Source: a virus | Lineage: Duplodnaviria > Heunggongvirae > Uroviricota > Caudoviricetes | IMG/VR virus record: IMGVR_UViG_2778261176_000001 | Strand: one strand, 5' to 3' | DNA length: 8,787 bases | In this document: in pieces, positions 1 through 8,787 of the stretch | Position numbering within the stretch: the first letter of the stretch is position 1 | Layout of the letters: each line of letters begins with the position of its first letter | The notes under the pieces: generated by a model | The model's database searches: none | Seen by the model: the letters and a program-made list of their open reading frames with translations, nothing else | Told to the model about the DNA's origin: nothing | Translations under genes and position numbers: made by a program

Positions 1-68
1 TCTGAGGTGAGCATATCACCTCTGTTCAGGTGGCCAAATTCAGTGTGCCACTTCATTACGAGTTCCAT
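1..68 (-). CDS. Hypothetical phage protein, 5' end only (continues past window start)
   Basis: Minus-strand ATG at 66-68 preceded by AGGAG with 5-nt spacing; reads MELVMKWHTEFGHLNRGDMLTS... in frame to position 1 with no stop. Lies just downstream of the terminator-like hairpin at 78-102. Too short for the ORF track. Confidence 0.35.
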   Translation of the reverse strand, partial: MELVMKWHTEFGHLNRGDMLTS

Positions 69-77
69 ATACACTCC

Positions 78-102
78 TGCAATAAAGGGGCCGAAGCCCC
101 TT
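78..102 (-). terminator. Intrinsic terminator/attenuator hairpin after the 111-aa gene
   Basis: Minus-strand RNA: AAGGGGC-UUCG-GCCCCUU (7-bp stem, UUCG loop) followed by UAUUG. Sits between the stop at 119 and the next RBS. Confidence 0.5.
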
Positions 103-118
103 GTCGGATTCGCGAGGC

Positions 119-454
119 TTACACGCCCAGTTCTTTACGCTTATCTGCGATCTTCTCGCGGAGCGTTTCGGCTTTAGCGTTATGGTGTGGCTTCTCGTTA
201 AAGAGCAATTCGTACTCTTCACGGAGCTTATCCAGTTCACCATCATCTGACACATCATTGATGATTTTGGTGCTGGTTGCTGCCATTGACACCTTTCCTG
301 CAACTTTTGCTTTTGCCTGTCTGGCTGCATCGTTAACAGGTTCCAGTGCGCTACCAGGCTCACCTTCGTATTCGATTTCTGCCCCCTCCGGCCACAGAGT
401 GTTATGGATATGAGAGAGGCGCAGAACGCGGTATCTTGGTTTCTCACCTGACAT
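119..454 (-). CDS. Hypothetical phage head-associated protein (about 111 aa)
   Basis: ORF-track ORF 119..463 starts at GTG with no SD. The internal ATG at 452-454 is preceded by AAGGTGA with 5-nt spacing, immediately after the TAA stop of the upstream gene, so I take it as the start (MSGEKPRYRVL...). Charged C-terminal half. Function unknown. Confidence 0.55.
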   Translation of the reverse strand: MSGEKPRYRVLRLSHIHNTLWPEGAEIEYEGEPGSALEPVNDAARQAKAKVAGKVSMAATSTKIINDVSDDGELDKLREEYELLFNEKPHHNAKAETLREKIADKRKELGV

Positions 455-464
455 CGATATCACC

Positions 465-902
465 TTAACCAGTTACTTTTGAGCGGATCGGATACGGCGT
501 ATTGGCATCAACATCAAGGCTGATACCAGCAGAGAATTCGCCAGCCGTTAGTGGGCCAGTTGCGACGGAGTAGTTAACACGCAGATATCGCTGAACACCG
601 GCAGGCACCTTTGCAGAAACAACTCGTTTACCTGCTGTCAGGGCGGTCTTTGCCAGTGCGCCACTATCATAAATAGTGGTCCATGAGCTGTTATTCTCAC
701 TCGTCTGCAACTGGATGTTTACAGTTGCATCACCGCTTGCCGCGGCGGCTGTGTTAACCAGCGCCCAAAACTCAAGCGGGTAACCCACGCCGATATCACG
801 ACGTTTTCCGTCAATTGGACCGAGATCGATTACGTCAGTAGAAGCCGCGGTATTCGTAACCGCCTGAGCTTCGGAGAACATCAACAGTTTGTCGGTGATC
901 AT
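465..902 (-). CDS. Hypothetical phage structural protein (145 aa), possible head decoration or accessory protein
   Basis: ATG start with GGAG SD at 7-nt spacing; Thr/Ser/Ala/Gly/Val-rich composition; directly downstream of the capsid gene. Functional call is by position only. Confidence 0.6.
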   Translation of the reverse strand: MITDKLLMFSEAQAVTNTAASTDVIDLGPIDGKRRDIGVGYPLEFWALVNTAAAASGDATVNIQLQTSENNSSWTTIYDSGALAKTALTAGKRVVSAKVPAGVQRYLRVNYSVATGPLTAGEFSAGISLDVDANTPYPIRSKVTG

Positions 903-917
903 CTTCTTTCTCCATTA

Positions 918-937
918 GTGGGTCTGTTACGACCCAC
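918..937 (-). promoter_or_regulatory. Intergenic stem-loop after the capsid gene
   Basis: GTGGGTC-N6-GACCCAC, perfect 7-bp stem, in the 51-nt gap between the capsid stop (954) and the next gene's RBS. No U-tract, so more likely an RNA-stability or processing element than a strong terminator. Confidence 0.4.
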
Positions 938-953
938 AGGTTAATAACAGGCG

Positions 954-1946
954 TTACACCACGCGGGCTTCTGTTTCCAGAAGCGCATCAGTTTCACGGA
1001 TTGGTACACCACGGAATGAAGTCCACCACTCGCCTTCTGTCTCTTTTACGCTGATCGCCAGAGATGTTTTCTCCAGAGATTGCAGATCAAGAGCCTGGCC
1101 TACAGTGCGGTTCATGTAGAACACCGGGCGACCCATGCCACGGTTTGGAATTCGATGCAGTGCTTTAACCATCAACTTCGCAATATTTGCGGCAGAGGAA
1201 GGTTCTGAAAGATTGCTGACATCGATGTTTGCAATGCGAACAACATAACGCCAGTCACGCAGAGCAAGTCCGTTGTCCCATTTGTAATGGGTACGGTAGC
1301 CTTCGTACTTGCCGCCATTAGCATCTTCCAGTGTCACCTGGCCTTTATCTTCCATCTGGATGCCAGCCTTCTGCCCTTTCGGGAAGATGCCATGCACGGT
1401 GTTTTCGCCCCACACCACTAACCAGATTGAGGTGTTATCTGTCCCCGTGCCACCAGCATCAATGATGTTCTGAGCATTACCCGCAGACAGGCTGGAATAG
1501 CGGGAGGACAGTCCCATAAACTGCTGAGGGTTAACGCTGGAATCACCATAAAACAGCGTCTGCGCCATCTGCTGATTCATCGCTTCAATAAATGCGCGGT
1601 CTTCAGACAGGCGGAATTCGGCGGTATTGCCGTTCAGATCAGCCAGTGACTTATCGACTTCAGCATAGGTTTCCAGCATGCCCACGGAATCGGTTACCTG
1701 CACTGTGGTTGATTTGCTTGGCTGTACGCCATAGTTCAGCAAACGCCAGGTAGCTGAAGGTAAACCAGAACGAATGGTGGTGCGGTGTCCGGTTGGAAGG
1801 TTGCCTTCGACAAAAGGCATATCCTGAAGGATCGGGTTAGTTTGACCGAGAAGCTCGATAATCTTATCGACTTTCCCGTTTGGATCGACGCGCTTACCCC
1901 AGTCAGCCAGCGTTAGCGCAGTTAAGCCTTTAACAGACATTGTCAT
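954..1946 (-). CDS. Putative major capsid protein (330 aa)
   Basis: ATG start 8 nt after the scaffold stop with GAGAGGAA upstream (the true start may be the second ATG at 1938-1940). Size and position immediately after the scaffold gene in a portal-scaffold-capsid order. Not confirmed by homology; no similarity to T7 gp10, P22 coat or lambda E that I could recognise by eye. Confidence 0.6.
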   Translation of the reverse strand: MTMSVKGLTALTLADWGKRVDPNGKVDKIIELLGQTNPILQDMPFVEGNLPTGHRTTIRSGLPSATWRLLNYGVQPSKSTTVQVTDSVGMLETYAEVDKSLADLNGNTAEFRLSEDRAFIEAMNQQMAQTLFYGDSSVNPQQFMGLSSRYSSLSAGNAQNIIDAGGTGTDNTSIWLVVWGENTVHGIFPKGQKAGIQMEDKGQVTLEDANGGKYEGYRTHYKWDNGLALRDWRYVVRIANIDVSNLSEPSSAANIAKLMVKALHRIPNRGMGRPVFYMNRTVGQALDLQSLEKTSLAISVKETEGEWWTSFRGVPIRETDALLETEARVV

Positions 1947-1954
1947 TTCCTCTC

Positions 1955-2650
1955 TTATTTGCCATAGAGCACTTCGGCCGCACTACGCTGGCCTTCATTA
2001 CCACCGGTGACCATGCCATCTTCAGACATCGCCTTTCCGATTTTCACGAACGTTTTGACCAGATCAGGGTGATTACCCAGCCCGGTGGTGTTCAGATATT
2101 CTTTGAGTTCAGGTGTCCCGAACTGGTCAAGCGCACGCTGTGCGGCGCTAAGGTTAGAAATCAACTTGTCGCCACCGATTTCTTTGTCAGCTTTTACATC
2201 CGCAGCCCACTGCTCGGTTGTTTTCTGCCAGGCTTCTGTCTGGCGCTGCTGAACACCTGCCAGAATCTTCGGATAAGCATCAACCAGCTTTTGCGCTTGC
2301 TCGTTGGTCAGGTTAAGTTCTCGCGCCACCGGCTCGAATTCCTTCAACGCTTCTGTATCCAGCTCTACGCCTTCGGCAGCCTGAAACTCGTACTTCTCAG
2401 GCGCACCCTCTGGTTTATCGCCGTCCTTTTTTTCATCCTGCTTATCGTTTTCAGGCTTTTTGTCATCAGCAGGTTTATCGCCATCAGCAACAGGTTGTGG
2501 CTTATCACCTTCCTGTTGTGATGGATCACCAACTGGAGCAGGGTTATCACCTGCAGGCGCTGACGGTTCTGACGCAGCCGGAGCTGCTCCACCATCGACT
2601 GGTTGCTCATTGCAAAGACGGCTATACAGCAAACGCTCAAATAAATTCAT
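1955..2650 (-). CDS. Putative scaffolding protein (about 231 aa)
   Basis: ORF-track start is GTG at 2656; ATG at 2648-2650 is preceded by AGGAG at 5-nt spacing. N-terminal half is acidic, Pro/Ala-rich and low-complexity with repeated GDKP units, C-terminal half is helical-looking; located between portal and capsid. Confidence 0.6.
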   Translation of the reverse strand: MNLFERLLYSRLCNEQPVDGGAAPAASEPSAPAGDNPAPVGDPSQQEGDKPQPVADGDKPADDKKPENDKQDEKKDGDKPEGAPEKYEFQAAEGVELDTEALKEFEPVARELNLTNEQAQKLVDAYPKILAGVQQRQTEAWQKTTEQWAADVKADKEIGGDKLISNLSAAQRALDQFGTPELKEYLNTTGLGNHPDLVKTFVKIGKAMSEDGMVTGGNEGQRSAAEVLYGK

Positions 2651-2652
2651 GA

Positions 2653-2949
2653 TCACTCCTGTTCACTGGCCTCTTTGGCCATCTTCAAATACTGTTCAGG
2701 GCAATGCGCCATAACGCGCTGAAACAGTTCCAGCGCCAGATTGCGTTGCCCCTCATTAAATGCCATTGCCATAGCGTCCATCGGTGAGATAGCGGAAAAC
2801 ACACGGCCTTTCTCCAGCACCGACCAGACAACGCGACGCCCCTGTTCACTGCTCATGACAAAGCGAATGTCATCAATTTCACGCTGTGCCATGTCACGTT
2901 GCTTACGGGCGTTTTCTTCTTTCAGTTGATCGTCTTCGTAATCTGTCAT
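2653..2949 (-). CDS. Hypothetical small phage protein (98 aa) between portal and scaffold
   Basis: ATG start overlaps the portal stop (ATGA), suggesting translational coupling; stop lies within the SD region of the scaffold gene. Charged, helical-looking. Function unknown. Confidence 0.55.
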   Translation of the reverse strand: MTDYEDDQLKEENARKQRDMAQREIDDIRFVMSSEQGRRVVWSVLEKGRVFSAISPMDAMAMAFNEGQRNLALELFQRVMAHCPEQYLKMAKEASEQE

Positions 2950-4625
2950 TGTGATTGCCCACCCTGACCACTAACTGCATTAGCCATAGCTGACAAAACA
3001 CTCGGATCCGAAGTTTTAGCTTCGCTTAGCGTCTTGGCACCCTGTGCCGCCGCCATCCCCATCGCCATCATTTGTTGCTGCTGTTGTTGCTGTGCCCGTT
3101 GCTGGCGAGCCTGCTCAACCTGTTCCTGCGGAACAATGACGGTTGGAGACACTCCGGACATATCAGCGAATGCATCGATCGCCTGATCAACGTTGAGTTT
3201 GTCGAGAGCTTCTGGTTTCGCTTGCGCAAGTTGACCAATGAAGTTAACCGTGGACGCCAGACTGGACAGGCCGATAGACTTCTGCGCCTGAGCCATGACG
3301 GAAATGTATTCGACCTTCAGGGGCATACCTTCCATCGCGTCAGGCGGTGGCGGCAGCATGTTTTTACGCACCATCATCGAGAAAGCGCGGTCAATGAGAG
3401 GGTTAAGACATTCGTCGTTCAGACGCTCCAGAACCGGCCCCAACATCAGAAGTTTTTCTTCTTTCATTTCGATCACCGCTTCAACAGGCATCGAGCGGGT
3501 ATTGATGTTCTGCAACATCATGAACAGATCGACAAAGTAGGCGCTGTTAATGATTTGACGAGTGTCCTGAATGTCTGCTACCAGATCTGCTGTACTGGGG
3601 TTAACCAGATAAGCAGGCCTGAAACCATCCTGACCAGTAATCTGATCGATATACGTGATGTCGCCAGGAAGAAGGGAGGCGCGCTGATTCTTGAGGGAAG
3701 TCGGAGCAACCATCGGCGGATTGGTGGCTTTATCAATCAACTGCGACTTGCGCTTCTGGAGAAGCTGCAATGCCTTAACAGGTCCAAGCGCCAGCATACC
3801 CGGGCATGATGATCCATAAACATCTTCGCCATTAACTTCCCAGCGCGGAGCCATAATTGGAAACTCATCAAATCCGGACTCACGCAACAACTTGTCGTTA
3901 TCGCCACCAACCTCGTAATAAACCGATTTGAATGGCTTGTTCTTGCTATCCAGCTTCGATGTATCGCGGTCAATGTTCGGGTAAACCGAATGCATCACGT
4001 CAATCCACTTCTCGTAGGTGCCGCTTTCCCACATGCTTTTTACGGATTCGCTGACGTTATTTAGCCCGAACTCCTGAACAAGCTGACGAACAGTCATAGA
4101 GAACTTGCGAAAACAGGTGTCCACACTGCCACGAGGTGAGTTAGCCAGGTAGTAACTGCCTATCGGGAATGGCATTGTGCGAATGATGTCCTCGTCATCC
4201 TCCAGCACCGCCATTGCACCAGTGCTGTATGTGCCGAGGCTTCCGTATAACTGCGGAAGAGACTGGTAGAGATTCGACTTATTGAACATATCGTTCATGC
4301 GGTTCTGCACCGCCTCGAGCCACAACTTAACAGGACCATAATCCATCATTTCAGGATCTGGCGTAGCCAGGCGAAACCACGGACGCGCAGGGCTTGTGAT
4401 GCCTGACATCATGCCGCTGGCGAGAGTGCGCGCCGCCATAGTCCCGGTCGAATCAATAATGCGTGTATTGCGTCGATCGTTACGGTTGACCTCAGAAGTC
4501 AGAAAGCGGGAACCACGCGGGTTGATGTAATCACTCAACTCGCGCCAGTGCGGCTCGAACGACTGACGCTCGCTTTCAAGTTGTGCGAACTGTTTGTTCA
4601 ATCGCTCTTTAGTTGTTTCCGCCAT
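2946..4625 (-). CDS. Portal protein (T7 gp8-like head-to-tail connector family)
   Basis: 559-aa ORF with ATG start and GGAG SD. The N-terminal pattern and the Gln/Ala/Met-rich C-terminal tail (QQRAQQQQQQQMMAMGMAAAQGA...) resemble T7 gp8 as recalled from memory, not from an alignment. Confidence 0.85.
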   Translation of the reverse strand: MAETTKERLNKQFAQLESERQSFEPHWRELSDYINPRGSRFLTSEVNRNDRRNTRIIDSTGTMAARTLASGMMSGITSPARPWFRLATPDPEMMDYGPVKLWLEAVQNRMNDMFNKSNLYQSLPQLYGSLGTYSTGAMAVLEDDEDIIRTMPFPIGSYYLANSPRGSVDTCFRKFSMTVRQLVQEFGLNNVSESVKSMWESGTYEKWIDVMHSVYPNIDRDTSKLDSKNKPFKSVYYEVGGDNDKLLRESGFDEFPIMAPRWEVNGEDVYGSSCPGMLALGPVKALQLLQKRKSQLIDKATNPPMVAPTSLKNQRASLLPGDITYIDQITGQDGFRPAYLVNPSTADLVADIQDTRQIINSAYFVDLFMMLQNINTRSMPVEAVIEMKEEKLLMLGPVLERLNDECLNPLIDRAFSMMVRKNMLPPPPDAMEGMPLKVEYISVMAQAQKSIGLSSLASTVNFIGQLAQAKPEALDKLNVDQAIDAFADMSGVSPTVIVPQEQVEQARQQRAQQQQQQQMMAMGMAAAQGAKTLSEAKTSDPSVLSAMANAVSGQGGQSQ

Positions 4626-4639
4626 TTCAATGACTCCGG

Positions 4640-4846
4640 TTACTGACCAAGCAGCGTTTTACCGCTGGTATTAGCGGTTGATGTGTCGCCCTGAGAACCG
4701 GTAAGCAGCGTAGAACTACGACCAGCAGCAGCGCGACGGCGACGTGTTTCTTCGTCGCGGGCATCAACAACGGCGGCATCCTGCTCCTGTGGTGCTGCCT
4801 GAACTTCTGGTGTTGCAGGCACTGATGGTGAGCTACCCATGCACAT
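4640..4846 (-). CDS. Hypothetical small protein (68 aa), low-complexity Ala/Thr/Ser/Gln-rich with an Arg cluster
   Basis: ATG start preceded by CGGAGTCATTGAT, a near-identical copy of the portal's translation-initiation region (CGGAGTCATTGAA); TAA stop abuts the portal SD. GC-rich like the structural genes. Could be a head-completion protein; real but unproven. Confidence 0.4.
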   Translation of the reverse strand: MCMGSSPSVPATPEVQAAPQEQDAAVVDARDEETRRRRAAAGRSSTLLTGSQGDTSTANTSGKTLLGQ

Positions 4847-4869
4847 ATCAATGACTCCGTACGCAATTA

Positions 4870-4941
4870 AATTATTACCAATTTAACCACATATGATTTA
4901 TTTATCGTAGAAGGTTGACATTTAACGCGTGAATTATTACC
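4870..4941. repeat. 10-bp direct repeat AATTATTACC (4870-4879 and 4932-4941) flanking a TTGACA hexamer (4915-4920)
   Basis: Exact 10-mer twice within an AT-rich intergenic stretch; TTGACA matches the sigma70 -35 consensus but I found no convincing -10 at 15-19 bp spacing on the plus strand. Candidate promoter/operator region. Confidence 0.35.
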
Positions 4942-5273
4942 TTTCAGGTAACTAAAGAGCTCATTCTGGTTACTAACCTGACTGGCTTGTCGTTAAATTA
5001 AACAGGTGGAGTGAGCTTTTATTTTGAGCAGTACGGCGTATGGCACATGCGCCGATAGCGGTCTGGATACGTTTAAGGGGCACCCTCCCTTGCTCGGGCA
5101 AACGAACCAGGTAGCCAGAATGTGCAAGTCGAGCGGTTTTATTCCGCGCACGGGGATTCACCATCCCGGCGATTCGGTGTGACGCCTCGGAAGAGACGAG
5201 GGTACAACGATGAGAGCATTTATGGAGCCGCGACAAAGTGTGGCGCCTTAACAGGCTAAGTGCTCTCAGCGTT

Positions 5274-5350
5274 GTGGCATTAGCTCAGTCGGACAGAGCA
5301 ACCGCCTTCTAAGCGGTTGGTCGCAGGTTCGAATCCTGCATGCCACGCCA
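5274..5350 (+). tRNA. tRNA-Arg (anticodon UCU)
   Basis: Hand-folded cloverleaf: acceptor GTGGCAT/ATGCCAC, D-stem GCTC/GAGC, anticodon stem ACCGC/GCGGT with loop CTTCTAA (anticodon TCT), 5-nt variable loop, T-arm GCAGG-TTCGAAT-CCTGC, discriminator G, encoded CCA. All stems are Watson-Crick. Confidence 0.9.
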
Positions 5351-5393
5351 GAATCACGCCTAAGGACCGTGATGCCAGAAGTTCCAGGGGCTT

Positions 5394-5438
5394 GGCGGTG
5401 ATGGTTTCCCTTGAAGGACTATCACCGCCCTTTTTACA
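5394..5438 (+). terminator. Intrinsic terminator downstream of the tRNA
   Basis: GGCGGTGAT ... ATCACCGCC (9-bp stem, 18-nt loop with internal TCC/GGA pairing) followed by CTTTTTACA. Confidence 0.6.
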
Positions 5439-5513
5439 GCAGGACGCCATTGCGATGACTTCATGCTGTAAACCCGTACAGCCACGGAAGGCATAACTCA
5501 TTGCTTCCAGTTC

Positions 5514-5537
5514 GCCCGGTTCGCCGGGCATTTTTTT
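5514..5537 (+). terminator. Terminator/attenuator hairpin immediately upstream of the 140-aa ORF's SD
   Basis: GCCCGG-TTCG-CCGGGC (6-bp GC stem, UUCG tetraloop) followed by ATTTTTTT; the U-tract runs directly into the SD AAGGTGAG of the ORF starting at 5549. Confidence 0.5.
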
Positions 5538-5548
5538 AAGGTGAGATT

Positions 5549-5971
5549 ATGAAGACAATTGATATGTTGGCTAAGTATCTAAATGAATGGCCATTAAAAT
5601 ATTCTCGTATCGTTCAGGCTGAAGACTGCATTTTTTATGGCGTTTTTGCTGGTAATGAAATGCATTACGAAGTAATTCAGAGTGAGGGACTGACCGGGTT
5701 AACTCTTAGCGAAGACCATGGTACTAGCGTTACGTTCCATGACTGGATAACAGCACAACGTTCTGAAATGGAAAAAGGCGATGTGTTTGATATTTCTCGC
5801 TCTGTTTGCGCTAAAGCAAAAAGTGATAATGATTACATGAGCGAACACTTATACAACATGAAGCTACAGTGCCTTGCCGAGGTGCTTGGTAAAAAAGCTA
5901 TTGTCGATAAACAAGGCGCCATTAGCGAAGCAAAGGCAATAAATGCTGCATTTGATGAAATTATTTTCTAG
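5549..5971 (+). CDS. Orphan hypothetical protein (140 aa), AT-rich accessory gene on the opposite strand
   Basis: ATG start with AAGGTGAG SD; followed by its own terminator. Visibly lower GC than the flanking structural genes; no signal peptide or transmembrane segment by eye; no motif I recognise; no AGA/AGG codons. Confidence 0.7.
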   Translation: MKTIDMLAKYLNEWPLKYSRIVQAEDCIFYGVFAGNEMHYEVIQSEGLTGLTLSEDHGTSVTFHDWITAQRSEMEKGDVFDISRSVCAKAKSDNDYMSEHLYNMKLQCLAEVLGKKAIVDKQGAISEAKAINAAFDEIIF

Positions 5972-5975
5972 CTCT

Positions 5976-5989
5976 GTGACATGTCACAA
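5976..5989. repeat. Perfect palindrome TGTGACATGTCACA (core GTGACATGTCAC), copy 1
   Basis: 14-bp perfect palindrome 5 nt after the stop of the 140-aa ORF and just before its terminator; the 12-bp core recurs exactly at 8427-8438. Confidence 0.8.
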
Positions 5990-5991
5990 AC

Positions 5992-6020
5992 AGCCAGCCG
6001 ATGAGCTGGCTTTGTTTTAT
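5992..6020 (+). terminator. Intrinsic terminator of the 140-aa ORF (possibly bidirectional, shared with convergent terL)
   Basis: AGCCAGC-CGATGA-GCTGGCT (7-bp stem) followed by TTGTTTTAT on the plus strand; on the minus strand the same hairpin is followed by UGUUUGUG (weaker). A second hairpin ATCCTC-ATCA-GAGGAT lies at about 6021-6036. Confidence 0.6.
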
Positions 6021-6061
6021 CCTCATCAGAGGATATCAACGACATTATCCCCACCAGCGGA

Positions 6062-7537
6062 TTAATCATAGGGATCGTAATCTGTGATGGCCTTGCCTTG
6101 CTGGTTCTGCTGCCCGGGAATTCGCAGACGCTTCGACACAGGGAAAGCAAACGTCAGCAGTAGCGCATCGCCTTTACCCGGCGAGCGCCCAAGCCGCTCC
6201 TTGATATCTTCCTTCGGTTCGATAACGATTTTACCGTCCACGCGAACTTTGTACTCTGCCGCCGACAGGTCGTCCGCTGTTTCCTGGTCATCCAGCATGC
6301 CGCCCAGCCTCAGCCATGTCTTGCATGAGTTGAACATCTCCCCACGCTTGTTAAGCATCTGCGGGTCAGTAGACGCGCCACCGAACGGAACAAGTTGCCA
6401 TGTGCGCCCCCAACCGTCACCGATTGACTTCAGACCGGTACCGTAACCAAAGTCGATGAACACTGCGTCAGCCTGATACAGGTCTTCAAAGTCAGCGATA
6501 CGCTTCGCCATAATCAGATCGTCGGTAGTCTTGTTGCCAGTCCACAGCACCTTACTGTGTAGCCCCTGCCGCAGGTATATCACCGCGTCATCAACGCCTG
6601 AATATGCCGGGTCAACACCGATTATCACCGGAGCATGCGCCACCTGCGCAGCGGTTACCACCCGTTTCATTGCCTCATCAGTAAGACCGGTAGGGATAAA
6701 CTGCAATTCAGATGCATCAGGGAATATGCCGCGCACACGGATTTTAACGAAGTCGCTGTCTTCCCCGTAGTCATCAACCCATTTCTGCAACTGCTGTTTG
6801 TTAGTGCCTTCCACCGTCCGGCTGTCAATCTGCGCACACTTCCAGCGGTGTTTATATTTGCGGAAACATTCGCGGAAACGCCCGGTGTTACGTGTAGGGT
6901 TTCCGAACGCCACCCAGATAATCTCAGTGTCTTCGTCCGTAAGCGCACCCTCAGCAACTTCCCATACCAGATCCGCAATGTTCGACGCTTCGTCGAAAAC
7001 CACGATGATGCGTTTGCGCTCGTTGTGTAGTCCGGCGAATGCCTCAGTGTTGTGCTCAGACCAGGGGATTGCGTCAGCTCGCCACCGCTTGTCGTGCCCA
7101 GGATCATTGCTGTACATCGCGGTAGCGGTACAGGTAAACCAGTCTTTCGTGATAGCAAGGTTCGACCACTTGATAATTTCCGGCCAGGTCTTCGTTCGTA
7201 GCTGGTTGTCGGTGTTGGCGGTCACCACGACCTTACAATCCTCGCAAGTGGACATGCCCCAGTTGATCAGCATTGAGATGAATGCGGATTTACCAATACC
7301 GTGACCAGAAGCGCGTGCCAGCATAAGCGGCTGATAGCGCGTCTCTGGATTCTGCAGGTGATCACGTATCTCTCGGAACGCATCAGCCTGCCACTGACGT
7401 GGGCCGGTGGCATGTGCCAGTTCAGTCCCCTCTTCCCCCCACGGGAACGCATAGAGGGCATAGCCAAGCGGATCGTGAGTGAACCCTGCAATATCCTCGA
7501 TCAACTGCTCTTCAGGAGATAACGCTGTATCTGTCAC
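6062..7537 (-). CDS. terL: Terminase large subunit (ATPase + nuclease)
   Basis: 491-aa ORF; Walker A-like SGHGIGKS, Walker B-like IIVVFDEAS, C-terminal acidic nuclease-like motifs (IIGVDPAYSG, FIDFGYG); GTG start overlaps the terS stop (GTGA) with AGGA upstream. Confidence 0.85.
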   Translation of the reverse strand: MTDTALSPEEQLIEDIAGFTHDPLGYALYAFPWGEEGTELAHATGPRQWQADAFREIRDHLQNPETRYQPLMLARASGHGIGKSAFISMLINWGMSTCEDCKVVVTANTDNQLRTKTWPEIIKWSNLAITKDWFTCTATAMYSNDPGHDKRWRADAIPWSEHNTEAFAGLHNERKRIIVVFDEASNIADLVWEVAEGALTDEDTEIIWVAFGNPTRNTGRFRECFRKYKHRWKCAQIDSRTVEGTNKQQLQKWVDDYGEDSDFVKIRVRGIFPDASELQFIPTGLTDEAMKRVVTAAQVAHAPVIIGVDPAYSGVDDAVIYLRQGLHSKVLWTGNKTTDDLIMAKRIADFEDLYQADAVFIDFGYGTGLKSIGDGWGRTWQLVPFGGASTDPQMLNKRGEMFNSCKTWLRLGGMLDDQETADDLSAAEYKVRVDGKIVIEPKEDIKERLGRSPGKGDALLLTFAFPVSKRLRIPGQQNQQGKAITDYDPYD

Positions 7538-8130
7538 TGATTACAATCCTGACGTTCTTTGAGTCGCTTCCTGGCTGCTGCTATGCGATCAGCAATTGTC
7601 ACATTCACATTAACATCCAGGCGTTCTTTGAATGCATTGACATCGACGTGCTTACCAATCAGCTCAAGGTTCTTCACCTTGTCAGGCCATTTAATTTTTT
7701 TGAGGATTGTCTCTATCGAATCCTCGTTCATGTTCATGATGGTCGATGACAGATCAAAGCCGCTAAGCGTAGTGCGCCAGATTTTCGGCCACTCGCGGAT
7801 TGGCTTAAGGCTCCCATCGTCGTTGAGGATATCAATCACGTCCATCTGGTCGATCTCCACCAGGCGCATGAGAACGTAATCAGCACTGACACGCATTCGT
7901 TTGTTGCGCTCTTCCATCAGCTCGGCAATCCGTTTTTGAATGCGTTCATCGCGCATCATGACACTGGCTTTAACTGCCGCTGTATTTGGGGAGAATCCTG
8001 CGTTAATCGCTGCCTGAGTCTGGTTTTCAGGCGTTTTGATGTATGACTGGCAATAAGCCTCCTGCATTGCTGTGAGCGGCTTAAATTGCGTTGATTTGCG
8101 TTTATAGGTTTTAGGTTCAGCAGGCATCAT
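7534..8130 (-). CDS. terS: Terminase small subunit
   Basis: Directly upstream of and overlapping terL. The N-terminal region (KPLTAMQEAYCQSYIKTPENQTQAAINAGFSPNTAAVKAS) has the LTxxQxxFxxxY pattern of small terminase subunits as recalled from memory. The ORF-track start at 8208 is a TTG whose first 26 codons would translate a terminator hairpin and tandem repeats; I place the start at the ATG pair 8125-8130 (GGTGG upstream). The ATG at 8137-8139 is also possible. Confidence 0.7.
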   Translation of the reverse strand: MMPAEPKTYKRKSTQFKPLTAMQEAYCQSYIKTPENQTQAAINAGFSPNTAAVKASVMMRDERIQKRIAELMEERNKRMRVSADYVLMRLVEIDQMDVIDILNDDGSLKPIREWPKIWRTTLSGFDLSSTIMNMNEDSIETILKKIKWPDKVKNLELIGKHVDVNAFKERLDVNVNVTIADRIAAARKRLKERQDCNQ

Positions 8131-8138
8131 AACCACCA

Positions 8139-8169
8139 TGGTAATAGTTACCGTTGTGGTAATAGTACC
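8139..8169. repeat. Tandem near-palindromic repeats GGTAATAGTTACC / GGTAATAGTACC (10-bp exact direct repeat TGGTAATAGT, 18 bp apart)
   Basis: Read directly: 8139-8152 TGGTAATAGTTACC, spacer GTTG, 8157-8169 TGGTAATAGTACC; each unit has inverted arms GGTA(A)/(T)TACC. Located between a minus-strand terminator and the terS start. Candidate operator or TerS-binding (cosB/pac-like) sites. Confidence 0.55.
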
Positions 8170-8170
8170 A

Positions 8171-8199
8171 TGCAAAATAAAGCCGCCATAGTTGGCGGC
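8171..8199 (-). terminator. Intrinsic terminator between the 70-aa gene and terS
   Basis: Minus-strand RNA: GCCGCCA-ACUA-UGGCGGC (7-bp GC-rich stem) followed by UUUAUUUUG. Confidence 0.6.
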
Positions 8200-8204
8200 A
8201 GTAT

Positions 8205-8417
8205 TCAAAGTCCATCAAATTCATCGTAAAAACTCTCGTCAAGATACCCTTCCCATTTACCGCGAATGAAAATTACATCCTCGCCGCAAGGGTGCTGACT
8301 GTCGATAACTATATCCCTCCTGGCGCAACCATACTTATGCATGAGAAATTTAACCTCTTTCGGAAAATTTGCTGAGTTATCTCTCATATCTTCAAGGTCG
8401 TAGCGTATTTTTGGCAT
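8205..8417 (-). CDS. Hypothetical small protein (about 70 aa), AT-rich
   Basis: ORF-track ORF 8205..8438 starts at a GTG formed by the palindrome itself; the ATG at 8415-8417 is preceded by GAAGGTG and is the more likely start (MPKIRYDLEDM...). AT-rich relative to neighbours; function unknown. Confidence 0.5.
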   Translation of the reverse strand: MPKIRYDLEDMRDNSANFPKEVKFLMHKYGCARRDIVIDSQHPCGEDVIFIRGKWEGYLDESFYDEFDGL

Positions 8418-8426
8418 AACACCTTC

Positions 8427-8438
8427 GTGACATGTCAC
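8427..8438. repeat. Perfect palindrome GTGACATGTCAC, copy 2
   Basis: Exact second copy of the 12-bp palindrome seen at 5977-5988; it contains the TGA stop of the upstream Cys-rich ORF and lies about 10 nt upstream of the 70-aa ORF's ATG. Confidence 0.8.
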
Positions 8439-8671
8439 ACTATTAATTTCGTTTCATGCCAGCCTTTAGTCACCCAGCATTGCGAGTCACCATTACACGG
8501 GCATGAATTAACTGGAACTCTCTCGCCGCACTTACCGCAACGTTTTCTGCTGATCGATTTTATACGCCCGCGCACGCGTGCATCATCCTGGCGGATCAGT
8601 AACGCTATATACTCACCAAATTCGTAAGGCGCACGCCCGGGGCGACGCGTGGCACAGTTACTCTCCAGCAT
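8435..8671 (-). CDS. Hypothetical Cys-rich small protein (78-92 aa), possible zinc-ribbon
   Basis: ORF-track ORF 8435..8713 starts at GTG without SD; the ATG at 8669-8671 is preceded by AGGAAA at 5-nt spacing. C-terminal CGKCGERVPVNSCPCNGDSQC (CxxC...CxC...C) suggests a metal-binding ribbon; Arg-rich. GC-rich, unlike the adjacent 70-aa gene. Confidence 0.45.
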   Translation of the reverse strand: MLESNCATRRPGRAPYEFGEYIALLIRQDDARVRGRIKSISRKRCGKCGERVPVNSCPCNGDSQCWVTKGWHETKLIV

Positions 8672-8787
8672 TTCAATTTCCTGAGCATCAAGCACAATTT
8701 CCAGCTTACGCACACCAGATGCAGCTTGTCTGTGAAGTGGTCAACAAAAACTGGCCACCGCGTTAGAGTTTTTCCAGTATCGATTTT

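What the first reader, a model, noticed from the sequence alone, without database searches (positions are those of the whole stretch)
4867..6061. Opposite-strand AT-rich insertion (tRNA-Arg, three terminators, orphan 140-aa ORF) splitting the terL-portal junction
The packaging/head genes are a tight minus-strand operon, yet about 1.2 kb between terL and the portal region is transcribed the other way, is visibly more AT-rich than its neighbours and is insulated by its own terminators. That is the signature of a horizontally acquired accessory cassette, the kind of place where prophage-encoded defence, anti-defence or exclusion functions are found. Its content is not recognisable to me, so it is the best candidate in the window for something undescribed.
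Basis: partly seen in the sequence, partly recalled or inferred. Interest (0 to 1): 0.8.

Follow-up and report, generated by a model that had tools for sequence, protein, structure and literature searches.

The report
Phage early unit with unannotated RNA
The gap between the terminase and portal genes is a conserved, probably repressor-controlled plus-strand transcription unit of epsilon15/phiV10-like phages, in which an unannotated structured RNA (also found in P1 and Stx/cdt lambdoid phages) and a tRNA-Arg precede two terminators and a slot where unrelated accessory genes are swapped.

Summary
The listed features are real: tRNA-Arg(UCU) at 5274-5350, three plus-strand terminator hairpins and a 140-aa ORF at 5549-5971. 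The reading as one AT-rich insertion is only partly right.

The window is a Uetakevirus (epsilon15/phiV10-like) packaging and head module. Every relative has this plus-strand gap. The left part, 4867-5548, is conserved across E. coli, Salmonella and Klebsiella phages and is GC-rich from 5021. Only the ORF slot is swapped, among at least 12 unrelated families, including Tad2-like anti-Thoeris proteins.

- **Promoter:** TTGACA-17-TACCTT, overlapped by a perfect match to the genus repressor operator (ATTACC-N5-GGTAAT). The unit is therefore probably early and shut off in lysogens.
- **RNA:** It has no Rfam match and no annotation in the records I examined. I recovered about 160 instances; 84 distinct sequences show 95.8% pairing, and 12 of 24 pairs have compensatory changes. 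It lies in leaders of cI-controlled early operons in lambdoids and between trnI and ban in P1.
- **ORF140:** a real gene (dN/dS 0.185) of a small, uncharacterised enterobacterial phage family.

The functions of the RNA and of ORF140 are inferred, not shown.

The parts
4867..4914 (-). Nearly invariant non-coding block upstream of the gp3-portal genes; presumed leader or promoter region of the minus-strand head operon
   Evidence: About 45 nt (TTAAATTATTACCAATTTAACCACATATGATTTATTT) are identical in E. coli, Salmonella and Klebsiella relatives, while the flanking coding DNA is about 80% identical. Function not tested.
4915..4943 (+). Sigma-70-type promoter of the plus-strand unit: -35 TTGACA (4915-4920), 17-nt spacer, -10 TACCTT (4938-4943)
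   Evidence: The -35, the spacing and TAnnnT are conserved while the spacer sequence varies. A TTGACA(>=5/6)-16..18-TAnnnT pattern lies upstream of the RNA in 36/36 Uetakevirus-type loci and in 0/36 control windows. The stricter scan did not report it. No transcript data.
4937..4951 (.). Repressor operator palindrome TTACCTTTCAGGTAA, overlapping the -10 element
   Evidence: By position and sequence it corresponds to the epsilon15 site annotated 'repressor, lysogeny'. It matches the ATTACC-N5-GGTAAT core shared by the seven annotated epsilon15 sites, three of them next to the repressor gene. A second perfect site lies at 8148-8162, upstream of terS.
4954..5020 (+). 5' domain of the leader RNA, closed by helix AAAGAGCTCA (4954-4963) / TGAGCTTTT (5012-5020)
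   Evidence: The Klebsiella relatives have GAAAGCGCAC / GTGCGCTTCC at the same place, which is a compensated helix. Read by eye, not scored.
5031..5204 (+). Core of an unannotated pseudoknotted RNA: hairpin P1, long helix P2 closing a variable domain, invariant GGUAGCC(A/G)GAAUGUGCAAG, variable hairpin P3, hairpin P4 whose loop CACC pairs with the downstream GGUG, and a boxB-like hairpin P6 with loop GAAGAGA
   Evidence: Covariance model hit of 138.7 bits. On 84 distinct sequences, 95.8% of cells pair against at most 42% in slid controls, 12 of 24 pairs have changes on both sides, and covariation is 0.316 against 0.146 with 0 of 500 shuffles as high. The pseudoknot co-varies (CACC/GGUG to AACC/GGUU in 3 sequences). 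Near-invariant U-G pairs place the RNA on the plus strand. No Rfam match at E<=10.
5205..5273 (+). 3' domain of the leader: helix AACGATGAGAGCA (5206-5218) / TGCTCTCAGCGTT (5261-5273) around a variable insert, ending at the first base of the tRNA
   Evidence: The helix is kept with compensatory and G-U changes in relatives. The motif GTGC(T/G)CT(C/T)...GTTGTGG is present in 27/30 unique Uetakevirus-type and 44/63 other instances, and absent from the P1 type.
5274..5350 (+). tRNA-Arg (anticodon UCU, reads AGA), with encoded CCA
   Evidence: ARAGORN and Rfam at 73.3 bits. It follows the RNA in 31 of 137 instances. phiV10 uses AGA at 7.1 per 1000 codons, and at 14 per 1000 in its early-right genes.
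5394..5437 (+). Terminator T1: 14-bp stem followed by CTTTTTAC
   Evidence: The stem is conserved, with changes on both strands, in SPN1S and a Klebsiella phage.
5455..5496 (+). Short upstream ORF MTSCCKPVQPRKA between T1 and T2 (possible leader peptide), with AGGA 10 nt upstream
   Evidence: Read from the sequence. The start and first codons are conserved. In SPN1S, Klebsiella and Tyrion relatives the frame runs through T2 into the cargo start; gene callers there produced MTSCCKP... extensions. Translation not shown.
5514..5537 (+). Terminator T2: GCCCGGTTCGCCGGGC followed by T7, 11 nt before the ORF140 start codon
   Evidence: Hairpin and T-run are conserved in all aligned relatives, with a compensated stem in SPN1S. 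It is annotated as a rho-independent terminator at the same place in epsilon15.
5549..5971 (+). Cargo gene ORF140 (phrog_4846, function unknown): an N-terminal alpha/beta domain and a C-terminal helical hairpin
   Evidence: dN/dS 0.185. Only 32 representative clusters among 1.8 billion proteins. No Pfam, NCBIfam, PADLOC or PDB sequence match. No informative fold match.
5992..6021 (+). Terminator T3 behind the cargo gene, facing the 3' end of terL
   Evidence: A terminator is annotated at the equivalent place in phiV10.

Best explanation
The 4867-6061 gap is a conserved plus-strand transcription unit of Uetakeviruses, set between two separately controlled minus-strand units (terS-terL and gp3-portal-head). 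A sigma-70 promoter (TTGACA-17-TACCTT) is overlapped by the operator of the phage repressor. The unit should therefore be silent in the lysogen and fire on infection or induction; this step is inferred.

The transcript begins with about 320 nt of tightly structured non-coding RNA: a 5' domain, a pseudoknotted core at 5031-5204, and a 3' helix. It runs directly into tRNA-Arg(UCU). RNase P cleavage at the tRNA 5' end would separate the two (inferred). Most transcripts should stop at terminators T1 and T2. Those that read through express whatever accessory gene sits in the cargo slot, here ORF140, and end at T3.

My preferred mechanism for the RNA is a cis-acting leader. It would keep the long untranslated early transcript elongating, giving protection from premature termination and read-through of T1 and T2 in the manner of nut, put or rrn leaders. 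I put this at roughly 0.3 on its own; it is inferred, not shown. I read ORF140 as an early accessory protein for host takeover or counter-defence, by analogy with the Tad2-like genes found in the same slot, also at roughly 0.3.
For: **The unit is conserved**
- The same gap with plus-strand content is present in phiV10, PAS61, epsilon15, SPN1S, Tyrion, TL-2011b and Klebsiella and Enterobacter prophages.
- Promoter, RNA, tRNA, T1 and T2 align across E. coli, Salmonella and Klebsiella phages.

**Repressor control**
- The palindrome at 4937-4951 fits ATTACC-N5-GGTAAT exactly. By position and sequence it corresponds to the epsilon15 site annotated as repressor-binding.
- It covers the -10 element.

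**Promoter**
- A promoter-like pattern lies upstream of the RNA in 36/36 Uetakevirus-type loci and 40/84 other loci, and in 0 control windows.

**The RNA is real and on the plus strand**
- See: 95.8% of cells pair, 12 of 24 pairs have compensatory changes, near-invariant U-G pairs fix the strand, and the pseudoknot co-varies.

**The RNA sits in early operons elsewhere**
- In 63 or more loci a cI-type Peptidase_S24 repressor gene lies directly upstream on the same strand, with CII divergent.
- In P1 it lies inside the C1-controlled ban operon.

**Read-through is needed for the cargo**
- T2 ends 11 nt before the ORF140 start codon, and no promoter-like site lies between the tRNA and the ORF.
- Plus-strand terminators follow the RNA in 38 of 38 Uetakevirus-type loci.
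- No N-like protein was found among the first downstream genes in lambdoids.
- P6 resembles boxB: a co-varying 5-bp stem with a conserved GAAGAG loop.

**Cargo**
- At least 12 unrelated families occupy the slot, including Tad2-like in 4 Uetakevirus-type loci. Tad2-like is also the first gene after the RNA in 5 lambdoid loci.
- ORF140 is under purifying selection.
Against: - No expression data were available. The promoter, the repression, the processing and the read-through are all inferences.
- The -10 element is weak (TACCTT), and the stricter scan did not report this promoter.
- The operator could equally, or only, control the divergent gp3-portal promoter, which is the strand on which epsilon15 annotates the site.
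- Against a cis antitermination role:
  - Only one copy exists per genome, always in one operon, whereas HK022 (from my own knowledge of that phage) carries put sites in both early operons.
  - Intrinsic terminators downstream are common only in the Uetakevirus context (1/12 P1-type loci, 18% of others).
  - Some lambdoids have a true boxA downstream of the core, so the core may do something else.
  - epsilon15 has lost most of the core, the tRNA and half of T1, yet keeps an intact cargo gene behind T2.
  - Strict boxA is absent here.
- Against a counter-defence role for ORF140: it has no similarity to any known anti-defence or defence family. Guilt by position is weak evidence.
Confidence: 0.55

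Rival explanations
1. The structured RNA is a stable, trans-acting non-coding RNA. It would be released from the early transcript by RNase P at the tRNA junction and would bind a conserved host or phage partner, for example a nuclease, an RNA chaperone, RNA polymerase or an immune sensor. In this view the cargo gene is expressed simply by leaky termination.
For: - Long invariant stretches outside the modelled helices (GGUAGCCGGAAUGUGCAAG, UCACCA, GGCGAUNCGGUGUGAC) persist across phages that share little else.
- The RNA abuts a tRNA in 49 of 137 instances. Its 3' helix ends exactly at the tRNA 5' end, so a discrete processed species is plausible.
- There is one copy per genome.
- epsilon15 keeps its cargo gene without the RNA.
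- Downstream terminators are not a general feature of the family.
Against: - No partner is identified, and no protein co-occurs with it in all three phage types within +/-3 kb.
- It is always co-oriented with, and usually within about 60-120 nt of, an early promoter. A cis element needs this; a trans RNA does not.
Confidence: 0.3
2. The whole 1.2 kb is a recently acquired AT-rich moron cassette with its own promoter and terminators, expressed from the prophage, whose ORF gives defence or superinfection exclusion.
For: - ORF140 is 39% GC, against 51% for the window.
- The ORF position holds different genes in different relatives.
- A terminator follows the ORF.
- Some cargo, such as that of TL-2011b, comes with about 100 nt of its own upstream DNA.
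Against: - The left 680 bp is conserved at this site across most of the genus and is GC-rich from 5021.
- No promoter-like site lies between T2 and the ORF.
- The only promoter found is covered by the repressor operator.
- There is no PADLOC match.
- The cargo of known function in this slot is anti-defence (Tad2-like), not defence.
Confidence: 0.12
3. The RNA core is a riboswitch-like sensor. A pseudoknotted aptamer would bind a small molecule reporting host state or an immune signal, and would set how much of the early accessory operon is made.
For: - The architecture is typical of aptamers: invariant junction nucleotides, a pseudoknot, and peripheral hairpins of variable length and sequence.
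- The conserved core is followed by alternative 3' modules.
- Signal-sponge genes (Tad2-like) lie directly downstream in several phages.
Against: - In this window a tRNA separates the core from the terminators, so there is no obvious overlap between an aptamer and an expression platform.
- In P1 the core is followed directly by the ban ribosome-binding site, with no terminator.
- No ligand is suggested by the neighbouring genes.
Confidence: 0.08
4. The conserved block works as DNA, for example as a single-strand initiation or packaging signal, and is not a functional RNA.
For: - In P1 it lies next to the helicase gene ban.
- Folded single-stranded DNA signals of similar size exist in plasmids and phages (from my own knowledge).
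Against: - Near-invariant U-G pairs (columns 9/19 and 32/90) and frequent G-U pairs would be A-C mismatches on the other strand.
- A co-oriented promoter lies just upstream.
- Its genome positions differ completely among the three phage types, which does not fit an origin or packaging site.
Confidence: 0.04

Closest known systems
put RNAs of phage HK022 (cis-acting antiterminator RNAs in the PL and PR leaders of an N-less lambdoid phage)
   Same: Both are structured RNAs in the leader of a repressor-controlled early operon. The lambdoid phages carrying this RNA show no N-like gene among the first downstream genes. Here the RNA is followed by terminators that must be passed to reach a gene.
   Different: There is no sequence or model match in the HK022 genome. 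This RNA is about 170-320 nt with a pseudoknot, against about 70 nt and two hairpins for put (from my own knowledge). It occurs once per genome rather than twice. It also occurs in P1 and in podoviruses. Antitermination is untested.
nut sites of lambda and P22 (boxA plus boxB) and rrn leader antitermination signals (boxB-boxA-boxC)
   Same: Hairpin P6 has a 5-bp co-varying stem and a conserved loop starting GAAGA, like lambda nutL boxB. The 3' domain carries UGCUCU(C/U), resembling the start of boxA, followed by GUUGUGG. Like rrn leaders, it precedes untranslated RNA genes.
   Different: The loop has 7 nt rather than 5. Strict boxA is absent in 0/30 Uetakevirus-type instances, and the boxA-like bases are paired in a helix. 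A few lambdoids have a true boxA in addition to the core. No N-like protein was found.
Phage morons and variable accessory-gene slots, including anti-defence genes such as Tad2
   Same: The cargo position holds unrelated small genes in otherwise collinear genomes. It has low GC and a terminator behind it. Tad2-like (PF11195) genes occupy the same slot in relatives.
   Different: The cargo has no promoter of its own. It sits behind two terminators in a conserved RNA and tRNA unit under a repressor operator. ORF140 itself matches no known anti-defence or defence family.
Phage-encoded tRNA genes (for example the tRNA-Arg genes of Stx phages and the P1 tRNAs)
   Same: It is a complete tRNA-Arg(UCU) with encoded CCA. 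The phage uses AGA several-fold more often than E. coli does on average (the host figure is from my own knowledge).
   Different: It is fused at its 5' end to a large structured RNA, and this arrangement recurs in 31 instances.

Membership tests
tRNA (Rfam RF00005), arginine isoacceptor UCU | Cloverleaf that scores above the family threshold, with a defined anticodon | tested here: met
   ARAGORN gives tRNA-Arg (tct) at 5274-5350. Rfam gives 73.3 bits against a gathering score of 29.
Any curated RNA family (Rfam 15), for the structured RNA at 5031-5204 | Covariance-model match at or near the gathering score | tested here: not met
   Nothing overlaps 4950-5273 at E<=1 over the whole window, or at E<=10 over 621 nt. 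The same holds for the cdtI copy. PGAP annotates nothing there in E. coli genomes.
HK022 put antiterminator RNA | Homology to putL or putR | tested here: not met
   The HK022 genome has no match to the core motif with up to 3 mismatches, and no hit to model R1 at E<=1.
HK022 put antiterminator RNA | Position in the leader of a repressor-controlled early operon | tested here: met
   A promoter and operator lie about 85-115 nt upstream here. The RNA lies directly after the cI terminator and a PL-like promoter in lambdoids.
HK022 put antiterminator RNA | Makes RNA polymerase read through terminators in cis | not testable with these tools
   This needs in vitro transcription or reporter assays. 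Context gives only indirect support (terminators in 38/38 Uetakevirus-type loci, few elsewhere).
nut site (boxA plus boxB) | BoxA consensus ([CT]GCTCTT[TA]A) next to a boxB hairpin with a GNRA-like pentaloop | tested here: not met
   Strict boxA is present in 0/30 Uetakevirus-type and 1/63 other unique instances. The P6 loop has 7 nt (GAAGAGA), not 5.
Moron (independently expressed accessory cassette) | Present between genes that are adjacent in related phages | tested here: not met
   No relative has terL next to gp3 or portal; all have the gap. Only the ORF is exchanged.
Moron (independently expressed accessory cassette) | Own promoter directly upstream of the gene | tested here: not met
   No promoter-like site lies between 5351 and 5548. 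Terminator T2 ends 11 nt before the start codon.
Moron (independently expressed accessory cassette) | Own terminator downstream, and composition deviating from the host phage | tested here: met
   T3 lies at 5992-6011. ORF140 has 39.2% GC and GC3 0.35, against 0.41-0.62 in the neighbouring genes.
Tad2-like anti-Thoeris sponge (PF11195) | Profile match of ORF140 to the Tad2-like domain | tested here: not met
   ORF140 has no Pfam match. Tad2-like proteins are other occupants of the slot.
Known anti-phage defence proteins (PADLOC-DB) | Profile match of ORF140 | tested here: not met
   No family at E<=1.
Virion structural protein | Similarity of ORF140 to a known virion component, or detection in particles | tested here: inconclusive
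   phrog_4846 has unknown function. There is no Pfam, NCBIfam or PDB sequence match. Fold searches gave only generic helical hairpins and unnamed phage proteins. Its absence from most relatives argues against a core structural role. No proteomics were available.

The most novel reading that the evidence does not exclude
The pseudoknotted RNA would be a new class of temperate-phage regulatory RNA, shared by P1, Stx/cdt-type lambdoid phages and epsilon15-like podoviruses. It would either reprogramme the elongating polymerase by a mechanism unrelated to nut and put, or act as a sensor or decoy (of a small molecule, immune signal or host protein) that gates the first wave of accessory and anti-defence genes after the repressor is lost.
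Probability: 0.3. Interest if true: 0.85.

Novelty: new variant of a known kind. Interest (0 to 1): 0.68.

Why it matters
P1, Stx-converting and cdt-converting phages and the O157 typing phages are heavily studied. Even so, a conserved 170-nt pseudoknotted RNA at the head of their repressor-controlled early operons carries no annotation in the GenBank and RefSeq records I examined, has no Rfam family, and did not turn up in the literature I could search.

If it acts on transcription, it would be a third solution to early antitermination in temperate phages, after N/nut and put. If it acts in trans or senses a ligand, it would be a new layer in the switch from lysogeny to lytic growth.

There are also practical consequences. 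The conserved promoter, RNA, tRNA and twin-terminator block marks a slot where accessory genes are exchanged. Known anti-Thoeris (Tad2-like) genes sit there, so its uncharacterised occupants, such as the ORF140 and PF13876 families, become a short and testable list of candidate counter-defence genes. The analysis also flags an annotated ORF that is probably spurious (PhiV10p04) and lies over the tRNA.

Tried and rejected
- **Rfam:** searched the whole window and two small slices. Only the tRNA matched.
- **HK022 put RNA:** I fetched the HK022 genome and searched it with the motif and with the model. Nothing matched.
- **ORF140 function:**
  - Pfam, PHROGs, NCBIfam, PADLOC and PDB sequence searches gave no named family.
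  - The AlphaFold model has mean pLDDT 81.
  - Foldseek against BFVD gave only unnamed phage proteins. The afdb50 library was unavailable.
  - A profile search of 1.8 billion representative proteins found only 32 clusters, all of the same small family or its C-terminal module.
- **Homology of ORF140 to PhiV10p03:** rejected.
- **Literature searches:** core sequences, put/HK022, processive antitermination with prophage, AgvB and anti-sRNAs, and P1 ban RNA all found nothing on this RNA. One possibly relevant 2026 preprint could not be read.
- **RNAalifold's alternative long-range pairing** of GCACAU with AUGUGC: I kept it only as a possible tertiary contact. Both sides are invariant, whereas the local hairpin P1 co-varies.
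- **Minus-strand ORFs over the RNA and tRNA** (4973-5236 and 5280-5531): I judge these not to be genes. They lie over the co-varying RNA and the tRNA, whose conservation pattern (compensated helices, variable-length hairpins) is not that of coding sequence.
- **An N-like antiterminator** directly downstream of the RNA in lambdoids: none found.
- **General association with downstream intrinsic terminators:** not found outside the Uetakevirus context.
Full report
**1. What the window is.** The window carries a minus-strand packaging and head module:
- small terminase, 7534-8208 (PF03592)
- large terminase, 6062-7537
- a 68-aa gp3-like gene, 4640-4846
- portal, 2946-4625 (PF12236)
- Bbp19-like gene, scaffold, GP7 major capsid protein and others

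The DNA is 97.9% identical over 4600-6300 to Escherichia phage HEMP4 and 93% identical to vB_EcoP_PAS61. The same stretch matches phiV10, O157 typing phages 9 and 10, TL-2011b and others over only about 75% of its length. These are Uetakeviruses, the epsilon15/phiV10 group of temperate podoviruses.

**2. Checking the observation.** The listed features exist.
- tRNA-Arg (anticodon TCT), plus strand, 5274-5350.
- Plus-strand terminator-like hairpins at 5394-5429, 5514-5529 and 5992-6011.
- A 140-aa plus-strand ORF at 5549-5971.

The whole-window count of terminator-like sites is at chance level (10 against 8.7 +/- 2.4). These three are nevertheless among the best-formed sites. The first two are conserved in relatives with changes on both stem strands.

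The composition claim holds only in part. The ORF is 39.2% GC and 4867-5020 is 33.1%. The stretch 5021-5548 is 52-58% GC, above the window mean of 50.6%.

ORF140 is a real gene. It has a ribosome-binding site, about 80 homologous clusters, and dN/dS 0.185 against its PAS61 orthologue.

**3. The gap is ancestral; only the ORF is cargo.** Every relative inspected has a plus-strand gap between terL and gp3.

An alignment of the non-coding part from the window, phiV10, PAS61, TL-2011b, Salmonella phage SPN1S and a Klebsiella phage shows long invariant stretches. They run from just upstream of gp3 through the tRNA and both terminators to the ribosome-binding site of whatever ORF follows.

The ORF itself differs among relatives:

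| Phage | Cargo |
|---|---|
| phiV10, epsilon15 | 121-123-aa PF13876 (gp49_66) protein, not homologous to ORF140 |
| Klebsiella phage ST512-KPC3phi13.3 | a DUF2829 protein |
| Tyrion | three small genes |
| SPN1S, TL-2011b | other genes |
| Enterobacter and Klebsiella prophages | an ORF140 homologue followed by a PF13876 gene |

Across 38 Uetakevirus-type loci I counted at least 12 unrelated families in this slot. They include Tad2-like (PF11195) proteins, which belong to a known anti-Thoeris family.

In complete E. coli genomes, 907 of 5426 match some part of the region, but only 114 carry the version with ORF140.

**4. Promoter and operator.** The sequence TTGACA (4915-4920), a 17-nt spacer and TACCTT (4938-4943) form a promoter-like site. 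Its -35, its spacing and the T-A...T of the -10 are conserved, while the spacer sequence changes. The pattern is present upstream of the RNA in 36 of 36 Uetakevirus-type loci and in none of 36 control windows.

The -10 lies inside the palindrome TTACCTTTCAGGTAA (4937-4951). By position and sequence this corresponds to the epsilon15 site annotated as repressor-binding. It fits the ATTACC-N5-GGTAAT core of the seven annotated epsilon15 sites, three of which lie beside the repressor gene.

A second perfect site (8148-8162) and a one-mismatch site (8130) lie upstream of terS. So terS-terL and gp3-portal appear to be separate repressor-controlled units rather than one tight operon. The plus-strand unit is most likely shut off in the lysogen. 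This is an inference; no transcript data were available.

**5. The structured RNA.** Between the promoter and the tRNA lie about 320 nt with no credible ORF. BLAST with 5015-5273 found the same element, unannotated, in 92 phage records. These include P1, P7, D6, SJ46 and RCS47; phage cdtI; Stx2c and Stx2a phages; mEp390; Klebsiella and Enterobacter phages; and a phage isolated on Stenotrophomonas.

An exact 19-mer from it (GGTAGCCRGAATGTGCAAG) occurs in at least 120 IMG/VR contigs. It also occurs in 24 species-representative genomes, all Enterobacterales apart from two metagenome bins.

From 39 clusters at 88% identity I aligned 27 diverse cores and tested a structure derived by inspection:
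- hairpin P1
- helix P2, which closes a domain of variable length
- the invariant stretch GGUAGCCGGAAUGUGCAAG
- variable hairpin P3
- hairpin P4, whose loop CACC pairs with a downstream GGUG
- hairpin P6, with a conserved GAAGAG(A/U) loop

| Alignment | Cells paired | Best slid control | Pairs changed on both sides | Covariation score (shuffles) |
|---|---|---|---|---|
| MAFFT, 27 sequences | 97.2% | 43% | 11 | 0.245 (0.105; 0 of 500 as high) |
| Model-based, 84 distinct sequences | 95.8% | 42% | 12 of 24 | 0.316 (0.146) |

The pseudoknot co-varies: CACC/GGUG becomes AACC/GGUU in three sequences. Near-invariant U-G pairs place the RNA on the plus strand.

The window copy scores 138.7 bits at 5031-5204. 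Flanking domains at 4954-5020 and 5205-5273 are closed by helices that are also compensated in relatives. The 3' helix ends at the first base of the tRNA.

No Rfam family matches, even at E<=10 in a 621-nt search. PGAP annotates nothing over it. My literature searches found no description of it. HK022 has no copy, so it is not put RNA.

**6. Where the RNA sits in other phages.**
- **Lambdoids:** in at least 63 loci a cI-type repressor gene (Peptidase_S24, with or without HTH) lies directly upstream on the same strand, with CII divergent. A terminator and then a TTGACA promoter with operator-like repeats precede the RNA. This is the leader of the early-left operon.
- **Downstream genes in lambdoids:** these vary (DUF2303/YfdQ, unknowns, and Tad2-like in five loci). 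None resembles N.
- **P1:** the RNA lies between trnI and ban, inside the C1-controlled ban operon.
- **tRNA adjacency:** of 137 instances, 31 are followed by tRNA-Arg(UCU), 18 are preceded by a CAU tRNA (P1 type), and 88 have no tRNA nearby.
- **Copy number:** one per genome in phiV10, cdtI and the others tested. One contig, L035, has two.
- **epsilon15:** a deletion removes most of the core, the tRNA and half of T1. It leaves a 42-bit remnant under what its authors annotated as an RNase III site.

**7. How the unit most likely works.**

Shown by comparison:
- a conserved unit made of promoter/operator, structured RNA, tRNA, two terminators, exchangeable ORF and a third terminator
- the RNA fold
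- purifying selection on ORF140

Inferred:
- The unit is repressed in lysogens and fires early.
- RNase P separates the leader from the tRNA.
- The tRNA serves the phage's AGA codons, which occur at 7.1 per 1000 in phiV10 and 14 per 1000 in its early-right genes. The E. coli average is about 2 per 1000 (from my own knowledge).
- The cargo is expressed only by transcripts that pass T1 and T2. T2 ends 11 nt before the start codon, and no promoter lies between the tRNA and the ORF.

For the RNA I favour a cis-acting leader that keeps this untranslated transcript elongating. The supporting points are its position, the terminators here, the boxB-like P6, and the lack of an N-like gene among the first downstream genes in the lambdoids that carry it.

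The case is weak for four reasons:
- There is one copy per genome.
- There are few downstream terminators outside this genus.
- Some lambdoids have a true boxA in addition to the core.
- epsilon15 keeps its cargo gene without the RNA.

A trans-acting processed RNA is about equally likely, and a riboswitch-like sensor is possible.

A short ORF (MTSCCKPVQPRKA, 5455-5496) lies between T1 and T2. In several relatives it runs through T2 into the cargo start, which suggests translation-coupled passage of T2. This is untested.

**8. ORF140.**
- **Distribution:** homologues are confined to Enterobacteriaceae phages and prophages and are all labelled hypothetical. A profile search of 1.8 billion representative proteins found only 32 clusters.
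- **Structure:** the AlphaFold model (mean pLDDT 81) has an N-terminal alpha/beta domain and a C-terminal helical hairpin.
- **Mosaic C-terminus:** the C-terminal module occurs in two sequence types. It is also joined to a different N-terminal domain in Tyrion gp53.
- **Fold searches:** uninformative.
- **Known families:** no Pfam, NCBIfam, PADLOC or PDB sequence match.

Its role as an early accessory or counter-defence protein rests only on its position and on its neighbours in the same slot.

**9. Verdict.** The cargo slot is an ordinary kind of feature, with an uncharacterised occupant. The unexpected content is the conserved leader RNA, which is widespread in well-studied temperate phages and carried no annotation in any record I examined.

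Noticed in passing
window 5280-5531 (minus) and 4973-5236 (minus): Two minus-strand ORFs lie over the tRNA and terminators and over the structured RNA. The first corresponds to PhiV10p04 and F365_gp24, annotated as hypothetical proteins (phrog_4647). Because they lie over the tRNA and the co-varying RNA, they are very probably not genes.
   Followed up: partly
window 5455-5496: A short ORF, MTSCCKPVQPRKA, with AGGA 10 nt upstream, lies between terminators T1 and T2. Its start is conserved. In SPN1S, Klebsiella and Tyrion relatives the frame continues through T2 (...GHFFKVKIM) into the cargo start, and gene callers there produced N-terminally extended cargo proteins. It may be a leader peptide that couples translation to passage of T2.
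   Followed up: partly
window 8130-8162 and 8182-8199: A perfect repressor operator (TTACCGTTGTGGTAA, 8148-8162) and a one-mismatch site (8130) lie upstream of terS, next to a minus-strand terminator hairpin (8199-8182). epsilon15 has the same layout: a terminator at the genome end and an operator at 12-27. The repressor therefore seems to act directly on the packaging operon.
   Followed up: partly
window 4867-4914: About 45 nt upstream of gp3 are identical in E. coli, Salmonella and Klebsiella relatives, far more conserved than the neighbouring coding DNA. The block contains a half-operator (ATTACC). It may be the late or head promoter, or a leader for an unknown regulator.
   Followed up: no
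L016 2999-3178 (P1, AF234173.1 about 70702-70881): Phage P1 carries a full copy of the RNA core (132 bits) in the 285-nt unannotated gap between trnI and ban, inside the C1-controlled ban operon. P7, D6, SJ46 and RCS47 have it too. The P1-type copies lack the 3' domain.
   Followed up: partly
L140 2634-2724 (epsilon15): epsilon15 has a deletion that joins the first part of the RNA to the 3' half of terminator T1, removing the core, the tRNA-Arg and half of T1. The remnant lies under a feature annotated as an RNase III processing site.
   Followed up: partly
L035 3997-4155 and 4804-4960: One IMG/VR contig has two copies of the RNA core in the same orientation about 650 nt apart. It was the only multi-copy case seen.
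   Followed up: no
L080, L010, L091, L113 and other loci downstream of the RNA: Tad2-like (PF11195) genes occur directly behind the RNA, both in the Uetakevirus slot (98-aa and 173-aa forms) and as the first early-left gene in five lambdoid loci (191-aa form). This points to a link between the RNA and early anti-defence cargo.
   Followed up: partly
window 5549-5971; L011 4229-4600 (Tyrion gp53): The last 50 or so residues of ORF140 (LYNMKLQCL...AINA(A/G)FD) form a separate module. It has two sequence types within the family. In Tyrion and in other proteins (P0096, P0099) it is attached to unrelated N-terminal domains.
   Followed up: partly
L150, L162 (genome contigs): Two metagenome-assembled bins labelled Oscillospiraceae and Bacillota carry the exact 19-mer of the RNA. 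Every other genome hit is from Enterobacterales, so these are probably mis-binned contigs.
   Followed up: no

Follow-up and report, generated by a model that had tools for sequence, protein, structure and literature searches.

The window analyzed here, by which we mean the whole stretch of 8,787 nt, belongs to an E. coli prophage of the phiV10/epsilon15 type (Uetakevirus); in sequence comparison its identity is 97-99% both with phiV10 and with numerous chromosomes of E. coli. The minus-strand genes are terS (7534-8208), terL (6062-7537), a gp3 homologue of 68 aa (4640-4846), and portal (2946-4625). An insert on the plus strand separates terL from gp3, comprising the region of interest (4867-5273), a tRNA-Arg gene, terminator-like hairpins, and an ORF of 140 aa (5549-5971, plus strand). 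The tRNA-Arg(TCT) at 5274-5350 (found by ARAGORN, and by the Rfam tRNA model with 73.3 bits) is the cargo of the cassette described below. It is followed by a trailer hairpin, AUCACG..CGUGAU (5353-5373), which also comes after the cargo at other loci, then by a first intrinsic terminator (stem 5394-5429 plus a T run, to 5436), and by a terminator-like hairpin at 5514-5529 (terminator 5514-5537), all on the plus strand.

Elsewhere in this insert, positions 5483-5537 (plus strand) give a weak match to the Rfam RyhB model (18.1 bits, E 1.3). The segment shares AUUGCUUCCAGU with RyhB and is ended by the terminator just before the ORF at 5549, and its counterpart in epsilon15 retains TTGCTTCCAGTT plus a terminator; judged from these letters, it may be a phage sRNA with a RyhB-like seed. 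In phage Tyrion (locus L007, 3903-3967), an int-alpA RNA match of 44 bits (gathering threshold 35.8) falls between plus-strand genes of the same insert.

The sequence items listed in a preliminary description of this DNA, made from the letters alone, were all found at the positions it gave when we read the sequence. That description saw no convincing ORF in 4867-5273, and we agree: a Pfam search with the ORFs of the region (87, 52, and 45 aa) gave zero matches, no reading frame is open throughout 33 homologues, and alignment gaps among these homologues are more often non-multiples of three than multiples (178 vs. 50). Together these results rule out a protein-coding reading. Neither ARAGORN nor Rfam RF00005 finds a tRNA or degenerate tRNA in 4867-5273, and both detect only the gene at 5274-5350. 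Two hypothetical ORFs are annotated antisense in database records, phiV10p04 (L001 4681-4932) over the tRNA-Arg and mEp460 gp37 (L004 2443-2811) over the RNA element described below; probably neither is a gene. The covariance-model search proposed earlier as a check returned nothing beyond the tRNA, which alone passes the Rfam 15 gathering threshold in the window. With E values up to 10, no Rfam match overlaps 4867-5273, and the same is true of six related loci.

Predicted operator and candidate promoters at 4867-4952

Bases 4867-4952 are a regulatory region. As the preliminary description stated, TTGACA (4915-4920) is flanked by two exact copies of AATTATTACC (4870-4879 and 4932-4941). Only the second copy sits in a palindrome; the first is included in a near-invariant 38-bp block (TTAAATTATTACCAATTTAACCACATATGATTTATTTA, 4867-4904) defined by a seven-phage alignment. 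The heptamer TATTACC occurs four times in the window against 0.49 expected, and the palindrome ATTACC-N5-GGTAAT three times against 0.18 expected; for both, 0/200 shuffles reached the observed count. The suggestion that TATTACC belongs to a shared regulator site is supported, the heptamer being part of this over-represented 17-bp palindrome. The copy at 4936-4952, ATTACCTTTCAGGTAAC (ATTACC-N5-GGTAAC), is identified as an operator from these statistics and an epsilon15 annotation, and it overlaps the -10 element and predicted start of the promoter described below. The other two copies are at 8129-8145 and 8147-8163, with a homologous pair in phiV10 at 86-120. The repeats that had been placed upstream of terS are therefore present but not upstream, given that the sites at 8129-8163 fall inside the 5' end of terS as annotated; either the terS start lies further downstream or the repressor binds inside the coding region.

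The idea that TATTACC is peculiar to two entry points of the late region did not survive. A motif search across the phage genome, one of the checks named at the time, found the palindrome 15 times in the complete phiV10 genome (allowing up to two mismatches) against 0.94 expected, with nearly all copies intergenic. Those at 31952, 32014, and 32726 flank the repressor gene p40 on both sides, and in the epsilon15 record the homologous site is labelled a repressor binding site. For these two reasons the palindrome reads as a general prophage operator, not a late-region signal. Recurrence between genes and on either side of the repressor gene is what such an operator should show, and repressor binding there is predicted.

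Conservation in relatives had been named as another check, and both the 38-bp block and the operator are indeed kept in seven Uetakeviruses. In these phages (of E. coli, Salmonella, Klebsiella, and Enterobacter) the block is identical or nearly so and its flanks vary. On the minus strand it reads TGGTAATAAT, which may be an extended -10 promoter for the gp3 and portal genes; a consensus promoter scan reports nothing in the block. On the plus strand, a candidate sigma-70 promoter (4915-4943) is made up of the -35 hexamer TTGACA at 4915-4920, a 17-nt spacer, and the -10 hexamer TACCTT at 4938-4943. In all seven Uetakeviruses, across four host genera, TTGAC(A/C) is followed by 17 variable bases and then by the conserved operator starting TACCTT. 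The scan does not report this promoter either, because its -10 matches only three of six consensus positions. What supports a candidate repressor-controlled plus-strand promoter, with transcription predicted to start near 4950, is that the seven phages have kept the -35 hexamer, the spacing, and the operator. Of the divergent promoters suggested in the preliminary description, the plus-strand one has conservation on its side but is missed by the consensus scan, and the minus-strand one is only a candidate.

A pseudoknotted RNA joined to the tRNA

The stretch from about 4950 to 5273 would be the leader of the tRNA-Arg transcript, and its core (5028-5209, plus strand) is a conserved pseudoknotted RNA. 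The whole folded RNA, hereafter the element, is about 245 bases long and strongly conserved. The preliminary description had not recognised the GC-richer part as a member of a mobile RNA family, which covariation supports and which P1, lambdoid, and Stx phages also carry.

The fold was established by comparison. From 134 copies, 33 mutually different ones were aligned without reference to structure. In a six-helix structure tested on this alignment 91.4% of cells pair, as against 30-50% when the partners are slid by one to three columns, and 17 pairs (113 cells) have changed on both sides; 0/500 shuffles reached the observed values for pairing and both-side changes. When the alignment is read on the plus strand 94.2% of cells pair, compared with 82.4% on the minus strand. 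The minus reading pairs less well because 13% of the pairs are G·U, and this asymmetry indicates that the RNA is made from the plus strand, the same as the tRNA. A covariance model built from the alignment (R1) scores the window copy at 144 bits (E 6e-38). We rely on this comparative evidence because single-sequence folding is not decisive, with z-scores of -2.1 for either strand in the window and of -0.5 for the copy from P7.

The anatomy is as follows, with all features on the plus strand. A Uetakevirus-specific 5' leader (GTCGTTAAAT..GGTGGAGTGAGCTT, 4953-5027), shared with epsilon15, PAT1, Tyrion, and a Klebsiella phage, precedes the core, which is supported by the alignment, the pair counts, the strand test, and the covariance model. 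The core begins with H1 (5034-5042/5046-5054), then P2 (5062-5065/5108-5111), which encloses a variable domain, and P2b (5070-5073/5101-5104). An invariant block, GGUAGCC(G)GAAUGUGCAAG (5110-5128), leads to a variable hairpin (5133-5147) and to H4 (5153-5156/5164-5167). This last is the stem GGGA/TCCC with loop TTCACCA (5153-5167) that had been quoted earlier as a potential stem; it is real, and three of its four pairs covary across the 33 homologues. The CACC of its loop (5159-5162) pairs with GGTG (GGUG in the RNA; 5176-5179) to form the pseudoknot, which in mEp460-type copies has changed to AACC with GGUU, i.e., it covaries. The core ends with H5 (5184-5189/5197-5202), a covarying stem with the nearly invariant loop GAAGAGA. 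RNAalifold offers an alternative in which the invariant block takes up the loop and 3' side of H1 (GCACAU with AUGUGC), and the alignment cannot weigh this pairing because those columns never vary. A 19-nt block is identical in 133 of the 134 copies. At 5117, within the otherwise invariant GGUAGCCGGAAUGUGCAAG, the window has an A where the other 133 copies have G, and the window copy may be slightly damaged.

Beyond the core, a 3' extension (5204-5275) forms a long hairpin, ACAACGAUGAGAGCA ... UGCUCUCAGCGUUGU, with a variable tip and a minimum free energy of -35.6 kcal/mol. The hairpin shares its final two bases with the start of the tRNA, whose 5' end it abuts. The basal stem of this junction hairpin covaries across loci (AAGAGCA/UGCUCUU, CAAAAGAGC/GCUCUUUUUG, GGAGAGAGCA/UGCUCUCCCC), and the length of its insert or tip ranges from 41 to 249 nt. 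The earlier proposal of a leader RNA that would undergo processing along with the tRNA is supported for the 3' part. In SPN1S, 1720a-02, and Stx2a_WGPS2 (L009, L010, and L011), the hairpin tip has an insert of ~100 nt with two T-arm-like hairpins, CTGGTTCAATTCCAG and GTCCGTTCGATTCGGAC.

Distribution, neighbors, and cargo of the element

The window shares 4849-4951 and then 4986-5068 with epsilon15-like phages. From 5033 to 5273 it is ~82% identical to the lambdoid phages mEp460, cdtI, and the Stx2c and Stx2a converting phages, and from 5033 to 5195 it is ~79% identical to P1, P7, D6, and SJ46. A 19-base pattern from the most conserved block matches at least 120 IMG/VR contigs, and the core has 2421 matches, spread over 1812 of 5426 complete E. 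coli genomes. Plasmids account for 530 of these matches, and we take those copies to be P1-like. In a collection with one genome per species, the pattern scan returned 91 stretches, of which 23 were confirmed by the model and the others were chance matches. The confirmed copies are all from Enterobacterales save one on a 1.7-kb contig labelled Bacillota. This contig, from a MAG, holds the best-scoring genome match of the model (174.8 bits) and is probably mis-binned. Among the matches listed, the element is unannotated in 12 of 12 RefSeq records. We found no description of it in Rfam or the searchable literature, where the nearest published object is the adjacent sRNA-17 (see below). Epsilon15 itself (L003 1807-1882) has only the first ~75 nt of the element left (39 bits), the rest having been lost along with the tRNA.

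The element is a portable module: three phage groups with no relation to one another carry it, each at a genomic position unrelated to the other two. One such position is the Uetakevirus insert described above. In lambdoid phages, a cI-like repressor gene is followed by a terminator, two TTGC-N7-GCAA sites, and then the element. These sites match the type found in the cI/cro intergenic region, and none occurs between the element and the first early-left gene. As operator-like sites lie upstream only, we infer that the lambdoid element is in the leader of a PL-type operon; a consensus scan of the lambdoid loci gives no support for the promoter so predicted. ARAGORN and Rfam find no tRNA in the element at these loci. 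In P1 and P7, the element is in the C1-controlled ban operon, between tRNA-Ile and ban, starting 17 nt past the tRNA-Ile (anticodon CAT by ARAGORN) and ending ~100 nt before ban. Across the 134 loci, a tRNA-Arg is just downstream in 30 and a tRNA just upstream in 18, always in the same orientation. None of the protein-gene neighbors is constant among the loci compared, and a strong intrinsic terminator occurs within 900 nt downstream in 86 of 119 loci. Other RNAs were seen near some copies. Klebsiella-type phages (L014 3188-3307; also L089 and L114) have an RprA-like sequence after the element or its cargo (50.2 bits, which is below gathering, E 0.0012), with the seed GCUGUGUGUAGUC and a terminator. 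On the minus strand of mEp460-type lambdoid phages (L004 206-394, L005, and L010), a C4 antisense RNA and an isrK-like RNA precede the antirepressor gene of the rightward operon.

The junction at which the tRNA begins, ..GUUG|UGG, is retained in 80 of 127 loci, and what follows it is either tRNA-Arg (27 loci) or an RNA beginning GUGGU. The two main GUGGU types have a D-arm-like hairpin and a terminal T-arm-like hairpin plus (C/U)CACCAC, features by which we class these RNAs as putative tRNA-like cargos. One of them has been studied. Song et al. (2020) described sRNA-17, which has 193 nt and comes from a prophage of the mEp460 type in strain RS218 of E. coli K1; its ends were determined by RACE, and it was seen on a Northern blot (PMC7719688). 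When the published primers are mapped onto mEp460 (L004), sRNA-17 corresponds to 2738-2930, i.e., to the cargo right after the element, and it ends at the terminator. Its published 5' end falls no more than 3 nt from the junction at which, in our window, the tRNA starts. The fragment published as the "promoter of sRNA-17" (2488-2737) is the element; it was shifted in gels by phosphorylated ArcA at 20-80 µM protein (PMC7719688). The qRT-PCR amplicon used in RS218 (L004 2488-2883; PMC7719688) covers the element plus sRNA-17, which places both on one transcript and implies that the element is transcribed. The 5' end of sRNA-17 is more likely a processing site than a start site. RNA-seq coverage in a lysogen was very low (Table S6, PMC7719688). 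At L004 2738-2930 and similar loci, sRNA-17 looks tRNA-like, with an acceptor-type stem (GUGGUGA/UCACCAC), D-arm-like and T-arm-like hairpins, and a large insert at the place of the anticodon arm. It occupies the cassette slot of our tRNA-Arg. It should be noted that sRNA-17 is cargo and not the element, which was treated as its promoter, and that this window has a true tRNA instead.

What the leader may do

Among the known systems closest to the element are the put RNAs of phage HK022. These are cis-acting RNAs of ~70 nt, located just downstream of PL and PR, which bind the zinc-binding domain of the RNA polymerase beta' subunit and suppress pausing and termination (PMC9378689). A putL-like RNA is annotated in the HK639 record. 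The put RNAs of HK022 and HK639 and the element are alike in being folded RNAs just downstream of a repressor-controlled early promoter, with terminators further on. The lambdoid element has operator-like sites upstream only and the element of our window has an operator over the -10, with promoter activity predicted. There is also local identity. The first hairpin of each carries ACGGCG and CAUGCGUCG at its base and at the 3' end of its loop, and AGCG comes next: putL reads ACGGCG-CGUCUUUAAAC-CAUGCGUCG-G-GAGCG and the mEp460-type element reads ACGGCG-UAUGGCA-CAUGCGUCG-UU-AGCGG, so that 15 of 15 bases of stem I (ACGGCG..CAUGCGUCG) are the same. In 2.6 Mb of sequence, the pattern CGGC[GA]-N5-20-CATG[CT]G[TC]CG was found only in elements and in five putL-type RNAs. 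It is absent from putR and hence does not define the put family as a whole. The shared CAUG includes U28, which was reported as essential in the put structure paper (PMC9378689).

Membership of the put family was nevertheless rejected, since the covariance models fail to detect each other's members in both directions. A put model (R2, from five putL-type RNAs) scores HK022 putL at 99 bits, putR at 43, and PdC23 (a Pantoea phage) at 45, but gives no match at the element in six loci with E up to 10, and the element model R1 detects no put RNA. The element is longer (170-245 nt vs. ~70 nt) and has a pseudoknot and the GAAGAGA hairpin, both missing from put, whereas put has a conserved stem II loop, GGCGGG..CGGCAAUG, that is missing from the element. 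Unlike put, the element also occurs in P1 and Uetakeviruses beside tRNAs, and it is present as one copy per phage where HK022 has both putL and putR. A put-like mode of action for the element is, by this analogy, a possible and testable lead. A 14-nt exact match to HK022 was also considered and discarded as chance, as it lies within the nun coding region.

The reading that we rank first, at a probability of about one in three, is that the leader is a cis-acting, put-like modifier of early transcription that is then cut off by RNase P. In the prophage, the repressor at the operator (4936-4952) would shut off the plus-strand promoter. Upon derepression, a non-coding transcript would start near 4950 and run through the pseudoknotted leader (core 5028-5209, hairpin 5204-5275) into tRNA-Arg. 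The leader would act on the RNA polymerase that had just made it, much as HK022 put RNA does, keeping this long untranslated early transcript elongating past the two terminators (5394-5436 and 5514-5537) that precede the gene at 5549-5971. RNase P would separate leader from tRNA at 5273/5274, a cut that we predict from general knowledge of tRNA maturation, in which RNase P separates 5' leaders from tRNAs. We place action in cis first because the element sits in a PL-type leader, because terminators stand before the next genes, because the transcripts are long and untranslated, and because part of the sequence is identical to putL; the frequency of strong terminators close downstream (86/119 loci) also counts for it. 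Several points weigh the other way. The models do not cross-detect, the element is ~2.5 times longer than put with extra domains, and it is single where HK022 has putL and putR. The promoter is below the reach of the consensus scan. The 3' end of sRNA-17 is at a terminator downstream of the element, so that termination does happen there; P1 lacks a terminator between element and ban; and in the window, read-through continuing unchecked past 6011 would run antisense into terL.

Nearly as likely is that the leader is itself the product, a stable, trans-acting non-coding RNA freed by the enzymes that process tRNAs. Soon after induction or infection it would bind a host protein or RNA that is conserved, possibly for host take-over or counter-defence. 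The portability of the module, at three unrelated positions in three phage groups with no constant neighbor gene, would suit such an RNA, and the near-identity of the 19-nt block suggests contact with an invariant host partner. Its ends would be defined by an adjacent tRNA (48/134 loci) and by the junction hairpin, although the position of the 5' end differs among the three contexts. However, no RNA species of such a size has been reported, the coverage of a lysogen by RNA-seq was very low, and no target or partner was identified.

This trans-acting role has precedents in phage RNAs made with tRNAs or cut out by tRNA processing. The P1/P7 c4 antisense RNA and P4 CI RNA (Rfam RF01695) are cut from phage leader transcripts by RNase P. 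Like the element, they are phage non-coding RNAs of an early or immunity transcript, defined by tRNA-type processing; in contrast to c4 and CI, no complementary target sites were identified for the element, and in these same lambdoid phages the match of the Rfam C4 model is in the PR operon, away from the element. Species 1 and 2, the stable RNAs that phage T4 transcribes along with its tRNA cluster, are likewise structured phage RNAs on a tRNA transcript that are released by tRNA processing, but they come from a lytic phage and are likened to the element by description alone. Lambda nut sites share the early-left (PL) leader position, and H5 is a short covarying hairpin whose purine-rich loop, GAAGAGA, is boxB-like in composition only (the lambda nutL boxB loop is GAAGA). 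A lambda-type nut site was rejected on the grounds that the boxA consensus is absent from the element (the UGCUCUC in the junction stem is paired) and that no N-like gene was noticed among the downstream ORFs of the loci. The element is also far larger than nut and is present in phages that do not use N.

A broader reading, almost as likely as the one ranked first, is that the core represents an unrecognised class of portable phage RNA, not descended from put. Its partner would be some invariant machine of the host, be it RNA polymerase, RNase P, or a different factor of RNA processing or defence, and it would serve as a universal front end for phage tRNAs and tRNA-like sRNAs.

Rather doubtful, in our view, is a role for the element as a platform for maturation or stability, which would assist folding, RNase P or RNase III cutting, or protection of its tRNA or tRNA-like sRNA cargo. 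The junction gives this some appeal: it is conserved, leads into tRNA-Arg or GUGGU cargos, has a covarying stem, and is at most 3 nt away from the 5' end reported for sRNA-17. Yet the P1/P7 copies keep the core without the junction hairpin or downstream cargo, the core is more conserved than the junction hairpin, and ordinary tRNAs need no such leader. Two readings are contradicted by the covariation. It is very improbable that the conserved stretch works as DNA, i.e., as a promoter and ArcA-binding region of the downstream RNA gene, as was proposed for sRNA-17 when the fragment that is the element was shifted by ArcA. The compensatory changes preserve base pairs, including those of the pseudoknot, and the G·U pairs make the pattern strand-specific, whereas DNA sites evolve otherwise. 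In addition, the published qRT-PCR forward primer sits at the element start, so the element is transcribed; the consensus scan finds no promoter inside it; and the shift needed 20-80 µM protein. Least probable of all is a functionless, decayed remnant of tRNA genes or of a dead protein gene, to which T-arm-like hairpins in the variable insert of some relatives (TTCAATT, TTCGATT) and spurious ORFs annotated over the region in some records might point, given that ARAGORN and Rfam find no tRNA in the stretch, that there is neither an open frame nor a triplet pattern in the gaps, and that conservation of ~80% between unrelated phages comes with compensatory changes.

What lies at 4867-5273 is real: a widespread, unannotated, pseudoknotted leader RNA, joined to a tRNA and preceded by what we infer to be an operator-controlled promoter. 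A well-supported fold carried by 1812 of 5426 complete E. coli genomes, by the model phage P1, and by Shiga-toxin phages has no Rfam entry. For sRNA-17 the finding suggests a reinterpretation, in which processing of a longer early transcript of the phage would yield this virulence-linked sRNA as a tRNA-like cargo, and its "promoter" fragment would be the RNA element. Were the core indeed a portable class of its own, it would belong to a new non-coding expression cassette, made up of a repressor-controlled promoter, a leader, a tRNA-like cargo, an sRNA-like trailer, and a terminator. If the element acts in trans, it would be a new phage tool aimed at a conserved host component. RNA-only antitermination is known from the small HK022-type group (28 matching records in the phage collection) and, if the element acts on polymerase, would extend to a large share of temperate enterobacterial phages.

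Follow-up and report, generated by a model that had tools for sequence, protein, structure and literature searches.

A tRNA-Arg(UCU) gene carried in the head region of a phiV10-like temperate phage is physically coupled to a covarying, unannotated RNA that is common to three unrelated types of temperate phage. We give a little less than an even chance to the reading that this tRNA is the interchangeable 3' module of an undescribed ncRNA unit, made up of a repressor-controlled promoter, an RNA of about 240 nt and a slot. In this reading the slot is filled by a true tRNA, by one insert-bearing tRNA-like gene or by a stem-closed tRNA-like module, tRNA-processing enzymes would mature both RNAs, and the slot, not evasion of a nuclease, would account for the outer acceptor pairs of the tRNA (GUGG/CCAC). 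The likeliest role of the tRNA itself is extra decoding of AGA/AGG codons during lytic growth, which we regard as reasonably probable. The tRNA alone adds little, being that of another temperate phage with a rare-codon tRNA-Arg(UCU) and already in GenBank; the part worth pursuing is the coupled covarying RNA with its tRNA or tRNA-like slot and, if the reading is true, it would represent a new phage ncRNA family and a new route of tRNA acquisition by phages.

The DNA analyzed (8,787 nt, hereafter the window) shows 96–98% identity to the phiV10-like coliphages HEMP4, PAS61, phiv142-3, TL-2011b and phiV10, and 78–82% identity to epsilon15, Tyrion and other Uetakeviruses. It corresponds to the head module of a temperate podovirus, a Uetakevirus of the phiV10/epsilon15 type, and its minus strand encodes the small terminase, the large terminase, a gp3-like protein and the portal, as well as a Bbp19-like protein, a protease, the GP7 major capsid protein and a Bbp16-like protein. 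The tRNA lies on the plus strand, in a 1.2-kb accessory gap flanked by the gp3-like and large terminase genes, and is thus antisense to the surrounding head genes, which are on the minus strand. The original prediction placed it inside the head-gene module, which is correct for its physical position but not for its organization, since it occupies the opposite strand and belongs to an accessory unit of its own, 1.2 kb long; that prediction had overlooked the strand, the candidate promoter and the terminators dedicated to the unit, and a conserved RNA immediately upstream. The features of this region and its two flanking genes are as follows:

4640-4846, minus strand: gp3-like gene.
4915..4943, plus strand: candidate sigma-70 promoter of the RNA-tRNA unit (-35 TTGACA at 4915-4920, 17-nt spacer, -10 TACCTT at 4938-4943).
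4937..4951, no strand assigned: operator-like palindrome TTACCTTTCAGGTAA, overlapping the candidate -10.
5034..5201, plus strand: core of the structured ncRNA, with four helices and a pseudoknot (covariation).
5212..5267, plus strand: closing helix 5212-5222 / 5257-5267 around a variable insert, ending 6 nt before the tRNA.
5268..5273, plus strand: 5' leader of the tRNA, AGCGUU, 6 nt.
5274..5350, plus strand: tRNA-Arg(UCU), 77 nt, CCA encoded (ARAGORN, Rfam and compensatory stem pairs relative to argU).
5280..5531, minus strand: ORF of 83 aa, equivalent to PhiV10p04, antisense to the tRNA, T1 and T2, all of which it overlaps.
5353..5373, plus strand: conserved 3' hairpin ATCACG-N9-CGTGAT, AATCACGCC.
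5394..5437, plus strand: intrinsic terminator T1, a 14-bp stem followed by a T run (terminator scan, 5394-5429).
5514..5537, plus strand: intrinsic terminator T2, GCCCGG-TTCG-CCGGGC followed by T7 (terminator scan, 5514-5529).
5549..5971, plus strand: variable accessory gene, 140 aa, G+C 0.39 (PHROG 4846).
5992-6011: terminator after the accessory gene (terminator scan).
6062-7537, minus strand: large terminase gene.

ARAGORN detects a single tRNA in the whole window, this tRNA-Arg with anticodon tct, and the Rfam family RF00005 matches positions 5274-5347 with 73.3 bits (gathering score 29, E = 5e-15) over the complete model (positions 1-71 of 71), with zero non-canonical pairs flagged; host argU reaches 72.1 bits under the same Rfam search. 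The canonical fold and encoded CCA anticipated in the original prediction are borne out by these two programs, neither of which indicates a pseudogene, the gene being of full length and scoring on a par with argU. The acceptor stem comprises 7 bp (GUGGCAU/AUGCCAC), with G73 as the discriminator, the anticodon loop reads CUUCUAA (U33, U34-C35-U36, A37), the T-arm is GCAGG-UUCGAAU-CCUGC, A20 is present in the D-loop, and both G18-G19 and the T-loop are in place. The identity set of the E. coli ArgRS consists of A20, C35, U36 and G or A at position 73, together with A37 for t6A. All of these elements are found in the phage tRNA (A20, U34-C35-U36, A37 and G73), so that it is predicted to be chargeable by E. 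coli ArgRS and, judged from its sequence, almost certainly functions as a tRNA-Arg(UCU) elongator.

With respect to argU (dnaY) of K-12, the phage tRNA is identical at 63/77 positions (82%). Both share the anticodon, the anticodon loop, the T-arm, the length, the encoded CCA, G73 and A20, whereas argU is a chromosomal gene and the phage tRNA is part of a phage accessory unit. Ten of the 14 differences are located in stems, where they make up five compensatory pairs (2-71, 4-69, 6-67, 29-41 and 30-40), and the other four affect unpaired positions of the D-loop and variable region. As had been proposed, both the acceptor stem and the anticodon stem do diverge from those of argU. That the gene might come from the host, be the remnant of an attachment site or be a pseudogene is suggested by phages such as epsilon34, which attach at argU, and by the DLP12 prophage that abuts argU in K-12. 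Nevertheless, the probability of such an origin appears negligible: every stem change relative to argU is compensatory, the gene is complete with an Rfam score as high as that of argU, and in E. coli genomes without the prophage copy the best match is argU itself, with 84.5% over positions 7-77. Additionally, the integrase lies ~24 kb from the tRNA in phiV10, with attP adjoining the integrase, and the attB of the relative vB_EcoP_ZX5 is the 3' end of guaA (PMC9782041). Host origin and an attachment remnant were ruled out by the argU comparison, the genome survey, the attP distance and the guaA attB, and the earlier statements that the tRNA is neither a copy of the chromosomal gene nor an attachment site stand.

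A donor for the gene was sought with the 26-nt anticodon arm as the query against genome contigs. Among the matches listed, none exceeds 66/77 identity and they are housekeeping tRNAs of many phyla, so no donor genome was found. A tRNA-Arg of a Synechococcus phage shows 92% identity over positions 5-69; since the acceptor stems differ, this similarity does not reflect common descent of the whole gene, and kinship with the Synechococcus phage was rejected, the resemblance being that of a shared consensus core.

The element upstream of the tRNA extends over ~240 nt (about 5031-5268), between the promoter block and the tRNA, and is kept in Uetakeviruses with or without the tRNA. Across 58 distinct sequences and 27 proposed pairs of a five-helix structure that includes a pseudoknot, 95.3% of the cells hold standard pairs, compared to 29-54% in a control in which the 3' partners were slid; compensatory changes affect 13/27 pairs (147 cells), and 0/500 shuffles reached the observed covariation score. 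The closing helix has at least 7 bp in 90/99 distinct instances (9 bp in most of them), formed from many different sequences, and it is contained in the minimum-free-energy fold, which has a z-score of -2.1. The 1-nt indels inside conserved blocks indicate that the upstream region is non-coding, and a protein-coding reading was rejected on the basis of these indels, the compensatory helix changes and the lack of conservation of an ATG at 5210.

No family of Rfam 15 matches the element in the window, with the gathering score or E <= 1-5 as the threshold for a covariance-model match, and the non-tRNA Rfam matches in window positions 4840-6070 are all far below their gathering scores. The homologous elements of P1, mEp460 and Stx2c do not match Rfam 15 either. 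Identity with C4 or isrK was rejected, as the corresponding Rfam models match neither the element nor the 3' module, while true C4 and isrK were found elsewhere in the same loci. The element shows no similarity in sequence to the genome of HK022, a carrier of the put antiterminator RNAs. The records inspected hold no feature annotation at the element sites, and a description of the element was not found in Rfam or in the searchable literature, which is not proof of novelty; literature searches on the P1 ban/trnI region and on operators of SPC32H likewise yielded nothing of use. The core RNA might act in early regulation, in antitermination, as an antisense RNA to the late transcript or against defence systems. 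With repressor-controlled promoters before it and terminators after it, the element is placed in a manner compatible with a put-type antiterminator.

Unrelated temperate phages contain the element with an identity of about 80%. The copy of mEp460 is placed just 3' of a cI-like S24 repressor gene, after operator-like palindromes, and the lambdoid phages cdtI and Stx2c phages also carry the element. In P1/P7 it resides in the C1-controlled ban operon, where it begins directly after the CCA of trnI (P1) and ends before ban. Altogether, it is present in 1,839/5,426 complete E. coli genomes (about a third), at 2,471 places of which 551 are on plasmids. The P1 ban operon comprises a C1-controlled promoter, tRNA-Asn, tRNA-Thr, tciABC, trnI and ban and is, like the unit in the window, a repressor-controlled arrangement mixing tRNAs with the same structured RNA (trnI-ban interval, about 79-80% identity). 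However, in P1 the tRNA precedes the RNA and the unit runs on into protein-coding genes, whereas in the window the tRNA follows the RNA. C4 of P1/P7 and the CI RNA of P4 are phage regulatory RNAs processed by RNase P, and the T4 tRNA cluster includes stable RNAs; matured by tRNA enzymes or cotranscribed with tRNAs, they offer a functional parallel to the coupling of RNA and tRNA in the window. The unit is accessory under laboratory conditions, since the tRNA and most of the core RNA are missing from epsilon15, and P1 trnI and ban were both non-essential in a CRISPRi screen (PMC10695390).

Expression of the unit is predicted to start at the candidate promoter, which we infer from sequence and conservation: its -10 fits TAnnnT, and the block 4849-4954 is conserved in 7/7 Uetakeviruses compared, with TTGACA invariant within it. 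A stricter consensus promoter scan does not list this promoter. The palindrome TTACC-N5-GGTAA has three matches in the window (two perfect and one with one mismatch) compared to 0.12 expected; eight perfect copies are present in phiV10 and several in each of the other four Uetakevirus genomes scanned, and there is none in a 50-kb sample of K-12. The copies are placed on either side of the repressor gene and ahead of transcription units, in the manner of a dispersed repressor operator, and the GenBank record of epsilon15 labels the equivalent sites as repressor-binding. TTACCTTTCAGGTAA appears to be operator-like, a candidate operator for the phage repressor, although it could instead, or also, control the divergent minus-strand genes. 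At the other end, AATCACGCC comes after the slot whether this contains the tRNA or, in many versions (65FD and KpST11 among them), a module, and the T1 block is kept in all relatives.

The slot itself begins after the closing helix. Relatives with and without the tRNA share the leader motif GCGTT, and an RNase P cut after 5273 would presumably also make the 3' end of the upstream RNA. In a scan of 127 element instances, 45 have an adjacent tRNA on the same strand, either tRNA-Arg(tct) downstream at a fixed offset (28 instances) or a P1-type tRNA(cat) immediately upstream. What comes after the closing helix and GCGUU is the 5' end of tRNA-Arg in 29 instances and, in at least 55 others, a module of 78-200 nt closed by GUUGUGGUG...CACCACAAC, which is often followed by C-CCA and a AAUCACGCC hairpin, the same hairpin as after the tRNA. 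One of these modules (L223) passes the gathering threshold of the Rfam tRNA model with 43.9 bits and is drawn by ARAGORN with an acceptor stem UUGUGGU/ACCACAA and then C-CCA; the label 'tRNA-Met with intron' given to it by ARAGORN with introns allowed was not retained, since its anticodon assignment was distrusted, and the Rfam score was relied on. The outer four acceptor pairs of the phage tRNA (G1-C72, U2-A71, G3-C70 and G4-C69) are the same as the module stem GUGG/CCAC, so that part of the acceptor divergence from argU has an explanation in its context. This explanation is suggestive and not proven, and it applies to four pairs only.

The presence of the tRNA could have several reasons other than decoding for the phage. 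It could be mainly structural, with the cloverleaf recruiting RNase P and setting the 3' end of the upstream RNA, and with decoding as a by-product. The arrangement of the slot is in line with this idea, as the tRNA begins only 6 nt past the closing helix of a conserved RNA, is exchanged among relatives for a module that in one case scores as a tRNA, and shares its outer acceptor pairs with the stem of that module; likewise, the P1 RNA starts directly behind a tRNA. On the other hand, all the decoding features and the ArgRS identity elements are kept and the stem changes are compensatory only, which argues against a pure processing signal since such a signal would not need them; moreover, P1 has the RNA without a 3' module and the four-base acceptor match could be chance, so that a mainly structural role seems unlikely. 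Lysogenic conversion, in which a constitutive prophage tRNA would raise host translation of AGA/AGG-rich horizontally acquired genes, appears very improbable. The candidate promoter and terminators give the gene a moron-like arrangement of its own, ~9% of complete E. coli genomes have the prophage tRNA, and a tRNA-Arg(UCU) sits beside stx in Stx phages; however, the palindrome that flanks the repressor gene also overlaps the candidate -10, from which repression in the lysogen is predicted, and the homologous RNA unit of P1 is within the C1-repressed ban operon.

The original prediction had also raised a different role, in which the phage tRNA replaces a host tRNA-Arg(UCU) destroyed by a defence nuclease or toxin and its different stems confer resistance. 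There are precedents in E. coli, where a phage tRNA-Tyr rescues infection from a tRNA-targeting system (PMC11555353) and a phage tRNA-Thr does so against P2-OLD, for which Arg tRNAs are among the in vitro substrates (PMC12445682). The divergence of the acceptor and anticodon stems from argU and the early, repressor-controlled expression that is probable from the sequence would also suit such a role. Conversely, PMC10264068 describes evasive phage tRNAs as carrying anticodon-loop mutations, and the phage tRNA lacks this signature because its anticodon loop is identical to that of argU. The 26-nt anticodon arm is a common housekeeping form, found among the matches listed in Actinomycetota, Cyanobacteria, Chloroflexota, Armatimonadota and Bacillota and also in a cyanophage tRNA-Arg. 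P2-OLD, an anticodon-stem nuclease of E. coli, cleaves tRNAs that have A37 at paired CNG motifs (positions 28-30 and 40-42), immediately 3' of the C, and phage tRNAs that resist it have lost the paired CNG motif and have a shortened anticodon stem (PMC12445682). The phage tRNA carries precisely this motif (C28-C29-G30 / C40-G41-G42 with A37), whereas argU has CGA/UCG at the same positions and lacks it; on sequence alone, the phage tRNA is predicted to be a better P2-OLD substrate than argU, the opposite of what is seen in resistant tRNAs. A literature search found no defence system specific for tRNA-Arg(UCU). Nor does a single tRNA gene in a temperate phage seem typical of a counter-defence strategy. 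The result is a negative test of the evasion idea: other nucleases may exist, but the proposal that the divergent anticodon stem fits nuclease evasion is not supported, the specific support it had drawn from the stems having been removed, and replacement of a cleaved host tRNA seems quite unlikely.

Regarding codon supplementation, the annotated genes of phiV10 use AGA and AGG at 7.1 and 4.5 per 1,000 codons respectively, compared to 1.5 and 0.7 in a 50-kb sample of K-12, an enrichment relative to that sample of 4.7-fold for AGA and 6.6-fold for AGG. The nine genes of the window contain no AGA and three AGG codons; the AGA codons of phiV10 are concentrated in p15-p20, the tail fibre (10 AGA) and the early genes. 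When six genomes were compared with a single ORF-calling procedure, AGA reached 7.07 (phiV10), 7.01 (PAS61) and 5.82 (SPN9TCW) per 1,000 codons in tRNA-bearing genomes, and 4.19, 6.51 (65FD) and 7.42 (Tyrion) in tRNA-less ones. Thus, the phage uses the cognate codons more than its host, whereas the presence of the tRNA does not track demand among relatives; since tRNA-less Uetakeviruses use AGA equally, codon demand does not predict the tRNA and the tRNA is dispensable. Together with the locations of the codons, the six-genome comparison indicates that AGA-richness is a trait of the genus and the tRNA an option. The suggestion that the tRNA supplements rare codons was upheld in so far as phiV10 exceeds K-12 in AGA and AGG, but it does not extend to the adjacent head genes. 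Codon supplementation is plausible and only weakly tied to the tRNA: it may benefit the phage, yet it does not account for the presence of the gene, and the fact that sister phages of equal AGA load manage without the tRNA calls for caution and tempers the decoding role.

In the favored reading, that of a decoding tRNA, transcription would run antisense to the head genes, with the tRNA forming the 3' part of a small accessory unit. It would start at the sigma-70-type promoter, whose -10 is overlapped by the candidate repressor operator, proceed through the ~240-nt pseudoknotted RNA, the 6-nt spacer and the tRNA in that order, and end at the two intrinsic terminators, the tRNA being released by RNase P and 3' trimming. 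This would take place after derepression, by induction or upon infection, and not in the quiescent lysogen. Charging by the host ArgRS would then add AGA decoding, and AGG decoding too via the usual modified U34, and the predicted beneficiaries would be the AGA codons of the tail, ejection-protein, tailspike and early genes and not those of the adjacent head genes. The tRNA is an optional, swappable cargo, its place being taken in relatives with equal AGA use by the tRNA-like module in the same slot. Within this scheme the identity and structure of the gene, its setting, its distribution and the codon counts are observed, whereas use of the promoter, timing of expression, maturation, charging and the benefit to the phage are predicted.

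Copies of the phage tRNA with at least 90% identity occur as a prophage gene in about 510/5,426 complete E. coli genomes, and the same tRNA is in the same place in phiV10, phiv142-3 and SPN9TCW; together with the tRNA scores, the compensatory stem pairs and the retained identity elements, this speaks for a gene maintained by selection. In phiV10-like and SPN1S-like Uetakeviruses the gene lies between the terminase and portal genes and is identical to the window copy at 72-77/77 positions; position 17 is U in the phiV10 tRNA and C in the window copy. The tRNA as such was known before, since a tRNA-Arg is annotated in the GenBank records of phiv142-3, the O157 typing phages 9 and 10, SPN9TCW and SPC32H, and by PGAP in E. 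coli prophages, and the description of vB_EcoP_ZX5 mentions 'one tRNA' in the genome without analysis (PMC9782041). The phiV10 RefSeq and PAS61 records omit it, the record of phiv142-3 shortens it to 69 nt and assigns it to the wrong strand, and that of phiV10 lays the CDS PhiV10p04 across it on the other strand; the equivalent 83-aa ORF of the window is probably not a gene.

Stx phages are also temperate coliphages with a moron-like tRNA-Arg(UCU), as is the window phage. They harbor a cluster before stx2 consisting of tRNA-Ile, tRNA-Arg 'codon CGA' and tRNA-Arg 'codon AGA', which we take to be ileZ-argN-argO, the original prediction naming argN/argO. Their tRNA-Arg belongs to a separate lineage, with 84-86% identity over positions 7-63 only and different acceptor, anticodon and T stems. 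The Stx-phage tRNAs are located downstream of the late terminator tR', whereas the window tRNA is antisense within the head module. Finally, the 140-aa product encoded downstream of T2 matches PHROG 4846, of unknown function (E = 2e-88), and no Pfam family; at the position of this gene, relatives carry members of three other PHROG families.

Immediately upstream of the tRNA-Arg(UCU) lies a conserved RNA of about 240 nt (window 5031-5268, + strand), covarying and pseudoknotted, which is common to Uetakevirus, lambdoid (mEp460, cdtI, Stx2c) and P1/P7 phages and is contained in 1,839 of the 5,426 complete E. coli genomes. No feature is annotated at its place in the records inspected, and Rfam 15 holds no family for it. 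Copies of the C4 antisense RNA and isrK are found about 2 kb from the conserved RNA in its lambdoid carriers (L-numbers denote the compared stretches of other records).

C4 antisense RNA and isrK copies in lambdoid carriers
L134:206-394, close to an antirepressor-type gene
L135:276-464, close to an antirepressor-type gene

In tRNA-less relatives, the slot that the tRNA occupies here, after the closing helix of the conserved RNA, is filled by a module of 78-200 nt, the ends of which are closed by GUUGUGGUG/CACCACAAC. This closure resembles a tRNA acceptor stem, and C-CCA often comes after it. The L223 module scores 43.9 bits against the Rfam tRNA model, above threshold, even though it contains an extra stretch of some 50 nt as an insert.

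Slot modules of tRNA-less relatives
L005:5537-5912
L134:2720-3100
L135:2720-3100
L006:5772-6010
L007:6185-6640
L223:1077-1203

The window tRNA itself is nearer to the tRNA-Arg of Synechococcus cyanophages than to the tRNA-Arg(UCU) of Stx phages. The cyanophage genes (e.g., S-RIM2) show 92% identity to it over positions 5-69 (window 5278-5342 vs L011:57-129) because both have kept the consensus bacterial core, whereas the acceptor stems are unlike. Annotation of this region is uneven: the RefSeq CDS PhiV10p04 (L002:5725-5976) and its 83-aa window equivalent (5280-5531, - strand) lie on the strand opposite to the tRNA and overlap it as well as the two terminators, the CDS being probably a mis-annotation, and the tRNA entry in the phiv142-3 record has the wrong strand and is cut short to 69 nt.

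After the two terminators comes a 140-aa gene of low G+C content (0.39; window 5549-5971, + strand) that matches PHROG 4846, with no match in Pfam. Its place is a variable accessory-gene site: relatives carry unrelated genes there (PHROG 322, 11227 'protease', 18493 and, in Tyrion, a DUF551 protein), and phiv142-3 is without any gene.

The palindrome TTACC-N5-GGTAA occurs in several copies per genome, beside the repressor gene on its flanks and ahead of transcription units. It looks like a dispersed operator of the phage repressor, and the placing of its copies is similar to that of the P1 C1 operators.

TTACC-N5-GGTAA copies in the window
4937-4951
8130-8144
8148-8162

Two such operator palindromes and an intrinsic terminator lie within the first 80 nt of the small-terminase ORF (224 aa, window 7534-8208, - strand), which opens with TTG at 8208, as it likewise does in the phiV10 RefSeq record. 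The true start is probably an ATG at about 8130 or 8127, the annotated choice in phiv142-3 and epsilon15.

Two head genes are longer in relatives than in the window: the large terminase gene of 65FD (L259:16741-19191; 2,451 vs 1,476 nt) and the portal gene of PAS61 (L260:15937-18144; 2,208 vs 1,680 nt). These lengths suggest in-frame insertions; one might guess at inteins or homing elements.

Follow-up and report, generated by a model that had tools for sequence, protein, structure and literature searches.

When two intrinsic terminators lie in tandem and the second runs straight into the ribosome-binding site of an open reading frame, the question arises as to what these terminators end and how the gene behind them is expressed. 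This arrangement occupies positions 5394-5548 of the window, the whole 8,787-nt stretch of DNA analysed here, which comes from a Uetakevirus (epsilon15/phiV10-like) prophage of E. coli. There, a plus-strand block flanked by minus-strand genes sits between the terminase genes and the portal/gp3 genes. Our literature search turned up no paper that deals with the terminase–portal region or with small RNAs of Uetakevirus, and none in which the core sequence appears.

The module composed of the first terminator (T1), a spacer and the second terminator (T2) is shared by 35 phage records, whose hosts fall into four genera, and 530 of 5426 complete E. coli genomes carry it as well; the phages with both conserved hairpins have E. 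coli, Salmonella, Klebsiella and Enterobacter as hosts. The IMG/VR loci were gathered with the pattern ACGCCATTSCGATGAC, and the invariance of this 16-mer within the IMG/VR set is therefore by construction. The BLAST-derived and genome-contig sets are independent of the pattern, and in them only four changes in the 16-mer occur, distributed over a position that is G, C or T, a G to A replacement in one Klebsiella genome (L169), and an A to G replacement of the first base in AGCGCC variants (L005, L013, L204). When genome contigs were scanned with a 17-mer taken from the 5′ domain, most matches were due to chance, and only about 10 Enterobacterales loci were real. Also of note, a minus-strand ORF of 83 aa at 5280-5531, annotated as PhiV10p04, overlaps the tRNA, T1 and T2 and carries 1-nt indels among relatives; we regard it as spurious.

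Two conserved terminator structures on the plus strand

The initial annotation described tandem terminators about 75 nt apart, the second abutting the Shine–Dalgarno (SD) sequence of a 140-aa ORF, and sequence and scan bear this out. T1 consists of a 14-bp stem at 5394-5429 (GGCGGTGATGGTTTCCCTTGAAGGACTATCACCGCC; −22.0 kcal/mol, z −5.1) with the tail C-TTTTT-A at 5430-5436, and is recognised by scan, fold and compensatory changes. T2, recognised by scan, fold and covariation, has the stem GCCCGG-TTCG-CCGGGC at 5514-5529 (−11.2 kcal/mol, z −3.1), followed by an A and seven T residues at 5530-5537. The gap between T1 tail and T2 stem is 75 nt (5439-5513). Both elements thus combine a GC stem-loop with a U-tract on the transcribed strand; the tract of T1 has five U residues, which we count against our main reading.

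The pattern alone is not rarer than chance, as the window holds 10 terminator-like sites against 8.7 in shuffles, and we judge T1 and T2 to be real because of the comparison among homologues. The T2 stem is paired in 98.6% of cells when 86 distinct homologous segments are compared, and at two pairs both sides are altered, from GC to AU and from GC to CG, in 17 sequences. T1 shows double changes in relatives, where the alternative stems GTCGGTACCAG.../...CTGGTACCGAC occur. Since these compensatory changes extend across phages of four host genera, both hairpins are selected structures. T2 is kept without T1 in epsilon15 and in a Kluyvera locus (L159), and it is also kept where the tRNA is lost. 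Only the plus strand carries the U-tracts and G-U pairs of the two hairpins, so that T1 and T2 are predicted to act in one direction, on plus-strand transcripts. On this comparative evidence T1 and T2 are evolutionarily conserved intrinsic terminators, at which transcription would be expected to end. Two intrinsic terminators taken alone are ordinary, and one of them is already annotated, by prediction, as a rho-independent terminator in the epsilon15 record.

A predicted operator-controlled unit upstream of T1

Sequence reading places a predicted plus-strand promoter at 4915-4943, with a −35 element TTGACA (4915-4920), a 17-nt spacer and a −10 element TACCTT (4938-4943). The promoter scan did not list it, and the −10 is weak, matching at 3 of 6 positions; the elements TTGAC(A/C) and TACC(T/C)T recur in each of the 16 aligned loci. 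An operator-like palindrome, TTACCTTTCAGGTAA (4937-4951), overlaps the −10 and +1 and emerged from motif enrichment: phiV10 contains 14 copies of TTACC-N5-GGTAA (0.78 expected), the repressor/cro intergenic region among their locations, and the window contains three (0.12 expected). The epsilon15 GenBank record labels the homologous operator site 'repressor / lysogeny'. Presumably this promoter is active, with repression in lysogens; against such repression count the phiV10 sites that also lie near oac and int, genes expected to be on in lysogens.

Downstream of the promoter, RNAalifold on 26 representatives delineates a structured RNA domain of about 320 nt (4952-5273) without a known family, and Rfam gave no match to it. 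Its helices comprise 5034-5042/5046-5054, 5058-5066/5115-5125, 5128-5130/5168-5170, 5153-5156/5164-5167 and 5185-5189/5197-5201, together with a long-range helix, 5203-5221/5258-5276, around a hypervariable insert. In the alignment 98.7% of cells are paired, with 10 two-sided pair changes, whereas shuffles gave 4.9 (0/500) and slid controls 1-4. The domain is followed at 5274-5350 by a tRNA-Arg with the anticodon TCT (UCU) and an encoded CCA end (ARAGORN; Rfam tRNA, 73.3 bits), a slot that in relatives holds other inserts, tRNA-like but non-canonical. Next comes a trailer hairpin, ATCACG-CCTAAGGAC-CGTGAT (5353-5373), which almost every aligned relative retains, whether or not it has the tRNA; the hairpin stem is invariant and so carries no covariation information. 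Both the structured RNA and the tRNA-Arg lie downstream of one predicted promoter and are probably co-transcribed, which would make the whole a stable-RNA operon, in which tandem terminators are classically found.

A near-invariant hairpin between T1 and T2

The inverted repeat ACAGCA/TGCTGT that had been remarked on in the interval is indeed present, at 5436-5441 and 5464-5469, and forms part of a larger, irregular hairpin of 40 nt (hairpin A, 5433-5472; −12.2 kcal/mol, z −2.8) with the apical sequence CAU-[UGCG]-AUG, identified by fold and near-invariance. Hairpin A begins within the U-tract of T1 (TTTACA). We found 14 variants, each exactly 40 nt long, which differ at position 2 of the apical loop (G/C/T) and at one covarying pair, 11-30, that switches between G-C and A-U. 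Two phages, one of E. coli and one of Klebsiella, share it with 100% identity at a portal gene identity of 65%. Its conservation is at least that of the essential genes around it, which a pure terminator role does not explain. Some relatives, of the Kluyvera, Kosakonia and Citrobacter types, do without it. The remainder of the spacer is a poorly conserved, variable linker (5473-5513) with weak hairpins at 5474-5487 and 5489-5506, and in phage PAS61 the spacer half adjoining T2 (5479-5511) is deleted.

Neither scan nor inspection found a sigma-70-like promoter on the plus strand between 5350 and 5549, the 75-nt spacer included. Candidates in the spacer or over T2 that the scan did not list (TTTACA-17-TGACTT, TTGCGA-based ones and a leaderless TAAGGT) are unconvincing, as is a sigma-54-like GG/GC pair, which has the wrong spacing. 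The spacer may harbour a non-sigma-70 or phage-factor-dependent promoter.

Interchangeable reading frames behind T2

Behind T2, the SD AAGGTGA (5538-5544) and its spacer are contiguous with the U-tract, such that AAGGTGAGATT (5538-5548) leads directly to the ATG at 5549. This start opens the cargo ORF (plus strand, 5549-5971; 140 aa), which belongs to phrog_4846, a family that PHROG lists as of unknown function. The protein gave no match in Pfam, NCBIfam or PADLOC, and its homologues are confined to Enterobacteriaceae and are all labelled 'hypothetical'. Its AF2 model (pLDDT 81) has weak matches only, to uncharacterised phage proteins, and no fold match in the PDB at E ≤ 0.001. A further hairpin at 5992-6011, identified by scan and fold, lies between the cargo ORF and the convergent gene for the terminase large subunit; it is predicted to be the plus-strand terminator of the cargo ORF, with a TTGTTTT tail, and a weak terminator on the minus strand. 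The phiV10 annotation assigns its homologue as the terL terminator.

The succession of T2, U7, SD and ORF recurs in 93 of 122 loci with 25 different N-terminal hexamers, and the junction ATTTTTTTAAGGTGA is common to about a dozen or more unrelated ORFs. The other 29 of the 122 loci carry an operator-controlled promoter behind T2, such as ATGACC-17-TATAAT (10/12). A further instance of this layout comes from the type represented by the Klebsiella phage BUCT711, in which an ORF of 81 aa with an SD of its own directly abuts the U-tract of T1.

These observations bear on how the ORF is expressed. As the initial annotation had held, T2 and the ORF, 11 nt apart, lie too close together for a promoter to fit between them; given this gap and the lack of a sigma-70-like promoter in the spacer, read-through is the most economical source of ORF expression. 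The other half of that proposal, in which T2 would serve as an attenuator or regulatory 5′-UTR element dedicated to the ORF, found no support, as T1, spacer and T2 are kept whatever follows. Judged from the sequence comparison, the 140-aa ORF is most likely an interchangeable, promoterless accessory gene fed by leak through both terminators. About a quarter of the relatives provide a promoter of their own, so that read-through alone could perhaps be insufficient for some cargos.

Alternative explanations

The strong conservation of hairpin A, with its fixed length, its single compensated pair and its identity between E. coli and Klebsiella phages despite their diverged portal genes, would also suit a different product, which we hold to be unlikely: a small RNA of about 105 nt (5433-5537), arising by read-through of T1 and/or by processing and made up of hairpin A followed by a 3′ module of Hfq type (GC hairpin plus U7). 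Such an RNA would be compatible with termination at T2 and could pair in cis with the complementary late minus-strand transcript or in trans, for example with the gp3/portal ribosome-binding sites. In its favour, T2 ends in a 7-U tail of the kind linked to Hfq-binding sRNAs, Rfam gives a weak, sub-threshold likeness to sRNA 3′ ends, and the best non-self complementarity in phiV10 falls on the SD and AUG of the portal gene (GGAGUCAUUGAAAUGGCGG, −25.2 kcal/mol), the GGAGTCATTGA motif of this site also preceding gp3. However, that duplex energy lies within the range given by shuffled queries (−22 to −30), and the portal/gp3 site is not conserved in epsilon15, SPN1S and the Klebsiella phages though the loop is unchanged; in the phage genomes, to which this search was limited, the complementarity is confined to the phiV10 clade and partly Tyrion. 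A trans-target of the hairpin A loop at portal/gp3 would be a low-probability, clade-specific idea. Furthermore, no promoter was found ahead of the interval, the sequence upstream of TTTACA is replaceable, and hairpin A is missing in the Kluyvera, Kosakonia and Citrobacter types. Above threshold, Rfam matched the tRNA alone; the sub-threshold matches merely reflect the shape of a hairpin with a U-tail, and we rejected identification with a known sRNA.

Regulated attenuation, an idea of the initial annotation that we consider quite improbable, would have termination at T1 and T2 suppressed at a set time, whether by a host or phage factor, by a ribosome translating a leader ORF or by alternative folding of the RNA, thereby switching on the cargo ORF. 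With its promoter, long structured leader, terminators and SD the locus does resemble units of the leader/attenuator or processive-antitermination type; an invariant ATG (5455) opens an ORF of 13 codons, with AGGA 10 nt upstream in the source clade, and the structured 5′ RNA follows closely on the promoter, in the place where lambdoid phages have their put and nut antitermination sites, a likeness that is an analogy only. Yet the leader ORF is conserved in neither length, frame nor sequence, and MFE and centroid folds of five divergent versions revealed no conserved antiterminator pairing with the 5′ arm of T2. PAS61 lacks the spacer half adjoining T2, no riboswitch or leader family was matched (for Rfam cis-regulatory families, none even at E ≤ 10), and T2 is unchanged where a promoter rather than an ORF comes next. 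Processive antitermination would, in addition, carry polymerase past the hairpin at 5992-6011 and on into terL in the antisense direction. Still less probable is a DNA-level role for hairpin A (TTTACA...TGTAAA), for instance in protein binding or recombination, with the tandem arrangement incidental. Such a role would account for the invariance of the outer arms TTTACA/TGTAAA and the core, and hence for the lack of covariation signal there, for the uncompensated change of G7 to C or T in more than 20 sequences, and for the module boundary that falls exactly at TTTACA where the upstream sequence is replaced. Against it, phiV10 has a single copy each of the hairpin A core and the TTTACA-N-TGTAAA arrangement, with no repeated site, and the covariation of pair 11-30 together with the variable second base of a UNCG-type loop suggest an RNA hairpin. 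The loose analogy with type III toxin–antitoxin loci drawn in the initial annotation does not hold up. In such a toxin–antitoxin-like or abortive-infection locus the upstream RNA would neutralise the ORF protein, and the order of promoter, RNA, terminator and ORF is that of ToxIN, but this reading is already contradicted and we give it almost no credence: Tandem Repeats Finder (4850-6060, minimum score 30) returned 0 arrays, in line with the absence of tandem RNA repeats noted earlier, the ORF matched no ToxN/AbiQ/CptN endoribonuclease, defence family or PDB fold, and RNA and protein are not in fixed pairing, as the same RNA module accompanies unrelated ORFs and in some phages the ORF has its own promoter.

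Relation to known systems

Among the closest known systems are stable-RNA operons that close with tandem intrinsic terminators, such as rrnB (T1–T2) of E. coli, where stable RNAs are likewise followed by two same-strand terminators, each a GC hairpin with a U-tract, about 100 nt apart. In contrast to rrnB, the phage interval holds a near-invariant 40-nt hairpin, the U-tract of T2 is fused to a ribosome-binding site, and the unit is under predicted operator control. The cargo side of the locus recalls the phage morons, accessory gene cassettes that, reportedly from the work of Hendrix and colleagues, are inserted between essential genes: a variable ORF between terminase and head genes, reversed relative to its neighbours, swapped among relatives and equipped with its own terminator (5992-6011, TTGTTTT tail). 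A classical moron has its own promoter, whereas the cargo here and in about three quarters of the relatives is promoterless and sits on a terminator U-tract; the other quarter or so do have the classical promoter, with a phage operator.

ToxIN, CptIN and TenpIN share the succession of promoter, non-coding RNA, intrinsic terminator and protein ORF, and in type III loci the terminator sets the RNA:protein ratio. They differ from the phage locus, which has no repeats and no endoribonuclease toxin, whose protein is interchangeable and whose RNA includes a tRNA. The segment past the tRNA, with its GC hairpin, U7 and possible conserved seed, resembles Hfq-dependent or 3′-end-derived sRNAs such as 3′ETS-leuZ, except that its one candidate target, the portal/gp3 ribosome-binding sites, is clade-specific. 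Finally, GOLLD, ROOL and the RNAs of the T4 tRNA cluster are also phage RNAs of several hundred nucleotides beside a tRNA or tRNA-like element, with hypervariable inserts within conserved helices; the RNA described here differs in its smaller size, lack of any sequence or structure match to these families in Rfam, Enterobacteriaceae hosts, and fixed terminase–portal position with a predicted operator-controlled promoter.

Proposed mechanism and significance

Taken together, we consider it reasonably probable that T1 and T2 are the tandem ends of an operator-controlled non-coding unit, behind which a promoterless cargo slot is fed by read-through. The unit would run from the promoter/operator through the structured RNA of about 320 nt, the tRNA-Arg(UCU), the trailer hairpin, T1 and hairpin A to T2. 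We envision that T1 stops most polymerases, and that those escaping it would add the conserved 40-nt hairpin and then end at T2. Since T1 and T2 are predicted to act on the plus strand only, they would keep the unit from running antisense into the terminase genes and leave the passage open for late, minus-strand transcription across the region. The cargo ORF would be translated only from the minority of transcripts that pass both terminators, and its level would consequently follow upstream promoter activity at a small, fixed fraction.

Whether the RNA rather than the ORF is the main product is a closer call. With slightly less than even confidence, we propose that an undescribed phage ncRNA family ends at T1/T2: a plus-strand, operator-controlled unit of roughly 490-590 nt, fixed at the Uetakevirus terminase–portal junction, whose parts would be a covarying 5′ domain with a hypervariable insert, a tRNA or degenerate tRNA-like module, the UNCG-capped near-invariant hairpin and T2. 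Within such a family the tRNA or tRNA-like module may be a processing handle.

The design recurs in common temperate enterobacterial phages and in about one tenth of complete E. coli genomes. In the compact genomes of these phages a conserved, structured non-coding unit of no known family takes up some 700 nt of the terminase–portal interval. If the proposal of an ncRNA family is true, this RNA would have a role in lytic development or host interaction. The conserved junction of promoter/operator, terminators and U7-SD would also constitute a natural, portable low-expression cassette. For accessory genes docked without a promoter on a U-tract, dose would follow the leak of the terminators rather than a promoter, and dosage set in this way would bear on how the cargo genes of prophages are expressed.

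Structure and conservation of the tandem terminators

BLAST matched positions 4900-6100 of the window in ~900 E. coli chromosomes and in Uetakevirus phages (phiV10, HEMP4, PAS61 and TL-2011b; more distantly epsilon15, SPN1S, Tyrion and Klebsiella phages). The gene layout, taken from annotated relatives, places the portal gene (2946-4625) and a small gp3-like gene (4640-4846) on one side and the terminase large (terL, 6062-7537) and small (7534-8208) subunit genes on the other, all on the - strand, with a ~1.2-kb + strand block between them that holds the region studied here. Positions 4850-5548 are conserved and non-coding throughout. An 83-aa - strand ORF (5280-5531) is listed as a protein in phiV10 (p04), TL-2011b (gp24) and BUCT554; it overlaps both terminators and the tRNA, and since 1-nt indels occur in it among relatives, it is very likely a mis-annotation. 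A 35-nt block with almost no variation (AAATTATTACCAATTTAACCACATATGATTTATTT, 4868-4902) sits immediately upstream of gp3, which is on the other strand; the block contains a half-operator (ATTATTACC) and is possibly the region that controls the head-gene operon.

As the initial annotation had described, two terminator structures stand in tandem on the + strand behind tRNA-Arg: T1, a 14-bp hairpin (5394-5429) followed by C-U5-A, and T2, GCCCGG-UUCG-CCGGGC (5514-5529) followed by A-U7 (5530-5537). The distance from the T1 tail to the T2 stem, put at about 75 nt, is 75 nt; the U-tract of T2 does directly adjoin the SD AAGGTGA (5538-5544) of a 140-aa ORF (5549-5971, +), and the reported ACAGCA/TGCTGT inverted repeat is real, being part of a 40-nt hairpin (hairpin A, 5433-5472). 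Terminator-like patterns are not rarer in the window than chance (10 found vs 8.7 expected), so the functional case rests on comparison with relatives, for which we used an alignment of the whole gp3-to-ORF interval from 16 loci and another of 86 distinct T1-T2 segments from IMG/VR and GenBank. Across the 86 segments, 98.6% of cells are paired in T2, two adjacent pairs are altered on both sides (GCCCGG/CCGGGC vs GCCCAC/GTGGGC), and the loop reads TTCG, TTCGT or TTCA. T1 also carries double changes, one pair being G-C in 45 segments and A-U in 33, and is found elsewhere as quite different stems (GTCGGTACCAG.../...CTGGTACCGAC). The U-tracts and the G-U pairs of T1 exist on the + strand only; read on the - strand, the hairpins have GAACTGG and AAGCCCC behind them instead. 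Pairing, compensatory changes and strand-specific features thus identify T1 and T2 as selected, one-directional + strand terminator structures, and the T2 homologue is already annotated as a rho-independent terminator in the epsilon15 GenBank record. Because both would be silent on the - strand, late transcription crossing the region should not be stopped by them. A trailer hairpin between the tRNA and T1 (ATCACG-CCTAAGGAC-CGTGAT, 5353-5373, +), unmentioned in the initial annotation, is conserved and kept in phages with or without a tRNA.

A structured RNA and tRNA slot under probable operator control

A predicted promoter (TTGACA-17 nt-TACCTT, 4915-4943, +) is conserved in all aligned loci, and its -10 and start region are overlapped by the palindrome TTACCTTTCAGGTAA (4937-4951). 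In phiV10, TTACC-N5-GGTAA is strongly enriched (14 sites vs 0.78 expected) and sits at promoters behind terminators across the genome; the repressor/cro-like intergenic region holds two of the sites, and several others come directly after terminators that are annotated; the homologue of the 4937-4951 site is labelled a repressor binding site in the epsilon15 GenBank record. Given this distribution and label, the + strand unit, from promoter through T2, looks like one of several operator-controlled phage modules. Two adjacent copies in the window (8130-8144 and 8148-8162) fall within the beginning of the gene for the small terminase subunit.

Downstream of the promoter and upstream of the tRNA lies a structured RNA of ~320 nt (4952-5273, +) that matches no Rfam family. 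RNAalifold on 26 representatives gives eight helices with 98.7% of cells paired and 10 pairs altered on both sides, vs 4.9 in shuffles (0/500 reach 10) and 1-4 in slid controls. A long-range helix (5203-5221/5258-5276), fully compensated in one phage (TAGCTCACT/AGTGAGCTA), surrounds a hypervariable insert that often carries a T-arm-like GGGTTCGAATCCC. An extra 5' helix, ~4956-4964 with 5007-5015 (AGAGCTCAT/GTGAGCTTT), seems to covary with Klebsiella versions (AAGCGCAC/GTGCGCTT). The adjoining slot holds tRNA-Arg(TCT), with its CCA end encoded (5274-5350, +), in some phages and non-canonical tRNA-like inserts bounded by GTGGTGA...CACCAC elsewhere. In loci L009, L012, L013, L014 and L005 (Tyrion), these inserts combine that acceptor-like pair with a D-arm-like GCGC-AGGCTGAT-GCGC and a T-arm-like GCCGG...CCGGC; ARAGORN calls none of them as tRNAs, and PGAP annotates one (115 nt, L014 2283-2397) as a 'pseudogenic tRNA-Gly'. 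They may be RNase P processing handles. With the tRNA and the structured RNA upstream, T1 and T2 would mark the end of an operon of stable RNAs, which is where tandem terminators are classically found.

Hairpin A between T1 and T2

Hairpin A is always 40 nt long, shows almost no variation in its outer arms (TTTACA/TGTAAA) or its core (ACGCCATTGCGATGAC), and is 100% identical between the window and a Klebsiella phage whose portal gene is 65% identical to that of the window. Across its 14 variants, free variation falls on the second base of the apical loop, U-N-C-G, which CAU/AUG closes, and pair 11-30 switches between G-C and A-U along with neighbouring changes; despite uncompensated changes of stem position G7 to C or T, this pattern of substitutions favours an RNA hairpin. 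Invariance of its 16-mer in the IMG/VR set is partly imposed by the search pattern; in the BLAST set and the genome_contigs set, both free of that pattern, only four changes occur, comprising those at the position that can be G, C or T, a single G->A in L169 and a first-base A->G in AGCGCC variants (L005, L013, L204). Where upstream sequence is replaced, the module boundary falls exactly at TTTACA. In epsilon15 (locus L004, ~2440-2530), a deletion between the TTCCCTTGATGCT copy of the 5' domain and a second copy in the T1 loop has removed the 5' arm of T1, the tRNA and most of the structured 5' domain, with hairpin A and T2 kept.

Hairpin A is absent from some more distant prophages, or is replaced there by a different ~150-nt structured leader. 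In Citrobacter, Phytobacter, Kosakonia and Enterobacter prophages (L156, L147, L138, L206), T1 is followed by such a leader (CAACAGAAAAGGGCA...TGCCCTTCTCTGTTG), a hairpin without U-tract (GGCGGTTGCAGCCGCC) and an ORF, which starts MSNDRMT in the Citrobacter locus L156. Elsewhere in phiV10, the best complementarity to hairpin A is the portal SD and AUG: portal and gp3 have a common ribosome-binding region, GGAGTCATTGA(T/A)ATG (4620-4640 and 4847-4862, -), whose complementarity to a stretch of the hairpin A loop is confined to the phiV10 clade. We did not adopt this target, because shuffles give duplex energies in the same range and conservation of the target does not extend to epsilon15, SPN1S or Klebsiella phages.

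Exchangeable sequence behind T2

Homology among relatives extends across T2, its U-tract and AAGGTGA, and ends at the start codon. An SD, ATG and ORF follow T2 in 93 of 122 loci, with roughly a dozen or more unrelated ORFs and 25 different N-terminal hexamers; these include the Gp49/Sf6-gene-66 family (PF13876) of phiV10 and epsilon15, the 140-aa family of the window, 61-aa and 143-aa families and a DUF2829 protein. A promoter containing the TTACC-N5-GGTAA operator comes next in 29/122, for example ATGACC-17-TATAAT (10/12) in locus L017 and GTGACT-17-TATACT in Klebsiella phage BUCT711. Judged from these comparisons, the 140-aa ORF is best regarded as cargo, no fixed partner of the terminator module. 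Its product is found in Enterobacteriaceae only, has no match in Pfam, NCBIfam or PADLOC, and is assigned to a function-unknown PHROG; its model (pLDDT 81) has no PDB match. In the BUCT711 type, an 81-aa ORF with SD GGAG is inserted directly on the U-tract of T1 (CTTTTTACCGGAGAAAAGTATG), which makes it another instance in which terminator and SD adjoin. Behind this ORF (L010 2228-2500; also in L085), which has no Pfam or NCBIfam match, comes a small hairpin fused to hairpin A. Downstream of its cargo ORF, Enterobacter phage Tyrion carries an int-alpA RNA (L005 3066-3130; Rfam RF02996, 44 bits, above the gathering score).

Discussion

The junction of T2 and SD had suggested attenuation of the ORF behind it. 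Several observations speak against attenuation specific to that ORF: a candidate leader ORF (ATG 5455) differs in frame and length among relatives, the folds of five divergent versions have only hairpin A and T2 in common, PAS61 is without the half of the spacer that adjoins T2, and T2 is unchanged in loci where a promoter, not an ORF, comes next. The analogy with type III toxin-antitoxin loci, which had been loosely drawn, fails on repeats, on toxin family and fold, and on cognate RNA-protein pairing, leaving only gene order in common. In the mechanism that we favour, transcription from the operator-controlled promoter would yield the structured RNA and tRNA, T1 would halt most polymerases and T2 most of those escaping T1, and T2 together with a hairpin at 5992-6011 would prevent antisense transcription of terL from the + strand unit. 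No promoter lies within reach of the cargo ORF, which would be translated from the read-through fraction, helped by a strong SD behind a U-rich tract; its expression would be low and proportional to upstream promoter activity. The sequences show the hairpin structures, their conservation, the exchange of cargo and the lack of a promoter, from which termination, the firing and repression of the upstream promoter, and read-through are inferred.

A literature search found no paper on the T1-T2 region. Among the closest known arrangements are the stable-RNA tandem terminators rrnB T1-T2 and phage morons, which, unlike the cargo ORF, have their own promoter; Hfq-type and tRNA-trailer small RNAs have only the 3' module in common with this locus. 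GOLLD, ROOL and the T4 stable RNAs, large phage RNAs beside tRNAs, are analogous to the structured RNA and unrelated to it by the tests run. T1 and T2 themselves are of an ordinary kind. The docking of exchangeable cargo, without a promoter, on a conserved terminator-U7-SD site is a new variation on known themes; the more novel part is the unclassified structured RNA operon that T1 and T2 would close.

Follow-up and report, generated by a model that had tools for sequence, protein, structure and literature searches.

A palindrome at gene 3′ ends in epsilon15/phiV10-like phages as a probable operator of the gp49/PhiV10p55 regulator family

The window analyzed here, a stretch of 8,787 nucleotides from a Caudoviricetes record (IMGVR_UViG_2778261176_000001), is part of a prophage of the phiV10/epsilon15 type whose late genes lie on the minus strand. 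It contains two copies of a palindrome that we judge, from sequence, position and conservation, to be fairly probable operator sites of gp49/PhiV10p55 (phrog_536, 112 aa), situated at gene 3′ ends beside terminators and probably serving as a transcription barrier. The sequence that this protein is predicted to bind is YGTGACATGTCACR. An operator for a dimeric regulator was one of three roles offered in a preliminary description of this DNA, and is the best supported of them, the motif co-occurring with a gene for a putative ribbon-helix-helix/zinc protein and in most cases overlapping its stop codon. A regulator with its operator is a familiar kind of element, found here in an unusual position. 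The features of the window are as follows.

5549–5971, plus strand: 140-aa AT-rich accessory ORF ("moron") of unknown function, phrog_4846, running antisense to the late genes
5975–5988, no strand: site S2, TGTGACATGTCACA, with the 12-mer core at 5976–5987
5992–6021, plus strand: terminator hairpin AGCCAGCCGATGAGCTGGCT plus TTGTTTTATC, an annotated terminator in phiV10 (2238–2257)
6062–7537, minus strand: terL, from its ORF and the annotations of relatives
7534–8127, minus strand: terS (Terminase_2; PF03592, E 1.2e-29)
8130–8162, no strand: two palindromes resembling Rep operators (TTACC-N5-GGTAA type), immediately upstream of terS
8172–8199, minus strand: hairpin resembling an intrinsic terminator, GCCGCCAACTATGGCGGC with a T-run, located between S1 and terS
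8205–8417, minus strand: 70-aa AT-rich accessory ORF, phrog_1541, function unknown, directly after S1
8426–8439, no strand: site S1, cGTGACATGTCACa
8435–8732, minus strand: remnant of the regulator gene of the gp49/PhiV10p55 family (phrog_536), the 3′ 93 codons and the stop codon
8729–8787, no strand: terminal part of an IS911-family (IS3-like) element inserted in the regulator gene

The 12-mer GTGACATGTCAC occurs exactly twice in the window, at 5976–5987 and 8427–8438, as previously described except that the first copy had been extended to 5989, two bases too far. This first copy, S2, is at the same time a perfect 14-bp palindrome. Dinucleotide-preserving shuffles contained GTGAC-NN-GTCAC at a mean of 0.01 copies, with 0 of 200 reaching two, and the 6 GTGAC and 11 GTCAC pentamers of the window lead to an expectation of about 0.0075 pairs at any one spacing. 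The claim that the repeat is beyond chance was borne out. The S2 core begins 4 nt past the TAG stop (5969–5971) of the 140-aa ORF and ends 4 nt ahead of a stem-loop at 5992–6011, placing it between the stop of an accessory ORF and a terminator shared with terL. At S1, the minus-strand TGA (8437–8435) is the stop codon of the Cys-rich regulator ORF, and the ATG (8417) of the 70-aa ORF follows the site by 9 nt. These placements match those given before, and the reported switch from GC-rich to AT-rich DNA at both copies is real, GC being 0.39–0.42 in the 140-aa ORF versus 0.53 in terL, and 0.42 in the 70-aa ORF versus 0.49 beyond it. A third copy with one mismatch, GTGCCATGTCAC at 2886 inside a coding region, was rejected as a chance resemblance; it is absent from HEMP4, epsilon15 and Tyrion.

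The elements around the two sites were characterized as well. The 5992–6021 terminator is strong for transcription of the 140-aa ORF, its T-run in the terL direction (GTTTGTG) being weak, and the 8172–8199 hairpin is conserved in phiV10, PAS61, TL-2011b and epsilon15, being annotated in the last as a terminator (39646–39672). The likely start of terS is the ATG at 8127 (MPAEPK…); the listed TTG start at 8208 would run through this terminator. The shorter start is used in the epsilon15 and TL-2011b annotations. The 140-aa ORF is one of at least eight alternative sequences on its side of S2. The 70-aa ORF is an insertion/deletion polymorphism, present at 26 loci and absent from 53 upon arm clustering; HEMP4, PAS61 and phiV10 lack it and keep only a mini-ORF, MHDEFDGF followed by a stop. 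Rep-type sites were found at 4937–4951, 8130–8144 and 8148–8162 (3 matches versus 0.12 expected), and in the epsilon15 record their motif is annotated 7 times as bound by the repressor. The palindrome is not itself an operator of this prophage repressor (Rep), since its sequence differs from ATTACC-N5-GGTAAT and the Rep-type sites occur separately.

In relatives down to 78% identity, the 12-mer occupies three fixed places: the stop codon of the gp49/PhiV10p55 gene, the region behind the terL terminator (phiV10, PAS61, HEMP4, epsilon15 and Tyrion), and the end of the structural operon, just ahead of that operon's terminator. PAS61, HEMP4, epsilon15 and Tyrion, at 78–82% overall identity, carry the exact 12-mer at all three; phiV10 deviates by one mismatch in its S1 copy, which lies at the junction of the record, and no exact S2 copy is present in TL-2011b. 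The consensus extends over 14 bp, Y-GTGAC-NN-GTCAC-R, and is conserved at gene ends in many temperate phages of enterobacteria and vibrios. Across 2 Mb of gp49-homologue loci, the two-nucleotide spacing (N2) was found 182 times, versus 3 times for all other spacings from 0 to 8 together. This total comprises 51 N2 sites and none with N0, N1 or N3–N8 in 34 diverse regulator-homologue loci (632 kb), and 131 N2 sites, three N5 sites and no others in 80 phiV10-like contigs (1.38 Mb). The phage 48ST307 has three N2 sites and none of another spacing. A similar density in host DNA, which the preliminary description had named as evidence against a function, was not observed: the 75 kb of record PH444 that are not epsilon15-like contained 0 strict sites, and lambda contained 0 N2 sites. 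The three-site set, the 14-bp length and the family-wide occurrence lay outside the preliminary description.

The sequence logo is two-fold symmetric over the 14 bp, with Y at position −1 in 97% of sites and R at +12 in 97%. The flanking pairs (TA 20, CG 10, mixed 38) are consistent with independent combination, which a reading of half-sites would predict and an extension of the helix would not. As for the central dinucleotide, epsilon15-like and ZF40-like phages have AT, six P2-like loci of Yersinia have GC, and the two N15-like phages have TG at each of their three sites. Copy 1 shares the half-site letters TGTGA/TCACA with CRP sites; its N4 spacing was correctly held not to fit TGTGA-N6-TCACA, the outer T/A are missing in copy 2 and most family sites, and the conserved phage core is GTGAC, not TGTGA, so that a CRP site was rejected.

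The site is associated with the regulator gene. Among 34 diverse loci, chosen for carrying the regulator gene and spanning podo-, P2-like, N15-like and ZF40-like phages, the TGA of the motif is the regulator's own stop codon in 21, in the register …GTG TGA CATGTCAC seen at S1, and the motif lies within 50 nt in 4 more. The overlap recurs in ZF40, a P2-like Yersinia phage, phiKO2 and 48ST307. The last codon of the regulator is always N-Y-G, in line with the requirement of the site. In the reverse direction, 32 of 120 motif-bearing viral stretches, which are partial contigs, contain the regulator gene. A further 18 of the 120 belong to SaltyDalty-like phages, which have two conserved sites: the first coincides with the stop codon of a YdaS/Cro-like gene, and the second is internal to a Q-like gene. 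No phrog_536 homologue or Cys motif was detectable in these phages, and therefore something else must bind the motif there.

PhiV10p55 matches the phrog_536 profile over residues 1–111 of its 112 aa (E 1.5e-54). The regulator protein combines a ribbon-helix-helix core with a basic helix at the N-terminus and a CxxC-x8-C-x7-C motif; an AF2 monomer model of moderate confidence indicates a ribbon-helix-helix fold with a Cys4 motif, in the β-strand/helix/helix order of the Arc/MetJ/CopG superfamily. No Pfam match at E ≤ 0.1 was found except a spurious DUF4457, so the protein is not a member of a Pfam ribbon-helix-helix family, and no PDB sequence matched. R8, R13 and R15 are invariant, and residues of the β-strand vary between clades whose site centers differ. 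The 92-aa ORF noted earlier in the window is indeed Cys-rich. It is in fact the IS-truncated form of a 112-aa gene: it is 96–98% identical to 112-aa E. coli prophage proteins, an in-frame stop lies upstream, similarity ends at 8732 and IS911 starts at 8729. Positions 8729–8787 match annotated IS911-family elements at 100%, and such elements occur in up to 24 copies per E. coli genome and on plasmids. The remnant lacks about the first 19 codons, including those of the three invariant arginines.

An alternative that we regard as unlikely is that the motif is bound by a host protein common to Enterobacterales, Vibrionales and Aeromonadales, such as a MatP- or SlmA-like nucleoid factor, and that phages place its site at gene ends, the regulator gene merely adjoining one copy. 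The hosts of motif-bearing phages (Escherichia, Salmonella, Klebsiella, Yersinia, Vibrio and Aeromonas) fit the range of MatP and SlmA, and the conserved sites of SaltyDalty-like phages occur without a regulator homologue. MatP contacts DNA through a four-helix bundle that is missing from the phage protein, and matS sites, which are chromosomal, have no link to gene ends. The half-sites are identical to those of matS, GTGACRNYGTCAC, whose consensus is the 13-bp palindrome GTGAC-RNY-GTCAC (PMC6907758). However, the phage spacer is always 2 bp and not 3, N3 being found 0 times in the 632 kb and 1.38 Mb sets that make up the 2 Mb, so that the motif is not matS. The SlmA site, GTGAGTACTCAC, differs at key positions 5 and 8. 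Within Klebsiella, the center is TG at 3 of 3 N15-like sites but AT in the epsilon15-like prophage L020. A host protein would also leave unexplained why, in five phage architectures, the motif overlaps so tightly with the stop codon of the regulator, and strict sites numbered 0 in the 75 kb of other E. coli and phage DNA.

The sites share a position relative to genes. Of 79 distinct sites, 57 (72%) either overlap the stop of an ORF of 70 aa or longer or follow it by no more than 15 nt; for random positions, and likewise for GTGAC pentamers on their own, the share is 10%. A terminator starts within 60 nt of 44 of 195 sites versus 22 of 975 random positions; a nearby terminator is missing at 77% of sites, and those of epsilon15-like phages are directly beside intrinsic terminators. 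The 12-mer is not itself a terminator, as it folds at −1.2 kcal/mol and has no T-run. Some sites lie inside cII-like, repA and Q-like genes, with invariant half-sites and drifting center and flanks. No consistent promoter was found adjoining the sites, which thus lie within transcription units and away from promoters, as in the stoperator type discussed below.

The palindrome was previously suggested to mark a boundary of module exchange. As an observation this holds: at the palindrome, many different sequences adjoin one and the same conserved arm. The regulator arm at S1 is joined to at least five different right arms and the terL-terminator arm at S2 to at least eight different accessory-gene arms, identical accessory arms occur with two different terminator arms, AT-rich accessory ORFs adjoin both copies, and these phages encode RecT/RecE-type recombinases. 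A causal role goes beyond that, and we consider it improbable that the palindrome is chiefly a recombination linker without a protein-binding role of its own. A length of 12–14 bp is very short for homology-driven exchange, and sites also lie within conserved cII-like, repA and Q-like coding sequence, where there is no joint. The strict N2 spacing, the Y/R flanks and the clade-specific center point instead to symmetric recognition by a protein, and joints are expected anyway if the site must stay while its neighbors are dispensable.

Less probable still is an RNA element, that is, a small 3′-end hairpin that stabilizes mRNA, forms part of the terminator, or is bound by the regulator, through its arginine-rich N-terminus or zinc motif, as in N–boxB or Com–mom mRNA. 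The sites are transcribed, located at ORF 3′ ends and often 0–4 nt ahead of a terminator hairpin; the N-terminus of the regulator is arginine-rich, and the minimum-energy fold of copy 1 has a small hairpin beside the terminator. However, that hairpin, at only −1.2 kcal/mol, is no better than in shuffles and is missing from the predicted fold of copy 2. The half-sites are invariant rather than covarying, the Y/R flanking positions have no preference for complementarity, and the asymmetric center of N15-like sites is transcribed in both orientations. An Rfam search matched tRNA only. A role as packaging signals (pac or cos accessory sites) for the flanked terminase, also raised before, is very hard to sustain. 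The window copies bracket terS-terL, Vibrio phage K303 has one site 19 nt upstream of terS, and the phiV10 and Tyrion records happen to open inside S1. However, the stop codon of the last gene sets these record starts, which are not documented as physical ends; 17 kb separate the third conserved copy, at the end of the structural operon, from the window pair; and the motif and gene also occur in cos-type P2-like and N15-like phages, with P2-, N15- and ZF40-like sites located at the early operon end, repA, the anti-repressor leader or immunity-region flanks, away from the terminase genes.

The reading as an operator of gp49/PhiV10p55 is preferred because the site is strongly conserved, specific for N2 and travels with the regulator gene through unrelated phage types, and because its center is specific to the regulator clade, it lies overwhelmingly at ORF 3′ ends and the regulator is modeled as a ribbon-helix-helix/Cys4 protein. 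A dimer or dimer of dimers would bind the site symmetrically, the invariant arginine-rich N-terminal helix reading the invariant GTGAC half-sites and the variable β-strand reading the variable center. Ribbon-helix-helix dimers insert paired β-strands into the major groove of a symmetric operator, and the two-fold symmetric logo with its independent flanks gives indirect support to such a mode here. The bound protein may form a barrier to RNA polymerase at operon ends, halting it just ahead of the upstream gene's stop codon, in the manner of LacI at the operator at the end of lacI. At S1 such a barrier would lead to autoregulation of the regulator, and in general it may shield the early operon, terS-terL, the antisense accessory genes and the structural operon from each other's transcription. 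Next to such fixed sites, accessory genes would pile up, so that the sites look like mosaic joints. In the window, the two sites are probably unoccupied relics, because IS911 removed the N-terminal helix of the regulator.

The closest parallel concerns lacI, where repressor bound at the 3′-end operator is thought to halt polymerase before the stop codon, giving non-stop mRNA, tmRNA tagging and autoregulation (Abo et al., 2000, as relayed by PMC13584721 and PMC3985003). In both cases an operator lies at the end of the gene for its own binding protein. LacI, however, is a helix-turn-helix tetramer of the LacI/GalR family with its main operator at the promoter, whereas the phage regulator is modeled as a ribbon-helix-helix protein with no promoter-proximal site evident; the 3′-end position is the rule in the phages (72% of sites) rather than auxiliary, and the roadblock is here one that we infer. 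The ribbon-helix-helix repressors P22 Arc, Mnt, MetJ and CopG and the type II antitoxins ParD and MazE, all with short palindromic operators, have no sequence similarity to the phage regulator, which has an additional C-terminal Cys4 motif and helix, and whose sites are at gene 3′ ends, not promoters, as one to three dispersed single sites per genome and not tandem arrays. The blocking logic proposed is the same as that of the stoperators of mycobacteriophage L5, reported by Brown et al. in 1997 to be bound by the repressor gp71. These lie in short intergenic gaps in operons, away from promoters, and block elongating RNA polymerase; they are asymmetric 13-mers, about 24–30 per genome, orientation-dependent and bound by the prophage immunity repressor. 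Unlike them, the phage site is palindromic and present in one to three copies, and the immunity repressor has its own operators, ATTACC-N5-GGTAAT.

More tentatively, the regulator and its stop-codon site may form a portable module, shared by at least five unrelated temperate phage architectures, in which 3′-end "stop signs" would lead to non-stop mRNA and tmRNA silencing, insulate convergent operons and serve as anchors for accessory swaps. Candidate targets for such silencing would be the regulator's own gene and antisense accessory, cII-like, replication and anti-repressor genes. No description of the regulator–site pairing was found in the literature searched. If true, the module would represent a general 3′-end mode of phage gene control without earlier description.

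Phages of the epsilon15/phiV10 type are O157 and Salmonella reporter and typing phages and common prophages. To our knowledge, the control of their late genes and operon boundaries is essentially uncharacterized. The analysis provides a precise cis element (14 bp, three copies) together with a candidate trans factor, a pair that recurs in P2-like, N15-like, ZF40-like and Vibrio phages, and a family annotated as "hypothetical protein" or "transcriptional regulator" gains a predicted operator. If the 3′-end barrier is true, what has been a lacI-type curiosity would become a general phage strategy, the clustering of accessory genes at the sites would be accounted for, and a compact orthogonal roadblock part would become available for engineering.

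By megablast, the window belongs to the phiV10/epsilon15 group of temperate podophages (Uetakevirus), with 98% identity to HEMP4, PAS61 and phiV10 and 78-82% identity to epsilon15 and Tyrion. Its late genes lie on the minus strand in the order cysteine-rich ORF, palindrome copy 2, 70-aa ORF, hairpin, terS, terL, hairpin and palindrome copy 1, and a 140-aa ORF and a tRNA gene on the plus strand converge on terL.

Features of the window, in late-gene order
8435..8713, minus strand, cysteine-rich ORF, first in the order
8427-8438, copy 2 of the palindrome, between the cysteine-rich ORF and the 70-aa ORF
8205..8417, minus strand, 70-aa ORF
8199-8182, terminator-like hairpin, between the 70-aa ORF and terS
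minus strand, terS, after the hairpin at 8199-8182 and before terL
7537..6062, minus strand, terL
5992-6011, hairpin, after terL
5976-5987, copy 1 of the palindrome, beyond the terL hairpin
5549..5971, plus strand, AT-rich 140-aa ORF, converging on terL
5274-5350, plus strand, tRNA-Arg(TCT), converging on terL
4625..2946, minus strand, portal gene, then head genes

The antisense accessory block between terL and the portal operon (4866-6061) contains, besides tRNA-Arg(TCT), two more terminator-like hairpins (5394-5429 and 5514-5529). The 140-aa ORF is a member of phrog_4846 without a Pfam, PADLOC or NCBIfam match, and an 83-aa ORF on the minus strand (5280-5531), the counterpart of the annotated PhiV10p04, overlaps the tRNA gene and is probably spurious. 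The 70-aa ORF is an insertion/deletion polymorphism: about one-third of phiV10-like contigs have the full ORF, and in the compared records of phiV10, PAS61 and HEMP4 only its first and last codons are kept, as a mini-ORF (MHDEFDGF and stop). In phiV10 and PAS61, terS is annotated from a TTG start (window 7534-8208; phiV10 41-715), reading through the upstream terminator hairpin and Rep operators; the start used in epsilon15 and TL-2011b (MPAEPK…, window 8127) is more plausible.

Two exact copies of GTGACATGTCAC had been reported in the preliminary description to bracket terS-terL, and both were confirmed, at 5976-5987 and 8427-8438. Their occurrence is beyond chance, as had been claimed: GTGAC-NN-GTCAC turned up 0.01 times on average in shuffled sequences, and a count of two was not reached in any of 200 shuffles. 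The placement of the copies relative to stop codons and terminators was also correct, as were the GC/AT composition switches at the copies; only the end of copy 1, given as 5989, was slightly off, the perfect 14-mer being 5975-5988. A one-mismatch copy at 2886, in coding sequence and without conservation, was dismissed.

In the whole genomes of PAS61, HEMP4, phiV10, epsilon15 and Tyrion, the 12-mer was found at the same three places: S1, over the stop codon of the gene that precedes terS; S2, 4 nt beyond the hairpin that terminates terL; and S3, 0-2 nt ahead of the terminator closing the long structural operon (39612, 2142 and 19517, respectively, in epsilon15; 41755, 2702 and 20377 in Tyrion). 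The window holds S1 (copy 2) and S2 (copy 1), and S3 would fall outside it. S1 of phiV10 crosses the record junction and has one mismatch. The GenBank records of phiV10 and Tyrion both open within S1, that of Tyrion being cut exactly at the dyad centre (GTGACA/TGTCAC), which probably follows from starting the record after the stop codon of the last gene. The epsilon15 record is richly annotated, with entries for repressor, IHF, RNase III and integrase sites, and has nothing at S1, S2 or S3. TL-2011b has S1 and an S3-type copy and lacks an exact S2. Its S3-type site (32282) and terminator form a cassette that follows not the last structural gene but the ant (anti-repressor) gene, in a P22 immI-like arc-ant module, indicating that the cassette moves with, or stays beside, different genes.

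The cysteine-rich ORF, which ends in copy 2, corresponds to the 3' portion of the gene for a 112-aa protein (epsilon15 gp49/PhiV10p55) that matches phrog_536, 'transcriptional regulator', with an E value of 1.5e-54. It matched no Pfam, NCBIfam or PDB sequence family, a PDB sequence search with the family profile returned noise only, and neither PADLOC defence models nor NCBIfam matched the regulator, the 70-aa ORF or the 140-aa ORF. Alignment of six distant members revealed an invariant arginine-rich N-terminal helix (A6, R8, R13 and R15), a strand/helix/helix core and a CxxC…C…C motif. In the window, this gene is broken: similarity to relatives does not extend past 8732, there is an in-frame stop upstream, and positions 8729-8787 make up the end of an IS911-family (IS3-like) element that interrupts the gene at about codon 19-20. 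The exact IS911/regulator junction was found in no complete E. coli genome of the collection, the best matches ending at 8732. Because the insertion takes away the N-terminal helix, the regulator is probably inactive in this prophage.

Homologues of the regulator with 30-66% identity were detected by tblastn in diverse phages: the myovirus ZF40, P2-like Yersinia phages, the N15-like phiKO2 and 48ST307, and Vibrio and Aeromonas phages.

Sites accompanying regulator homologues
ZF40: TGTGACATGTCACA, 2 nt after the regulator stop; two further sites flank the cI-cro-cII region
Yersinia phage: TTGTGACGCGTCACAA, over the regulator stop; no other sites
phiKO2 and 48ST307: GTGACTGGTCAC, over the regulator stop; two further sites, also with a TG/CA centre, one within repA and one in the anti-repressor operon leader
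Vibrio K303: GTGACACGTCAC, 226 bp past the regulator stop; two further sites, one 19 nt before terS

A set of 34 regulator loci, taken from different bacterial species and totalling 632 kb, contains 51 instances of GTGAC-Nk-GTCAC with k=2 and none with k=0, 1 or 3-8; 80 phiV10-like viral contigs (1.38 Mb) contain 131 with k=2, three with k=5 and none with the other spacings. The TGA of the motif is the regulator's own stop codon in 21 of the 34 loci, and in four more the motif lies within 50 nt of that stop. No N2 site was present in the lambda control, and none meeting the 14-bp rule in the 75 kb of the PH444 record outside its epsilon15-like prophage. The flanks of the logo, Y-GTGAC-NN-GTCAC-R, are Y in 97% and R in 97% of cases, and extend the site to 14 bp. 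Left and right flank bases vary independently, a pattern consistent with a symmetric protein that reads each half-site rather than with extension of an RNA or cruciform stem.

In ZF40-like phages (ZF40, 5125 and 7622, and five further records), two sites 2.1-2.5 kb apart stand around the cI-cro-cII immunity region. The first falls in the 3' portion of the cII-like gene and the second in gp08, and their spacing resembles that of S1 and S2 around terS-terL. In N15-like phages the number of sites is exactly three, each with a TG/CA centre (phiKO2, 9510, 14390 and 20267; 48ST307, 2894, 8952 and 13297): one at the regulator stop, one some 630 nt inside repA and one in the leader of the anti-repressor operon. 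The last of these makes up the loop of a hairpin that resembles a terminator on the antisense strand.

The sites are concentrated at gene ends. Among 79 distinct sites, 57 overlap, or lie at most 15 nt after, the stop of an ORF 70 aa or longer, compared with 10% at random positions and at isolated GTGAC pentamers; the commonest registers are a stop within the motif (35 sites) and a stop followed by 4 nt (13 sites). An intrinsic terminator was found within 60 nt after 44 of 195 distinct sites, versus 22 of 975 random positions. At all three sites of the window and its relatives, the order along the gene ending there is stop codon, site, terminator. The earlier suggestion of a mosaic boundary is apt as a description: when the 40-bp arms on both sides of 199 sites were clustered, the S1 regulator arm was seen to join the 70-aa ORF (26 loci), the mini-ORF remnant (53 loci) or other sequences, and the S2 terL-terminator arm to join at least eight different accessory-gene ends, several of them also paired with a second terminator type. 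We read these joints as a consequence of fixed, selected sites beside dispensable neighbours, and sites are conserved inside genes too, where joints are absent.

The main problem for binding by the regulator is posed by SaltyDalty-like lambdoid phages, which make up 18 of the 120 viral stretches holding the 14-mer; the reverse association test in IMG/VR covered 2-15 kb of each contig. These phages (SaltyDalty, 15420 and 18870, and five further records) keep two conserved sites, over the stop of a YdaS/Cro-like gene and inside a Q-like gene, and no phrog_536 homologue was detected in them by tblastn, unfiltered hmmsearch or the cysteine pattern. The motif is thus wider than the regulator family. 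The former site in SaltyDalty covers the TGA that ends the YdaS/Cro-like gene together with the ATG that opens a DUF4222 gene, and the latter has invariant half-sites and a variable centre; the 70-aa ORF was considered as a homologue of this DUF4222 gene, and no homology was found.

Binding by a host factor, the main rival explanation, would agree with the coinciding host ranges and with the half-sites of matS, which are identical to those of the motif; against it stand the strict N2 spacing of the motif, where matS has N3, and centres that are clade-specific within one host genus. Neither matS nor CRP sites fit the motif in sequence, nor is it known to match restriction or methylation targets or LexA, FNR or SlmA sites. 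Action of the motif in RNA is unlikely, its hairpin being worth only -1.2 kcal/mol, with neither covariation nor an Rfam family. The proposed packaging-related role is not supported, the sites of cos-type relatives being unrelated to terminase genes; a paper on epsilon15 packaging has nothing on genome ends. Several other candidates were rejected. As a promoter element, the motif offers GTGACA, which is similar to a -35 hexamer and is used in one 10/12 promoter-like match at copy 1; conservation of a -10 element was seen neither at the other sites nor in relatives. Against a late activator site, S1 lies anywhere between about 95 and 305 bp from terS, and S2 and S3 are separated by 0.4-1.4 kb from the late promoter or Rep operator that comes next. 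Q-like antitermination lacks a promoter-proximal arrangement, and ZF40 and phiKO2 have separate Q-like genes, while an invertase/resolvase crossover site is contradicted by the fully symmetric core and by the lack of any recombinase linked to the sites.

Conserved, spacing-specific, symmetric, biased to 3' ends and terminators, and linked to the gene for a protein of predicted ribbon-helix-helix fold, the site is almost certainly a real functional element. That the co-encoded regulator binds it is fairly probable; recognition of the invariant half-sites would fall to the invariant N-terminal arginines, and that of the central dinucleotide to the beta-strand, strand and dinucleotide both differing between clades. 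More tentatively, the site may act as a transcription barrier at 3' ends, where bound protein might obstruct RNA polymerase as it reaches the end of an operon. Where the stop codon falls within the site or 4 nt ahead of it, a polymerase halted there would leave the stop untranscribed, an arrangement described for LacI at the operator overlapping lacI, where the outcome is trans-translation. Such a barrier could provide autoregulation at S1 and insulate the early operon, terS-terL, the antisense accessory genes and the structural operon from each other. The putative operators of the immunity repressor differ from this motif: three TTACC-N5-GGTAA palindromes (window 4937-4951, 8130-8144 and 8148-8162), against an expectation of 0.12, agree with sites that the epsilon15 record annotates as prophage-repressor operators. 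Their position immediately ahead of terS and of the gp3/portal operon suggests direct repression of the late operons by the immunity repressor.

Nothing on gp49 was found in the literature searched, where no paper gives the 12-mer or a variant of it in a pertinent context, and GenBank records carry the motif without annotation. A small regulator with a palindromic operator is of an already known kind; what is new is the hitherto uncharacterised RHH-Cys4 family, a site placed over the stop codon of its own regulator as well as at the ends of further genes, and a gene-plus-site pair that is portable across phage architectures.

Follow-up and report, generated by a model that had tools for sequence, protein, structure and literature searches.

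What does the short DNA segment in front of the small terminase gene terS do in the 8,787-nucleotide stretch of phage DNA analyzed here (the window): does it encode the N-terminus of the terminase, mark the origin of packaging or control the gene? In a preliminary description, a strong terminator, two copies of GGTA(A)CTATTACC and a pair of ATG codons had been read on the minus strand, and all of these are indeed present there, the order on that strand being the end of a 77-aa ORF, hairpin, T-tract, GCATGGTACTATTACCACAACGGTAACTATTACCATGGTGGTTATGATG and terS (Table 1). Two functions had been suggested for the repeats, packaging recognition by analogy to lambda-type phages, or an operator for terS-terL. 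The operator alternative is favoured by the palindrome family to which these sequences belong, by their conservation and by their orthology to annotated sites in phage epsilon15; as judged from comparative sequence evidence, the 'repeats' in front of terS are two adjacent repressor-type palindromes, a gene switch that had already been annotated, and not a packaging site.

The window derives from a phiV10/epsilon15-like (Uetakevirus) prophage of Escherichia coli. Phages phiV10, TL-2011b and other E. coli phages are 97–99% identical to its terS upstream region, and the terS region was found in approximately 500 of 5426 complete E. coli genomes. Past terS the gene order is terL and then the portal/head operon, and the immunity region is absent from the window itself. 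The 77-aa ORF upstream of terS is missing from phiV10 and TL-2011b, where an 8-codon remnant, MHDEFD(G/V)F*, is left of it. TerS was assigned to Pfam Terminase_2 (E = 1e-29) and matched the SF6 G1P structure 3ZQP (E = 6e-7), so that by homology it is SPP1/SF6 G1P-like and not of the lambda Nu1 type. An NCBIfam search of TerS, the 77-aa ORF and the gp49-like protein returned no match, and TerL had no sequence match in the PDB.

Table 1. Features of the terS control region and related elements in the window (positions count from the first letter of the window)
Feature	Coordinates	Strand	Remarks
terS, 197 aa, MPAEPK...	7534..8127	-	true start ATG 8127-8125
Upstream ORF, 77 aa	8205..8438	-	PHROG 1541, function unknown, moron-like
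Intrinsic terminator (predicted)	8174..8199	-	GCCGCC-AACTAT-GGCGGC (8199-8182) plus T-tract TTTATTTT (8181-8174)
Candidate extended -10 element, TGgTACTAT	8162..8170	-	TG 8170-8169, hexamer TACTAT 8167-8162; inferred
Repeat copy 1, GGTACTATTACC	8169-8158	-	shares 10-nt core with copy 2
Repeat copy 2, GGTAACTATTACC	8152-8140	-	shares 10-nt core with copy 1
Operator O1, ATTACCacaacGGTAAC	8147..8163	.	17-bp palindrome, 1 mismatch, epsilon15-type repressor operator family
Operator O2, ATTACCatggtGGTTAT	8129..8145	.	weaker second palindrome, 1 mismatch
Third operator copy, GTTACCtgaaaGGTAAT on minus strand	4936..4952	.	upstream of portal/head operon

The hairpin begins 6 nt past the TGA stop of the 77-aa ORF and is a GC-rich stem-loop followed by a U-tract, as in intrinsic terminators. 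It was picked up by a terminator scan (8199-8182), and its RNA fold of −16.2 kcal/mol (z = −4.9) was equalled in 0 of 200 shuffles. As written, the stem has 6 G-C pairs and a 6-nt loop, and in the scan and the fold 7 pairs and a 4-nt loop. In the epsilon15 record the orthologous hairpin (39646-39672) is labelled 'rho-independent terminator', and the hairpin is conserved behind several differing upstream sequences. We regard it as a convincing intrinsic terminator, at which termination of transcription is predicted.

Regarding the repeats, the two copies share the exact 10-nt core ACTATTACCA, 18 nt apart, but as a bare direct repeat they can be explained by chance (a 10-mer recurring within 30 nt is present in 16% of shuffled windows). 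A different unit, the 17-bp palindrome ATTACC-N5-GGTAAT, is significantly enriched: allowing up to 2 mismatches, the whole window contains 3 matches with 1 mismatch each versus 0.18 expected, and 0 of 200 shuffled windows reached 3 matches. Two of the three, O1 and O2, are in the terS upstream region. Both have the TTACC/GGTAA core arrangement with a 5-bp gap, and their right halves, GGTAAC in O1 and GGTTAT in O2, differ from GGTAAT at one position each. The repeats as first described are thus mis-phased, and GGTA(A)CTATTACC is a junction of adjacent palindromes, not a repeat unit: copy 1 is composed of a -10-like element and the left half of O1, and in copy 2 the right half of O1 is joined through a 1-nt linker to the left half of O2. 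Relatives have GTTAC, GATAC, GATAG or GGTAT where copy 1 has 'GGTAC', and no half-site is conserved there. O2 shares bases both with the Shine-Dalgarno sequence GGTGG (8137-8133) and with ATG 8130-8128, the first of the pair.

To compare relatives, 51 distinct haplotypes of the terS upstream region were collected from Escherichia, Salmonella, Citrobacter, Klebsiella, Erwinia, Buttiauxella and others. Their diversity came from IMG/VR scans with diverged TerS queries, as the first scan had yielded nothing but 99%-identical copies. In O1 the TTAC and GTAA cores were invariant in all 51 haplotypes, while each of the five spacer positions takes 3–4 different bases and the outer bases vary; fixed half-sites around a free spacer are, on comparative grounds, the signature of a protein-binding palindrome. 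The linker between O1 and O2 is T or A and has a length of 1, 2 or 3 nt among relatives. O2 is kept in most relatives and is degenerate or absent in L019 and the L117 type. All relatives, including the L117 type (GTTACC), share a single operator specificity, the TTACC-N5-GGTAA core, together with a Rep homologue.

This palindrome belongs to a family that is annotated in epsilon15 (GenBank AY150271.2 / RefSeq NC_004775.2), where the site in front of terS and six others are marked 'protein_bind: repressor', and all seven are ATTACC-N5-GGTAAT. O1 is the positional and sequence orthologue of 'protein_bind 12..27, repressor, lysogeny', located just before terS, and the third copy in the window (4936-4952) is orthologous to the 'repressor' site 2931-2947. 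These two sites and the hairpin thus have counterparts in epsilon15, whereas O2 and the overlapping -10-like element are unannotated in epsilon15, unlike in our reading of the window. The 'repressor' label rests on the depositors' annotation and on comparative inference.

Scanning of whole genomes gave 7 perfect and 5 one-mismatch sites in epsilon15 (cumulative shuffle means of 0.00 for perfect and 0.03 for ≤1 mismatch), 1 perfect and 9 one-mismatch sites in phiV10 (0.005 and 0.065, respectively), the same set of site positions in SPC32H, and 8 sites with ≤1 mismatch in 18.6 kb of an E. coli prophage (0.06 expected by shuffle) that is 99.7% identical to the window as measured over 601 bases (window 7900-8500). 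Each phage genome has 8–12 copies of the motif, at operon starts and around the repressor gene: sites precede terS, the portal operon, the tailspike/antirepressor region, the lysis operon and a replication-late gene. In the E. coli prophage, and likewise in phiV10, epsilon15 and SPC32H, they are found on both flanks of the repressor gene. Three perfect sites were counted past the 3′ end of this gene, and the rep-gp39 intergenic region holds two sites with one mismatch and one with two mismatches. Two or more of these flanking sites overlap the -10 element or spacer of canonical promoters.

A Rep homologue (60–100% identity) and the same site layout were present in 45 of the 49 long loci examined; the two loci shown without a Rep match have only ~5–8 kb of DNA upstream of terS, too short for the immunity region. 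Wherever a locus was of sufficient length, the sites thus came with a Rep homologue. No sites were found upstream of terS in non-epsilon15 backbones whose TerS is 65–75% identical to that of a Samsonia prophage (L014). Since related terS genes of other backbones lack the motif in front of them, we assign it to the regulatory backbone of the epsilon15 type, not the terminase.

Conservation also extends beyond O1, in a block reaching 8–9 nt upstream of it. The pattern TG-n-TA-n-TAT is kept in 45 of the 51 haplotypes, the other 6 carrying the element 2 bp further upstream, and the variable positions of the block are exactly its 'n' positions. With TGn directly 5′ of a TAnnnT hexamer, it has the sequence of a sigma-70 extended -10 element, and it survives without the terminator and with unrelated upstream DNA (L005, L007 and L193). 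The last two bases of TACTAT are the first two of O1. The same register is seen at the leftward promoter that adjoins the gene for the repressor (TTGACA-17-GATTAT in epsilon15, TTGACA-17-AATTAT in E. coli, 10/12 in the sigma-70 scan), in which the final AT of the -10 element is the first AT of its operator. Since the conserved element shares its register with this canonical -10, we infer a promoter in front of terS. Conservation and register are what support this call; the pattern is not rare, TGNTANNNT alone having 10 occurrences in the window. A two-hexamer promoter scan found nothing at terS, as expected because such a promoter lacks a -35 element. We also considered the TGnTAnTAT block as a half-site for Rep, but the fit was poor, positions 2 and 5 of GGTAAT being variable there. 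A repressor-controlled extended -10 promoter would then drive terS-terL from a predicted start near 8155, with O1 spanning roughly −8 to +9 and O2 covering the leader and the ribosome-binding site.

We consider it likely, from these comparisons, that the element is the control region of a repressor-controlled, two-gene terS-terL operon in an epsilon15/phiV10-like temperate phage. The terminator (8199-8174) would stop transcription that enters from the moron ORF and the early-right genes before it, thereby insulating terS. Directly past it, a weak sigma-70 extended -10 promoter, TGgTACTAT, is proposed, whose -10 hexamer would run into O1 (ATTACC-N5-GGTAAC), and after the 1-nt linker O2 would cover the ribosome-binding site. 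Both operators would be members of the 17-bp palindrome family found before every operon and flanking the repressor gene. In the lysogen, the prophage repressor (Rep/gp38 type, the homologue of phiV10 gp40 and epsilon15 gp38) bound to O1 and O2 would block access to the -10 region and to the transcription start, so that the terminase stays silent; upon induction, removal of the repressor (by the antirepressor Ant in SPC32H) would allow the promoter to fire. Rep of SPC32H is reported to bind palindromic sites as a tetramer supplying two DNA-binding dimers, and Ant to remove Rep (as summarised in PMC9638917). Two adjacent palindromes would suit such a Rep because its tetramer offers two DNA-binding dimers, and SPC32H, with its Rep/Ant system in which an antirepressor disassembles the repressor tetramer, shares this set of motifs, one of its sites being located 20 nt in front of terS. 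The assignment of Rep as the probable binder of O1 and O2 comes from annotation, genomic distribution and promoter geometry.

In epsilon15-like phages a single repressor motif guards all operons, that of the terminase genes included, so that silencing of late functions in the lysogen is apparently direct and not only via an early-to-late cascade. Phage P1 C1 and mycobacteriophage L5 gp71 are likewise single immunity repressors with many dispersed sites that silence late as well as early functions directly. The P1 operators and L5 stoperators are asymmetric, and the stoperators are orientation-dependent elongation blocks inside operons. The likeness is therefore in the one immunity repressor with many scattered sites, whereas the sites of the window differ in being palindromes placed at operon starts and overlapping promoter elements. 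This architecture is already implied by the epsilon15 record; O2, the promoter register and the conservation statistics are added detail, with no new principle.

The palindromes might also be bound by a Cro-like protein or some further regulator of the immunity region. Operators for a protein other than Rep (a Cro-like protein, the gp49-like protein encoded just upstream or a late activator) are an alternative that we consider improbable. The sites precede every late operon, most of them without a strong sigma-70 promoter, a conserved regulator gene (PHROG 536, gp49-like) is located directly upstream of terS in most relatives, and the 'repressor' label in epsilon15 may be purely bioinformatic. 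On the other hand, the sites flank the repressor gene, at least two of them overlapping the -10 or spacer of promoters in classic repressor geometry, and a protein at O1, at roughly −8 to +9, would repress and not activate. In addition, L005, L007 and the L193 type keep O1 and O2 without the upstream gp49-like gene.

Control at the RNA level, in which the half-sites fold into a nested hairpin hiding the Shine-Dalgarno sequence and AUG of terS, is quite unlikely. In the readthrough RNA (8172-8115), the left half of O1 is predicted to pair with GGUGGU and to bury the AUG (−16.9 kcal/mol, z = −2.6), but any two palindromes lying side by side will produce such pairing automatically, and RNA from the predicted transcription start had no significant structure (z = 0.19). 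RNAalifold with 24 haplotypes gave −4.86 kcal/mol with a covariation term of −0.11, and the variation was not compensatory (GGTTAT versus ATTACC, with spacers changing independently). With so weak a consensus and essentially no covariation, a conserved RNA structure in the terS leader was rejected. Moreover, with respect to the nearest transcribed operon the motif is found in either orientation, for instance in the leftward-operon region beside the repressor gene.

As for packaging, the palindromes might be recognized by TerS as part of a pac site, similar to the R sites of lambda cosB or to SPP1 pacL. The pacL boxes of SPP1 are located upstream of gene 1, the position immediately 5′ of terS fits, the TerS of the window is related to G1P of SPP1/SF6, and there is a general likeness to cosB R and pacL in that short repeats adjoin the small-terminase gene. 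Erwinia phage Midgardsormr38, whose terS is related to that of the window at the DNA level, packages by a headful mechanism (PMC7317114), for which reason the window may likewise have a pac site close to terS. Nothing, however, points to the O1/O2 palindromes as that site, and we regard this disfavoured reading as very unlikely. The cosB R and pacL repeats are unique to the packaging origin and bound by TerS, whereas the motif of the window is genome-wide and immunity-linked, with 8–12 copies per genome at every operon start and three copies on each side of the repressor gene. Related TerS proteins in non-epsilon15 backbones have no such sites upstream, the L117 type has lost O2 with a still near-identical TerS N-terminus, and the sites travel with the Rep homologue and not with TerS. 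The packaging-recognition function raised in the preliminary description is thus not supported, given the copy number of the motif, its absence upstream of related terS genes elsewhere and a TerS that is G1P-like (Terminase_2) and not of the lambda Nu1 type. Neither the ZX5 nor the PAS61 paper contained operator or DNA-end data, and the start positions of phage records are annotators' choices. A dual use, with O1-O2 as repressor operators in the lysogen and a pacL-like box for TerS during lytic growth, would mean that loss of immunity exposes the packaging origin and switches on the terminase at once; we hold this to be very doubtful as well, the motif being dispersed over the genome and unlinked to TerS.

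The remaining possibility, that TTG 8208 is the real start of terS, with hairpin and repeats coding for additional N-terminal residues, is hardly credible. The ORF-track start, TTG 8208-8206, overlaps the TGA stop of the 77-aa ORF (8207-8205) and is directly followed by the terminator. From there the long frame reads ...HGTITTTVTITMVVMM, rendering the hairpin and repeats as TTTVTIT as had been described. This frame is open for 27–29 codons in E. coli and many Salmonella haplotypes, and the long form (~224 aa) is annotated in phiV10 RefSeq, VB_ST_E15, PAT1 and PGAP E. coli genomes, while the records of epsilon15, SPC32H and TL-2011b use the short form. Among relatives, however, linker indels of 1–2 nt shift the upstream frame, and in about ten backbone types it is closed by a stop within 1–19 codons with no alternative start. 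Differences between the window and VB_ST_E15 in the extension were mostly non-synonymous (by reading, no formal count). Comparison of the repeats with the upstream codons among relatives, which had been proposed as a check, hence gave invariant half-site cores in the 51 haplotypes and a broken upstream frame, in agreement with the earlier view that the extension from TTG 8208 is non-coding.

Regarding the ATG pair (8130-8128 and 8127-8125), the first ATG is lost in relatives, which read ATTATG, ACGATG or AACAATG, and both the E. coli and the Salmonella types have the conserved GGTGG 5 nt ahead of ATG 8127. Frame breakage and conservation mark the 27 codons that precede this ATG as regulatory DNA and not protein. 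The element in front of terS is, accordingly, an orthologous copy of an already annotated regulatory element, to which a start-codon correction is added, and this annotation fix is the main value of the analysis: long-form records add ~27 spurious residues to TerS and should be corrected. The records of phiV10 and of PGAP have no operator or terminator features, the coding sequence running through them, and records that translate through the terminator and two operators start terS at an upstream TTG or ATG.

In every relative, pairs of operators (17-bp palindromes) whose starts lie exactly 62 bp apart were found at two separate places, one on the 3' side of the repressor gene, the other before a replication-late gene (see table for epsilon15 and for L261, a closely related E. 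coli prophage; such pairs also occur in the loci L181, L188, L193, L200 and others). The two operators at terS, on the other hand, are only 18–20 bp apart. That the other pairs keep a fixed spacing of 62 bp suggests that the tetrameric repressor loops the DNA or binds the paired sites cooperatively.

A second motif, with the consensus CATATGTGGTT(T/A), recurs in the late operons. It lies 30–45 nt downstream of each of the portal, tailspike and lysis operators; at the replication-late operator it is found a short way upstream. None was found at terS. Allowing up to two mismatches, 9 matches were found in phiV10, compared to 4.1 expected. In late operons other than that of terS, this motif may serve as a conserved element of the leader or as one close to the promoter.

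Positions of the features in the window, in related genomes and in public records
Feature	Sequence	Position	Strand	Remark
Operator pairs, 62 bp	L261	2500/2562, 5605/5667
Operator pairs, 62 bp	epsilon15	32554/32616, 35906/35968
Second motif, copy CATATGTGGTTA	window	4884-4895	minus
Second motif, CATATGTGGTT(T/A)	phiV10	3308, 20921, 24739, 35116
Second motif, CATATGTGGTT(T/A)	epsilon15	2988, 24751, 35953
77-aa ORF (PHROG 1541)	window	8205-8438	minus	insertion relative to phiV10 and TL-2011b
Near-perfect palindrome TGTGACATGTCACG	window	8426-8439	minus	overlaps stop codon of gp49-like 'transcriptional regulator' gene
tRNA-Arg (anticodon TCT)	window	5274-5350	plus	between terL and portal operon
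Long terS form	phiV10 NC_007804.2	41..715
Long terS form	E. coli NZ_CP048920.1	1566637..1567311
Long terS form	VB_ST_E15	2..676
Long terS form	PAT1	23156..23827

At the position of the 77-aa ORF, phiV10 and TL-2011b retain only an 8-codon remnant (ATGCAT...GATGAATTTGATG..TGA, MHDEFDGF*), which has its last codons in common with this ORF, and Klebsiella phage ST512-KPC3phi13.3 carries another ORF with the same ...DEF... tail. The spot flanked by the regulator gene and the terminator appears to be a moron slot. The palindrome at the end of the regulator gene, which is kept among relatives from E. coli, Salmonella, Citrobacter, Klebsiella phage, Scandinavium and Buttiauxella, resembles a pair of CRP half-sites, but its spacer is 4 bp instead of the 6 bp of CRP; it could be a further regulatory site or else a recombination junction.

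Public annotations conflict regarding the start of terS: the long form of 223–224 aa reads through the terminator and the operators, whereas a form of about 197 aa is used in the RefSeq records of epsilon15, SPC32H and TL-2011b. The top phage-database match to the window was PP350014.1 ('phage PH444', 99.2% over 601 bases), an unannotated record of 114,913 bp, about three times a Uetakevirus genome; its assembly may be chimeric or include host sequence. The tRNA-Arg gene, oriented antisense relative to the structural genes, is also present in SPC32H and in L261.
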